Assembly: GCA_965644295.1 (NCBI GenBank)
Contig: CBFFRP010000146.1
Location: 248,001-312,000 of the forward strand
Length of the DNA: 64,000 bases
Direction: 5' to 3'
Source: Paraphysomonas bandaiensis
Taxonomy: Eukaryota; Protista; Chrysophyceae
The position numbers and the translations under genes are program-made. The notes below the pieces were generated by a model that was given only the letters and a program-made list of their open reading frames with translations, had not been told where the DNA came from and ran no database searches. How positions within the stretch are numbered: position 1 is the first letter of the stretch; the number at the start of each line of letters is the position of its first letter. Of the stretch, positions 1 through 64,000 are shown piece by piece.

Positions 1-869
1 AAAAATCTGAGCTGGACAAGTCTTTCGTAGAACTGTCTCATTACAGCACGATCCTTGGACCTCAATACCTCTTGAACCTCATTTGTAATTTTGACTACCT
101 TACGATGACGCTTCACACTAAAAAATAGAACATTTAATACCCGTCTATATCGTTTTTTTGCATAACGCTCCTCTCCACACAACTCATGTGCCATCTGTTC
201 GCATTTGCTCTTCAGGCGTGAGAAAAAAGCATTCTTCCAGCACCGCCACCTGATTCTATTTTCTGTGTAATATTCACTCACTATACACGCCCTCCGCCTT
301 AACACAGAAAGTTCGAAAAGACGTCTAAATGCAGATTGGCAGCGTCCTTTCATGTATCGTTCATCGTGAATGCTCTCCAAGTGTTTACTCGAGCAAGTTT
401 GAATAGCACGCTGCAAAAATACACCCAAGGCCTTTCGAAGAGCATGTTTCCGTGCTTTCTCCATATTATGTAGACAATTAAACTTACGGATGATTCGATG
501 TCGCCATTGTATAATATATTGAATGATAGCTCGCTTGCGCCTGAAGCGTATGATTGCTTCCTGCTGGTGGTGCTTCCTCATTCGAACTAGTGCCTGTTGT
601 GAAGGTACCAATGATTTCGAATTACTTGGAATTCCATGATAGACACTTAGATTCGTGTCATCATTAAGAGAGTCTAAGTCATGCACCATCTCCCACACAG
701 CCTGACTTCTATTTTCCAGTTCTTTTTTTTTGGTTTGCAACCACTTTGTATTAATATCTTTACTCTTCGAGTGCTCCTCACTCTGTCGTCTGCCATTTAT
801 ATCAACATATACACGACTGTGTGTATTAGATGATAGATGTGAGGCAATATCCAGTGATGCCCCTGCACC
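1..869 (-). CDS. Partial CDS running off the left edge; basic, helical hypothetical protein
   Basis: Manual translation gives an unbroken frame from an AG acceptor at ~870 to position 1 (GAGASLDIASHLSS...WLQTKKKELENRSQAVWEM...RQFYERLVQLRF). It is absent from the ORF track because there is no stop in the window. Upstream exons were not resolved. Confidence 0.6.
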
Positions 870-1537
870 CTACACATGCATTAGTTAGATTGATACAGCG
901 TATCATATGGTCTTACGTAGTAATCATACAGCACCTCCCGATTGGCCATATCACACTATCAACCCAATGCAATGTAATCCAGCATGTAGATATATAAAGG
1001 GTTATGTGGACGATAAGATGGCTGCATATCGTTCTGAACTATCATGACTGCCACTGTTCAATGTATACATACATATGCATACATATATAAGCCCCTATGC
1101 TCTATATGTATGTGTGTGTATTGTACATGGGGAAGATACTGTGGGCTAACAGTCATTTTTCTGTATTACCGGTATACTGTATCTGATAATACGGTGGGTA
1201 CTTGTTGACATGTACCTATTCAGAATGTTGTAATGTATATAGGTACATATATGAATATGATGTATACCATCATGTACGTACGACAGTCTGAGGAATAGTG
1301 GGTTCCACTGGCTATGGACAGCCCCCCACTCTTTCCTATCTAGTTGTACTTGTACGTATAGACCCATATACTGCTGTACACAGGTATCGATGTCTAGATG
1401 TAGTGTATAGTTGTGTGCCTGTGATCGTCCACTATAACCACATCACATCACATCACTGTTCTCTCAAGGAAACATATATATACACTATCTGTATATCTAT
1501 TTAACACGAGAGTTGGTGTCTGTCAATATCAGTCCGA

Positions 1538-2284
1538 ATGTCTTGTCCTTTCAAAGTGCTCAGTGTACCAAAAACAGCAACATTAGCTGAGATTAAGACT
1601 GCATATAGACGACTCGCTCTACAGCTACATCCAGATACTAATGGAGGGGATAAGGAGAAATCAGAACGATTTAAGAAAGTATCAGCGGCATATGACACTC
1701 TGACTGATCCAGAGCAACGAAAGAAATATGAATTCGAATCATCAATGAGGAATGCGTCTCAGTGGGGCAGTGGGCGTGGAGGCTATACAGTATACACGAA
1801 TCATACTCCGCGATATGCACATGGACAGGAGTTTCACTTTAATCAGGCAGAATGGGATGCATATCACTATGGCATTGATGAAGACGAATTCGACTTCTTT
1901 TCGGGGGAGGAAGTTGTTATTGAGATGGTTAATGGGAAGCCTCACGCAAGGCGATCTTCTCGAAAAAAAGGGGGCGGAAAGAATAATGGTCGCAGGCAGA
2001 GACAAGAGGATATATTTCATGGCTTCTCAGAAGCAGAAATTGAGGATATTATTAGGAATAGTGGGGCGTTTGACTCTCCAGAAATCAATCAGCACTACAA
2101 GCACCAGCAACAGTGGAAGTCGAATACTCGTTCACACTCCGGTAACAAAAATCATAATAGAAACAACACTAGTAAGGTGTATGGCCACAAAACTAGTGGA
2201 ACGGGAGGTAGTTCCAGTACAAAAAAGCGGTCATCACGGAGGCGTAGGGGAGGAGGCGGTAATGAGGATTGTGTTGTGTCGTAG
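1538..2284 (+). CDS. J-domain (DnaJ/Hsp40 type C) protein with C-terminal CaaX motif
   Basis: N-terminal J domain (EIKTAYRRLALQLHPDTN...F..VSAAYDTLTD), basic low-complexity tail, ends CVVS-stop. Confidence 0.9.
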   Translation: MSCPFKVLSVPKTATLAEIKTAYRRLALQLHPDTNGGDKEKSERFKKVSAAYDTLTDPEQRKKYEFESSMRNASQWGSGRGGYTVYTNHTPRYAHGQEFHFNQAEWDAYHYGIDEDEFDFFSGEEVVIEMVNGKPHARRSSRKKGGGKNNGRRQRQEDIFHGFSEAEIEDIIRNSGAFDSPEINQHYKHQQQWKSNTRSHSGNKNHNRNNTSKVYGHKTSGTGGSSSTKKRSSRRRRGGGGNEDCVVS

Positions 2285-2659
2285 CGACATGCAACTGAGT
2301 ATCTCAAATTTTGTATATTACCAGCTTGATGCCAGTTATATAACTTGTAACTAGATGTTGTCGTTGAAACTGCTAATACCTGTATAGCATTTTAAAGTCT
2401 AAACATTGTCTTTGAGATGCGTAATAAAGTCAATCGAGGCTATACTGATGGGACACTTGACATGTAGTGTAGCAAATCGCCAATAGCAAGTCTACACGAC
2501 TACTACAGCTTGGTCATTGTAAAATACTTCCACCATAAGTTATCATAGTCGTCGTAGTATTCTTGTGCGGTATGCACTTAATGATATCTATAAATAACTT
2601 TAATAAATAGACAATTTGTCACTGACATCTACATCGGTGGGCCTCAGAAAACAGGAACG

Positions 2660-3310
2660 TACATATATATTACCTATAGGTAGCTGGTAGCTTCCTACAG
2701 GAATCCTATAGGTACTTTATTAATTATACCTCCTGGTACGTATTAAGAACTTGTCTAGTACCTATAGATACATTTCAGCTATATAGATATAGATAGACCT
2801 ATAGGATTTTAAAATAGGACCACCTATGTGTGGCAAGACCAGCTACCACTATATAGGTGGGTCCTATATCTGGGTAGCTAGTAATCGCATTAGGAAACCC
2901 TATTAGGAACACCTATAGGTACTAAGCCAGTTCCTAGTTCTTAATATGTAACTATAGATACTACCTATTATTGACATTGCTACATATAGGTGGAAGGCCA
3001 GCTATAGGCTCTGGGTGGGTCCTATTTCTTGATACCTACTAATAATCGCTTTAGAAACCTCTCTTGCGCACTATATTTTTGACCTATAGGTTCTGCCTAG
3101 ATAGCTAACACAGCTGAGACACCTATTAGTACGATTATATGGTACCTATAGGCAATGTCCGCTAGCAACTACAAGATGTGGCAACTAACCTAAAGGTATA
3201 ATTTTATGGTACCTATAGGTGGTGAGAAATAGGCACCTACCTGAGGCATCTACTATAGGAATACCCCCAGCAAGAGGTACCTAATATAAGTAAATACCTA
3301 ATAGGTATGC
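2660..3310. repeat. Low-complexity tract with recurring CCTATAGG palindromes
   Basis: (A)CCTATAGG(T) or close variants at ~2672, 2705, 2797, 2911, 3083, 3143 and 3211, plus many half-sites (cctat, atagg). No ORF. Confidence 0.65.
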
Positions 3311-3322
3311 ACGAAGTACCTA

Positions 3323-3812
3323 GCAGTGAATATTTCTGATTATTAGCAATAGAACTAATGTAGCAAAAAAATTTAACTAACTATAGTGCTTAACTCTGGT
3401 ATCCTACTATTTGGCGCTACAAAAGCTGCTTGTACAACCACTTTCGCTCTCTGTCTTTAAAGTTAACACCCCGGATACTGGACTTCAGTAGGCGGCCCAA
3501 TACCCCGAATGACCTGAAATGGGCTCATTCGAGGATGTTTGACTTTTCAGCAGCAGGCAGCCCAATACCCTGGTTGCCCTTGAGATGGACCCATTCCCGG
3601 ATGCCTGTGAAGTTGTCAAGGCTCAAAGATGTCTACACAAGTGACACTTATTTGTGTCCCTTGTACTACATAAGCATTAAGCTATGAGTGGGCAGAACAA
3701 CAATATCTGCTGACTGTATATTATGTGATTCACGTTAGTTTCCCTGAGAAAATATATCTGTACTTATCCCCCAGAACACCGCGAGAAGGTGCGGGCCTGA
3801 CTTTGTTGAGGG
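3323..3812. mobile_element. ~490-bp dispersed element, copy 1, flanked by a 12-bp direct repeat
   Basis: Reverse-complement homolog of 27654-28102 (shared blocks GATGTCTACACAAGTGACA, TGAGTGGGCAGAACAACAATATCT, GACTTTGTTGAGGG). ACGAAGTACCTA occurs at 3311-3322 and 3813-3824. Confidence 0.8.
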
Positions 3813-4248
3813 ACGAAGTACCTATATTTTGAAAGCAGCGTTATGAATTCCAGCAGCATTGTCGTCCAGATGACACTCAACAATCGGGGTCTTGTTATGA
3901 GTTCGTCAAACAATGTACAACGTTGTGGAGAACAAGTTGATACTCACAATCCTTTTGTAGTTCTATTAGGTGATACCTTACGCTCATTGTATGTATTCAC
4001 CTCACACCTCACTACCACATCGCACCAAAACTTTACAGCCGTCGTGTATGATAGGATGATGCAATAGATTGCTCCACCCATTACCCTTCTTTCGCCTCAG
4101 AACACCTTTCCTACAGGACACTTGAGGCGTTGTGCTATACAGCTTAATATGCTATCGAGAATCTATATAATTAAGCCAGTAAATTAGTAGCAATTAAACG
4201 GCAAAATTTACCAAGAATAATAATTGGATTTATCATTTACCAGCCTCT

Positions 4249-4932
4249 ACCTTTGGTATACCCTTAACACTGTGATCTAAGACTACATATAATATAACTG
4301 TGTTTTAGATTTATATTTACTTGAAGCTCAGTCTAACTGTTAATTGGCAATTCAATTATTACCCAAGCCTGACGTATACTGCACTTCATACTCGTGCGTA
4401 CTACTATCATAGTGATTACCAGGCTTGCGTAATAATTAATTGGCAATTACTTGGTGACAGATGTCCAACAATTACTAATCTCAATCATCGAATTATTGAC
4501 AAGGGAGGTAATTAATTGGCTATAATTGCCAATTAATTACCTTCAATTCTATTGCTAGATTTTAGAATAACTTTCTGAACTATAATCTCATTCTAAATTA
4601 ATTGGCAACATTTTTACCAATAATATAATTGAAATGATCACTTCTAAAACCAATTAATTGTTATGCAAGCCTGGTCATTTCAGCCTGAATCAATTTCTCT
4701 AAAATAATACTATAATCATTCACATTATAATATTATCTGTTATTACTGTCTGTTTCTACCACAATGTCGATTGTGTTTTATTAATGAAGACATATAAAAA
4801 AGGTGAATTGTGATATCTGTACAACTGCGGAATAACAAACCTAGTTAGACTGAGCTTCAAGTAACTATAAATCTAAAACACGGTTATATTATATGTAGTC
4901 TTAGATCACAGCGATAAGGGTATACCAAAGGT
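4249..4932. mobile_element. Element bounded by ~90-bp inverted repeats (MITE/foldback-like)
   Basis: 4249-4338 (ACCTTTGGTATACCCTTA...GAAGCTCAGTCTAACT) is a near-perfect reverse complement of 4843-4932. Confidence 0.8.
4420..4673. mobile_element. Nested hAT-like MITE
   Basis: ~24-bp TIRs CAGGCTTGCGTAATAATTAATTGG ... CCAATTAATTGTTATGCAAGCCTG. Flanks GTGATTAC / GTCATTTC (6/8 match) resemble a decayed 8-bp TSD. Confidence 0.65.
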
Positions 4933-4943
4933 TCTTTCACATA

Positions 4944-7108
4944 TCAGGGACAGGTTTCACCATTCTTCCATTCGGAAGTGTTATGAGCAGCTGCGTATAG
5001 AAACAGTTACAGCTGTTTAATACAAGTACTGTACAAATAATATCACGTTAAACAATTTTACAATAAAACACTCAGACAGTTATTTAAAATGGAGATACGA
5101 TGCAACTCACCCACAAGCATATCCATTATATTATGTAGAGTACAAGGTTTAATGATGACTTCATCAGCTCCAGCCGCAAAGAAAGAAGCTCGTTCTTCAG
5201 GCATCGCATTTCCAGTAAGAAATGAAATATACCCCTTATATCCACCCTCTTTAATGAGACGCGTAGCTTCAATGCCATTCATTACGGGCATGTTTACGTC
5301 CATAATTATAACATCAAAAGGGTTATTATCAACAGCCGATGTCCTTACAGCTTCTACAGCTTCCATCCCGTCAGCAGCTTGTGATACAGATCCAACATAT
5401 GAGCATACTAGACGGGATATCATTTTTCGATTCACTGCAGAGTCATCAACAACTAAGACTCGCCCAATTTTAATGTCATTAATTGTGGTGCGTCTTGCAT
5501 CGAAGTTGTTGCGAGAAGTGGATCCAGACTTGGGTGTTGATGCATAAATTTTGGGCGTTTGAGGCAAAAAACGACTCCGCAGAGTCTGGGCTGTGTCGAT
5601 TGCAGTTTCACTGAATCCAGAAATATTTGGCGTTGGCCTCCGAATACGTGGGTTCCGACTTACTTGTCACAAAGGCGTAGAAGTCAACTTGGCCACCAGG
5701 TGGAGTAAACTTAAGTGCATTAGATACAAGATTTCGAAGAACTTGACTGAATTTGCTGACATCGACATGAATATATATATCTTTGTTGGAAATAGAAGGA
5801 TCTATGTGCTTTTCATCCTTGTGACAAAATGATATTTTTTTTTGACGTGCCTAGTACTACATATTAGAATAATGAATTACTAGAGCATACGAGTATTATG
5901 TATCACCAAACGTGTATAAACGGCTTAAGTACCTGAATGTCAAACGGTTCTACCACAGAAGATAGTAGATCGTGTATCTTTATATCCTTCGTATCGAGGT
6001 GCAGATTCCCACCTTCTATTTTGTTTACAAGCAGAAAATCATCCAAAATATTCACTGCTACACAACACGAGTTTTCAATATCTGTAACAATATGCCGTAT
6101 CTCACTCAATGTTGCAGACTCTAGGGATTGTAGTCGACAATTTAACAGTTGTATCCCCATGTAGACTGTATTAAGTGGAGTTCTGAGCTCATGGGAAATA
6201 TAGCTGACAAAATCGCGTTTTGATTGAAGGATGTGCTGAAAATTAAAACAAACGCTGTTAAACATGAAGAACAGGAATAATAAAATAAATAAACATATGC
6301 ACAGCACACCAATAACTCATACGATCGAAACACTCACCTCCGCAACAGATTTTTCGTGTCTCGCCAGTCGTCCAGGGATCACAGTGGCGATAATGCATAT
6401 GAATATATCACCTACGACGGTGTAGGTAGGTTGCTCTAAACCAAACGCCACTACATATTTACAAATAAAATTCAAAACTGACAAAACTACATAGAACGTA
6501 TTAAGGTCTCTCTTTCTCCATAGACGTTTCATACACAGTGCAAGTAGCATGACTTGTGACAAAATGTCACATACAAGCGACGCATGCATCCAGTTGTTAT
6601 TTAAATAGGGAGAATCGAATATATACCACAGTCTCGCTTGTAGAGGAAAAACAGTTAATATTGAAATTGAAAATGTCATGATTTTGGTTCCACTCCCGCA
6701 GCCATCATGAAGAAGGAAACTCAGTAGTGATCCTTTTAGCAAATATTCTCGGCAAAATATACAACACATGCCCACTGATATCGATCGTGCGGAGATGCTG
6801 CTAGTCGCAACATAACAAACGGCATTCGGAACAAAGAGAGCCGAAAAGAGCATCCACTGTGAGAATGTAATCTTCCATGGAAGATAATAGTCCAGAATAG
6901 TATCCAGTAGAAGTGGTAAAGAGGCTGAGATCGCCACCAGTACTAATGTCCGGTGTTCTTTCCAGTTAAAGTTTGATTGAGGGTCGAAATAACTCAAATC
7001 AGCGTCATTGTTAGTAAATATAAGAGGAAAGTATGCCGTTATGCTACATAAAAGAAAGAATAGCAAACAAACCTCTCGTGAGAAGTAAAGAGATAATACA
7101 CGCATCAT
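4944..7108 (-). CDS. Membrane-bound hybrid histidine kinase with truncated HATPase domain (possible pseudokinase or pseudogene)
   Basis: Multi-TM N-terminus (6317-7108); H-box FVSYISHELRTPLN; N-box FSQVLRNLVSNALKFTP (~5700-5750); receiver VLVVDD...IIMDVNMPVMNG...LTG...IKP (5058-5480). No G1/F/G2 boxes seen. Confidence 0.85.
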
Positions 7109-7199
7109 GGATATGTTTCTTTATATCAATATAAGTCTCATTATAGTCATATATATATGAGTCAGTAGGTATGAAACTCGTTATTGTTCTCACACCCCT

Positions 7200-7262
7200 C
7201 ATACTCATACTCATACTCCTCATACTCATACTCCTCATACTCATACTCCTCATACTCATACT
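7200..7262. repeat. Short tandem repeat (ATACTC / ATACTCCTC units)
   Basis: Directly visible tandem array just upstream of the histidine kinase start. Confidence 0.85.
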
Positions 7263-8652
7263 GTATGTTGAATTAAGATATGAAGATATTCGTCACTGGC
7301 AGATGATCACTTCATACAGAGGGAAGTGATCTTCCCCTTCACGGGCATAGGAACTCCCTACGCACTTGTAGAAGTTCTATACACACTACGTATATCGTAC
7401 ATATACCGTCTTGTGTAACAATAAAAGTGCAGTATTTCTACCGTATACAGAGTACACGCACATACTATATTCGATTTTCGACATAAAACAACAGGTTTTT
7501 ATTTGACCACCTTGACTAGACACATAAAAACTGGGTATTTTTAAGTTAGCTGCATTGTTGTTATGGATGTACACTGCTGTACAGTAGCTCTGGTGTTGAG
7601 TGTCCACAAACGGTACATACATATAACAGAAGGATCTAAATCATGGCGCGCTATAAGATAATTCAGAGATGAGACTGAGAGTACACAGGAAGGGCTAACC
7701 CATTGCCCACATAACTACGGACATAAGTTAACCTCGTTAGAATGAGATGTGTTTCATTCAGTACGTATGTTTCTACACGTTTCTCACGAATATGAACAAT
7801 AGGCACTACAGGGCAGGTCTTGGGGACAACATATTGCAATACTATTGTTAGATAGCGTCTCAACAATAATATTGATGGAGTTGTGCAGTATATTGCAATA
7901 TGGTAGTATTGTGATTAAGTAACTAAACACTTGCGTAGATTCCAAACCTACTACACTGCCAGACAACCACTACCTAGTGCTTTTCTAATCACCACTTTCC
8001 TCGTACTCATTCTCTGAGCTATCATTGGTGATGTTATTATCACCAAATTCATTCAAAAGTAATTGAAATATGCATCCAGCCACAAGTGTCGATTAGCTTT
8101 CAGAAACTATGTCATAAGTGTAGTAGAATGCATACTTGTGTGCATCACAGAGATAATAAGTCTAGCTGCGCTGAACCGGCGTTTACGTGTATAGGAAGTA
8201 CTTTTCTCAAGTCGTCGAGCATTATGGCGGTGACATCGGAATTCTGCCGAGCAGTAGGAATTCTATCAGCCACTACATCCGGCGGCCTTTGACTCTTGAT
8301 ACAGGATCTTTCACAGGAACAATATTGATGGAATTTTTGGCCGGTCCACCAATCAGTATATCTTACAATATATTGTTCCCTATGCTGCTACAGGGTAATA
8401 TCACATACAATGTTGACCTGTATGTGAAATTTATGGACTGGCTTAGAACCTGATTCTTATATATATTTCTGGTGATAAACGATCGCAGACCAAACTATTC
8501 ATACTGGCGGTAATTAATCAGTTACTGATAATGATTCAGTGTATGATATCTAATATAAAACAGTAATAGAATTCAGGTCAACAAGTAGCGTAACATATAA
8601 ATCACAGTAAATACAAAAAGGAAAAATACTTCGAATTGCTTTGTACAAAAGA

Positions 8653-10532
8653 CTAAAACATAGATTGTCTGGAGGGATCGACGAGAGACTTATACTGTGG
8701 TTCCTGTACATTCGACACTCTACTAACGCAAAAATAGTAAACGATGGCTGTCATAAGTATAGTATTGGCACACAGCGAAAGCACCACAATAACGAAGACC
8801 CACAAGTCCATATCATACCACTTTGATTTCCTGCAGTGGTTGCAATCAGCTGAAATGGATGATTGGGGGTATAGGATCTCCATATTGACAGATCTCTGAC
8901 TACGATAAGCAGCCGGATAAGAAGTTTCGAACATTCTTGGGAGCCCATAAGAAAACACATCTGCCCACGAGGATAGGGAGTGGACACCACCGCGAGAACT
9001 AATGTACAGCAATGTGCTCGTGGTATCATCATCACTGAGCCCAACTTTATCCCACACGTTCACAAATTGGTCAACGTATTCTGAATATATTAGGGGTGTA
9101 TACATATTATTGATATACATCGGTCCTTCTTGTGTACCCAGTGAAACAACCACTGAATTAGGGAATGGATCACTGTAATCGACCTGCCCGTTCCACCTGC
9201 GACGAAAAGACTTGGTATCTGGCACTCGTAGACTAGCAAATGATTTTTGACTTATAACATCAGCTAATTCGCCACCATTCCACCACAGGGATGGTGAAAT
9301 GCCAAGTGATCGCTTATATTTCCCCGATCGAGTAACAGTTGCATAGCAAGCCATTAGTCCTCCCAAACTGTTGCAAACAGTAAAACACGGTGACATAAAT
9401 ATAATCACTAGGTTGCAATATACTCTTCAAACTGCTCATTACAAATATAATTGTCTACTGCTTACATAATATATACACATATCGATACTCTCGAATATAT
9501 CGTTCACTGACCTTGATCCCGATATGCTGACTTCCCCTATATCCATCCCAATGCCACTCAATACAGTAGGGATAATCTCATCCCAAATCATATCTAACAG
9601 CTTATCTCCTCCACCGGTTAACTGCTTGTCACTGCAATCAGTTGCAACATCAGAGTTACACTCTGACGGGGTGAATTCGTAATATCTTTGACTGCATTCT
9701 TCAGTGGCGCATCTCTCACTGTTCGTTCCTGGCGGGACACCAATAACAACCGTTTCAGGAATGTCACCACTAAGGATCAACGACTCTAAGCCTGTGTCAA
9801 GAAATTAGAAATACGGAAAACGCCATACTATAGAAATACGAAAACATCATTGCTTAAATATACTGATATGCTACCTGCTTGAGACACCATGAATTCGGTA
9901 ACAAAGTCTGACCCATCTAGAAGAACTAGTACATTCATTTGTCGATGTATATTGTTCTCTACATATGTTGATGGTACAAATAGTGAAATATTTCGGTAAT
10001 TTTTAAAATATGAGGAATAAAAATTGTGGATAGCGGTATGTACGGTTCCAGTAGCAAGCAAATCAAAAGCAGGATAGATACTCATATTCACTCTGGAGTC
10101 AACGTTTGGTATATATGTCGTATACGGCCCCTGTCGAGGAACACAAGTGCTACCTGCAAGGTATGAAACAGGAGGACAAGATTCAATTGTATTAAACTGT
10201 GAATTTTGGGATATCTGGACATATAATTGGCCCTCGTATTCACCTAGATCTAAATCGTACCGCCAGTGGTTGTTTTCAATTCGGTTGGATGAATTACTAA
10301 CGTACATTGAATAGTTCCCAAAGTCGGGGTAATATTGGCCATTAGATGTCAGAGATAATTCATAAGAATACGGTAAACTAGAGTAACCGAGGACGAAAAT
10401 ATTGCCCTCAGCACCGCTCTCTGATCGTATCAGGTGCTCTGGATAAAATATATCGATGGATAGTACAGATGCATGCACGAACTGTAACCCCAAACAAAGC
10501 AGTAATGATAAGAAATATATTCTAGTAATCAT
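8653..10532 (-). CDS. Secreted, membrane-anchored alpha/beta-hydrolase esterase (Fes/IroE-like 'putative esterase' family)
   Basis: Signal-peptide-like start; RNISLFVP.TY...VLVLLDG; VVIGVP; nucleophile elbow GSSLGG formed across an intron (~9510/9369); SPSLWW; GGVH; C-terminal TM helix; 3 exons. Confidence 0.8.
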
Positions 10533-11141
10533 GTGGAAGTATTTCGTTATTATGCATTGTGTGTTTTGCAATAGCTAATTTACACGCTCTCTATTTGGTG
10601 TATTGGATCATGTGCTCTCTGTTGGTACACATGTACCCGTATACAGTGTACATATATTCGTACCTCGATATGTATCGCAGTACAGTATATAGCCATCCAC
10701 TCCTGACATGGTTAGACCACAAGAACCAGTAGGAATTCCTATACAGTAGAATACGACTGTTCATCTCAGAACAAAAGAACAATCACAGCACTAGTAGTAA
10801 ACTTGAACTTCAATGGTAGAGTAATATTTAATACTCAAAACCAACAGTTTTTAGATGAAAATCCATATTTTTGTATGAAAATGCGTATTATTTCGAATTC
10901 TAACAACATGCACAGCAGGGAATTATGTGAAATGTAATAACCAATTAAAACACTTGAAAAGGATTTCCATAAATGTGATTAGATAATGGGATAGATCTCC
11001 CACTGAGAGTGCGAGGCAGCATGCTTGCAATGGTAGGTCTAAATGCGTTTGCAGGTATGTCATTAACATTCAAATCTTCCGCGGTTTATGCATAGAATGA
11101 TTGTTCAGACTTGCTTCTGGGTCATTTAATTCAACTATAGA

Positions 11142-12462
11142 ATGGGGTGTGGTGCATCTTTTTATTCCCTTAGACCTGAATGGAGCAGCTTTACACAGAG
11201 CGAGATGATTGGCGAGGGCTCCTACGGCACTATATGGCGAACTACTCATGCTCGTGATAAAACTCAATATGCCGCTAAAGTTATTAGTATTGATCAGTGT
11301 ATTAGTCGTTGTGGTGGTGCTGATGTCTTGAAGAGTGAAATTACAGCCTTGAAAAGAATTACTCATCATGCGCTCATATGTAATATGCATTACGCGCACC
11401 ACGATAACGTATATTGTACCATAATTTTAGATTTACTGGAAGGGGGGGATCTGAGATATCATCTTAATGATCATGTCGATTTTACTGAAAGTGATGTGGC
11501 TTTCATTGGTGCATGTATTGCATCTGCTTTGAGCCATATTCACAGTTGTGGAGTAATTCACAGAGGTATATATCCAATATTGTGTCGTGCATTAACTTAT
11601 GCTTTTAGATGTTAAACCTGAGAATATTGTCTTAGATTGTCAAGGGTATCCAAGACTTACTGATTTCGGTATATCATATACTGCAACTTCTAGTTTTGTG
11701 TGCACTGCCTCGAGTGGAACGGTTGGATACTTGGCACCCGAAGTGTTATCATCCTCCCACGCACATAGCTTTGAGAGTGATTTCTGGAGTTTGGGAGTTG
11801 TTATGTTTGAATTACTATTCTCTCAAAGACCGTTCGAACGGAACTGTCCAAAGAATTTTATCTCCTTCGTGGAAGAGACATATAAGGACCTGTGGTGTAT
11901 GGACAGATACAGCAATGCAAATAATGACGGTGATATCACCGTGACAACTACTCGAACGTGTTTTGATGAGTTTTCATTCAAATCGAAAGACAATTATAAC
12001 ATGTCAGATACTGTGGAAGAATATCAAAACAGTAAGCATATGATCAGCATTCCGCTGCCAAAATCGATGATGATTAAAATGCCGATTGTTTCCCAGTGCG
12101 ACAACCCTGTATCCGCTGAATTTGTCTCAGTTATCCGCGGTTTAATGGACGTCAGAGTGCCTCAAAGATTAGGTGCATGGTCCAATATTACTTCACTTCA
12201 ACGCCGTCTATTTTTTTGCGCACTAGATTGGCAAGATCTCATACAGAAGAAGATTACATCGCCGCTACATGTCGATGTGAACATCACCCGGGTTTGCTTG
12301 GACTTAAAGTATGCCAATAGGACTAAAACTGAAGCTAAACCAGTAAATCTTTCAAAACTACCACCCCGATTTCGATATATTTTGTCCATGTATTCACAGG
12401 GCCTTAACAACGAGAATACATCAAAGCTCGATACAAAAGGCTGCACTTTGCGGCCAGAATGA
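11142..12462 (+). CDS. AGC-like Ser/Thr protein kinase with N-terminal acylation motif
   Basis: MGCGAS; IGEGSYG; YAAK; IHR|DVKPEN split by a ~43-nt intron; TDFG; GTVGYLAPE; DFWSLG. Confidence 0.92.
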
Positions 12463-14205
12463 AGCAATTTCAGAAATATATATATATTAACCATATATAA
12501 TGCATTGCACTGAATTTTGCTTATTATGTACCACTATACCGGATATTGCGAATGGACTGCATTGTCTTGGTTTTACCCACCCCAAAATCTCCTGACGTCG
12601 CACTCTTTGAATTATATGGTCGAGTGTTAAATATATACGTTGCCATGATATAGAACGTATACAATAATTTCGCGGCAAGTTTTTGATATTATTGATTACA
12701 GATGTTAGAGGTAATATCGTATTCTAGAAAGAATGACTAAATATTGTCGAAAGAACAGCCGCGAAAGTTTTATTGCAGTGTCTTCCACAGAGCAATTCAA
12801 ATGTAACGTGCAGATAGTAAGCTGCATTTATGATTCTCTGTTTGAGGCTGCTATTTATATTGTGATTTTCACTATCACTACTTTAATTCTTACAATAATG
12901 CTTACTAATTTAATATCACTATATCTATTGCTTATGACCAGCAGAAGGCAGGATATGTTTTATGTTGAAGGTTTGTGTTATTGCAATGCATATTGCAGTA
13001 CTTGAGATTGTATTATAAGTGTTGATACAATTCTGACAAAAAGATACTGTTGATACTAATACTTTTTGCTAGCAGGATTAGATAAGTATGATGACTCAAT
13101 GTGGCACTCTAGCTGCTGTATTTAATACTCTAAACTAAGTTTTGCTTTAGTTTGACCAAAAAAGTTAAATGCTGCAGTTTTTATTGACTTTTTCTCTTCT
13201 ATCACTTAGATCGTTAAAGAAAAGTTAGTCGTCAGACGAGACAGATTATTACTATTGACTACTGACAGCGGTGCCATTTCGCATAAAGCTCAACACCGAC
13301 ATAATTTTAGCGTTCTGATAGCAACCACAAAATAAATTTTGCACCTTGAACCATCATATATATCGTCATGACACCTCCGTTTCACAATTGTATAGCTATA
13401 CAGTATTTTGACTATGTATTACTGTTTTTCACATTGTTTTAACGAATACATTTCTATCTCAGGGAAGCATATACGAATTCCAACAGTTTACAGATTTCAA
13501 ATCGATTTGTGAGGAATACAGTAGAAAAGAGAGTACTTTTTCGATAGACAGTAGTTTTAGCTGAACTAATCGATAAATTATAGCTTGATATAGTATATAG
13601 TTAATACTCTTAATACAATAAATATAGCGAATTGCAATGAACGATTAAAAATGGTGATCACAATATCAATTAATAGTTCTCTCAACAGCATAATTCAGAG
13701 TTTTTTTGGAGAATAGAGGAGATACATATATTATCAAATGCCATTACATGCCAAATGGCCCATTAATAGGTGACAACTTTCCCGCAATTATAATGACCCT
13801 TCTATAATAATGGCAATACCATAAATGGTTACCAGCGGCCAGCAGGCCCTGTGTTTATGCCCTTAAACTTTTCTTTATAGAGTTTTTTTCTATACATTGT
13901 TGTCACTTATCATATAGAGTATAATGTAATCAAAGGAAGTGTGAATCTAGAGTCTATAGTATAGTATCATAAAAGTAACCAATGCACATGTTTCTTTATC
14001 TTGCTTAAATATTGCGCAGCCATACTTGAGCACAAAGTAAAAACAATACGGCAGCAAAAGACTAGCACACGTATTACTATATCTCCTACTATTGACACAT
14101 ATTTACTGTCTTAATGACAACAACAGAATCAAAGAAGCGCAGATCGTGTGTAAGCAGAGCATAGCGAGTGAGATTTACCATACTATATTATTTTTCTACA
14201 CTCAC

Positions 14206-17200
14206 TCATGACTCGATTTCCATTTCTCCGTTCTCAACTTGACCTTCTATGGTTTCATTTTTATCGTCTGCACCACTACGACCACTTTCTTCTGTATTGG
14301 AGTGAATGCCACTTTGGACCGCACTTGAAATTTCATTGCTAGCTGTAGTCGATGTCGCTCTTGGTGATGTATTCCCAGCAGCTAATACAGACTCTTTCCA
14401 CGTAGCCATTAGCTGCAACAGTAAGAGGAAACCATCAGAAAAATAGAAAAGCATGTCACGATTATCACAGAAAAGAAACTAGAGTATTCGGTACAGTAAG
14501 ACGGTATGATGTACGTGGTGTAATTGTTAGCATCAATGAACTATAAAATGCCAAATGCATGTTTCTATCATATACAGGCTAATACCAGAGATGCAGCCTG
14601 CAAGATTTCACTATTAATTCTGCTGGAGAGCCCCTTGCCTTTGGCCGCAGTCCGAATATTCTTCGGAATGCCCATGTACCTACCAGACTATATGGACACG
14701 TGTACATGTGATAAACACACTCGTCAATATTGAATCGCATTACGCATTACACTACACAAAATGGACAGACAATAATGTGCGACTACTTCAAAAGGTAGTA
14801 CAAATATTTAGTATGGTACATAATATCACACCGTGCAAGCGTACCTTAAGTACAGATGCCGTAACGGGAACATCCGTGGCTCTCTTAAGTAGAGACAACA
14901 ACTCATCAGAATCACTATCAGTGAAATTTACTGAATCCGAAGAATTGACAAAATGTACGTATCGATTTAGCGGCTCCTGCAATTGATCCAAAAGAAGACC
15001 GTTTTCAGAATCGATCCCTCCATCATCACACTCACTCTTTGAAGTTGTAACACTAGAAGTACTAACGATAGGTGCAACTGCAACAGAACGAGCTGACTGA
15101 GACAATCCTGAGGCGGCTGCACTCTTAGCCAAAGAGCGAATCGCTTGTTTAAATGAAGCCAGTCTGCGTCAGATATTAACGAAACAACCATGACGCATTC
15201 TCCACGTACCTTTCTTCCGTATGAGAGGCCATATCTGTTGGGTTATGGATAGACCCCACAGACTTCACTACGTCGCCAAACTCGGCTACTCTTGCTGCAT
15301 TGACTCGCTTTGACAGCGCGCATACGCTCTCCTTCATATCAGCTGACAATGTATTGTAGTCCGATTTCTACGTAATTCAAATTCGTAAGAGAATAAATTC
15401 CACTACATATGAGAACGACCCATTTCAATTCTACCACTTAATACTCTACGGTACCTTGGCGGCATCATCATGAGCCCATCGCAGGAGGTATGGAAGAACA
15501 GATGGTATACCGGGTCCAAAACCTGTGGTGCGAACATAAGTGAATTTAAGAGCACACAAAACAAGTAGAACAAATATTACGTACCACGAAACCTATGTGC
15601 CAGTAAGGCTTGCGCTCCACACATCGTCGCGTGATAAGTTCTGCATAAAACAGTTACATCATATTCAACAGTATATGGTTATATTCAGTAAATATACAAT
15701 TCACGAATGAATACTGCAATATTACTGTTTCGTACCTGTAAGGATCATCTTCAGTAGGGTCCCATACACCACTCTCTGTTTGTAGAGCAAGTAAAGCTCT
15801 CATCCCTTTTCTAATTAAGGCATCATCGTCTCCGCACCCAAAGCACCGCAGACTCTCCACGAATTCAGCGGTTAGATGCACATCTCTTTGCTGAAAGCAA
15901 TACATTACAATAGTTGCGTATACATTGATATATACGAAATTACTCATAGACACATAACTTTCAATACGACATCGCATACCTGTATATGGACCTCCAAATG
16001 GTTCCTCAAGAAATAGTACTCGTGTGGAAATAAACTCGCATCAAGGCGAAGTTCTCCCCAGTTATTCATCGTGAATACGATATGAGTGACAAGGTAGCAC
16101 TGATCAATATATTCGTCCCAGGGAAGTTCATGGGGTCCCTACACGCATATAGTTAATATGACACTTATGTACACAGTTTACTGCATGCGAAGCAAACTAA
16201 ATGAGTAAATAGAGAACACGATTTCCACAAACCTTGTATGGCCTCAACACCGGCAGCCACTTAAAAAGATCCACATAATCACACCCTGAAGTGCGAAATT
16301 TAGACAGAACCACCAAGAACACAAATAGTGGTATTGTACTAACCTAAAACCAACCCAACTCTGTCCGCGTAAAAGGAATGGATCAGAGACGTCGACATTA
16401 GTCTGTATTTGCTGACCTGCATTCATCATAAGGGAACATGACACGTAAACAATCGATGAAAATAGTCTATTATCTCAAAGTTCACTGTAACCAATTTTAA
16501 AGATAACGACAGCACCACAGCATAAAAGGTACAATACTCACTTCTGTGTTAGATGACACTTCTATTCCACCAGAATCGCTGATAGCCCCCTGCTTGGGAT
16601 CCCATCCAAAGTACTCCTCAGCTGAATAAGCAGCCTTGCTCTGATAAAAGTTAACTCTTCGTTAACTTTATGTAGAAAACAAAACATTGCATAAAATACC
16701 TGCAGAAACTGCAACACTTCGGATTTAAGATCGTGTCGAATTCCAACCCTCTCCATACAATACATTCCTATTTGGACTCATATATCATCTTGGTGAACAT
16801 AAAATATATACAATTCACTACGCGTAGAAACAATGACAATAACGCTCCACATCATAGTTCATATTGAAACATACAGAATACGAGTTCATATGTTTATTCG
16901 ACCTACCCGTAACCACCTCCATAACTTCAGATGGAGTGGGATTTCCGTCTTCATCATCTTTCCACCCATCTTGCATTGTCGTGTACTTCCAGCGGTTAGC
17001 AAGATGTTCTACATATTTAAGTGTTTTGCTTCGTATAGGTTCTCCAGTCACAGTCGCCACATCATAGAAGCACTAGTAGATATTGAGTTACAAATCATAT
17101 AAACAAATACTATCATCCCACACTGAGTAAATATGTATGATGACATATTTACTAATACTCGAAAGGTCGAGTCACCTGAATCATATCGTTTCCGAAATAG

Positions 17201-18698
17201 TTGAAGTTATCAGCATCCAACGCCATCTCATATACCCTGCACATATCTATTTGAATACCAAATGCAAAGTATTGTACTAATACCAAAGAAAACATAGTGT
17301 ATAATCTAATAGAGTGTATCAATTTAAACGGTTATACACCACACACTAGAACCTAGCTAACAAATGAATGCATATCCTTAAAATATCATGTACACACAAC
17401 CCTCTACCAAACCTGTCGATTGCTTTAGATACAGCTTTCACCCTCTCTTGGCCCCACGTAGAGGTCGCCCACTCAACGTCTCCTAGACGACTACTCCGCT
17501 TCCGCAAAGCCTTTCCCTATGCATAACCACATGAGGCATGAACACAGTTACGTATAGGCACAATCATATCGCACGTCAAACAGTGACAATCATCTATGAA
17601 AAAACAGTAAATCTCAAGCCAATCATAGCTACCACCTCACTAGAATGCCCTATCCCCCCTCCAACTCCCATAGAAGATAAGAGGTTGCTGCTGGAATTAG
17701 CCTTCTTTAGCTTTTTCTTCTTGTAACCCACATCACTACTATCACTGTCTTCATCTGAGTCGTCGGAGAGGCCTACAAAGAAAACAGTGTAAATTCTACA
17801 CCGCACAATATACAGTATGGTGCGTATACATATATTCCAGTTTTCTGTATTTGCAAAACAGCTACAATATCGCACTAATATTGTTCTTATGGGCATCAAT
17901 GTACCAGAGCGTTGTTCTTTCATCTTGACGTACGCTTGCTCAGTAGCATGTCTCCTTTTCTTACTCTTTACTCCATCCTCATTTCGAACGGCACTTTGAA
18001 TTTCGTCGTCACTACTTTCTTCGTCATCAAAGTCTATGTCTTTGGTATCACCTCGTTTAGATGACTTCTTGACGACTCGAGATGCAGTAGAACTGATGCC
18101 GTTCTCCTTTTCCCAGATTTTTCTAACAATAAAGCACGATCAGAAATAAAAATGCACACAGATAATTACAACCTATTCGCAGTATCCACTTCTTCCCAAC
18201 TAGAGGATTCTGGTATATTCAACTGCATACACAGCTTACGCCTCATCTGTCCACAGTGCATGATTAGGCGAATCCATATACAAACGCAATAAGAACTGTA
18301 TGAAGCAATTCCATATAAACTGCACACGCAATTCAATTACCTCTTCCCTCTCAGTATCTTTTCTGGCCCATTCCTGCTGAGCTTCAGCCTTGACTTTATC
18401 CGATTCAAGTTTATATTTCTCAATCTCATCAGAGGGTAAATTTCTCCACATCTCTCCTAGTTTACCCAATCGATCAGCTGTATGAATATACTATTAAACA
18501 AATCATACAATCTGTATATAATAATCTACCTGCTGGTTTACCATCATCATTAATATCATCAGTTGAAAACTTGTCTTTAATAAATAATTGATAAGCATTC
18601 AATCCAGTGGGTTTCTTTGGAATCACTGAAATATATTTACTTTTTCTTCCTCTTTTATGAACTGATTCATCTTTCATATTCTTTACTTTAGTTGACAT
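14206..18698 (-). CDS. Multi-exon protein: HMG box, helical domain with QW-like motif, TFIIS N-terminal-like C-terminus
   Basis: KKPTGLNAYQLFIKD / LGEMWRNLPSDEIEKY (HMG). Middle exons carry QCYLVTHIVF and LLALQTESGVW. C-terminal part LLSLLKR...VTASVLK...LMATWKESV. More than 15 short exons; the single-gene model is inferred. Confidence 0.6.
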
Positions 18699-18779
18699 AT
18701 TTTAATTTTATTATTTAATGTGGTTTGTAGTATGTATATGAGGCATGACACGATAGTGAACAGTGACAGTCGTACTATC

Positions 18780-18915
18780 GGCAGTCAGCATCTTATTATT
18801 CGGAAATATATTGAAGCAAAAACTTTCTATAGTACTGCAATATAACTACGGCTGGAATACAGATAATTATTGTCTCAATATTAGAGGCATCTTTGAACAA
18901 AAATACACATACGCT
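18780..18915 (-). repeat. ~140-bp dispersed repeat (MITE-like), copy 1
   Basis: Reverse complement of the copies at 39884-40022 and 57514-57645 (TATTTTTGTTC...TATTGAGA.AATAATTAT.TGTATT.CAGC.GTA...TTCCGAA.AATAAGATGC). Confidence 0.85.
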
Positions 18916-19294
18916 GTTTAACACATGAGTATGTATATACATGTCTATATACGGCTGCTGATGTAGTGAGATTTTGTAGCAGATGTAGATACTTGCTGTA
19001 TTTTCTATCATATATATAAGGGATATTCAGAGTTGCTGTTCCAAAAGTTGGCATTTTGACCTTCCACTTTGCATAAAAGTCATACATATCACACCACTGT
19101 AGCATATACGACCATCTCTATACACATATTCCCGTATACAGTGCAGGATATTTTATCCTGGCCTGCTGTGTATGCAGGTAGTTCCTACTTGTACAGGGTT
19201 GATTATACAGCAGTCTGCTGTATATACAGCCAGCATAACCCTCTTAGCTCTCAGCATCTCATCTCATAGACCCCACTATCCACCATACACTACC

Positions 19295-20493
19295 ATGGAT
19301 CTCGCTGAACTCGCCATGATGCTAGAGAGCATCAATGCTACTGAAGTCTCTGACTCTGAGTTCGAACAAGCAGCGAGCAGAGTGTCCTCTTATTCATGGC
19401 TGCCTGACGATCAGAAGCTTCAGTTCTATGCGCTATACAAGCAGAGCACTATCGGAGATGTCAATACTAAACAGCCATGGTCTATTAATATGGTCGCTAA
19501 AGCCAAATGGTAAAACACATAGAACACTATGAGCCTAATTATGCTATGGACTTATATGTATGTATATATATAGGGATGCATGGAAGGCCTATGAAGGATT
19601 CCCTAAAAAGAGTGCGGCTATGGCATATGTATATCTTGCTAATGAACTAGAAGCTGAGGATTGTGCTAGACGTGGTATTGAGTGCTCGAAGAGTGGAGAC
19701 AATGACTCCGAAGGTGATACAAAACGCAGTGCTGAAGAGCAAGCAATGTCGGTGACTGTTAGTACTTTTAAGGATCCGATCAAGTGAGTAAGCACAGTAG
19801 TCGAATATGATACATTTAGACTCTCAATATTGAATGGAAGTCAAGACTAATTTATTTTGACGCATATTTCATTGTTATTTAATTGAAACTTATATGTGTC
19901 TCCTGCTCACACAGTGGCGACATTGAAAAGGAGTCGTGGACAGAGTCGGAAGAAATATTTCAAGCTGTGGTTAATGGTGATCTCGAAGGTGTTAAAAAGA
20001 GCTTGTTAGGTGGTACATCTCCATCTTTACGGGATTCTGAGGTGCGAATCTGATGAATATTATTTAACATTAGAATGTGGTGAATACGTGGAAATCGTAG
20101 CACTGCTTATATATTATACCACAGAAAATGACTCCACTTCACTATGCCGCTGATAGAGGACACATTGATATATTGACTACTTTGGTGGACGGAGGGGCGG
20201 ACTTAAATGCTTTAGATAGTGAAGGACAGACTCCATTAATGCTCGCCGTAATGTGTGAAAATGAGGTAAACAACGACAGTATTGAAAGCAGATGTTAATC
20301 AATGTTGTTTGCTTTCCATTTCATACACTAACGGGGGATATGTAAACAGGAAGTAGTTCAGGTGCTACTATCTAATGGGGCTGACTGCACGATTCGAAAC
20401 AGTTCAGGAGAATCTGCACTAGACATGGTAGATGGTGATAGTAGTGACGGTAGGGCAGTGCTTGCAATGCTTCAGGAAGCATCAACAGGTTGA
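19295..20493 (+). CDS. Acyl-CoA-binding domain + ankyrin repeat protein (ACBD6-like)
   Basis: QKLQFYALYKQSTIGD...AKAKW|DAWK (ACBP). Later exons MTPLHYAADRGH and GQTPLMLA (ankyrin). 5 exons. Confidence 0.9.
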
Positions 20494-21558
20494 GCGCTAT
20501 AATACTTTGTGTCGGCTGGTTAAATGGTGAAGTAGTCGTGCTGTGTCTTATACTAAATTGACTCGAATTATTGTTATTGGTACTGTCATGACATTTTTAA
20601 TCCTATTTAATACATAGTCAACTGTCCCAGTTGATGATGTTTTTATCTATGCTCAGAATTTGTCAGAATTATTGCAATAGTTTCTATTGAGTGTATATAT
20701 ATTAAAGCTGCAAACACGGAGTTAGAAAGTGAAATCGAAAATATTCATAACTTGTTTTTCGCTCTGCGTGACAGGACGGTATCAAATTTTGACATGTGTG
20801 GATTTTTAAACGTTTAAACTTTATTACGTTGAACGTAATATACACTCAATGCTTGAATATAATAAGTTATGATCAATACTCATTGTCATTCGACAAATTC
20901 ATGTAATCTCAACTAGCAATCGCTTTCATACGATCAATATATTTATTATTCCTATTATTATTTCACTACTATTTTTCCTAATTCCTATCGACTATCGAAA
21001 CATGTATAGCTGCATGTTAATCACAGCAAATCATAATTGCAATTACAACTGACTCCAGCTTGCTTCAATTTATTGGGACAACATGTAATACTTGCAATTA
21101 TAATTGACTACAACCTAGCTAGGTCAATTAATTGGTACGCAGCCCTGCTGCTTATCCAGTGGTCAAGGGACATCGACAAGTAAGACAGTAAGACTGTATA
21201 GTGGGCTATCATTAAAAGTAACTTTAATTTCCCGAAGGATATACTCGTTCTTCCGTTTTTTAACTGCTACATATATATTCAGTATGCAATTGATAATATG
21301 AATATCCAACGAGGAAATGACTCCATATTTAAGATAGTTACAACACAAAAGAGTAAAAAGAGTGTATACCTACTTCTACACAGTGCTGAGAATTTCACCA
21401 CACACATCCATAATCCATCAAACTGGTCTGGACACACATTTCCCATATAAATATGTTATCATCTTGTTGTGTAAAACATAAACGTTTATATATCCGAATG
21501 TCGTAAACAACTCAGATGTTGCATGCAGCGAAAAACATCACACTACACGAATCCGCAG

Positions 21559-24500
21559 TTACGCACTACGCTGTGCCATTGGAGACTGTGTGGTTGAAAC
21601 GGTGGAAGAATCTGGCACAGATTCTGACGACTGCTTTACATAGCTTCGCGTAAACAGTGACATCCATGTAACTACAATGCCAATAGCTAGTCCAGCTAGT
21701 GCCGAAATAATAGTTGCATACACCATGTCGTCATCAGTATACTCCATATTATCATTGCCACAGCTGGTGGATCCGTTAAGAGTGTTCGTTGAAGTTGACG
21801 AAGTAGCAAATGCATCATAACACTGCCAGTTTCCACACTTGTCTGATAAATCATAAGAAACAAGAGCATCCATTAGTATTGAAAATGCAAATACAAATTG
21901 TAAATAGACAACGTTTGGAGCTAGGATACATGTGAGCACCAACCCACCTATGACAGCATCCTGTAAACATTCCAAGTAGTTCCACGTCCAGTTATCAGTT
22001 CTACACGATGAATCACATGTGGTTCCATCCACCGTTTTCCCACACACACCCTTGCTCCAAATATCACAGGCATACGAGCAGACAGGGTTGTACGATTCGC
22101 TTAGAGAAAGAGTAAATTTTGGGCAACTCGCTGAGGAATCTTCTCTGCAGTCGGTTTCTGACCCTATACCAACTGCATACTCTCCGCTTTCTAAAATATA
22201 CCTGAGAATAGAAATTAGTACGTCACTAGATATATAGGTGTACGACACAAATCGACACCACGTACCAGCCATCAAGACCAATAAATTTGAGGTCTTCACT
22301 GGCTGTCAGTGTCCACGACAACGTAACAAACTCAGCCGGAGCCAAATCTACTTTTGAAAATCTGTAGAGAGCGAAAGAAACGTTATCAGAGCATCAACCT
22401 CCACCTTCACGCACCTCTTAAGTAGTTTGTACTCCGGCGATACACGTCGGTACACATCAAACAAGAACACTAACACAGAATAGTTTGATGCAACGGCACC
22501 AATGTTCGTAACCGTCGCTGATATTGTAATAGACCCAGTCTCATCAAGAGTGGAGGAAGACAACGTGACATCTGAAACTAAAAATGACGAATATGTCATG
22601 CCTGAGCCAAACTCCCACTCAACCTATATATACTGTCAGTTTTAGGTTCTAGTGAAAACATGTACGCACAGAAAATACACTCAAAATTCAAAAACAAGTG
22701 CACACCATGCATCAAAAACAGGGAAAACCACATAGATATAACAACTAGTGTCAATATTACCTCACAACTACCACTTTCACACTGATCTGACGGCTTGTGA
22801 TGGTAAGGATACGGAATTGCACCGTGCTTCTTAGGGTACGTAAATGGTAATCGTCCAGATGGTGAGATATTTCCGGATATGATATCAGCGATGGCCGTTC
22901 CACCGTAAGGACCAGGTAAGTACGCCTCCAACACAGCGCTGGAAATATCAGCAATGCCATTTAGAAGTCGGGGACGGCCAGATATCAAAACCAGCACAAC
23001 AGGAGTACTTGTTGCGGCTGTTATCGCATTGACAAACTGCATACATATATTTAACATGTTCATTGCAGGCTATAAACGCGTACTCCAGCCAGATCACAAG
23101 GGAAATATATGGAAACAAGACGCATTCAACATGCTACACATACAAAAACTTTATACCACCCACTTACTTCTACTTGACCTTGCGCTAGGTTCAAATCGTT
23201 AATATCACCCGGCTTTTCTGTGTACGTCTCTTCTCCCACACACACTACCACAAACTCAGAATTTTCAGCTAAGTCTAAAATGTCAGTCATGTTGACATCA
23301 TCAAGATTGGTCGCATCAATATCAGGGCCAGGAACGTAGTGTACCTGCATACGATGACATTTAGAGTAGCACTTTGCGGATAGTTCACAGGAACTGCTTA
23401 CGAAGTCGCACATATATCATACATTGTTGTACACGGCACACCAAACATACGCATATAGTGATACTAAAAATGTCATCACTTCTCTTTCGTACCATCGATT
23501 GTAAATATTCATTTTCGATTCCAGATTTGACTGTTACGCCATCCAAAAATTCAGAATCATTAGTAGCCCCTTGCCAATGAAATGACCACCCTCCAGTTTG
23601 CCTGGTTAACGAGTCGCAAGTCGGTCCCGTTACCAAGATATTCTTTCCTACCATGCTTGCGGCTGGGATAGGCAAGGTTAAGTTAACATTTTTCAGAAGA
23701 GTGATGCTCTCGCGAGCAGCTTCAAGAGCTGTTTCTCGATCAACATCCTGACCTACTGTAGAAACCAATGGGTCATCTTTATCTAGCAGCGGTGACTCCA
23801 ACAGTCCCAGAGTATCTTTTAATTTCAATATACGACGAACAGAATCATCAATTCGAGATTCACTAATGACTCCTTCATTTACGAGCTCCAGTGTGTAGGT
23901 AAAAAAAGATGTATCAAGTGGAACCATGCTCATATCGATAGTTGTATCAGTAAGAGCTAATTCGACTGCTTCCTTTTGAGTTGACGACACTTTGTGCCAA
24001 GTATGCAGATTTTCAATTTCTGCATAGTCAGTCACGAGCATACCAGTGAAATTCATGTCATAACGAATTAACTTAGTTAGGTAATCATAGGACGACACCA
24101 TGGGTACACCGCCAAAATCATTGTAACTTTCCATCGCTGTTAAGACACCAGCATCAACAGCAGCCTGGAAAGCCGGGAGATAGAGTTGCTTCATCGAACG
24201 ATCAGACAACTGGACGGGTGAACGATCATGGCCATTAGATGGCAAAGAATATGCAATGAAATGTTTCATACATGCAGCAGCTCGAACTGGTGTGCTTCCA
24301 TCAAAAGTAACTTCTTGAATTCCATTGACGAGTGCTCTTCCCATTTCAGCAGCCAAATATGGGTCTTCACCAAATGTTTCGTAAAATCGAGGCCACAGAG
24401 GGTGTAAAGCGAGCCCAAGAACAGGAGAGAACATCCAAGGAACACCAGCTGCACGGGTATCCTTTGCTCCAACTTTACCAACGTTATAGGCATGCTTCGT

Positions 24501-24929
24501 GTTAAAACTAGCAGCCACGGAAATTTGCTGAGGAAACAGCGTACTGCCATACACATAACTCGCGCCGTGAATGGAATCCAGCCCGAATAAAATCGGGTAA
24601 TTGGATGTATTCTCAGCAATATCTTGAAGATTAGAAATAACATTTCTCCATTGCTGTGCTGTCCATCCCACTTCACCATTAATGCTCCCTCCAGAGAAAG
24701 GAGAGTTCAAAACAGAGCCGATATGATACATACTCATTAACTCTGTAAATTTATTATAGTCGACTTGACCTTCAATGGTATCACTCATGAAATAATTGAT
24801 ATCTATTTGAACCATTTGTCCAATTTTTTCTTCTATTGTCATTTCTGATAATAAAGACTCCACATTAACAGCATACACACTATACACACTACAAGCAGCC
24901 AGTAACAGTGTTACAACTGTCATTATCAA
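21559..24929 (-). CDS. Glycoside hydrolase family 3 beta-glucosidase, secreted, with Fn3-like domain and C-terminal TM anchor
   Basis: Signal peptide; MTIEEKIGQM; GLDSIHG; RFYETFGEDP; ACMKHF; nucleophile LVTDY; SPSGRLPFTYP; Fn3-like ATVTNIG...KLLKRF; Cys-rich linker and TM helix. Confidence 0.93.
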
Positions 24930-25073
24930 TGCCCTAAATAAGACACCTAGATAAAACTACTGTAGGAGGAATTTGTACTCTAATAGAGTCTAGTAATTGG
25001 CAATAAGATGACACTCTGCGTGCAATAAGACGCCAATCTTTTCGAATGACCACAGTACGCAAGATCTACACAC

Positions 25074-25283
25074 ACATACATACATACATACATACATACA
25101 TACATACATACATACATACATACATACATACATACATACATACATACATACATACATACATACATACATACATACATACATACATACATACATACATACA
25201 TACATACATACATACATACATACATACATACACACATACATACATACACACCTACCTACCTACCTACCTACCTACATACATAC
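25074..25283. repeat. (TACA)n microsatellite grading into (TACC)n
   Basis: Directly visible; lies between the divergent GH3 and eIF2-alpha genes. Confidence 0.97.
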
Positions 25284-25574
25284 TTATATACATACGTACC
25301 TACCTACCTGTCTACCTACAGGACATACCTACATATAGCAGTACATATATAATCCCATGAATGGAGGAGCAGCAGTATGGAACTATGGTTAATTGCTTGT
25401 AGTGTTGATAACCACACACCTGCATATTTCTTGTGTAGTGGTATAGTACGAAGTAATGGTATGAAGGTTGTGGTAATGACACAGACATCGTCCTTATATA
25501 CATACACTATCACTGAGATTAATCATCATAGTAAACAAATTTTAATCATTTCCAAATCAAATATAAAAATAAAT

Positions 25575-27179
25575 ATGTCTGAATCAGTGGTATATTCAAC
25601 TAATTTATTCATTCATATTTAATTAGATATAGCAGGAAGTATCGAAGAAAGGAAAGCAGGGCGGTGATTTAGAGACTCTAAAGTGCAGATTTTATGAATC
25701 TCAATATCCCGAGACTGATGAAGTGGTCATGGTCAATGTTACGGATATCGGTGAAATGGGAGCTTATGTTACATTGTTAGAGTACGATAATATTGAGGTA
25801 TAGTATACATACATATGGTTCATCTGTGGTGGGATCGGCTGAAGAATGATAATATTATGAAATTATTAATTGATGATTGTAATGTTTGTATATCACTGAT
25901 ATAGGGTATGATTTTGCTTTCCGAATTATCCAGAAAGCGCATCCGCTCCATCAATAAATTGATTCGAATTAATCGCAATGAAGTTGCTATGGTCCTCCGA
26001 GTAGACAAGGAGAAAGGTGCGTTCTATATATTTCCTTCTGAAGTGTGGCGGAATGCTAGTGTTTACGAAAAGTTTGAGTTTATTCTCTACGTGTTATATT
26101 GATAATCCTTGTAGCTGGCGTTAATGTATATTTTGTCATTTCGTTTTACTGTGGCCTTACCTCTTTGCGTAGGCTATATCGATCTCTCGAAGCGCCGCGT
26201 GGCACCTGAAGATGTAGCGAAGTGCGAAGATCGATACAATAAGGCCAAAGCTGTGCACAGTGTGCTTAGACATGTTGCTGATCAACAAGGGAAGACCCTG
26301 GAGTCGTTGTACACAACTATTGGTTGGCCTCTGTATCAGAGATATGGACATGCCTACGATGCCTTTAAATTGGCACTAACGTGAGTAATTTTATAGTGTC
26401 AGATATTACATACTTATGTATCCAATGTGATGGAGATTAGCTGCGCTGTAAATTTTTATGTTATGATTCTTCTCCAGTCTTTGTATTCACACTAATGAAT
26501 ATTATCGTAGCGACTCAGAGGAAGATATATTTGAAAATATTGAGGTGGATGATCAGACCAAGAAAGACTTGATTGCTTATATTAAGGTAAGCCATTCGTT
26601 GTTGCTTATTCTCTCGCCTGTACAATATGAAGTGCACTGAAAATGTAAAACTTAACGATGTGTTTCTTCGTAAGTAATTGTATTCACTTTTTTGTGATGA
26701 ATCCGCAGAGACGCCTGGCTCCACAACCAGTAAAAATTCGCGCCGATATTGAGGTCACCTGCTTTACGTACGATGGTATTGATGCAATCAAGGATGGTCT
26801 TACAGAGGGAACGAACAGTGGCGTTCCTGAAGCACCTGTGGTCATCAAACTCATTGCCCCTCCTATGTACGTCATGACAAGCATGACCCTCGACAAGGAG
26901 TTGGGCATCGAAACACTCAACAATGCTATCGAGAAAATTTCCACTTATATCAGATCTAAAGGGTAAGTTGATGCTATTCACAAGTCTGGTGCTGTATTGT
27001 AGTATTGGTGTGTGTTGTCTATGTCTCATAACGTGCGGGGTGTTTGTAGTGGAGTGGTCGACGTGAAAATGGCACCTAAGGCTGTGACGGACCGTGAGGA
27101 GTCCGAATTGCAGGCCATGCTTGATCGCCTCGCTCAGGAGCAGGAGGAGGTTGATGGAGACGGTCCTGAAGATGCTTAG
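25575..27179 (+). CDS. EIF2S1: Translation initiation factor 2 alpha subunit
   Basis: [10 protein letters not shown]...[14 protein letters not shown]; [20 protein letters not shown] (Ser51 loop); [18 protein letters not shown]; [11 protein letters not shown]; [10 protein letters not shown]. About 7 exons. Confidence 0.97.
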
Positions 27180-27653
27180 ATTCATAGTGGAGGCGTGTTC
27201 CCTTTTGTTGTGGAATGGAGTTTCACTGATGATATGTAGCATTAGTTTGGTAGTGTTTGCCGCCGTATGTGAGTTTTTTATGGTAGTCATGTAGTAACCA
27301 TGCGTCGTGGCAACATTGCATAGCCGACCGTAATATGATATGGGATTACCTGTCGTCGTTGGTTAGGGATCGTATAAGTATGAACGAGATAATTATCACT
27401 ACTCACGACGGTCACTTTGTCAGCTTGCCACAAGTCGTTTGTCACAAGTCTCACGTATATTGTGTCGAGGGCTCTGGAGTATGCGATTACAGTTTCATCA
27501 TGCGATTAAAAGGGGCAACAAAATAGTGTGTAAATATACAACTAACTCCTATAAGTATACTTTACTTCTTATCAAATTGTGTTTGGCATAATGTCCTTTA
27601 GAAAGCAGAAATACCTCACACTCAACACTCACTATAATCAGAAGCAGAAAATA

Positions 27654-28102
27654 CCCTCAACAAAGTCGGACTCTCACCTCTTCGTGCTGTTCTGGGGTAT
27701 AATGTATAATTACCGGAGATATTTCTCTGGGAAACTAATGTGATCTTCATTTACACATCTAAAGTCAGTAGATATTGTTGTTCTGCCCACTCATTGCCTA
27801 ATACTTGTGTGTTACAAGGAACACTAATAAATGTCACTTGTGTAGACATCCGTAGGCCTTGACGAATATACAGGTATCCGGGAAAAGGCCCACCTCAAAG
27901 GCATCCGGGGTATTGGGTTGCCCGCTGAAGTCTCATCTTAAGGACAGAATAGATTGTACTTTGGTGCTTGCAGTGAAACACAAGCAGCTTTCGTAAAGCC
28001 AAATAGAGTAGGATATATCAGAATTAAGTACTAGTTACTTAAATTGTGTTGCTACATTAGTTCTGACTCTTACACGCCTATTGCTAATAATCAGACATTC
28101 AC
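27654..28102. mobile_element. Dispersed element, copy 2 (~450 bp; inverted relative to 3323-3812)
   Basis: Colinear reverse-complement similarity to copy 1; lacks the internal ~65-bp duplication present in copy 1. Confidence 0.8.
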
Positions 28103-29449
28103 ATCGTCATTTATTTCACGAGATTACATATATAGTCAGAGTATTTCCAATATTTCAGTTTAACTAATATATTATATATTTTTGAAAAATTCATATATGA
28201 TTCAGTTGTTGGCAGCTGCTTCTTCACTAACATTCATATATTCATATTTAATTCATTGAATAATTTACATTTCACTGAAGTTAACTTCGCTCTACAGGTA
28301 ATATTATGTTGAATACAAAATGCACTATAAGTAAGAAATTATATGTCTTAATCTACACACTTCGCAACATATTCATATAACATCTGGTGAACATCTGTTC
28401 TCAGTTCTTAGCAACATCTGTTTATCATATGTTTATCATATCAGTAACTTATATATACTTATATATAGTTACACACCAGTAACTAAATTTACTTCCTTTG
28501 TAACTATATTCACCTCTGTTGCACACTATTAACTCACTTCCATTGCACAATCTATAATATAGCATATCATACTACAGAACTCAATAATTCAAAGTCTTTA
28601 AACTTACCACAACATTTTACCTCAGTCATTGATATTATTGTTACGCAGCCATTGATATTTCATAGCTATTATTATTGAAAGGTTATATTTTACGGGGGCT
28701 ACTTGTAATATCATTAAACTGAAGAATAATTATATATATAGAAAAAATATGGAAAAAATCAAAATATTCAGTCAATCCTATTCGTTCAGTATGTATCAGG
28801 GGGCAATCAGGGCGTCCTATCACCTATCATCAATCATCAACAATACTATAGAAGCAAATATAACACGGCCATCAATACTATGCAGTGCATTGTAAGATAT
28901 TTGTATCATTGTATTATCAACCAGTAGTTAAATACATAAGTATATTATCCACGCTGCCAATAGTAGACTATGTATCACTATAATTTTTATTATCAAATTT
29001 GTGTGTTTTAAGCCATGTTATATTAGTTGAACAGCGTTATCATGCTACCTGGGGGGAGATTTATTATTCCGTGTGTGCGTAGTGCAGTTATATACGTAAC
29101 GTTTCGTATTTATGGTCTCGTATCTGGTAGCATATATTATAATATTTGTGTGATAATAGATAGTGAAATATAGAGGTAGAAAAACTAGCTATTTTCTCAA
29201 TAAGATACTGAGCTGAAAAAACGCATTAGTTCCGTTAGAATTTAATACTTATACTTCAATTAATTTTAATGCTTAGAACTTTAGTTGCTGGCAATATCCA
29301 CGGCTACTCGATATACTGCTGCACGGATAGCCCATTAGCCACAGCAATAACAGTAACTGCAAGTGTCATGAGGCAATGAGTGAAAATGTGATTGCCATAA
29401 GACAAATTGAGATTGGTCAATACACATAGAGCGACTTTCAATAATCAGT

Positions 29450-31758
29450 CTACTTCCCTTCATCCAAAGCGCTATCACCTCTGAAGGTAAATGCTTCAAA
29501 ATTGGGGTTCACTTCACCTTTCTTCTTCTCGACCACAGAGTCCCGTGCTTCCGCTTGTAAATATGTCTTAGGTACATACTTGGTGTCAAACTCGTTCACA
29601 ACATCTGGACGGAAAGGCGGCACAATCTCTCTGCGGTAAAGCGCCTCAAAGTCGATAGGCGCAAAAAAAGCAGTCTCCATAATATCACGTGCTCCTCTAG
29701 GACCTGACCCCAGACGATCTTGCTCAGATATATTGAGTAGCGAACGTATGCAGTCACAGGCCTCAGTTGAAAACTGAGGAGGAAAGCTGGGAGCTGTGTT
29801 GATGATGCGGTAAAACATGAGCTGATATAAACATAACATCAGTCAGTGGGTATGACAGCAGGTCTCAATACTACACCTTCCTATTCTTGTCATAAAACGG
29901 AGTACGGCCGTGCATCATCTCGAACAGAAGTATACCAAAGCTCCACCAGTCTACAGGGGCACCATATTTTTGTCCCTTCAGTAATTCAGGGGCAATATAC
30001 TCAGCAGTTCCACAGAATGTAGTGGCGCCCCCAGTCAGATCGATATTCTGTTTCGACAGACCAAAGTCAGTAAGGGCAATGTGCCCCACATTGTCCATAA
30101 GAACATTCTCTAGTTTTAGGTCCCTGTATATAGCGTCAGAAAACAATTCGAGAAGTCAAATAAGTTTACCTGTAAATTATATGCTGCTGGTGTAGGTGAT
30201 CCAATGCAGACAGCAGTTCTGCAGCATAAAATCTGGCCCTTTCCTCGGAGAATGCTCGGCTCTTCCGGAGGTGGTAAAATAAAGAGCCACCATTATAGTA
30301 ATCAGTCACTAGATAGAGCTTATCGTCACTCTGAAATGCAAATCGTAGACGCACAATATATGGGTGTCTTATCTCACACAAAATAGACCGCTCGCTTTTC
30401 GTATGCTCGATCTGACCTTTGGCAGATATTACGCTCTTCTTCAGAACCTTCATTGCGTAAATCTGCCCTGCACCTTTGTTGGCTTTCTTCCGCACAAGCA
30501 TCACCTTGCCAAATGCGCCCTTGCCAACGACCTTCAACAGGTCGAAGTCAGAGACAGCGAGAGACTCTTCCAGCTCAGACCCGATATTCATATCTGAGGC
30601 CGACGTGCGCTTTCCTGGCGGTGCCCGGGGAACTCCAACAGGTGTCTCCGGAGACGGAGCTGACGCAGGTTTTCGCCCAAGAAGACGAGAAAAAATTCCC
30701 ACCTTCGCTTGGCCCGCTTCTGCAGTCCCTGCGGATGGATCAGGGGTCGACGGAGCATCAGGGGCAGAAGTAATTTCTGCCTGGCTCGGATCTAGACCTT
30801 CACCAGAGGCCACAGCAGCACTGTATGACACCGCAAGGTTGCGTACGCTGCTGAATGCCATCTCCAGGTATTTGAAAGCAGGATCAAGGGCCATCGGAAT
30901 GCTGGTGGCCACATTCTGAATGGAATCGGGGTGCGCCCCAGGCGGCAGACCCAGGGAGAGGGTTACACAACCGAGTTTGTCCGCCCGATACTTGAGCCTA
31001 TATCCACGGGGGGCTGTACTTTGTTCCATATTTACAGCCATAGTTTTCAAAAACTTCTTGAAGTCCGCGGCATCGTCATCCTCAACTATAACGCTCGCTT
31101 CGATGGCACAGAAGGCGATTATCCTGTTTGTCTCCATCTCGTCTTCACGAGACCGTACCATCTGTCGGATGATAATGTCTTTGCACAAACTTGCGCCGTT
31201 GCCGTAACTCAGAAGAGCAATCTGCTCGATATGATCGGCTTTCGATATAATATTATTCCAAACAAACAGAGCATGCATCTCAGGTGACTCGGAACCATTA
31301 ATAGGGATCTTTTTCGGGGCTACAGTAGGGTTCTCCTGCACAGATACGCTGTTGGTATTCGCCCGCAAGACCATGACCGCATATCCAGCCTTCTGAGCAC
31401 GCTGAATATAAGGAAGCATAGAACCCTTAGATAGACCATGTTCCAAACATAAAGATCTACTGAATATACCCATCATTGATCCCACCGCATTCTGAACAAT
31501 TAATAATATTCTAGGGTTGGTTGACCAATCAGATGTCGCCAATATCGATGTCGATATCTCAGCTTCATCATCTGGAATAGCAATCTTCTCAAATCCCATA
31601 TCATGAATCATTTTAGCTTGTACATATCTAGCGATTTCAGTAAGTACTTCAAGTTCATCGGACATGGTTTGTTCTGGTGCTTGTGCGCGACGCACAACAC
31701 GCTCATCGTCCATTAATACATAATTAGGATGGTTAAACACTGCTGGACTATCCGACAT
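29450..31758 (-). CDS. Arb2/FAM172-like domain fused to an AGC kinase (Akt/SGK/S6K-like)
   Basis: N-terminal RILLIVQ...[38 protein letters not shown]...SPEMH...VW. Kinase [39 protein letters not shown]; hydrophobic motif FEAFTF. 3 exons. Confidence 0.88.
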
Positions 31759-32324
31759 GAGGATCTAGAGACAGTGTTATAGGGGGTTACTATAGGAATT
31801 AATATAAGGGGGGGGGTGGAGGTGTGTATGTATGTGATGATAGCTTGTAAATTAAATATTCAGTTGTACGATACCACAGATACTGTATAGGTATACTGCT
31901 GTATGCTGTATGCTGTATGCTGGTATAGGTACACACATACACATACACATCCACTGCTGTGTACCTCCAACATATATATGAATGTGTGTGTAGAAGATAC
32001 CCACAATACATACAGAGTATACAAACACCTTCTGCACCAGATCTGTGATGTACAACAGAACAGTATTCTACACAGAGTACAGCTGTATATGGGGATAGAG
32101 CTTAAAACCATACTTTTCTATAGATCCAATTGTCTACTTTACTGCATAAAACCACCGTTTTCCTCTATCAAAACCCTTGTACGAAATTCCTGACTACTGT
32201 TGTACCATTACATGCATAGACATGATTATAGCTATAGCTATAGTGCTTCCTTGTCTCATTAGGGACTCGCTTGAAAGCATCATTCTTATTTAAATTCACC
32301 TGCGAATTTACGCATCATATTCAC

Positions 32325-33075
32325 ATGGAGAGTGATAAGAATATTGATGAAAGTGATGATGTTCCTATATTACCAGGCCATCAAATTGAACGAGATATTT
32401 CTCATTACTCTCAGCCTATAGATGGTCCTAATAGTAGTGATGATGAAGATGGAGAGGCTGAAGGATTTGAAGATGATGAGAGTGTTGATCCAGATCAGCT
32501 GATGCCCTATGAAATAGTCGGAAACGGGCTCACAGGCGATGACGATTCGGACACTGAATATGGCGAATTTTCTAATTGCACAGATAGACATGAAGTATAC
32601 AACGGAATTGAAGAAGTAAAATCGACGTGTAGTTATAGCGGTGAAGTTGCTGAAGAAAATGGAAATGTTGTGCTTGTGTCAAGTGACAGTGAAAGTGAGA
32701 CAGGTACCCTTCCTCCAGTGCCCCCTAGGAATCCAATTCGCTCTATTCCACCATTGTCCGAAGGTATAATTTCTCCTCAATAAATCTGTGTATAATAATA
32801 TTTTAAAGAAAAAATTGCATCTATTAAGCGGTCTATGCTTGCATTGAATCTACGTCCTAATGCGGGTGCCGGTAAATATTAATATTTTTGGCACCTTATA
32901 CATGCTTGACTATCGTTGAACAGAGAGTATAGCGTCCATGGTTATTTCCGCTCGCCCTCGCCTTGGTGATGAGTTACAGCCAAGCACGGAGTCATGTGAT
33001 GACAAAGATCCCAATCAAAGTACCAATGTACAGTCAGAATCCGGTGAAGTCAGTGGTACTGTTGATGAAAGCTAA
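32325..33075 (+). CDS. Acidic disordered protein, possibly MEA1-like
   Basis: D/E-rich ORF; spliced continuation IPPLSE|EKIASIKRSMLALNL resembles the short conserved MEA1 helix. Family call is tentative. Confidence 0.5.
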
Positions 33076-33625
33076 GTGGTCAAGATTTATTTTGGTGTAG
33101 ATTGTAGATAGTACATATTAATCAATACAAATTGATTAACAACCTTGAATTCTGTCTTGACTGTGGTGTATGGGCTACACTAATCGTTTGGATACTCTTA
33201 GAAGTAGCATTTCGTTTTAAATACTATTCCAACTACGGTTACTATAAGCATACATTTTTTACGCAACAGATTCTAGAATTATTAGTCCTGCACAGATATG
33301 CTGCTCCCATGGTGTATTAATTTGAAGTAGTAGATACAAATACTCTGTGTTGCACATCCAAGAGTCATATAGTCATATATTTTATATATGATTATACTAG
33401 TGAGATAGAAGATAAAGAACGGCAATTGAACAGAATACACGCGTGAATTATGTTTTCCTGACAAGGAGATTGTACACTCTGTATATAATTCATTGAAACA
33501 CTACAACTGCTGCCAGTTATACAACATCGCCTTTTATTAATATTCCTTCGCTATGCTATCTACAATCTACAATATATAAGCCACATATTAAATATCCCAA
33601 CTGACTAACATATTAAACGTGCTCC

Positions 33626-33678
33626 CATCGCGATATTATCAGAGGCAAATATGTGCCACGTCATTCATACCCGCAATG
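33626..33678 (-). promoter_or_regulatory. Candidate atypical SECIS-like hairpin in 3' UTR
   Basis: mRNA sense CAUUGCGGGUAU-GA-AUGAC-GUGGCA-CAUAUU-UGCCUC-UGAU-A-AUAUCGCGAUG: ~11-bp lower helix, AUGA/GA core, short upper helix; starts 11 nt after the UAG of the UGA-containing ORF. Confidence 0.5.
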
Positions 33679-33689
33679 TGTAGCTTGTA

Positions 33690-34175
33690 CTACAACAAGT
33701 AATCCGGTATATCAATAGATAATTTAGACAAAGCTTCCCGCATAACATCCCGCACCTCGTTCAAGTGATCAGCTCCAAGAATTTGAGATGTGGCCGAAAT
33801 TACATTTTCACCTTCGGAATCGATAATCCGAAGGTATCCCCATCAGGAGTGGCTCAATCCCGCACCCCACTTAATCATTGCTTGATTACGACTGGGGTCT
33901 CTCCGATCCCATGTATTAAACGCGCAAGGAATAAACAATTCTTCAGCAGCTCGTTTAATTCCCGGATCACAAAAGATTGATCCCGCTCGCTTACATCCCT
34001 GTCATCCACTCCACTCCACGAAATTCGCGAATATTGGTTTCCCCTGTCGCCTGGCTTCCTCCACAGCTACCTCATAACTACCGTGCTTTAAGTCATCAGA
34101 AAGGTTAATATAATTGATTGTCCCTAATTCAACATATTTCGTTGTCATTTTCTTTTTCGTGTTTCTTTGACCCAT
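33690..34175 (-). CDS. Thioredoxin-fold selenoprotein candidate (UxxC), 161 aa, two in-frame TGA
   Basis: Manual translation MGQRNTKKKMTTKYVELGTINY...AVEEARRQGKPIFANFVEWSG-U-QG-C-KRAG...AAEELFIPCAFNTWD...LSHS-U-WGYLRIIDSEG...LSIDIPDYLL-TAG. TGA at 34002-34004 (codon 58) and 33843-33845 (codon 111). Confidence 0.8.
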
Positions 34176-34258
34176 CAGTGAAGACTTTCACAGCGCTTTA
34201 AGTTAGTCTTAACCCAAATCTACAAGAACAACAACTAGATCTTGAAGCAACAGCAAAA

Positions 34259-34494
34259 TACATACATACATACATACATACATACATACATACATACATA
34301 CATACATACATACATACATACATACATACATACATACATACATACATACATACATACATACATACATACATACATACATACATACATACATACATACATA
34401 CATACATACATACATACATACATACATACATACATACATACATACATACATACATACATACATACATACATACATACATACATACATACATACA
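34259..34494. repeat. (TACA)n microsatellite
   Basis: Perfect array between the divergent genes starting at 34175 (-) and 34546 (+). Confidence 0.98.
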
Positions 34495-34545
34495 CTGCCT
34501 CATATCTAGTTGCAGATTTGGGAGTTTGAGTCGTGTAGGTACATT

Positions 34546-37057
34546 ATGTCAACTCGAAGAAGAACTGCGCCTGACTCAGATGATGACTCGGATGATGAAT
34601 CATCTGTGGACTCAGTGTTATCTGCTGATATGTTGCTCCCAGCCTCTGCAGGTGACTCTGTTGAGGTGTTGTCTGACTCTCACTTCCCTTCTATTGGAGA
34701 ACAAATAGCAGAACTAGAAAGAGAATGTATGGATGCTTTAGAGAGGAAAAGAGCGGAGTGGAAGAAAGTCAATTCACCTGTATTGAAGGGTCTGATTGAG
34801 TCGACTGAGAGACAGATATCAGCACTGCAGCAGCGCATAGAGGAGTCCACTGCATCTGGACTGCCAACAAGTAGTCTTGAACGACAGTTAGATGAACTTC
34901 TCGAGAAACAAGACACTGCCAAACGAGACTTGTACTTTCCTCATAGTCTTCATAAATTCGGAAATGAAGGAATATATTTTGCCTTTGATGACATCTGGTT
35001 AGAGAACATATCCAGTAAACTAGAAGTCGAACTACTGCCTGCAATGGGTTCAGAATGTGGGACTGTAGTGTTCCTTTTGTCAGGTACTGTACTGAGCAAT
35101 CGTATAATCTGTGTCTTATCATTGCATGTTGACTGTAGGATTGAATTATACAGATCCTGGCGTAACTGCGAAACTACATTTCGGTTAGTTTTAAGTTTTT
35201 CGTATCGTTTGTTAATTTTTTACAGGGGATTTCAAGCTGGCCGGTGACAGTATGACTATACCATCGATATCCCTAGATGATGTTGTTGTTGAAATAGTTT
35301 TCACTGTGTCCATAGTGCTGTACTATGATATTGAAGAAAAGAAGTGGCGTTCATCGGCGGACGATTTTTCAATTAAGCTGATTGAGTTCACTGGGCCTTT
35401 CGGTTTAAGCCGTTCTATTGTATCGACACTCTTGGGTATCATGACGCCACTCATGCGTGCCAGAATTCTAAAAGATCTTCCTATTGAGCTCGGTGCCTTC
35501 GTAAGCACTCTTCCTGTTCCTTTTAAAATTAGTGGTAGCTTCAGTATTGATGGTGCTCAAACGTTGGATTCGATGTCAAGTCGTATGTTTATGTCGCCTA
35601 GGATCTGTAAGATGATAGGATGTACTCCCCGTCAGATGTTAAACTTTATTGGTCTTCAAAAGAGTTTAGGCCGTGACCCTCTTATCCATTCCATGCATGA
35701 TATGGTGCGGTACAAGCGCCGCTACGAATTCCACGAACATTGGAAAGATATCAAACTACTGTGGGAGGAGGCGGCCATGGTATACTTCTCAATGGTGGCA
35801 AAAAAACGCAATGGACCATTATCCGCGTCACGCGGTGGAGACCAACAAGATTGCGTAGAATTCCTGTCGTTTGACTTACTTCTTTCAGGCGCTGCAAAGG
35901 TTATGCAAAACTATATCACTTTCCGTATAGATTTGGATAATGTAGAGGGCCAAATTGGTATTGGAAATGTTGTTGGGACCATTCGTGATTACCTTATACG
36001 ACGAGTAGAAGAGATATCTACGAGTTCTAGTGCTGAGGTTAGTCGAGCTGAGAAGAAAGTCTTGAAAAGCATGAGCACTCGACTGAACAAAATCACTGAT
36101 ATGTTTAACTTGGTTTTGAAAAATTTAGATTTTTTACAATGTAAATTTGGCGTTAGGGCTGTATCTGGAGAATCTGCGAAATTGAATATTACATTGGAGG
36201 ATGTGACAGGACAAGCGGCATTAGCTCTCTGGAATCCCATTCCTACTTCTCAAGTTATTGGAATTGATTTTATAGTTCCATTTTTGTTTAACCTAGAATC
36301 TTGGAGTAGTGGTTTATTGAATGTGAAAATGTACCATCTTGGATGCCTTGAAATGTTGCAGAGTTGTAATTTTGAACGGTATATAGATCGATCTAAGACT
36401 AGTGATTCTGAGCATGCGAGTGATTCTTGTGGCAAGTTCATCGCATCAGAGCTGATGTCGATTGATATTATGCGACCAGTGTTTACCTTGGTAGCAGAAA
36501 AAGCTGTTACTTTTGAACCTGGAGAAGCTTTGATGACTTTGCAAGTGGGTCCTGTCGATAGTCACTGGACTCCCCAAGGATGTAAGTCGACTGATCGTAG
36601 TTATCTTGCTGATATCAAGCCAATAAAAGAGTGCCCACTTTTGGCACAGACATCGAATAACGTTAAAGTCCAGGCTAAAATACCTACTGTTGATGCATCC
36701 ATCGATATGATTGCTTTTACTCAGTTTTTGAATGATCATTTCAACTACGTGGACGATCTCCTAGATGTCATAACGTGGATTAGATCAAATACCAAAGAAC
36801 GCAATGTGAAGTATATCGATTTCGCCAAAATCGTGTTGTCAATGATCAGTAAATATATACGTGAACCCGGCGTGGAATTGTGGCTGAAGCTTTCAACCCG
36901 TGTAGTTGCTAGTCCGCGTGATGTGATTGTATGCATAGAAAACCAGAACCATAACCAAAGCAGTGCCCTGAAGTTGTGTGCCACTTTTAAAATTGATGAA
37001 CTCTTAGAAGACATGGAAATACTGAGGAAGTCATTTTGTTTTTTATTTAATGAGTGA
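34546..37057 (+). CDS. Large hypothetical protein (acidic N-terminus, coiled coil, beta-rich domains)
   Basis: Long ORFs 34546-35083 and ~35226-37057 joined by short introns; possible small terminal exon to ~37104. No confident family. Confidence 0.7.
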
Positions 37058-37551
37058 CGATGTCGTTTTTATCCAGAAGGTATACCGCTGCTACTATCTA
37101 TTAGCAATGGAATGGATATGTGCAGTATATAATTTATAAACAATAATGTCTATATATTTCAATGCTTCCTTTCGCCTACTACCACTCTCCACGCTCTATC
37201 GGCTCACGTTAGTTTCCTGGTACTCATCCCCCAAAACACGACGAAAATGTACTTTGTTGAGGGTTGAGGGATATATACATATATACTATAATATTCAATC
37301 AAGAAATGGAGTGATATATCCTACTTTCCGAAATATAATGTCAGAATATACAATAACAACTAGGTTTCAAAATAATCTCAAGTATAGTAAGGAATATGTT
37401 CCATATTATGAGGCTTTTTAAGTCAAATATATAGACATATATGTAATGCTAGCAATATCTGTTATTGTTCTCTAGTAGTTTACTTATTACTTACACATTC
37501 CACACGAGTACTTTAAATGTAATGCATTATTAAGAAAAAGTGAGCTATCTA

Positions 37552-39758
37552 TCAATGTTTCGACTTTTTGCTTCTATGAAGTGGTATATTGCTATCATCT
37601 TGAGAAGTGAATGTCCGTTTCTTTTTCCCTGACTCTGCAGCTGATCGTTTTACATCATCTCGGACATTACCTTTCTTCGATTTCACTTTCGATACCTTGG
37701 TATCTTTGTCACGAGACGTAGTTGTTTTGTCTTTCGCACAACGACGGACTCCAACTTCAAGCAAGCCTTCAGTCAACAGAGCCAAAAGACATCCCAATAT
37801 CTGCATTAGAAAGTGTAAAATGTCAACGAATGACGTAATGCGTCAGCTAACCTCCTCTTCTTCAAAAACTTCGCTCCCTTCATGCATGAACTTTTTAAAA
37901 GACAAGAAACCTCTGTTTTTCTTACTGACGTCTTCTTCAGTCTGGTAAGGTCGTTGCAGTCGTATTAATAAGGTGTGCATGTGTTCAGGTAGCGACACAC
38001 GAACCCAGTCGTCCATATTTCCGTCATCATCGGAGTCGTCGTCACTTTGACTTAGTTCATCCTCTGACGGTTCAGATTCCGACTCTGGGGGAGTGTCTGG
38101 AGATTCTGGTTCCGAATCATAGGCTACAAGAAGAGGTGCTTCATCACTATCACTTCCACTACTGCTCACTGAATTGGTTTTATTAGGGCGTAGTAATTCA
38201 TATACCACAGCATGACTTACTCTCATCTTTAGACTTAGGAGGTATACTGTCTGGATCAGGTAGTGGAGGATGGCCCATATGCCGAAGTCTGTCGTTCTGC
38301 ATTCCTGATCCAATTAGGACCATCACTTCACCATCACATTCCTCTAGGCGTATATGAGTCCACTTCGGATCGCAAATGCGAATCACACACTCCTTGTTCT
38401 TTTTGCTATCCAGGGCCTGCAGAAAATCCAGTAGGTCATCCTCGGACTGGATATGTTGAAGTTCAGAGGCATCACATACTGTCACCGAATCAGCACTAGC
38501 AGGGGAAATTTCATCGCTGTCTTCAGCCTCTGGCTCCGGTAATGGCAACCGACTAATACAAAAATCATCGCCGTACATGTCAGCTGCATCGTCGACGTCC
38601 TCCATTGTGACATAGTCCGCCAAGGAACTGACGACCTCCTTAACTTCACTAAGAAACCTATTGCGCCATCGTTTAACATCGACCTTGACACCGTTGCTAG
38701 TTTTCGCGTCATCTGCGTGACAAAATGGGATAGTTGGCATGTGAAGAGTTTGTTGTACGCCCCTGGAGGATGCGTCCGCCAAGACCGCGGATGCATGTGA
38801 GCCGAGTAGTTGGGACATCTGGAGCGGTAACCCCGCCCTTATAGCCGGCACTCCGTTTGTCGTGCTCCCACTTGTTGCATTAGAACTAGCTTCGAATAGC
38901 CGCTGAAGGACCGCTGGAAGAAGCTTCTCTACAAGACCCTTAGTGTTGTATTTTTGGTAGGCTGATACTGTGACGTGGGTGGAGAAAGAATCCATGGCGA
39001 TAGCCTCATGAATGGTACCCCTGGGAAGGTATAACACATCTCCAGGGTTTAGAATAACCTCTACAGGTGGATCAGTCAATTCTTCCCGAGAAATGTCGTG
39101 CGAGCAGGAGTCAGGGAGCCTTGAAAACCCCTCCCAAAGGTGCCACTTCTTGGTACCCTCAGTCTGAATCACGAAAACTTCCACATCGTCCCAGTGTGGA
39201 GCTAATCCCTGTGAAAGCGCAGGTGTTAGGTAAGCCGAACTGGAAGCCAATGTTCCAAAAGTATGTTCGAATCCTGCACAAATATTATGTAGCCCGTCGC
39301 TGAATCGTTGAGGAAGGAAGAACTGAATGGTATTACCACTCTTAAACAACTTCCGAATGGCATTACGAGTTGCCAATTCAGTAGGTGGATACTCAGTCGT
39401 TACACGCTTTCCATCTGTATACTTAACCACTACAGTATAGTAATAGTATAAGACATATATCGATATGAGTATACTGTAAGCTACCATTCATATTGTTCAT
39501 ATACGGGACCGCCATACACTCACAGAGCTCTGATAGGGCTGACTTAGAGAAGATAACATCCAGTCTACCCTCTGCATTCATACCATTACGGAAGATTACA
39601 GGTTGTTTTTCCCAATAAGATGAAAGGAGTGTGTGTAGTTGATGACATAATAGATGAGGGAGGAGTTCACTGTAGTGACCCTCTATACACATGTCATACA
39701 GACACTCTTCCCATTCATTGGGATCTAATGAGGTCTTGATTTCTATTAGATCGAGCAT
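37552..39758 (-). CDS. JmjC ribosomal oxygenase, NO66/MINA (RIOX)-like
   Basis: YWEKQP; SAYLTPALSQGLAPHWDDVEVFVIQTEGTKKWHLW; LNPGDVLYLPRGTIHEA (HxD...H triad); acidic and basic C-terminal exons. Confidence 0.9.
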
Positions 39759-39883
39759 GGATAGATAGAGGGGATTATGAAGGTCTTAATAGACTCGTGT
39801 GTGTCTCTCTATGTATATATATGTATATGTACAGAGGACTCACTCAGCTCAAGTCCACAGCCATTAACTATGTGTACCATATC

Positions 39884-40022
39884 GGCATCCTATGTATATT
39901 TTTGTTCCAAAATGCCTCATATATTGAGATAATAATTATGTGTATTCCAGCCGTACCTCTAGTGCATAAATATAGATAAATTTTGATTCAATTTATTTCC
40001 GAAAAATAAGATGCTGATTGCC
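39884..40022 (+). repeat. ~140-bp dispersed repeat (MITE-like), copy 2
   Basis: Homologous to copies 1 and 3; ends TATCGGCA...TGCCTATA form a short imperfect inverted repeat. Confidence 0.85.
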
Positions 40023-41369
40023 TATACGACAATTCGACTGCGAAATGTACGACAGTACTGTATATAAGTACTGACACTATCTACGTACAGCAATACATCC
40101 TCAATGAGTCAATCTAAAAATACAAAAACAGCAATTTTCATGTCAAATATCCCAATTTTCAGGTTTAAATCCATCAATAACTGGACATATCCAGACATGC
40201 ATGGACCGTGCGTTAAGGGGCTGGATATACATCCAGAAGAGTACTAGAAGCACCTCTATATGCATCCAGAGGGAATCAAACAATTACTGTCATCTGAAGT
40301 GGTATTTGTAGATCTGTATGATGCACATACAGCATCTAATAGCATTCTATTGCCCCTTATATGAAGCAAGTCATACGGATGCATATACAGTACATCAACA
40401 CCAATATAACAGTCGTATACTATAGTCACTATCATTCTGAAACTTCTGTAGTCATTTTCATTCACAGACCTTGAACTCATGCTTGTTATGTTTACCTTCA
40501 ATCTATACTTTTGTATGCATTCTTCCGTCAGGCGTCTTTTCTTATCAGTATCAGATTAAGGGACGGAAGTGCTACACATGCAGAGAGTATGAGTCAGCAG
40601 TGAATAAAAGCCAGAAAGCGATATGAATATTCGTTTTTCGGGTATTTCTACTTATGAACTTACTATATTTTGCACTATACAATCTTACATATATGTAGTG
40701 TATTGTATCCTTATACTCTGTGATCAATGTATATAAGTGTAGTGTAGCCATTGCACATTTGGAATGGTTATGTGTTACACATGAATCAAGATTTAACGCG
40801 TTCGTGATCGGTATAGCTGCACTGTCATTTCGTGCGACATATATAGCTGTCCTGTAGCGACTGGTTGATTAATATTATTACTTGCTACACTACATGTACT
40901 TGGATGCATTTCTACTACCTATCTTGTACACGACACCAAGACCAAGACCACTTTTCATTATGGATGATACCATGACTTTGAATGACACTTAGTTCGTAGT
41001 TCGGTAATTAGACTGAATGAAAACTACCTTTTAAACGAATAATAATATAATGTATAAAATCGGGATAATTTTAACAGCTGTACCCAATGCCTAATCTTCT
41101 CTAATATCACAAATAATACAGCAAGAATTATAAGTGAAGCTAAACGTGCACGCAAACACCGAATATTTTGAATGATTAATATCGAACTTTAGTTACTTCA
41201 TACACTCTAGTTTAAAGAAGAAAGCGACGAATGAAATGAAACAAAGGAAAAAGTACAAATAAGTACCTCTACCACATAAGTAGTTCAAAACAGTACAATA
41301 AACTAAAGTTACATAACAAACTCTCCCCTGTCAGTGGCGTACGCAACAAGAATGTGAGCCATTTCAGAC

Positions 41370-44300
41370 TTATGCAATCCGAAACTTATGAGACACAACA
41401 GACTTGCGTTTGGTCAACTCGTCGAAACCTCCATTGGACAAAGCCGCTGCCGTGTTTCCTGAGTGTCCAACTCCACTCCAGCAAACTTGCGCATGAACGT
41501 CATTACACCAGTTAACGAAAACAGTTCCAGAGTCAGAGTTTGAGATGAAATCATCTACAAGTTTTTTGTTTTGCGTGAACACAGAAGTCGTCAGGCCGTA
41601 ATAGGCATGGTTTATGTAACCCAATGCTTCTTCATCAGATTCCACAGTTATAACCGGCAACACGGGGCCGAATACTTCTTGCTGCAACACGCACATGTCT
41701 GGAGATACGTGAGTGAGAAGTGTGGGTTCAATGAAAGCACATGTGTCTCGCTCAACAATACGGCCGCCAGTGATTACCTGCGCACCCTGGGACACGGCAT
41801 CATCCACCATTGCCTTCAGAGCAGTCACAGCTTTCCTGCCTCCATGCAGTGGCCCGAGTGTGGTTTTCTCGTCAAGAGGGTCGCCTAAAACATGAGACTC
41901 CATAGCTTCCTTAGATTTACGCAAAAACTCGTTTTCAACAGACTTGTGAACGTAGGCCCTCTTAATGGAACAGCATGACTGACCGGAGTTATGAAGTCGG
42001 CCAATATTAATTACCATGTTCACAGCATGGTCAATATCCGCGTCTGCCGCAATATAAACCGCATCGCTACCACCTAACTCCACAGAAACACGTATGAATG
42101 GGTTTCGAAGAAATGTATTCGCAGCACGACGTGCGACTTGCTTATATATCGCTTGTCCACCCAATACTGATCCAGTGAAGACAACATGATGAATATCACC
42201 CTTTTGAATGATGTCATTCGATGTTTCAATGCCGACATTAACGTGCTGACACAAGCCTGATATTCCTCCCATTGTATTGAATACTTTTTGGAAAAACTCA
42301 CCCACACATGGGGTTGTCTCGTGCTTTAAAATAACCGCATTTCCAGAGAGCAGCGCTGGACCAATACTGTTTAGAGCAGTAAAAAATGGATAGTTCCACG
42401 GCGCTATTGTGTAAATGACACCTTTGGCCGGCTTTTGAATCAAGTATGAGAAATCTCCCTCTTCCGTGTAGGCAGGAGTAATTGCTTGAGTACTCTCTTG
42501 GGCGATCTTAGCAAGATATCGCAATTTACCCACTCCAGCTTCTATTTCCTGGCGAGCAGCAGATACGGTTTTTCCAACTTCTTTAGCAAACTGAATAACC
42601 ACTGAGTCCATGGTGGAGATGATGACATCAAGCTGTTCTGTGAATACAGCAATACGCTGAGATGGTTTCAGCAACTCCCACTGTTTCTGTGCCACATGCG
42701 CATTAGATATTTTCTCTGTAACTGTTTCAAAGCTCTCATAGACATATCGGCCTACAACGTTTCCTGTGTATGGACTGAGAATAGAGTTTTCTTCTTCGTC
42801 AGGAGGACGATTTTGTGGTATAGAGTGGCCACCATTTTGACAGTTCGCCACAGCTTCGGTTGCTGCGGAAACAAACCTGTCAATCTGGCCACGGGTAGTT
42901 AGAAACGAAGTCACTAAACGACATTCCACAGGGGCTGTACTAAGTACCAGAAAACGATACTCCGCACGAAGCGCCTCCAATATCTCTACTGGACATGAAA
43001 ATATCACCATATTGGTCTCCACAGGACGTGTGATGGTAAACCCCGCCACTTTCCCCAAACAATCGCGTAGATATATGGCACAGTCATGAGCATGGGTTGC
43101 AATGCGAAACCACAGTTCAGACTGACCTAGCCACTCTGTAAACTGTGCCGCTGCGAATCTAACCTTCGATAGAAGTTGCATACCTTGCTTACGTACATAT
43201 TTGAAATCAGGGTTTGGTTTTCGGAACAAGACAACTTCAGCCCCTTCCAAGCCACTTTTAGTTCCCCCAAAGGATACCACATCGACCCCTAAATCAAAAG
43301 TGAGCCCTTTAAATGTGGTGTCCAATCTAGCTACAGCATTGGCAAGTCGAGACCCGTCAACATGCACCAAAAACGAATGATTGTGAGCAAAATTTACGAG
43401 TTTACGAATCTCATCTGCAGTGTATATTTGGCCGAATTCGTTAGGCTGAGTAATTGATATAATTCCCGGTTGAGAACGATGAGGAATAGGAAGCAACTGC
43501 ACAGCAAAAGGAAGAAGAGATTCGGGGGTCAGTTTTCCATCATGTGTGTAAATTGGTATTAGCTTACACCCACAGAAACGTTCAGGGGCACCACATTCGT
43601 CGGTCGCAAGATGGGAGACTGACGAGCACAGAATTGTCTGGTAAGGACGTATCAGAGATGATATAGCAAGCACATTTGCGGCAGTGCCTGTCCCTACAAT
43701 ATATGCATCCACATCATCTCCAAAATGAGATTTGAGGCATCTTATCGCCGACGCTGTGTACTTATCGCCTCCATAGGCTAGAGTTGCATCGATATTACAA
43801 CGCTGCATAGCGAGCATGACATCGGGGTGGACACCAGACGCGTTATCGCTCGAGAGACAAGCAGATTCATCAACATTGTCAACCAAAAGGCGGTGAGCAG
43901 GATCGCCACTAGGCAATAGAGGAATAATTTGCAGTTTGTGACCTCCTACTCTCCGTGCGCCCTCAGCAGTAACAACGACTGTGTCTGATAGACCAACGGG
44001 TCCTCTGTGTGGACCTTCGCTCACCTCAAACCATGGAATAAAGTGAAACACCATATTCTCTTCAAAAGGAATATGATTATTCATAGATATGGAGAAACAT
44101 GCATCTCCCCACCCAGCGTTACCGGCAGGAGCAGTGGCTGTTCCTCCGACAGTGTAGCCAAGCCGCGCGGACGACACTCCGTTGAAAGTATTGGAGTTCA
44201 TGATCCGCTTGGCAACCGCATCCACTTCGCTGGGCTTCACACCTGGCTTCATCATTGGAAGGCATGTATCGAAAACTTCATTGATCTTTTGCTCCGCCTC

Positions 44301-45249
44301 CATGATCCAGTCAGGGAGTGTGTCCTCGCCGTCAGATAGAAGAAATGCTGTTTGCATTCGCGGGGCGTGATGACCCTTATGGTTTCCAGACAACTCTATG
44401 AAGACAATACCACTATCCACTCCACAACGCTCATAAACCTCCCATGTTCCATGGCCGGAGGGATCCGAAGAACGGATAATTGGCATATACGCAGGCTCAC
44501 TGCAACCTGCTTTGAACATTGCTTGCAGGGCGGTTAAGTAGATGTCGCTCAAAAGTGCACCACGTCTACTGGCCGCAAGACCAGCGACAATACCCACTTT
44601 GGTCTGCTCCATAGCTGTTGCAATATTAGTGAGTTCGAATGGAGTTTTCTTTAGACGAATCTTCTCCACAAGTCCATTGCTATCCACAAATCGTACCTGG
44701 GGATTGCTTTCCTGCAAAGTCATGTGCTCCCTGACGGAGACCTGATTGAGGTCCAGGCCCACATTTGCAGTTCCCCCATCCTTGGAGCCAAGAACAGACT
44801 CCAACGCCTTCGCAAATACTTTTGTGGGGTCCGCAGAATCAAGACAAGACCACCACTGTGAAACCCACGTATATTTTTCGACCTGGAAAAATATTAAATA
44901 CGTTAAATATGTACATTTGACATACCAAGTTGGTTTCCAGTAGTCTTGCAACCATCACAGGGCGGCCTTCCAGGGGAACTAACAAAGTTTGCGGTTGAGA
45001 ATCTCCAAGAGTATGAAATCCAGTCATGTATCGCAAATCCTCATTTTTAACACACAATACATCCAAACCCAAACTCGCCATCGCCTCTCTCACAGTCTGC
45101 AATCTGGATTTATACTCATCCACTGGTGCCTCAAGAGCAGCAATACAGTGACTGGCTCTTCCAAAATTCATATCATCACATGGGAGATCTCCAACAATAA
45201 CTCCAGGATGAATAAGTGTACCACGATGAAATTCATGAACTGCTTCCAT
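41370..45249 (-). CDS. Trifunctional fusion: DoeA/EutD-like M24 hydrolase + low-specificity L-threonine aldolase + aldehyde dehydrogenase (~1278 aa)
   Basis: Exon 1 45249-44926, 43-nt GT-AG intron, exon 2 44882-41370, in frame. M24: EYKSRL...YMTGF...RLKKTPFEL...GHGTW...FIELSG...RLGYTVG...MVFHF...LSDTVVVT. Aldolase: SDNASG, YGGD, GTAAN, DECGAPE, HVDGSRLANA, SFGGTK. ALDH: APWNYP, FTGS, VELGG, NSGQSCC, EVFGP. Confidence 0.93.
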
Positions 45250-46059
45250 CTCTGTGTTGTTTTTGAGGGTTGTTTAGTATTGATGTATATGGATTTGACT
45301 CGGTGTTAGTATGGTGTGTTGTATGATTGATATTTATATAGTCGTAATGCACACAGCCATGCATTGGTATGATGTCAGCAGAACAACAAGAGTACAGGCA
45401 TCTCATATCCGCTCCATGTTCCTATGAATGTTTAGGTGTGTCTTGTGATTTCATTGGTCGAGATCCTGATAGGATACACAGTACAGCGTATATATACAGT
45501 ACATATGGACAGAGATCCATCCCACTATACATACATACATGCTACACCCCTATATACACCTACGGTACACCCATGCACTTCTACACCTAACGTTATCATA
45601 CTGAAACACAACGTACAATAGAGTACAGCTTTGTTGACTTTTCGGGTTTGCAACAAAAAACGGTAGTTTTGTCATTATTTTGAATATCGTTACTCGCTAA
45701 AACCAACAAGAGTATAAAAATCCATATTTTCATGATTGAAACTCTCAACAAAAATGGATGCCTTGTATATACCGTACAGCAGTATATCATGTATACGGGA
45801 GTTTGTGCACGGTATAGTGCAGAGTATGGTGTTGATATGTAACGACACTATCCACCTATCTCTGCATGTAACTTGCATATATACTAGTATATACATACTG
45901 CTGCACGATAAGTGACTCCAATTACACTCATTGCACATCACTGTCGTATGAGGATACATTGTAAGTGAGTCCACAGTATACACGTCGTGGTATCACTCTA
46001 CACCCCGTGAATGTATCTACTCATTAATACGTGCTGTTGAGATATTATTTGTACCAAAT

Positions 46060-47121
46060 ATGGGTGCAGCTGCGTCTTCGCTTCCTTCATGGATGGATGA
46101 CGATGAGTTGAAGCGGATATGTGGAAAAGAATATGAAAGGCATAGGAAAACATTACAACTCTTTAAGAATGAACGTGGTGTTGTGGATACTATCGAATTT
46201 CTTAAATATTTTGCGGATAAACACGAACGTGAAGTCTGGCGAATTTTCGAGCGCTACGGGACAGATGGACATCTTAACTGCGAGTCTTTCGTAAAGCTTT
46301 GTCGTGAAGCAAAGATATTAAATAAAGTTAATTTCTCTGCACGACGTGCAGAAGCTTTCTTTACTGCCTTTTCGTCTATGGTTTTATCTCAAACGATCAA
46401 TTATCATCAATTTCGTGTAGAACTATTACCGTCAACTGCCGAAGAAATTGGAATGTCGTTGCAGGATTTGATTTTAAGAATAGCATATATAGACGCAGAT
46501 GATCAAGAAGCTACGACAACTTCTGTATCGTTAGAAGACACAGAAAAATTCATGAAGAATGTGCCCGGTGTCAAGATGAAAGGAGCGAAAGCAATCTTTA
46601 GAACTGTGGTTAAATTGCAGTCATTCCATCGACGAGTTCAAGCGTCGAGAAGAGTAACAGAGATGCAACTGGTAACTTATATGTGGCTGCACTTTTAAAA
46701 CATAATGTTGACTTTCTAGGATCGAAGAGTATCTATGTCTGAGGTAGACCCGTCGGCTGATCTTCTAGTTATCCCTCGGGATGGACATCAGGACACTGTT
46801 CTACAAGCATCTTTTGCGAAGTTTAGTACTCTTGATGAAATGGATGCTGCGGCTTTTGTCAAAATGTGCCGCTCAGCGAAGATCCTTAATAAGAAGTTCA
46901 CATCTAGTGCGGTTCGATTGGTTTTCAATCGTGCCAAAGCAATCTGTCAGGCGCCGGGTTGCCGTCGGGAATATCAAGAAGGCCTATTTTTGGACAAAAA
47001 AATTAACTACACTGTGTTCAGAGGAGTGTTGATTCCTTTATTAGCCGATAGAGACCCGAATTCGATTGAGAGTGTGATACTTGCTCTGTCGAAAGATAAT
47101 CTCCCACAGCCTGCATCGTAG
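46060..47121 (+). CDS. Protein with two p25-alpha (TPPP)-like domains and an IQ-like motif
   Basis: MGAAAS; FVKLCREAKILNK...INYHQF and FVKMCRSAKILNKKFT...VFNRAK...KINYTVF; VVKLQSFHRRVQASRR. One intron. Confidence 0.7.
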
Positions 47122-47963
47122 TTGAATTATACTGCATTCTTGATAGTTAGATGTTTTCTCTATTTGTGTGATGTATATATTTGCAATGTATATTTGTAGG
47201 AAGCATAGAGGTAGTGGCTATATTGCTTCCATCTTGCTATTACAAACATACACTCGTATGCGAATGATTGTTTTGCATGTATTTGCTCACTTGCTAAGAA
47301 ACTAATGTTGCATAATTAAAATCATACTATATATTAGTTTTATTAACAATAGAGCTGTACCAGAAGAAATGTTGAGGAACTGATTGGTAGCATGAACCAC
47401 TCACAGCACTTCAATGGTAAATGCTAGCTGTTTAGTTTTGCTGTTTGTGAGCAATTAATAGCTGTAGTTTCCAAGATATTTGAATTATATCCGTTACTCA
47501 AAGAATACAGTAGTAGCTAGCTGTATTATGAGAACCAATAATATGATAGCCATTGTAGTGATGAAACTGAAATATACTGACTGTACAAGATAGTGACGAT
47601 GTAAGATCGCACTAGAAATGGTTGGTGTAGTAGAGATAAAAATGAATGAAGTATGGTATCTCTCATAATTATATAATATTCTATATAAGTGTTTCTCAAG
47701 GTCTTATTACTAAAAATGTCACTTTCTAACACTAGCAACATGCTTCTTTTTAAATTCTATTTATGAATTTAGAACGAAATACTACGCACTCAATAAGCGC
47801 ATAGAGTATTGAGTAACACTGTACACTGTACACTAACGCACTCAATAACTTCATTATGTGTACAACCATTCCGTGTACAATAATTTCGTCCAAACAGACA
47901 AATACTCTATTTGCCAGATATTTACTACAAATACTCTATAGATATATTACACAGGATTGACAG

Positions 47964-49349
47964 CTAATGTACCCATCCCTTCTCGTGCCCTGCTTCCATC
48001 ATAGGCTCCACCAAGCCGCGAAACCGTACATTCCATTCATTCTTTGTAGAGATTTTCCCTATCCAACGGGCACCGTACCCTGAAATCACAACCACAATTA
48101 GCGCAACGCACTCTTGATAGTTCGTTTTTTCATACAATCCCTGCTTTCACACACCTTCCAGCGTGCGAACTTCTATGATGATGTCATTATTCTGCACGCC
48201 ACTCATGTTATGTATATTTATCCACGTGCAACTCTTCATGAGTTTTTCCACAAGTTGAAAGGCGGTAATGTTTTTCTTAGCTTCTGGTCCAGTACAATCG
48301 CCCCAAAAGTTTTCAGAAGATCGATGGGCATGCTTGCACACGGCCCTAAATATACGGTAAACACGCATACTAGGCGTCTAAACAAACAGATACACAATTA
48401 AGTAATAAATACCTAGCTCCAACAGTTAAGATACTCTTTTTCTTCCCTTTTTGTTTGGTCTGGATTTGTTGCTGGTATGAACTTAAGGAGAGGTCCGATG
48501 AGGGTGTATGGGGTTCGTTAAAGGCCTCCAAGAGAAGCTCTCTGAAATATTCAAACTCAGTATAAACCCAATACACACGCTACACACGTTTCAACATACC
48601 TATCAGGAGGGCATAAGTCCACAGATCCAACGGTGGTTCTTAACCCTAATATCAGCGAGATACCTCGCGTTCCCATTGTTAGCAAGAGTTCTCGCATGTT
48701 TGCAATGACCCTTTTGGGAACTTTAATAGTGCTGTTTGTGGACACATATGGCGTGGGAACTTCAATCATATTGTAGTCTAACAAGTTTATATAAGTTTTG
48801 ACCAAGTTGTGTATTAACGAAAAAAACAATTATTACCTCCTGTTTCACTAGAACAAAGACTAGAGCTGGATAACTTACACCATATATAGCCCCAGAATCC
48901 ATTAATAGGGTTACACTGAGAAGAAGTAAATAACGCTTCTGTTATGTATTAGATGTGACACTCACTTGACTGTGAACTTCAAGACTTTCGGCGATATCAT
49001 CTACGACATTAACAATCATTTGAGTAGGATCCTGATGAAAGACATCTAACTCCTGGATGCCGTATAATTCCATTGGCGATAGCCTTGGCAAATTACCAGC
49101 ACATGAGCAATAATACATTGCATTAGCTACAACTAAGTAATATGGCTTGATAGGATATCCTATGATAGTGTCTCTACACTCATTGGCCATAGGGTTCACA
49201 TCACTTGTAATCGGCAATTCAAGCATTCCAGTGAGAAATCGTGTAAACGTGCAGTCTGTTTCCGTAATTAGGTCCAATATCGCCTGTCGAACAACAGCAG
49301 CTAAGACATCTAGTAGAATAGGTCGTACTTCTTCAGTCTCTGTAGACAT
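47964..49349 (-). CDS. Hypothetical multi-exon protein
   Basis: Chain of minus-strand ORF pieces joined by GT-AG introns, ending ...GARWIGKISTKNEWNVRFRGLVEPMMEAGHEKGWVH-stop. No family recognised. Confidence 0.6.
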
Positions 49350-49977
49350 ACTAGATAAACTGATCTCTAATCACTCCATTGTGTAGTATGTGTGTATAGT
49401 GTGTGTTTGTAGTGTGTGTGTATAGTGTATAGTGTGTGTTTGTATAGAGGAATAAAGATATCACTGTAATACTGTGATGAACATTCCTCTGAACACACTA
49501 TTATCACTGTAGATTTGGTTGTGGTACACTCGAGTTTAATATGTGAGTGTATTCTTATTGTCCGTGGATCGATTACTGGATCATCAGTAGAGAGATGAGC
49601 TAAAAATCCACCTTATTTGGTTGACAGTCCTGCTATATATCAGTATTTTTGTGTGAAAGTATATAAATCAGTAATATTTCTTCTTAATTTCGACTACAAA
49701 TACCCAAAAACCCTATTATTTAATTCAATCAATGCTGTAATATGAACACATACACTCCTGCTGGCTGTACATGCACAATGGCACTGATATATCCCATAGC
49801 GCCTTCTTAAACTATCCACATGTCGCTTTATGCCAATTGATGTTAAGTTCATTGCGATCATATATACGAGGTGTGTAAATAATATCAATGTATTAAAACT
49901 AACTGTTCCTCACAGGGAGTACATCTATTAGCAGTCAGTGTGCAGCGGTCTATACATATCTATACACTCATCGTGCA

Positions 49978-50480
49978 ATGTCAGGAATATATTTTGGTCC
50001 ATGGGAATTAAATATAGGCCAAATATTTTATGAGAGTGAATTGAGCTTAGGGATTGTGAATTTGAAGCCCATAGTACCTGGGCATGTCTTGATTATACCT
50101 AAGCGTGTCTGCGCAAGATTTGGAGATCTTACCCCTGAGGAAGTTACTGATTTATACTTAAGTGTCCATCGTGTTGGTCCTATATTGGAGAGGCACTACA
50201 ATGCTCAAGCTCTGAACATAGCTATGCAAGATGGCGCTGCATCTGGGCAATCTGTACCACACGTTCACGTTCACATACTGCCCAGAAAGGTAAGCAGTAT
50301 TGACTTCTCATTCATTGATATTAAAAACCTTTATAGCAAGGTGATTACAAACGAAACGATGATATTTATGAGCAAATTGATAACCATGATGCTGGTATCG
50401 ATTTTACACGCGAGCGCTTGCCCCGCTCTATAGAGGAGATGACGGCTGAAAGTGACGAGCTGAAACCCCTATTTTTATGA
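49978..50480 (+). CDS. FHIT: Bis(5'-adenosyl)-triphosphatase (fragile histidine triad family)
   Basis: VNLKPIVPGHVLIIP; DLTPEEVTDL; AMQDGAASGQSVPHVHVHILPRK; second exon GDYKRNDDIY...RSIEEMTAE. Confidence 0.93.
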
Positions 50481-50868
50481 AGTTTTCACTGTCTCCAATG
50501 AATTTGTATTGGTTAGTGAAGTATAGAGTTTGAAAAGTGGATATATGTGATGTTGTCGGGTCCTACTATCAAATTAACAGTCGTGGTATAGTAAGTGGTT
50601 CTACCGGATTTCGTGTACAGCCACCCATTGATGCTTAACATAAACACATATAGTAGTATTGCCTTCGCAGTAACAACGCGTCCTGTGATGTAGTTTTTAC
50701 AAGCTATTAGTTTTAAAACTGTTGTTTTAACGATCAGCTTTAAAAAATATATAACGTCGAACTTTGTACCCATATACCGCTACAAAAATGTTTCATGTCT
50801 GGTATAAACTATAAACCCATTCAGTGCAGTAGGTCTAACGATCAACTACCTGCACATCAGAGTAGCTT

Positions 50869-52454
50869 CTATTTCTTTTTCTTTTCGTTTTTACTTTTCT
50901 TTTTATTTCTTTTCTTCATATCTTTTTTTGGTACTTTGAAGATTGTGGGCTGAAATACGGGAAGCTGAGTGAGTGGGGGACGAAATCCATTCCAAACTGG
51001 AGGCCAAAGTGGAGAGTTTTTATCCTTATTATCTGGCACAAAGTTTCTAGTAGGAGTTTTAACTTGTCGTATAATAGTTGTAGGCGATGAGCTCCTTGTC
51101 GAAATATAATACGGCTCCTGGATGTCCTCATCAGCTTCAAAGTGGCCCTGTTCTACTACTTCAACAAGTCCCAGAGTGAATGTATTACGAAGGAGTGTTT
51201 GGCTGCAGTTATCGCGAACAAAAACGGTAGACATTGACAAAATACCACCAGGACTCTTCTCAGGACTTTCATCTAATGTGTTTAACCATTCATACAGTGG
51301 AAGCCCTGAAAACACCTGTTATCAAAATAACGAGTAAATTAACTACAACCTCGAAAGGGAGAAACTGAAGCTTCTCTTTCGCCGTATTCAGTGGTAGTAT
51401 AGTACATATCACGTGATATGAAAAGATGATGACTACCGTCCACATAGTACAAAATTACATTGGGCACAGAGCTCCACACCTCCAGTACATCTGTCTGTGC
51501 TGAATAGAACTCATCAGGGCTCAACCTATTACCTCCGAATGACATAGATATCGAATTGTAGAGATGACTAATTGTAGCGTCTTGCTTAGACTGAATGAAA
51601 ACAAATGGGACAGTTGGGTGTTGCTTGATTCGTGCGAGCATGATATCTGTATGAGTAAAATTCATATCCCAGCAATTCTGAAAAATATCGGGTGGGACCA
51701 GCACAGAGTCACAAAAAGACCACATTTCATAAAACCTATTGTTATACTCTGAAGGAACATAAGTAACCAAACTATCCATTAGTACTGCGTGGAATAGTGA
51801 TGGCAAGGATTGAATAAAAATACTGGACCACATCTGAACACTTATTGAACCGGCCGAACTACCCGAAAGAATACACTTGCTAAACACCTTAGAGAGATGA
51901 CCAGACAACTGCTGACTGGCTATCCAATTTAAAGCTGATAATGCGTTCATTCGTCCTCGATGTATGACTTGCTCCCCTGCAGCATTCGTAAATTTTCCTT
52001 CACTGTGCCCAGCAAAGAAGTCGGCAGAGCAGTATGATAGCATGACCGTGGTGTACGCACCGAATGGGTTGTTTTTATGCTGAGAACTAAATATACCAAT
52101 TCTTTTATGAGGCTGAGCATATTTTCTACACAAGCCATTATCGTAGGACTGTTGATTCCAGCACAAACCTCCTCCTTGAAAGTGAACATGTAACTTCTCT
52201 GGATCTCCTACTGTAACAACGAAAGAGTACTGGTGAGGCTCTGCACCGAGTGTTGATTCAATACATGCCGTATCTTCACCTGGAAAGATCTGAATGGTTT
52301 GTCCGAGTGAGAACTGACTGATACTGCAGTCATCTGTGTCCAGATAACACTGAAAATCAGGAGTTTTGAGATCTACGACATCTTGTGCATAAGTCAACAC
52401 TATCCACAAACACAAGACCACAGTCGTTCGTTGGTAATGATTTGTATACTGCAT
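50869..52454 (-). CDS. Pectin-acetylesterase/Notum-family hydrolase, secreted
   Basis: Signal peptide; HFQGGGLCW; YCSADFFAG; LSGSSAGS nucleophile elbow; QSKQD; GSHH; basic tail in exon 2. Confidence 0.82.
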
Positions 52455-53094
52455 AGAAATATCAATAACACACTATCTCTTAGTATGATATGTATACCTG
52501 TGAAAGTGACTGTCATCACTGTCTGTGCTTCACAGTCTCCTGCAGGATATGTATGTATATTCTTATATGGAGGAGATGGCAAATACTTCATATGACCTTA
52601 CTCAAATACAATATAGTGGTGTCTACTCGTGTTCATTACATATATAACTGGATGATAGAGTGTGAGTAGATCTCATTGTTGTACAGGTAATGGATCATAT
52701 CTATAGAGACGTACTGGCTGTACGACGTAGATATCCATACTATGTCCACACTCCCTCAGGCGGCTGTATATTTTGTATATCTGTATACCATACGGCATAC
52801 AGAGCATACAGTCTATTTGTACACAGCAAACTGTAGTTATAAGCATCCCCATATGGGGATATTTCTAAAGTATGGAGTTCGACGTAGCTAACGACGACAT
52901 GCAATAGATCTTTTCGAAGTCGAAGTGTTGACATGGTAGTGAGAAAAATTCATACAGAAAAAAGGATATGTTACGACAGTATCCATATGTTACTATGATA
53001 CGTGAATTCCATCATGCTAAGTCGTCTACTTCTCCTTCTATATATACATAAGCACTAACATAACTAACCAGAACTATATTACCCGATCATTGAC

Positions 53095-55748
53095 ATGCCT
53101 ATGCCTATTCGACTCACCCGCTTTGTTTTTCTATCAAAGGGATTGTATTCTCGAACTAGTTCACTCCGATCAACAAGCATGAAGGCTTCTATTGCCTCAC
53201 TATCGCCATATTCAACACTTCCATCATTTGAATCCATTCATTTCTCTGAGAAGTCATCCTGGTGGTGGATCATTAGCGCAGGAGTTGTTTGTTCTACTGG
53301 TATGATACTGTGTGATTACTGTCATGCCGATGCAGAGACACCGGCCCCTCCAGGACACCCTGCGGCCAGTCTGCCTCAACTCACGTATGAGCAGTTTAAG
53401 GCCGGGAAACCTAATAGAGTTTGGGTGACGCTTGATGGAGGAGTGTATGATGTGACATCCTTCATGGATGCTCATCCAGGTAATGCCATCGGTTGTCACT
53501 ATTGCATGGCATGATACAGGTGCGTAGGTGGGATTGATAGAATTCAAATGGTTGATGGGCAGGATCTTGCAAAGTTCTGGGCAGTGTATCAGCTTCACGA
53601 CAGACCCCATATACGATCTCTCTTGGAAGAATATCGCATTGGTACATTTGGCATTCGGTATTTTCACATCTGTTTGCTAAGGAATATTGGTTCAGGCAAT
53701 CTCTCCGCATGTGATTACAGACGAGTTAAATCAGAAACTCATTTTGAGAGCTACTACAAAGATGATCCGAGGAGACCTATGGGCGAAGTAGGACAATTAC
53801 GCATACCTAGGTAGCTTTTGAAATGTCATGTACATGTTCACCTTAAATTTGACCCATACAACATGTAGTGTCCACCCGTGGAATTCAGAGCCAAAGGATC
53901 TCTCCGTGCTATCGGACAACTTTTTCACTCCCAATGACCTCTTCTTTGTTCGAAATCACAATAATGTTCCTCTAGTAGATGAGGATGACTACATACTAGA
54001 AGTTGAAGGAAATGACAAAGCAAGTGAGTAGGATAAAAAATTGATGTCCCATTGCGTAAATTTATATGTCACATGTAGACCTAAAGACCACAACATTTAC
54101 TCTGCATGATTTGAAAACGAAATTTCCTCGACACGAAGTAATTTCCGCTCTTCAATGTGCTGGTATCTAGATATGCACTTGAATATCATGTTCTTTCTAT
54201 TGTATTCTTGTGTATTTCTGTGCGAATGCGTTGATACAGTCGAAAAGAATTATTTTTTGTGTTATCAGGAAATAGACAAGAGGATTATGTGTCTGAACAC
54301 AGACCCTTGTACGTTGCTCCACACTGGCGTAACGGTGCCATAGGCAATGCCCGATGGGCAGGCGTCAAGGTATACTTTCCTAGCGTTCTTCTCTGATATT
54401 ATCTTTTTCACATGAATAGGTTCGCGATGTATTAGAAGCTGCCGGTATGCCTGTAGACGATATTGCTCTTCGTCGGGTGTCCCCTGGAGGGAAAATTGTT
54501 AATTTTGTTGCAATGGATACAGATGAAACTGGTAGTATGATCGTATCGAAGTGTCGATTTAGTTTACGATTTTATTTCGTAGGTATTCCGTATGCTGGTG
54601 TTATTCCAATTGAAAAAGCTTTAGACCCTTTCGGTGATGCTATACTTGCTTATGAAATGAATGGTACGATTGAATTCATTGAAGTACGCCTTAATTTATT
54701 TTGTTTTGTTTACTACTGTATTTTTAGCACTTGCATATTGTCTTATTTTCATTGGATATAGGTGAAACTCTACCCCGTGATCATGGATTTCCTATACGAT
54801 TATTAGCGCCTGGTCATGCTGGATGCAGAAATGTAAAATGGGTACAACAGATTATTGTATCTGATGAAGCCAGTGAACTGGACTCTGGGTCGAGGCTTGA
54901 TAGGTGTCAATGTGCATTGAGCATGATAATTCACCCAATCAATAGCACTTATTTATGATGCAGACACTTTTCACCGGATATCAATTGGCTCTCTCACAAG
55001 ACTCATGTGTCCAAGTGCCGGGTTCCTGAAGTCGATGACTTGCCCAATTCATGTAGCACCAATGCAAACCTTCCAAAAGTAGAAATTCGTATTGATCAAG
55101 GGCCAGTAATTCAGACACTACCTGTTCAGAGTATTGTTTGTAAACCAGCTAACCGGGCAACACTTTCAGGTATTGCATGTGACTAGGTCTTGAACGTATC
55201 ATATAAATGGATGTCTACGTATGTCACAATTCGTGTGTTAAAAGTGCATTGCACGTAACATGCCATCATGTCCAGGTTCCGATCTTGATACACTTGATGT
55301 CGCCGGTGTAGCATGGTCAGGGGCGGGGCGAGGAATATGTCGCGTAGAAGTTTCTCTTGACGGAGGAAAAACATTCCGAGCTGCTGACTTGGTGAAAGAA
55401 CCATCGGAATGCATTAACTGCCCTTCTCCCGAAGCTGGAATGGGACGAAATTGGTCATGGGCACAGTTCAGCATCAAGGCTAAAATTCCTGATGAAGTTA
55501 AAGATAAACTAAAGGCAGGAAAAGTTGTGGACATTGACGTTGTTTCAAAAGCCATAGATGGTGACTTTAATGCTCAGCCTGAGAAGATGGATCATGGATG
55601 GAATGTGCTTGGGATTTGCGTTAATCACTGGTCTAAGGTGCATGTTACTCTGGACCCGTCTCTACCTAAAGGGACGACAAAGCCGCCACCTGCGTATCCT
55701 CTTCCTGGGTCGCCCTTCTGGGGAGATGGAGTTGCTCATAAGCCGTAA
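53095..55748 (+). CDS. SUOX: Sulfite oxidase (cytochrome b5 + molybdopterin + dimerisation domains)
   Basis: Transit-like N-terminus; VWVT..GVYDVTSFMDAHPG; FFTPNDLFFVRNH; LQCAG|NR; GAIGNARWAG; LAYEMNG|ETLPRDHGFPIR; RNVKW; GVAWSGAGRGICRVEVSLDGG. Confidence 0.93.
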
Positions 55749-56733
55749 TAATGTAGGGTTTTATTCTACCGTGAGAGGGCGAACTTATGTTGCCAACGAA
55801 ATGTGTTAAATGCTTTAAAGCCAGAGTATCTTGGGAACTTTAGCATTTCTGTCGTACGCTATGTATACTAAGGACCGATGAATCAATTATAAAGCTATAA
55901 ATCGTAATAGTAATAGCTATATTCATGAAATAGTTAAATAATATGTGTTTTGTGTTTTTACTTGGGAGTTTGTCGCTTGTATTACCATGTGGGTATTGGG
56001 TATTTATTGCTGGTTACGTCATCAACAGATTTGTTGTAAGATCTCATATCCTTTTGTTGGGTAGAACCGTCAAATGATTCCTCTTTGTATGGGAGTCTCA
56101 CTATAAAATAAATATTGTTGCAAATGTTAAGTATTATATAGTCCCAGAACTATTGATGAAAATTTTCTTCGTGGAAGAGGTTTTACTTGCGAGTTTTGTT
56201 GTTTGTACATTTTTAGTACACAGGGTCACAGGGTAGAGTACAAATCATATATCATATATCATACCCCATACCCTCAACCTTCTCACGTCTACATTATCTA
56301 CGTATTATGAACTATGGACAATAGACGAGGAATAATTCTATATCACAGTATTTAGAACATATGCGATATCCGCTGTTCCCCAAAACTGTTACACTTCTAC
56401 TTGCTGGGTGAATACGCAACGTTTATTATATAAAGGCCACAGTTTATAGTAAGTACTTTGGGTATTGTCCAAGAAATTCAATGGCTTCAGACATGCATGA
56501 AGAGTATACGTGTTCCAATACCTGTGGTGTAAAGAATATATATCCACGGTGGGGAACGTGTATGATATATTGCCGTAATATACAACTATATATTTCGTTC
56601 TGAATTGCTTTTTTATTACTTTCCTCCCAGTTTGGAAGAACTCTACGACATGATCTTAGCTATGCAAACAGGGGTTCATTCATACTGATAATAGTAAAGA
56701 TCAGAGACATTTTAAAAATGAACGTACGTTGAG

Positions 56734-57375
56734 TTATGCTTGGTTAGATGCTGCGGGTTCGTCTTTGGGCGGTGGTGGGTCGATTCCTCTCCTCAGAATC
56801 ACAGCCGTGTATAAGGCAGTGGCAAACGCTAAGAATCCACCAGCAAGAAACGTTTTCCAGCCACTACCAAGATCAAAATCAATTTGTTTTCCAGTGTTGA
56901 CATTCACGACATCGAACTCATTGTACATCTGTGAGTAGTTACCACAAACAACAAAGACACATATCGCGAGAATTATATCACCAATAGCTACCGCCGCCAT
57001 TACCAGCCATATCATTCTGCTCCTTTCTTTCAAACACTTGCATACCATAACAGTAGCTACCAATAGAAGTACAACCAGTATACATATGATGGCAAGACTG
57101 AGCTGTGCGGTATCTAAAGCCGACTCATAATTATCACAATCATCTCCTTTAAGATTATATTTATCACAGTCCGCATCATCCACTTCATAATCACACTTCC
57201 CTTGCTTTGTATACTTCGCTTTCTGTAATCCAATGAAGTAAATACAGTCACTGTCACAGCCACAGCCTTTCTCGTATACAGACCACTGAGAGGTGTGGAA
57301 TCCCCATGATATCATAGCAAGAGTGCCTATATGACATAATGTGTCGAATAGAACTAATATAGAGGTAGTACACAT
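56734..57375 (-). CDS. Four-TM membrane protein with Cys-rich first loop (claudin/amastin-like topology)
   Basis: 213-aa ORF with four hydrophobic segments and a W...GL...C pattern in loop 1. Confidence 0.65.
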   Translation of the reverse strand: MCTTSILVLFDTLCHIGTLAMISWGFHTSQWSVYEKGCGCDSDCIYFIGLQKAKYTKQGKCDYEVDDADCDKYNLKGDDCDNYESALDTAQLSLAIICILVVLLLVATVMVCKCLKERSRMIWLVMAAVAIGDIILAICVFVVCGNYSQMYNEFDVVNVNTGKQIDFDLGSGWKTFLAGGFLAFATALYTAVILRRGIDPPPPKDEPAASNQA

Positions 57376-57513
57376 GACTTTAAAGGGGTTGTGATGTGAG
57401 TAGCTTGGAGTTAATGTGCACTGTTGTTATATAGCAGTATGGGGGCGTGTGGTGGTAGGTATGGTAGAGTTCAGATGCAGACATACACAACACAACTATC
57501 TTCTACACGTATT

Positions 57514-57645
57514 GGCATCCTTTGTGTATTTTTGTTCAAAGATGTCTCTAATATTGAGACAATAATTATCTGTATTTCAGCTGTAGTTTTATGTAGGTAC
57601 TATAGACATTATTTGCTTCAATTTATTTCCGAATAATAAGATGCC
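57514..57645 (+). repeat. ~140-bp dispersed repeat (MITE-like), copy 3
   Basis: GGCATCC...GATGCC; homologous to copies 1 and 2. Confidence 0.85.
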
Positions 57646-58108
57646 ATCTACTCGCACAACTGCAAACACATGGTATACTGTATTCCTGTATATAATGTCG
57701 TGTACATGTACCCCACAGTACTGGAGGAGGAGTACCACTCGCTTTGTTCTACACATACGTATGTGTGATTTTTTCTCACTAAAAAAAACTTCTTTGACCA
57801 AAACGATTTTGCACAAACCACCCTGTATATCCATTCCATATTAAATTCTAGGCTTAATTAACACTCATCATCACCAAGATATCATACACTTTACTTCAAC
57901 TTCAATACATGTCCAATAGCGTATGTTGGTATAGATTCATATACAATATACACACACTACTATATTGAGGTTACTGTTCCCTCCTGTGGGTTTGTGTATG
58001 TATATATAGGGGGGTAAAGTGTTGGCAGTGGTATTCAATATACACACAGATCATATATATCTTAACATCATTCCTATCAGCTAATTCCACATCACCCTCT
58101 ATTGAGAT

Positions 58109-59453
58109 ATGGTTTTACATGAATTGATATCAAAGATTGTCAGAAATCGTTTGATTAACTCCAAAGTTCAGTGTAATATAACGATATGCGGTGGTGGTAA
58201 TGCGGCTCATCTATTAGCAGCATATGTCGGAGCACTCAAGAATACTAAAACCGCTATACTCAATACTGTACCATATGAATATGAGTACTTGACTAATGTG
58301 ATGAAGAAAACTGATCATCGTATAGTTGCTGAGCATAGAGATGGGTTTCCGTCTGTTGCTGGCATGGTCGACACTGTATCGAACAAACCGCACGATGTTA
58401 TTCCATTCTCTGATGTTATCGTAATTGCTGTTCCAGCACATGTTCATGAACATTACTTCAAGCTCATAGCACCTCATGTGTCACCTAACACTGTGCTTGG
58501 TGTTATGGTGGCTGAAGGAGGCCTCGACTGGTATATGGAATAATACTTTACATTATATGTTCTGATTATACGTTATCAACAGGATGGCCCGCGATGTATT
58601 TGGCTCCCTGCTAGATACACATATCACTCTGTTTGGCATGGAAACGCTTCCTTGGGCATGTCGAATCAAGGAATACGGGCACACAGTAAAAGTACTTGCT
58701 ACGAAGCGTGAAGTTGATGTCGCCGCTTATCCGTCTGATCGCACGGCGCCAGTTTGCGACCTTCTAGGTCAGCTGCTTCACCCTTGGAATGAGGGAGGAT
58801 GTCGTATGCAGCCTGTATTTCACTCCGCCTCTAACATGCTCTCATTGACCCTTATGAACATAAACAGTGTTTGGCACCCATGTATATTATATGGTCGCTT
58901 TCACGGATGGGATGGTCAGTGTGTTTTTCCAGAACACTTGCTGTTTTATGAAGGTGTCGATGATTTCACTGCATCTGTTCTTGATGCTGTCAGCAACGAG
59001 GTTCTCCGCATCTGTGACAAAATACGAAAAGAGTATCCTGGAGTTAGTGTAGAAGGAGTAATGCATGTTGAGCAGTGGATTCGTAGAGCGTATTCAGGAC
59101 AAATCAGTGACGTTTCTTCTTTGAGAAGCTGCATCAACACAAACAGTGGATACAAGGGTATCCTTCATCCTATGCGAAGTATGGAAGGCCTTCATGGATT
59201 TATTCCTGATACAGAATACAGGTACTGGGTTGAAGATCTACCGTGTGGTCTCATTGCAACACGAGGACTAGCTGGAATGCTAGGGGTTGATACACCTATG
59301 ATGGATTCCGTCATACGTTGGATGCAAACACTTGCCGGTAAAGAATACCTGTTGCCCACAGGTGAGTTATCTGGAAAAGATATCGGGGAGACAAGAGCAC
59401 CAGAGCGGTTCGGATTAGATATAAATTCCGTCATGGACTTCTATCAGAAGTAG
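58109..59453 (+). CDS. NAD-dependent opine dehydrogenase (octopine/tauropine/alanopine DH family)
   Basis: ICGGGNAAH Rossmann motif; AVPAHVH; ETLPWACRI; HP..LYG.F..WDG; LFYEG; RYWVEDLPCGL; TPMMD. One intron. Confidence 0.9.
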
Positions 59454-59943
59454 TTAATTTAAAGAATTAGGATGTGATAATACTGTTGTATTGGAAACTT
59501 GTAACTGTAAATATAATATCAACGAAGTTAAAAATTGATTCTCCTTCAATGCTATCGAAAAAGCTGCTGATATTGTTGACCAGGAACTTAACTACACATG
59601 TTCTTACCGTTCAGTTATTCTATTGTAGCCATCTAATCTTGTGATATATATCATTCTGTGCTGTTTGTTGGCCAACCTCCAAGCCATAACAGTATAAATG
59701 TATAGTTTTAAGGTACGAAGAATTAATAGCATTTGAAAAAAATGATAAAATAACATCCACTCCGGACACATCATCAATTAGTCAACCTTCCATCGTATGA
59801 ACTCTATCTAGGAATAAGTTTAGTAGTGATGTAACTGCACTACTACATGCTAAATTATTATTCAACTGTATATTCGCGCATATTCTATGCACCATTACAG
59901 TGACCTCAGTTGTATAGATATCTGATATCACATCACAGAAAAC

Positions 59944-61071
59944 TCACACAAAATCCGTAGGGAGCATATAAAGAACAATATTGTTCGGCCACATCAATGT
60001 GTCGATAACTTTCCTTTTAATCCTAGAATCCTTCTGATGTAAATATTCAATTAATTCTACAAACGATCGAACTTGGGTTCCAGTAGCTGTCCGTCGATTA
60101 GGAAACTTGGAGGGAAATACGCAGCACGGAACCACAGCAAAAGGTATTGACTGTGTCAACGCAGAGTCTATTATGTCCTCCGTAGCTTCATCTGGGTGTA
60201 AACCTAATAGTAAGGTAGGTGGTGTCGTCCCACTGCGAGGCTGCCCTTGTGGAATAATATATCTACTATCAAATAGCCCCTGGAAATGTCGGATGTTTAA
60301 GCGATCTAACCCTCTCAGCGCCGCCATGCACACAGAAATGAGGGTGTCATCGAGAATTCCATATTCCTTTGCAGCGGTAGATTCACATAGCTTCTTCGCT
60401 TCCTCCTGAAGTGAGCAGAAATCTAACCATAGTACTCTAATATCCCCAACTAATTCCTTTAGACGCATTGCATCCGCATGAATAAACCGTTTCCCACTCT
60501 CAGGAAATTGATATACAAAATTATGATCGACTCTATTAAAGTCTTCGGGGAAAACACATTCGCCATGGGATATATTGTGTCGCACAAAGTGCTTTGTTTT
60601 AGATGGAGATAAGCACACCATAGCCGGGTCTATAATTCTGCATTCTAGATTTCCTGTTCTTTCCACACGTTTACTGCACCGAGAAGATATATAGTACGAC
60701 ACTTCCCCTTTACCACCAGCAATATCCAATACTAACTCACACTGATATGTTAAGTATTCTTCAAATGTTTGCAGTACCCACTCAGCAAAATCACGACCAC
60801 GAGATTTTACCCCTTTCCGTCTGAGTCTCTTATTATACAGCTTACGCGCACGAGAGCTCCTGTTCTTTTCATCTGAACTGTGAGTTAATAACTCTCTCTC
60901 CTCCTTCTCTTTCCATCTCCATGAGTCATCATCACCACATACCACTCCATGTCCGTTAAGAAGATACAAGATCTTATCTGCTTCTGTATATAACTTTTGT
61001 TGTCGATACAATAATCTCTGGCAAACATATGCATCAATGTCTGAGTCGGTCAAATGTATGGCACCTGACAT
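59944..61071 (-). CDS. Putative SAM-dependent methyltransferase-like protein
   Basis: VLDIAGGKGEV; IIDP; LLGLHPDEATEDIID; FAVVPCCVFP. The N-terminal helix pair resembles the CysRS C-terminal domain. Confidence 0.75.
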   Translation of the reverse strand: MSGAIHLTDSDIDAYVCQRLLYRQQKLYTEADKILYLLNGHGVVCGDDDSWRWKEKEERELLTHSSDEKNRSSRARKLYNKRLRRKGVKSRGRDFAEWVLQTFEEYLTYQCELVLDIAGGKGEVSYYISSRCSKRVERTGNLECRIIDPAMVCLSPSKTKHFVRHNISHGECVFPEDFNRVDHNFVYQFPESGKRFIHADAMRLKELVGDIRVLWLDFCSLQEEAKKLCESTAAKEYGILDDTLISVCMAALRGLDRLNIRHFQGLFDSRYIIPQGQPRSGTTPPTLLLGLHPDEATEDIIDSALTQSIPFAVVPCCVFPSKFPNRRTATGTQVRSFVELIEYLHQKDSRIKRKVIDTLMWPNNIVLYMLPTDFV

Positions 61072-61141
61072 GCTGTTTAGTCTTTTGTCTCACTATAATT
61101 AGTGGACTCAGTGGACAACTCAATTGGACCAGGGCGGACAT

Positions 61142-61441
61142 CTACATACATACATACATACATACATACATACATACATACATACATACATACATACATA
61201 CATACATACATACATACATACATACATACATACATACATACATACATACATACATACATACATACATACATACATACATACATACATACATACATACATA
61301 CATACATACATACATACATACATACATACATACATACATACATACATACATACATACATACATACATACATACATACATACATACATACATACATACATA
61401 CATACATACATACATACATACATACATACATACATACATAC
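61142..61441. repeat. (TACA)n microsatellite
   Basis: Perfect ~300-bp array between the divergent genes starting at 61071 (-) and 61563 (+). Confidence 0.98.
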
Positions 61442-61562
61442 AGCAGCATATCATTGTGGACTGAGGTGTGTGTATCTGGATATCTGCTCTGTTGTGATAA
61501 TTTCGTTGTGTTATGTTCTATATTCTTATAGTGTGAGAGTTTGTCGTGCCATATATCGATAT

Positions 61563-63842
61563 ATGGGTAGTGGGGTTTCCAATACAAGGGGTTGCTTGTC
61601 AGTTGAGGGTTCCGAGAGAGTAATCCACTCGTGGAGTGATCTTACAGCTCTTGAAATCAGTAATACAGCAAACAACGAGCTCCCTCTTCATCTGAGGGGA
61701 GTTAGCGGACATGTACTATTATATCTTATCAATATGCCTGATTTTGATGCTAACTGGACAACTGGTGATTTCTGTCGGTCACACATCCTTCCACTGACAG
61801 CACCTCACAAGAGCTCATTCGTTCGATTAGCAGGATCACTTCGACTTAACAGTTACCCTGTAGTTGGAACACCCACTAGATTCCTCAGTCATACATGGGG
61901 ATACCCTCTACGTCGTACCATATGTGCAGCGCTGAGTAGTCCAGAAGGAGGGCCTGATGAGTTTTACTGGTTCGATATATTCTGCCTCAATCAACATTCC
62001 AACGAAGTTGGTCATCCAGATTTCAATTTGTTTTTACGCAACGCTATGAAACAGACAGGACACACTTTATTTGTATGTTATCCCTGGTATAAGCCTATCA
62101 GTATAACACGGGCATGGTGAGCATGTGTAATTCTCAACTTCATTTTATTTAACACTGTGTTTCGCAGGTGCCTGTACGAGGTGATGGAGTCTCTGAAGAC
62201 GGAGAATGAAATGACATTCACCCCTATTTTGGATCCTATTGAGCAAGATATGTTTGCGAATGCGCTTTTAGACGACACAGCTGCCTTGCTTGAAGTATTC
62301 ATCAATGTAGACGTTAGAAAAGCGAGTGCATTTTTGAAAACAGATCTGGATATGATAATGGATTGGATCAACAACAGTGTGGGCACAGATAGCATGAATA
62401 GTATTCTTCATAAAGGATTGTGTTCATGGATTAGACAAGCAGGAAGACTAGAAGTAGGGCGCAGGGAGAGTGAGGCAAGACAAAAGTTAATATCATGTTA
62501 TGTCCGGAAAGCAGCACGAGATGTTATTGCATCCACTTCACTACCTGCTACATCAGGTAGAATATTCCTTTAAACGATGACACAAAATAATATATTCTTA
62601 CGACCATATTATACAGAGGAATGTGGAGTGCCTGAAACTGTACGTAGCAATGACACTCTGCTATCGGATCTTGAATGTGAGATTTCCCGCCTTTCACGAC
62701 GAAGAGCAGTTCTTGAAGAAGATTTAAATAGATTTGAGAAAGTGAGACCACTAGAACTCGTAAATATTCTTGATGTGTCTACTATCAATGTCAGTGAAGA
62801 GAATGGGGAAGATATCCCCACACATCAAATTCCTGTTCTCCTAGGAACAACAGGACATCATCATCTCTCTCGAGGTGGGGGTGTATGTGGAGGCGTACTA
62901 CCTGCTTTTCTGCAATTGCTAGTTTCTAGACAAGACTTCAGGCGGGATGTGAAACTCGGAATGGACGCTGCAGTAAAATCAGAAACGTCAAAAACTCTCT
63001 TTCATAGCGAGTTGAGAAATGTTTGTGATTTATGGGAGAAGGCCCGTGATGGTATTATTAGTTTAGATCTTCTCATAGACAAACTTCCAAATAAATCCAG
63101 AGAAATGTCTTTAGAGCCATCCGATTTTTCAGAATATGTTTCTATAGTTATCAACGAAAACGATCCACTGAAGAGTTTTTGGCCAGAACTACGTACATAC
63201 AATCGCCTATGGCACGATGATGAGGAGGGCATTCGTCACAATATTAGAGTAAGCTCGGAGTGCGGGCTGTACTTATATGTTAGACCATTAGAGGAGAGTC
63301 GAAGCCTAAGAGACTGTATTTCAGAAACTCTAAAGATTGAGGAAATTGAGGGTTATCGTTGGCACCGGGATCCCAACTCGTCGGACTATGAGACAGTCAC
63401 AGTTCAGCGCGGTAGATATTGGACGAGAAGTTCAGCTTCACATGGCAGACTCACAGTGGTCATAGAGCGGTTTGATCTGGACTACAATACATTCATGAGG
63501 AAGTTTGTACCCACTGCTTGCCTTATTCCGAATGAGCTCTCTATGAGTAGCTTGGAGTACAAGGATCCTAATCGTAGTGATGAGAGTGGTGATTGTGACG
63601 AGAGTGATGATACATTATACCGTCCTAAAGGAATCCTAGCCTTCCGACGCGATGGTATAGTAAATGAATGCGACAGCACAATGACTGACGGTGTGTATGA
63701 GACATATATCGAAGTTAACGACCGATGGTGGTTGTGTTCGGAATATAGAAAGACTGTTCAGATGGTATCCTGGGAGATGGTTCAGCAGAACACATTGAGA
63801 ACAGCATATATGGTGCTATTTGAGTCGATATCAAGTAAATAG
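61563..63842 (+). CDS. HET/TIR-like domain + coiled coil + degenerate USP (peptidase C19)-like domain
   Basis: MGSGVS; FLSHTWGY...FYWFDIFCLNQH...ITRAW|CLYEV; later SLRDCI...EEIEGY...LTVVIERFD...GVYETYI..NDRWWLCSE...TAYMVLFE. Two short introns; the join at ~62556-62617 is inferred. Confidence 0.7.
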
Positions 63843-64000
63843 TGGTGAGTCAAGTTTGGTTGCATATATGACTTAAGTATGAATATTTGTGTTTTAATTT
63901 ATGATTCTCTTATTAGTAATATGTAATATTCTTAAAGTATCACATTTTCCTATATTGTGGGCTAATAATAGTACCACAACGTTTCACACACACAAGACGT

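What the first reader, a model, noticed from the sequence alone, without database searches (positions are those of the whole stretch)
33690..34175. Hidden UxxC thioredoxin-fold selenoprotein missed by the ORF caller
Seen: ATG at 34175 to TAG at 33690 is a 162-codon frame broken only by TGA codons. The first TGA sits at the thioredoxin active-site position, after a helix-strand unit (AVEEARRQGKPIFANFVEWSG-U-QG-C), and Trx-like sequence continues afterwards (AAEELFIP.AFN, LRIIDSEG). Known: UxxC replacing CxxC is the hallmark of redox selenoproteins. The ELG...KPIF..F.E..GU..C pattern recalls bacterial 'VPGUxxT'-type thioredoxin-like selenoproteins rather than the classical eukaryotic families (recollection, not a search result). 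Inference: an intronless, possibly bacterially derived selenoprotein family in a protist.
Basis: partly seen in the sequence, partly recalled or inferred. Interest (0 to 1): 0.85.

Follow-up and report, generated by a model that had tools for sequence, protein, structure and literature searches.

The report
Two-selenocysteine thioredoxin-fold gene in a diatom
This is a real, transcribed gene for a small thioredoxin-like enzyme that carries two selenocysteines encoded by UGA "stop" codons; its family is conserved across diatoms but is truncated or mistranslated in the sequence databases searched.

Summary
Window 33690-34175 (- strand) is a 162-codon frame with exactly two in-frame TGAs, at codons 58 and 111. 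Both lie at the same aligned positions in about 14 distinct orthologues, which come from diatoms and one labyrinthulomycete. Protein conservation continues after each TGA. Cys homologues exist for both sites. Site 1 is the first Cys of a CxxC motif, giving U-x-G-C. Site 2 lies two residues before strand beta-3, where thioredoxins have their cis-Pro loop, and is Sec, Cys or Asp in different homologues.

The genome has tRNA-Sec, SepSecS and other Sec genes (GPx, MsrB, SelT, GILT), and TGA otherwise acts as a stop. RNA contigs from three studies give an unspliced mRNA (about 33517-34202) that holds both TGAs. AlphaFold gives a confident thioredoxin fold.

The match is only 30-48 bits against a cut-off of 275, so this gene is a remote relative, not a member.

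The weak point is the SECIS. The roughly 165-nt 3'UTR holds only one kink-turn hairpin. It has this genome's SECIS core (GA-AUGA-CG...UGA-U) but an unusually short upper stem and no apical AA.

First-stage notes flagged similar small SECIS elements elsewhere in this genome. The family was not found in the algal selenoproteome papers available here.

The parts
33690..34175 (-). Complete coding sequence: 161 residues plus a TAG stop, no intron, two Sec codons
   Evidence: Database protein P0143 is this same frame translated with W at both TGAs. RNA contigs are collinear with the genome.
34002..34004 (-). TGA codon 58 = Sec1, at the position of the N-terminal (nucleophilic) Cys of a CxxC motif, giving U-Q-G-C
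   Evidence: TGA in all Sec-type orthologues. Cys at this site in L019, L029, L033, P0123, P0129, P0132, P0151, P0153 and P0160. It aligns to the first Cys of the CHWC motif of PDB 3ira. It is the N-cap of helix 59-69 in the model.
33993..33995 (-). TGT codon 61 = resolving Cys of the UxxC motif
   Evidence: Conserved as Cys in Sec-type orthologues. It aligns to the second Cys of the 3ira CHWC motif.
33843..33845 (-). TGA codon 111 = Sec2, two residues before strand beta-3 (the cis-Pro-loop position of the thioredoxin fold)
   Evidence: TGA in all Sec-type orthologues, and also in L019, where site 1 is Cys. It is Cys in P0151 and Asp in P0123, P0129, P0132, P0153, P0155, L029 and L033. In the model, strand 113-118 follows directly.
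33690..33692 (-). True terminator, TAG
   Evidence: All 10 distinct Sec-type orthologues tabulated end in TAG or TAA, never TGA.
33620..33684 (-). Candidate SECIS, non-canonical and very short. Helix I is CAUUGCG/CGCGAUG (33672-33678 / 33626-33632). The 5' core is GA-AUGA-CG (AUGA = 33661-33664) and the 3' core is C-UGA-U (UGA = 33639-33641). The upper stem is only about 6 bp, with a CAUAUU loop and no AA.
   Evidence: It is the only AUGA...GA kink-turn hairpin inside the transcribed 3'UTR. The fold is -20 kcal/mol, z = -2.4. The core signature is shared with SECIS candidates of this genome's GPx, SelT and MsrB genes. The pattern GAATGAC..TGAT occurs twice in 128 kb of window sequence, both strands counted. 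Function is not shown.
33533..33538 (-). AATAAA poly(A) signal
   Evidence: Sequence. The RNA contigs end 4-16 nt downstream, at 33517-33529.
33517..34202 (-). Extent of the mRNA as seen in assembled RNA contigs: 5'UTR about 27 nt, 3'UTR about 165 nt
   Evidence: X1 covers 33517-34202, X2 covers 33528-34202, and X3 (a poly(A) metatranscriptome) covers 33529-34185. There are no joints, and both TGAs are unchanged.

Best explanation
The gene encodes a 161-residue cytosolic-type thioredoxin-fold oxidoreductase. It has no signal peptide, and its N-terminus is MG plus a polybasic stretch. Both in-frame UGA codons are read as selenocysteine.

Sec58 sits at the nucleophilic position of a U-x-G-C redox motif at the N-cap of helix alpha-1, and Cys61 is the resolving residue. 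Sec111 sits in the loop just before strand beta-3. In thioredoxin-fold proteins this loop (the cis-Pro loop) packs against the active-site Cys. The inferred mechanism is that Sec58 attacks an oxidised substrate and the intermediate is resolved through Cys61 and/or Sec111, as a selenenylsulfide or a diselenide. Alternatively, Sec111 supplies the anionic group that Asp supplies in the Cys-type homologues.

Recoding is driven by a SECIS in the roughly 165-nt 3'UTR. The only candidate is a very short kink-turn hairpin 14 nt after the TAG.

Shown: the gene, the two conserved TGAs, the fold, transcription, and the Sec machinery. Inferred: actual Sec insertion, the chemistry, and the function of the short SECIS.
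For: Conserved stops and downstream protein
- 109 of 113 database fragments stop at the same residue.
- About 14 distinct orthologous DNA sequences carry TGA at both positions, with 50-80% protein identity after each.
- Piece 2 alone finds family members at E down to 4e-18 among 1.84 billion proteins.

Substitutions at the two sites
- Cys replaces Sec at site 1 in at least 9 homologues and at site 2 in P0151.
- L019 has Cys at site 1 and TGA at site 2.

Stop-codon usage
- Sec-type genes never end in TGA.
- TGA is a normal stop here: 7 of 14 long open frames in the window end in TGA, and Trp is encoded by TGG.

Sec machinery and other selenoprotein genes in the genome
- tRNA-Sec scores 69.6 bits and ARAGORN calls it SeC with anticodon TCA.
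- SepSecS scores 426 bits; SelD matches exon by exon.
- GPx, MsrB, SelT and GILT genes have TGA at their catalytic sites.

Transcription, fold and SECIS
- RNA contigs from three studies, including poly(A) RNA, cover the unspliced gene with both TGAs.
- The AlphaFold model has pLDDT 89 and pTM 0.84. Foldseek hits are DsbD-gamma, DsbH, ERp19 and AGR-type thioredoxin folds.
- Orthologues have ordinary AUGA...GA SECIS stem-loops in their 3'UTRs.
- The window's hairpin carries this genome's SECIS core signature.
Against: - No validated SECIS tool was available. Rfam SECIS_1 finds nothing here, but it also finds nothing above threshold anywhere in this genome or in the Seminavis orthologue.
- The window's hairpin has only 19-20 nt between AUGA and UGA, against 30-44 nt in the genome's other candidates. 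It has no apical AA.
- A general kink-turn scorer expects 0.06 such hairpins per 170 nt, so the element alone is only suggestive.
- There are no protein-level data.
- The three-dimensional proximity of the two Sec residues is inferred from the secondary structure of the model and textbook thioredoxin geometry. It was not measured.
Confidence: 0.85

Rival explanations
1. The family is a genuine two-Sec selenoprotein, but this species' copy is decaying. Its SECIS has lost most of helix II and no longer works, so translation ends at codon 58 or 111.
For: The hairpin is much shorter than any SECIS candidate of the orthologues and than most in this genome. It lacks the AA motif. MAFFT does not align it to the SECIS of L016 or L018.
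Against: The frame is intact after both TGAs and keeps every invariant family residue. The gene is transcribed and polyadenylated. The only two substitutions seen between strains fall on third codon positions. The hairpin keeps the genome-specific core on both strands and a 7-8 bp helix I. A second Sec gene of this genome (GPx, L038) has a similarly small element.
Confidence: 0.08
2. The TGAs are ordinary stops. The gene is a pseudogene or encodes only a 57-residue peptide, and the downstream open frame is chance.
For: Standard gene callers stop at codon 58.
Against: Conservation after both TGAs holds across many species. Both stops are always TGA and never TAA or TAG. Cys homologues exist. 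The fold is only complete when both codons are read through.
Confidence: 0.03
3. TGA is read as Trp or another standard amino acid (alternative genetic code or near-cognate readthrough), as the database translations with W suggest.
For: About 20 database proteins show W at both sites.
Against: For P0143 those W residues are TGA in the DNA, translated by a code-4 caller. TGA ends 7 of 14 long frames in the window, and Trp is TGG. Homologues have Cys, not Trp, at these sites. The genome has Sec machinery.
Confidence: 0.02

Closest known systems
VPGUxxT family thioredoxin-like (seleno)proteins, types 2 and 1 (NCBIfam NF041383 / NF041382). These are bacterial; review PMC13188914 lists them as 'hypothetical protein OS_HP5', with one Sec.
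   Same: They are the best and almost the only NCBIfam hits: E 3.7e-7 for the window protein, 1e-11 for P0151 and 1e-12 for P0132. The match spans the whole thioredoxin domain, residues 33-160. Both have a thioredoxin fold with Sec directly after a P/S-G dipeptide; some orthologues read ...PG-U....
   Different: The score is 30-48 bits against cut-offs of 275 and 350. The bacterial models are 287-349 positions long, against a 130-residue domain here. The motif is U-x-G-C here, not U-x-x-T. The bacterial family is listed with one Sec, this one has two. The eukaryotic signature motifs FNTWDR and S-U-WGYLR found no bacterial genome. No bacterial sequence could be fetched for a residue-level comparison.
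Pfam Thioredoxin_7 (PF13899) and the DsbD-gamma / DsbH / ERp19 / AGR structural group
   Same: The fold matches (Foldseek probability 1.0, TM 0.5-0.68 by target). The alpha0-beta1-CxxC layout is shared. The Cys/Cys homologue P0151 passes the Pfam cut-off (28.9 against 27 bits).
   Different: The window protein scores 16.8 bits, with W standing in for Sec. Identity to solved structures is 10-20%. No cis-Pro is evident; Sec, Asp or Cys occupies that loop. There are extra conserved N-terminal (ELGTI.Y.NL) and FNTWDR motifs.
Selenoprotein L (UxxU diselenide, fish and invertebrates) and other multi-Sec redox proteins. SelL is from my own knowledge (Shchedrina et al. 2007). PDI_e (GUGUU) and UxxU SELENOW are from PMC7539508.
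   Same: These are thioredoxin-fold proteins with two Sec residues that could form a diselenide, both decoded from one mRNA.
   Different: In those proteins the Sec residues are within 1-3 residues of each other in one motif. Here they are 53 residues apart, on two different active-site loops, and a Cys also sits in the UxxC motif.
'Thioredoxin-like protein' / 'TlpA' entries of the algal selenoproteome catalogues (Lobanov 2007, PMC2375036; Jiang 2020, PMC7539508)
   Same: They are thioredoxin-like selenoproteins reported in Thalassiosira and other algae. They could be the same family under another name.
   Different: The catalogue family is described as homologous to a bacterial selenoprotein, shared with Ostreococcus, and (for TlpA) linked to a hemerythrin domain. 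It is not listed among the multi-Sec proteins. The motifs of this family are absent from the supplements available here. Identity could not be tested.

Membership tests
Eukaryotic selenoprotein gene | In-frame TGA conserved at the same position in orthologues | tested here: met
   Both TGAs are conserved in about 14 distinct orthologous DNA sequences. 109 of 113 fragments end at site 1.
Eukaryotic selenoprotein gene | Protein conservation continues downstream of the TGA | tested here: met
   Invariant residues F86, T88, W89, D90 and R91 follow site 1; G113, Y114 and R116 follow site 2.
Eukaryotic selenoprotein gene | Cys-containing homologues align at the Sec position | tested here: met
   Site 1 is Cys in at least 9 homologues. 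Site 2 is Cys in P0151 and Asp in 7 others.
Eukaryotic selenoprotein gene | SECIS element in the 3'UTR | tested here: inconclusive
   Orthologues have AUGA...GA stem-loops, some of them two. The window has one short non-canonical kink-turn hairpin carrying the genome's core signature. Rfam SECIS_1 detects no SECIS anywhere in this genome. SECISearch3 was not available.
Eukaryotic selenoprotein gene | Sec machinery present in the genome | tested here: met
   tRNA-Sec, SepSecS at 426 bits and SelD exon matches. Other genes have Sec-TGA codons. eEFSec, SBP2 and PSTK were not searched.
Eukaryotic selenoprotein gene | Selenium found in the protein | not testable with these tools
   This needs 75Se labelling or mass spectrometry.
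Pfam Thioredoxin_7 (PF13899) | Score at or above the gathering cut-off (27 bits) | tested here: not met
   The window protein (W at the Sec sites) scores 16.8 bits. The Cys/Cys homologue P0151 scores 28.9 bits. The fold agrees.
NCBIfam VPGUxxT thioredoxin-like selenoprotein, type 2 (NF041383) | Score at or above the curated cut-off (275 bits) over the 287-position model | tested here: not met
   Scores are 30-48 bits, covering model positions 8-137 only.
NCBIfam VPGUxxT thioredoxin-like selenoprotein, type 2 (NF041383) | V-P-G-U-x-x-T active-site motif | tested here: not met
   Here the motif is W-S-G-U-Q-G-C. Orthologues have [WF]-[SPTAEQ]-G-U-x-G-C.
Selenoprotein L-type diselenide proteins | UxxU motif | tested here: not met
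   The motif is UxxC, and the second Sec is 53 residues away.

The most novel reading that the evidence does not exclude
An undescribed eukaryotic (stramenopile) selenoprotein family whose active site is built from two selenocysteines on different loops of a thioredoxin fold: the CxxC position and the cis-Pro loop. These would form a diselenide or a Se/Se/S relay, or the second selenolate would play the role of an active-site Asp. In this diatom the gene would be recoded by an unusually short SECIS lacking the apical AA, possibly one of a class of mini-SECIS elements in this genome.
Probability: 0.35. Interest if true: 0.75.

Novelty: new variant of a known kind. Interest (0 to 1): 0.6.

Why it matters
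- **Annotation.** The family is truncated at the first UGA, or mistranslated with Trp, in the protein collections searched here. Diatom selenoproteomes are therefore probably undercounted.
- **Active-site chemistry.** A Sec in the loop that normally holds the cis-proline, swapping with Asp or Cys in relatives, is an unusual natural experiment. It bears on what selenolate contributes next to a UxxC centre.
- **SECIS limits.** If the short hairpin works as a SECIS, it lowers the accepted minimum for eukaryotic SECIS elements. It would also explain why standard SECIS models miss genes in this genome.
- **Selenium in the ocean.** Diatoms are major marine primary producers and need selenium, so each added selenoenzyme bears on trace-element limitation.

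Tried and rejected
- **Rfam.** A scan of the locus and of the Seminavis 3'UTR found no SECIS. SECIS_1 over the whole genome reached at most 22.6 bits. The model does not detect SECIS elements in this genome, so this is not evidence of absence.
- **Covariance model of diatom SECIS.** MAFFT anchored the 5' AUGA but not the 3' GA (A4). No usable structural alignment resulted, so no model was built.
- **Homology of the window hairpin to the proximal SECIS of L016 and L018.** The alignment does not support it, so the idea was dropped.
- **Paralogues in the genome.** None were found.
- **Close bacterial relatives.** A pattern scan of 185,579 species' genomes found none. An exhaustive HMMER search with piece 2 found only 20 proteins. 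The 11 sequences read all carry this family's motifs.
- **First read-laying run.** It was repeated beside the repeat, as the tool advised.
- **Literature.** The Gobler 2013 Aureococcus paper is not available here. The available supplements of PMC7539508 and PMC2375036 do not contain this family's motifs.
- **Polymorphism.** Tara Oceans contigs L053-L055 are 100% identical to the window, so they give no polymorphism data on the hairpin.
- **Neighbouring genes.** An Arb2-kinase and a JmjC protein flank the gene; they give no functional link.

Full report
**Observation**

On the - strand, ATG at 34175 opens a 162-codon frame that ends at TAG 33690-33692. It is interrupted only by TGA at codon 58 (34002-34004) and TGA at codon 111 (33843-33845). 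The three pieces read:
- ...AVEEARRQGKPIFANFVEWSG
- QGCKRAGSIFCDPGIKRAAEELFIPCAFNTWDRRDPSRNQAMIKWGAGLSHS
- WGYLRIIDSEGENV...DIPDYLL

**Is TGA a sense codon in this organism?**

No. Of 14 open frames of at least 250 codons in the window, 7 end in TGA. Trp is encoded by TGG, at 1.5% of codons. The genome (62.5 Mb, 669 contigs) has the following Sec components:
- A tRNA-Sec scoring 69.6 bits, which ARAGORN calls SeC with anticodon TCA.
- SepSecS at 426 bits.
- Exon-wise SelD matches.
- Other genes with TGA at the known catalytic position: four GPx, two MsrB, SelT (CTS-U) and GILT (YYESQ-U-PGC).

**Comparative evidence**

- **N-terminal piece.** It finds 113 short predicted proteins, and 109 of them end exactly at ...KPIFANFVEW[S/T/P/E/A/Q]G. 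Gene callers therefore stop at the same place in many species.
- **DNA of orthologues.** I read Seminavis robusta (L011) and 22 metagenome or metatranscriptome loci (L013-L034). In every Sec-type copy both stops are TGA at the same aligned positions, and conserved protein follows each.
- **True terminator.** It is TAG or TAA in all 10 distinct Sec-type sequences tabulated.
- **Piece 2 alone.** It retrieves family members at E down to 4e-18 among 1.84 billion representatives. There are only 20 hits in all, and the 11 whose sequences I read carry the family's motifs.
- **Site 1 variants.** Site 1 is Cys in L019, L029, L033, P0123 (Epithemia), P0124, P0129, P0132, P0151, P0153 and P0160.
- **Site 2 variants.** Site 2 is TGA even when site 1 is Cys (L019, CAGC...S-TGA-WGY). 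It is Cys in P0151 and Asp in the Cys-type forms (S-D-W-G-Y).
- **Database proteins with W at both sites.** For P0143, which is the window's own product, the DNA has TGA at both W positions. These W residues are a code-4 calling artefact.
- **Named sources.** They are diatoms (Seminavis, Skeletonema, Amphora, Entomoneis, Helicotheca, Cyclophora, Epithemia) and the labyrinthulomycete Aplanochytrium.
- **Copy number.** The gene is single-copy in this genome.

**Expression**

Assembled RNA contigs from three studies, one of them a poly(A) metatranscriptome, lie at 33517/33528/33529 to 34202/34185. They have no joints, and both TGAs are unchanged. A DNA-like contig spans the whole stretch. The mRNA is therefore unspliced, with a 5'UTR of about 27 nt and a 3'UTR of about 165 nt that ends just after AATAAA (33533-33538). 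The only substitutions in the CDS (33963 and 34101) fall on third codon positions. Contigs cannot prove strand or exact ends, so this is good but not perfect evidence.

**Fold**

I built an alignment of 29 family members (A3). AlphaFold2 on it gives pLDDT 89.3 and pTM 0.84. The secondary structure is:
- alpha0, residues 34-44
- beta1, residues 48-53
- alpha1, starting at residue 59
- beta2, residues 82-87
- two short helices
- beta3, residues 113-118
- beta4, residues 125-128
- alpha3, residues 135-151

Foldseek's best PDB matches are thioredoxin folds of the DsbD-gamma, DsbH, ERp19 and AGR type, plus 3f9u. A profile search aligns U58 and C61 with the two Cys of the CHWC motif of 3ira.

Sec58 is therefore the attacking residue of a UxxC centre. 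Sec111 lies two residues before beta3, the place of the cis-Pro loop. In thioredoxin-fold proteins this loop contacts the active-site Cys; that is established knowledge, and I did not measure the distance in the model.

**Mechanism (inferred)**

The protein would be a thiol/selenol oxidoreductase. Sec58 would form a selenenylsulfide with Cys61, or a diselenide with Sec111. The U/C/D alternation at site 2 suggests that an anionic or nucleophilic group is needed there.

Many orthologues, including this one (MGQRNTKKK), start with MG followed by a basic stretch. That is compatible with N-myristoylation and membrane association, but I did not test it.

**SECIS**

Orthologues carry ordinary AUGA...GA stem-loops, and L011, L016, L017 and L018 appear to have two each.

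In the window's transcribed 3'UTR the only kink-turn candidate lies at 33620-33684:
- Helix I is 7-8 bp.
- The 5' core is GA-AUGA-CG and the 3' core is C-UGA-U.
- Only 19-20 nt lie between the two core strands, the upper stem is about 6 bp, and the loop has no AA.
- It folds at -20 kcal/mol, z = -2.4.

The same core, [GA]A-AUGA-CG ... UGA-[UA], flanked by 6-9 bp helices, appears downstream of this genome's GPx, SelT and MsrB genes, with 16 to 44 nt between the core strands. The GAATGAC...TGAT pattern occurs only twice in 128 kb of window sequence, both strands counted. A generic scorer expects 0.06 such hairpins per 170 nt.

Rfam SECIS_1 detects nothing above threshold in this genome, and I could not build a usable covariance model. 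I take the hairpin as the probable SECIS, but it is unproven. First-stage notes on other pieces of this genome independently flagged 'miniature' SECIS elements. I confirmed one comparable case, GPx L038.

**Comparison with known families**

- **NCBIfam.** The bacterial VPGUxxT thioredoxin-like selenoproteins (NF041383 and NF041382) are the top hits. Beyond these two, only trx7_PDZ_seleno appears, at E 0.075 for P0151. E-values are 4e-7 for this protein and 1e-11 to 1e-12 for Cys-type homologues. The scores are about a tenth of the cut-offs, the bacterial models are twice as long, the motif differs (UxGC against UxxT), and that family is listed with one Sec (PMC13188914). This gene is a remote relative, not a member.
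- **Pfam.** Thioredoxin_7 is passed only by the Cys/Cys homologue P0151.
- **Bacterial origin.** No close bacterial relative was found, so a bacterial origin cannot be judged.
- **Algal selenoproteome catalogues.** PMC2375036 and PMC7539508 list a 'thioredoxin-like/TlpA' family and discuss multi-Sec proteins (PDI_e, UxxU SELENOW, SELENOJ). They do not describe a protein of this kind, and its motifs are absent from the supplements available here. Prior cataloguing under another name cannot be excluded.

**Verdict**

The gene is a genuine, expressed selenoprotein gene. It is a new variant of the UxxC thioredoxin-fold kind, because it has a second conserved Sec in the cis-Pro-loop position and, in this species, an unusually short SECIS candidate.

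Noticed in passing
L011:2662-2748 and L011:2860-2950 (Seminavis robusta). Also seen in L016, L017 and L018.: Several orthologues seem to carry two SECIS-like stem-loops in one 3'UTR, both starting CUGA-AUGA-CC and ending GUGA-CAAG in Seminavis. To my knowledge, two SECIS elements in one 3'UTR are otherwise best known from selenoprotein P. Here it accompanies a two-Sec protein.
   Followed up: partly
L038:2149-2196 (G000 contig C41), L043, L035, L037, L042, L046, L047: SECIS candidates of this genome's GPx, SelT and MsrB genes share the core [GA]A-AUGA-CG ... UGA-[UA]. They are compact, with 16-44 nt between the core strands, and several lack an apical AA. The GPx gene in L038 has a hairpin even smaller than the one studied here. 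Rfam SECIS_1 misses all of them.
   Followed up: partly
L046 (G000 contig C19), about 0-270 nt after the MsrB stop: The end of the MsrB coding sequence and its 3'UTR, including the SECIS-like stem-loop, are tandemly duplicated. The two near-identical copies lie about 148 nt apart.
   Followed up: no
window 34259-34500: A long (TATG)n microsatellite of about 60 units ends about 55 nt upstream of the 5' end of the mRNA contigs, inside the presumed promoter region.
   Followed up: no
window 33558: All four runs laid on the window (three RNA, one DNA-like) lack 7 nt here. This is one unit of a 7-nt tandem duplication in the 3'UTR, so it is a strain polymorphism outside the SECIS-like hairpin.
   Followed up: partly
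window 34146-34175 (N-terminus) and alignment A3: At least 9 of 29 aligned family members, plus the loci L016 and L022, begin with MG followed by a hydrophobic-basic stretch (MGFFGRKKK, MGQRNTKKK). This looks like a myristoylation plus polybasic membrane anchor.
   Followed up: no
P0114, P0134-P0150 and others (database proteins): About 20 public predicted proteins of this family carry W at both Sec positions. For P0143 this was shown to be TGA translated under genetic code 4, which is a systematic annotation artefact for eukaryotic selenoproteins in metagenome gene calls.
   Followed up: partly
window 30166-31758 (- strand): An open frame fuses an N-terminal Arb2 domain to a protein kinase domain. 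The frame continues into further exons downstream.
   Followed up: no
L011:977-1441 (- strand): In Seminavis a glutaredoxin gene lies head-to-head about 560 nt upstream of the orthologue. No such neighbour exists in this window.
   Followed up: no

What the first reader, a model, noticed from the sequence alone, without database searches (positions are those of the whole stretch)
41370..45249. Three-enzyme fusion: ectoine-hydrolase-like + threonine aldolase + aldehyde dehydrogenase, a possible one-gene hydroxyectoine catabolic pathway
Seen: one reading frame (single 43-nt intron) joins an M24-fold domain (~45249-43915), a PLP low-specificity threonine aldolase with its Schiff-base Lys (SFGGTK; ~43855-42850) and an ALDH with catalytic Glu/Cys (VELGG, GQSCC; ~42790-41370). 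The M24 domain lacks the usual metal-ligand motifs of prolidases (DxG, HGxG, EPG). It instead has GHGTW, FIELSG..HAP, RLGYTVG..WGD and MVFHF, which match my recollection of the metal-independent ectoine hydrolase DoeA/EutD pattern (HLTW, FFEIAG..YH.P, RxGYxIG..WGE, MTFHF). Known: EutD opens ectoine and 5-hydroxyectoine to N-acetyl-(hydroxy)diaminobutyrate, and threonine aldolases cleave beta-hydroxy-alpha-amino acids to glycine plus an aldehyde. Inference: hydroxyectoine -> N-gamma-acetyl-3-hydroxy-DABA -> glycine + acetamidoacetaldehyde -> N-acetylglycine, with the aldehyde channelled inside one protein. This differs from the bacterial Eut/Doe route and would let a bacterivorous protist exploit prey osmolytes. 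The aldolase step needs a free alpha-amine, so the gamma-acetyl isomer would have to be produced. The gene is intron-poor with bacterial-type domains, hinting at horizontally acquired genes that fused. I know of no described protein with this architecture.
Basis: partly seen in the sequence, partly recalled or inferred. Interest (0 to 1): 0.93.

Follow-up and report, generated by a model that had tools for sequence, protein, structure and literature searches.

The report
Three-enzyme fusion, likely hydroxyectoine breakdown
A marine microbial eukaryote expresses one 1278-residue protein that joins an ectoine-hydrolase-like ring opener, a threonine aldolase and an aldehyde dehydrogenase, and comparison with other genomes suggests a previously undescribed way of breaking the osmolyte (hydroxy)ectoine down to glycine.

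Summary
One minus-strand gene (exons 45249-44926 and 44882-41370, with a 43-nt GT..AG intron) encodes 1278 residues: a DoeA-like M24 domain, an L-threonine aldolase and an ALDH. Spliced RNA contigs from two independent studies cover the gene. The M24 domain is closest to ectoine hydrolases by HMM, solved structures, fold and tree. It shares their replaced metal ligands but scores far below the curated cut-offs. It lies in a clade next to the DoeA_2 ectoine hydrolases, and 13 of the 23 sampled members of that clade are fused to PLP enzymes that act on beta-substituted alpha-amino acids. These partners are two unrelated threonine-aldolase families or a diaminopropionate-ammonia-lyase type. Two bacterial loci place an M24-aldolase fusion beside an M20 N-deacylase and an aminoaldehyde-type ALDH. 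All three testable carriers of the M24-aldolase fusion also encode an ectoine hydroxylase (EctD) with its signature motif: this genome, a Coxiellaceae MAG (the only one of 63 genomes in its order) and Pharyngomonas kirbyi. No EctABC was found in this genome, nor EctC in the MAG. The best reading (about 0.55) is (hydroxy)ectoine, ring opening, retro-aldol cleavage to glycine, then aldehyde oxidation. The regiochemistry and the substrate are untested. No second trifunctional protein was found.

The parts
45250..45342 (-). 5' untranslated region (at least)
   Evidence: Transcript contig L004 aligns up to 45342. An X8 contig reaches 45359.
44926..45249 (-). Exon 1, codons 1-108 (N-terminal part of the Creatinase_N lobe)
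   Evidence: ORF and sequence. Creatinase_N scores 26.2 bits and ectoine_DoeA_2 43.3 bits.
44883..44925 (-). 43-nt spliceosomal intron (GT..AG)
   Evidence: Sequence. Skipped in L004 and in RNA contigs of runs X8 and X11 (table 5).
41370..44882 (-). Exon 2, codons 109-1278 plus the stop codon
   Evidence: ORF and translation check.
43917..45132 (-). DoeA-like M24 hydrolase domain (residues about 40-430, interrupted by the intron)
   Evidence: Best NCBIfam match is NF038259 ectoine_DoeA_2 (127.1 + 43.3 bits), then TIGR02993. Best PDB sequence match is DoeA 6twj, E 7e-22. The AF2 model has pLDDT 89.6 and its top four Foldseek hits are EutD/DoeA. Tree placement.
44040..44456 (-). Active-site motif block shared with DoeA: GHGTW, FIELSG, GHHAP, RLGYTVG, GWGD, MVFHF
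   Evidence: Coordinates, aligned to DoeA. The metal-ligand replacements (E, P, Y) relative to prolidase are shown. E271, Y351, W366 and H388 are invariant, and H252 and R348 nearly so, across 40 fusion and DoeA_2 sequences.
42843..43874 (-). PLP-dependent L-threonine aldolase domain (residues about 445-788)
   Evidence: PDB L-threonine aldolases 7yvr, 9l9g and 5vye and phenylserine aldolase 1v72 match at E 7e-63 to 2e-52 over the full length. Pfam Beta_elim_lyase.
43257..43274 (-). SFGGTK, with the Schiff-base lysine (Lys650)
   Evidence: Aligned to SFGATK of L-threonine aldolase 7yvr. Coordinates.
41397..42797 (-). Aldehyde dehydrogenase domain (residues about 804-1270)
   Evidence: Pfam Aldedh, 342 bits, profile positions 6-461 of 461. 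Many PDB ALDHs match at E 1e-59 to 1e-43.
41970..42083 (-). ALDH catalytic motifs VELGG (general-base Glu) and GQSCC (nucleophile Cys)
   Evidence: Coordinates. Aligned to ELGG and GQNCC of a bacterial ALDH.
41166..41369 (-). 3' untranslated region (at least)
   Evidence: L004 aligns down to 41166. An X15 contig reaches 41181.

Best explanation
The gene encodes a trifunctional catabolic enzyme for a ring-opened, beta-hydroxylated ectoine, most likely 5-hydroxyectoine. The substrate could be taken up as such or made from imported ectoine by the genome's own EctD. In step 1 the DoeA-like M24 domain hydrolyses the cyclic amidine to N-acetyl-3-hydroxy-2,4-diaminobutyrate. In step 2 the threonine-aldolase domain cleaves the beta-hydroxy-alpha-amino acid by a retro-aldol reaction into glycine and a two-carbon amino-aldehyde. 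In step 3 the ALDH domain oxidises that aldehyde. Two sub-routes fit equally well. In the first, the ring opens to the N-gamma-acetyl isomer, the aldolase acts directly, and the products are glycine plus N-acetylglycine, which an M20 aminoacylase then deacetylates. In the second, the N-alpha-acetyl isomer is first deacetylated by a separate M20 enzyme, the aldolase gives glycine plus aminoacetaldehyde, and the ALDH makes a second glycine. Either way the net products are two glycine and one acetate. What is shown: the gene structure, its transcription as one mRNA, the domain identities, the intact catalytic motifs, the phylogenetic position, the recurrent fusions, the operon neighbours and the co-occurrence with EctD. 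What is inferred: the substrate, the regiochemistry, the order of the deacetylation step and any channelling.
For: (1) By every measure the M24 domain is nearest to ectoine hydrolases. NCBIfam gives ectoine_DoeA_2 127+43 bits and eutD 64+26 bits, against PepQ 21 bits. PDB gives DoeA 81 bits against prolidase 35 bits. The top four Foldseek hits are EutD/DoeA. The metal-ligand replacements are DoeA's. (2) In the tree, a clade of 23 rows (SH-aLRT 95) holds all 8 TA-fusion rows and all 5 DAPAL fusions. It sits beside the DoeA_2 clade inside a 50-row clade (98), with canonical EutD as outgroup. Members of the DoeA_2 clade lie next to ectABC (L018, L037, L078, L084) or directly upstream of an ALDH (about 35 of 80 loci). 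(3) Sister M24 domains are fused to two unrelated aldolase families: P0001 and P0003 to the Pseudomonas-type L-TA, and P0004 to the L-allo-TA/ltaE type (303 bits to 1jg8; 21-28% identity to the others). This points to selection for retro-aldol chemistry on the M24 product. (4) Two bacterial loci combine an M24-TA fusion with an M20 N-deacylase (ACY1-like or ArgE/DapE-like) and an aminoaldehyde-type ALDH (PuuC- or BADH-like). (5) EctD with its signature motif is present in all three carriers that could be tested. In G000 it is L009:6713-7801, FSWHSDFETWHCEDGMP, 227 bits to EctD 3emr. In the Coxiellaceae MAG it is FPWHSDFETWHVEDGVP, and that MAG is the only one of 63 genomes in its order with either EctD or the M24 part. 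In Pharyngomonas kirbyi the fusion is P0073 and the EctD is P0267. (6) EctA, EctB and EctC were not found in G000, and EctC was not found in the MAG, so EctD there is not part of a detectable biosynthetic set. (7) (4S,5S)-5-hydroxyectoine would open to a (2S,3S), L-allo-type beta-hydroxy amino acid, which fits low-specificity and allo-type aldolases. This is my own CIP reasoning, an inference. (8) The literature states that the fate of hydroxy-ADABA/hydroxy-DABA and the roles of EutABC are unknown (PMC8739950).
Against: The M24 domain scores far below the curated ectoine-hydrolase cut-offs (about 170 against 575 and 613) and belongs to a separate, uncharacterised clade, so its substrate may have shifted. 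Characterised EutD yields the N-alpha-acetyl isomers, which an aldolase cannot bind (PMC8739950). The fusion lacks a deacetylase, and no canonical EutE was found in G000. The ALDH domain is only 27-28% identical to the operon ALDHs, so it is not orthologous to them. The EctD co-occurrence rests on three lineages. The absences of EctABC come from six-frame searches of draft assemblies, and for PF06339 the positive control did not ring. The DAPAL-type partners could indicate a beta-amino rather than a beta-hydroxy product. There is no biochemical evidence.
Confidence: 0.55

Rival explanations
1. The logic is the same but the substrate differs. The M24 domain opens or deacylates another cyclic amidine, guanidine or N-acyl amino acid whose product is a beta-substituted alpha-amino acid. 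The aldolase and the ALDH finish the job. Ectoine is only the nearest characterised relative's substrate.
For: The M24 clade is distinct from the DoeA_2 clade and from canonical EutD, and it scores far below both cut-offs. Clade members are also fused to diaminopropionate-ammonia-lyase-type enzymes (NF006058 at 254-357 bits), whose model substrate has a beta-amino group. The closest bacterial homologue, P0043 (47% identity), lies in a cluster with MTTB, two Amdase/EutA-like genes and flavoprotein/FeS genes rather than a classical eut cluster.
Against: This reading does not explain the EctD co-occurrence in three lineages, including 1 of 63 Coxiellales genomes. Clusters of the P0043 type have themselves been proposed as ectoine catabolic clusters on sequence grounds (PMC13188858). 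Putative catalytic residues are conserved with the DoeA_2 proteins.
Confidence: 0.27
2. This is generic threonine or peptide catabolism. The aldolase splits L-threonine into glycine and acetaldehyde, and the ALDH oxidises acetaldehyde to acetate. The M24 domain is a peptidase or amidohydrolase that merely supplies amino acids, or it has a separate role.
For: The aldolase domain is about 45% identical to characterised L-threonine aldolases. The ALDH shows no specific subfamily signature. Threonine aldolase followed by acetaldehyde oxidation is established chemistry.
Against: The M24 domain lacks three of the metal ligands that M24 peptidases need. Repeated independent fusion of this particular M24 clade to aldolases of two families, the M20 N-deacylase in both operons and the link with EctD are not expected for plain threonine catabolism.
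Confidence: 0.12
3. The fusion is an artefact: a misassembly, a read-through of adjacent genes or bacterial contamination.
For: None was found. The concern arises only because the domains look bacterial and the gene has a single intron.
Against: The reading frame is continuous in the genome. A spliceosomal intron is removed in RNA. Spliced contigs from two independent studies (the MMETSP contig and run X8) cover the gene, and marine polyA metatranscriptomes hold parts of it. The neighbours are ordinary eukaryotic genes.
Confidence: 0.01

Closest known systems
Ectoine/5-hydroxyectoine hydrolase EutD (DoeA), EC 3.5.4.44, with the EutE deacetylase (Ruegeria pomeroyi, Halomonas elongata; PDB 6twj/6twk/6yo9)
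   Same: Both have the two-lobed M24 pita-bread fold. It is the best sequence and fold match. The replaced metal ligands and motif block are the same. The proposed first step, ring opening of the tetrahydropyrimidine, is the same.
   Different: Identity is about 22-28%, far below the TIGR02993 cut-off. The domain is fused to PLP and ALDH domains instead of working with EutE, and no EutE was found in this genome. The downstream route is a retro-aldol cleavage to glycine, not transamination and oxidation to aspartate. A different ring-opening regiochemistry may be required.
NCBIfam NF038259 'ectoine_DoeA_2' hydrolases (e.g. Photobacterium, Thalassolituus, Kytococcus loci L069, L072, L087)
   Same: It is the nearest curated family and the sister clade in the tree. 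Invariant residues are shared. The family is linked to an adjacent ALDH and to ectABC in bacteria.
   Different: True members score 680-790 bits, whereas the domain here scores about 170. Members are stand-alone enzymes followed by a DoeC-like ALDH and an aminotransferase, not an aldolase.
Bacterial M24-threonine aldolase fusions with neighbouring M20 deacylase and ALDH (Coxiellaceae MAG P0142/L019; metagenome contig L021, P0086)
   Same: They carry the same three activities plus a deacylase in one locus. The Coxiellaceae genome also carries EctD.
   Different: In these loci the ALDH is a separate gene of another subfamily, 27-28% identical. Their M24 domains belong to the other sub-branch of the fusion clade. 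None of them is characterised.
PutA (proline dehydrogenase fused to P5C dehydrogenase)
   Same: It is also a catabolic multi-domain enzyme that ends in an ALDH acting on a reactive aldehyde made by an upstream domain. It appeared among the weak hits.
   Different: The upstream domains and substrate are unrelated. PutA is an analogy for channelling only.
Fused ectoine biosynthetic enzymes of protists (EctA-EctC, and EctA-EctC-EctD in Azadinium spinosum; PMC4987115, PMC5796728)
   Same: These are bacterial-type ectoine genes that were acquired and fused in microbial eukaryotes.
   Different: They are biosynthetic. No eukaryotic ectoine catabolic enzyme is described in the papers I could search.

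Membership tests
Ectoine hydrolase EutD/DoeA (TIGR02993, equivalog) | Score at or above the curated cut-off (613 bits) | tested here: not met
   64.2 bits (exon 2 part) plus 26.2 bits (exon 1). Vibrionaceae EutD used as controls score 613-636 bits.
Ectoine hydrolase EutD/DoeA (TIGR02993, equivalog) | Creatinase_N plus M24 pita-bread fold | tested here: met
   Pfam. The AF2 model has pLDDT 89.6. Foldseek ranks 1-4 are 6yo9, 6twk and 6twj with TM about 0.82.
Ectoine hydrolase EutD/DoeA (TIGR02993, equivalog) | DoeA-type replacement of M24 metal ligands and the shared motif block | tested here: met
   E271, P282 and Y351 stand in place of Asp, Asp and His. The same residues occur in DoeA.
Ectoine hydrolase EutD/DoeA (TIGR02993, equivalog) | Partner deacetylase EutE/DoeB in the genome | tested here: not met
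   The only hit to TIGR02994 in G000 is a 30-bit fragment. An M20 homologue exists instead.
Ectoine hydrolase EutD/DoeA (TIGR02993, equivalog) | Hydrolysis of ectoine or 5-hydroxyectoine | not testable with these tools
   This needs an enzyme assay.
ectoine_DoeA_2 (NF038259) | Score at or above the cut-off (575 bits) | tested here: not met
   127.1 + 43.3 bits. It is the best-scoring family but far below the cut-off. True members score 680-790 bits.
ectoine_DoeA_2 (NF038259) | Placement inside the DoeA_2 clade | tested here: not met
   The domain falls in a neighbouring 23-row clade (95) within a shared 50-row clade (98) (quick IQ-TREE).
Xaa-Pro peptidase / prolidase (M24B) | Five metal-binding residues (Asp, Asp, His, Glu, Glu) | tested here: not met
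   The first three align to Glu, Pro and Tyr. The PepQ model scores 21 bits against a cut-off of 630.
L-threonine aldolase, Pseudomonas/phenylserine-aldolase type (PDB 7yvr, 5vye, 1v72) | Full-length similarity, with the PLP lysine and the Asp/Arg of HxDGxR conserved | tested here: met
   E 7e-63 over residues 445-788. SFGGTK aligns with SFGATK, and HVDGSR with HMDGAR.
Low-specificity L-threonine aldolase LtaE (NF007825) | Score at or above the cut-off (312 bits) | tested here: not met
   31.9 bits. The domain belongs to the other aldolase family.
Aldehyde dehydrogenase superfamily (PF00171) | Full-length domain with the catalytic Cys, the general-base Glu and the GSxxxG NAD motif | tested here: met
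   342 bits, profile positions 6-461 of 461. GQSCC, VELGG and FTGSVLGG are present. No NCBIfam equivalog cut-off is reached.
Ectoine hydroxylase EctD (partner gene, G000:C271:6713-7801) | Consensus signature F-x-W-H-S-D-F-E-T-W-H-x-E-D-G-M/L-P | tested here: met
   FSWHSDFETWHCEDGMP. The consensus is as quoted in PMC4987115. The protein scores 227 bits to EctD 3emr.
Ectoine hydroxylase EctD (partner gene, G000:C271:6713-7801) | TIGR02408 score at or above the cut-off (336.5 bits) | tested here: inconclusive
   The six-frame match is split by an insertion into 199.7 + 73.9 bits. The whole protein was not scored on its own.

The most novel reading that the evidence does not exclude
EctD works here as a catabolic enzyme. 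Hydroxylating C5 of imported ectoine creates the beta-hydroxy group that allows a retro-aldol cut. On this reading, EctD plus the M24-aldolase(-ALDH) module and an M20 deacylase form a self-contained route from ectoine to two glycine and one acetate. This route would have spread horizontally among marine and halophilic protists and intracellular bacteria, and in this organism it was condensed into one polypeptide. It would be the first ectoine catabolic pathway in eukaryotes, and it would answer how hydroxyectoine carbon can be dismantled without EutABC.
Probability: 0.35. Interest if true: 0.85.

Novelty: new variant of a known kind. Interest (0 to 1): 0.78.

Why it matters
Ectoine and hydroxyectoine are abundant, nitrogen-rich osmolytes in marine and saline habitats. 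Their bacterial breakdown is only partly understood. The literature says that the fate of hydroxy-ADABA/hydroxy-DABA and the roles of EutABC are unknown (PMC8739950). Eukaryotic catabolism of these compounds is not described in the papers I could search. This gene, its relatives and the two bacterial operons give a concrete, testable alternative: ring opening followed by an aldolase cut to glycine. They also suggest a second, catabolic role for ectoine hydroxylase. The protein is expressed in cultures and is seen in marine polyA metatranscriptomes, so it may matter for osmolyte cycling between bacteria and protists. As one polypeptide carrying three sequential activities, it is also a convenient object for enzymology and for biocatalysis of beta-hydroxy-alpha-amino acids.

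Tried and rejected
- Earlier scan notes near the locus returned nothing, and 'ectoine' occurs in no note of this genome. The list of horizontal-transfer candidates did not bear on this gene.
- The structural paper on EutD (Mais et al. 2020) could not be fetched by DOI. Ligand-contact residues were therefore not checked against the publication. I used only alignments to the PDB sequences.
- The 'thrA' gene in the Gram-positive putative ectoine clusters turned out to be homoserine dehydrogenase, not a threonine aldolase, so I dropped that lead.
- The fused ALDH is not orthologous to the operon ALDHs. Identity is only 27-28%.
- The search for further trifunctional proteins found only the organism's own protein, both from the N-terminal words and from the ALDH region.
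- Among the best 80 of 418 hits in 185,579 species genomes, only one M24-aldolase fusion (Coxiellaceae) appeared.
- The neighbours in the window (an Arb2-kinase, a JmjC protein, a p25-alpha protein and a PAE-like protein) are unrelated, so there is no eukaryotic gene cluster.
- EctA, EctB, EctC and EutE were not found in G000. These are six-frame searches of a draft assembly, and the PF06339 control did not ring, so absence is not proven.
- The organism could not be named with the tools at hand.


Full report
**Gene structure and expression**

The region holds one minus-strand gene. Exon 1 runs 45249-44926 (108 codons). A 43-nt GT..AG intron lies at 44925-44883. Exon 2 runs 44882-41370. The spliced reading frame gives 1278 residues and a single terminal stop.

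A protein identical at all but three residues (P0001) is on record from an MMETSP transcriptome. Its 4136-nt transcript contig (L004) aligns to the window at 99.3-99.8% in two blocks that omit exactly the intron. The alignment runs from 45342 to 41166, so it includes both untranslated regions.

Contigs of public runs repeat this result. In run X8, from another study, one 3947-nt contig covers 41224-44880 joined to 44924-45212. Run X11 shows the same joint. Contigs from X11, X12 and a marine polyA metatranscriptome (X15) bridge the aldolase-ALDH boundary. The fusion is therefore a real, spliced, single mRNA of a marine microbial eukaryote. The genome is 62.6 Mb and holds one copy of the gene. 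The neighbouring genes are ordinary eukaryotic ones.

**The three domains**

Pfam finds Creatinase_N + Peptidase_M24, then Beta_elim_lyase, then Aldedh.

- **Aldolase domain.** It matches solved L-threonine aldolases of the Pseudomonas/phenylserine-aldolase type at E 7e-63 over its whole length. The Schiff-base lysine (SFGGTK) and the HVDGSR motif are in place.
- **ALDH domain.** It is full length, with the Cys and Glu motifs and the NAD motif, but it has no specific subfamily assignment.
- **M24 domain.** Its best curated match is NF038259 ectoine_DoeA_2 (127 + 43 bits), then TIGR02993 EutD (64 + 26 bits). Prolidase models reach only about 21 bits. Among solved structures, Halomonas elongata DoeA is best by sequence (E 7e-22, against 7e-08 for prolidases). 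A confident AlphaFold model (pLDDT 89.6) has the EutD/DoeA entries as its top four Foldseek matches, with prolidases and creatinases ranking below them.

The residues that bind metals in M24 peptidases are replaced (Asp to Glu, Asp to Pro, His to Tyr), exactly as in DoeA. The observation and the recalled resemblance are both confirmed. However, the scores are far below the curated cut-offs (575 and 613 bits), so by that test the domain is not a member of either ectoine-hydrolase family.

**Position of the M24 domain among its relatives**

An exhaustive HMMER search returned 1392 relatives. Several of the longer ones are fusions. One set is M24 plus aldolase: P0002/P0040, P0003, P0004, P0073, P0086, P0108 and P0142. 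The other set is M24 plus a diaminopropionate-ammonia-lyase-type PLP enzyme: P0058, P0070, P0107, P0129 and P0143. P0070 also carries a EutA-like domain.

The carriers include:
- Pharyngomonas kirbyi, a halophile
- Effrenium voratum
- Chromera velia
- a Coxiellaceae MAG
- unnamed eukaryotic metagenome contigs

Crypthecodinium cohnii has a close unfused copy.

I fetched canonical Vibrionaceae EutD as an outgroup and 80 bacterial loci. In a maximum-likelihood tree of 81 M24 domains, all 13 fusion rows fall in one clade of 23 rows (support 95). That clade lies next to the DoeA_2 clade inside a well-supported group of 50 rows (98).

Members of the DoeA_2 clade score above or close to the curated cut-off. 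They lie next to ectABC (L018, L037, L078, L084) or directly upstream of an ALDH, often with an EctB-like aminotransferase nearby. The closest bacterial homologue of the window's domain, P0043 (47% identity), sits in a cluster with a second M24 gene and two EutA-like genes. A recent paper proposes clusters of this kind, on sequence grounds, as ectoine catabolic clusters (PMC13188858).

**Evidence that the product is a beta-hydroxy amino acid derived from hydroxyectoine**

First, the aldolase partner was recruited at least twice from unrelated families. P0004, whose M24 domain is sister to that of P0003, carries an L-allo-threonine-aldolase/LtaE-type domain (303 bits to 1jg8). That domain is only 21-28% identical to the other aldolase domains.

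Second, two bacterial loci place an M24-aldolase fusion beside two further genes. One is an M20 N-deacylase, ACY1-like in L021 and ArgE/DapE-like in the Coxiellaceae MAG. The other is an aminoaldehyde-type ALDH, BADH-like or PuuC-like. So the three activities of the window's protein, plus an N-deacylation step, are linked in bacteria as well.

Third, the window's genome encodes an ectoine hydroxylase at G000:C271:6713-7801. It has the signature FSWHSDFETWHCEDGMP and scores 227 bits to EctD 3emr. EctA, EctB and EctC were not found.

The Coxiellaceae MAG also has a lone EctD, with FPWHSDFETWHVEDGVP. It is the only one of 63 genomes of its order with EctD, and the only one with the M24 part. EctC was not found in it.

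Pharyngomonas kirbyi has both the fusion (P0073) and an EctD with the signature (P0267).

Fourth, (4S,5S)-5-hydroxyectoine would open to a (2S,3S), allo-type 3-hydroxy-2,4-diaminobutyrate skeleton. That is the kind of substrate these aldolases cleave. This point is my own stereochemical reasoning, not a tool result.

**Most likely mechanism**

Hydroxyectoine is either imported or made from imported ectoine by EctD. The M24 domain opens the ring. The aldolase releases glycine and a two-carbon amino-aldehyde. The ALDH oxidises that aldehyde.

Two sub-routes remain open. An ACY1-like M20 enzyme would then hydrolyse the N-acetylglycine. In the alternative route, the N-alpha-acetyl isomer is formed, which is the known EutD product (PMC8739950). 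A separate M20 enzyme deacetylates it. The aldolase then yields aminoacetaldehyde, and the ALDH converts that to a second glycine.

The direct fusion of this M24 clade to PLP enzymes that need a free alpha-amine mildly favours the first route. The ArgE-like deacylase and the known EutD chemistry favour the second. The genome has an M20 homologue but no canonical EutE. Either way the net products are two glycine and one acetate.

**Comparison with what is known, and novelty**

The nearest characterised system is the EutD/EutE (DoeA/DoeB) pathway. That pathway leads through diaminobutyrate to aspartate. For hydroxyectoine it needs EutABC, whose activities are unknown (PMC8739950).

The window's protein shares the first-step fold and active-site pattern. 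It fails the family cut-offs, lacks EutE, and continues with different chemistry. Protists are known to carry, and even to fuse, ectoine biosynthetic genes (PMC4987115, PMC5796728). I found no paper that links an ectoine hydrolase to a threonine aldolase or that describes ectoine catabolism in eukaryotes.

No second M24-aldolase-ALDH protein was found among 5.8 billion clusters, within the limits of those searches. I rate the finding as a new variant of a known kind of pathway, built from known folds in an undescribed arrangement.

**Caveats**

- Nothing here is biochemical.
- The tree was built with the quick method.
- The EctD association rests on three lineages.
- Absences come from six-frame searches of draft assemblies.
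- The DAPAL-type partners could mean that members of the clade handle other substrates.
- A plain threonine-to-acetate reading of the aldolase-ALDH pair cannot be excluded. It does not account for the M24 partner, the deacylase or EctD.

Noticed in passing
G000:C271:4641-7801 (locus L009): The EctD gene (6713-7801, +) lies head to head with an MFS/UNC-93-like transporter gene (4641-5987, -). They share an intergenic region of about 725 bp. The transporter could be an ectoine importer.
   Followed up: partly
P0058/P0190 (Effrenium voratum), P0070 (Chromera velia), P0107, P0129, P0143: These are DoeA-like M24 domains fused to diaminopropionate-ammonia-lyase-type PLP enzymes. The Chromera protein also carries a EutA-like/arylmalonate-decarboxylase domain and a DHHC domain, and may be a merged gene model. 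This looks like a second, dehydratase-type solution for the same M24 product.
   Followed up: partly
L018:6674-9170 and 11 of the 80 bacterial loci (e.g. L034, L048, L051, L060, L063): A Cys/Met-metabolism PLP enzyme gene (65-70% identical between loci) lies next to a DoeA_2-like M24 gene in Bdellovibrionota, Waddliaceae, Anaerolineae and Trueperaceae. In L018 it directly follows ask-ectA-ectB-ectC. Its role is unknown.
   Followed up: no
P0005 (654 aa, 101-kb ENA contig): A short-chain dehydrogenase is fused to an aldolase domain 42% identical to the one in the window. This is another fusion of the aldolase with a redox enzyme.
   Followed up: no
P0318, P0319 (875-879 aa): These proteins have a C-terminal ALDH 40% identical to the window's ALDH domain. 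Their N-terminal half of about 400 residues has no Pfam family.
   Followed up: no
L104:3327-9664 (Coxiellaceae MAG, beside its EctD): Three large ORFs without obvious families (1404, 225 and 467 aa; proline- and alanine-rich tails) flank the lone EctD gene, next to the ribosomal protein operon. They look like effectors.
   Followed up: no
window 41370-45249 compared with P0001: The genome and the MMETSP transcript differ at 11 nucleotides and 3 residues (T630A, T724S, Q1140K). The same variants recur in runs of several studies, which suggests strain-level polymorphism.
   Followed up: partly
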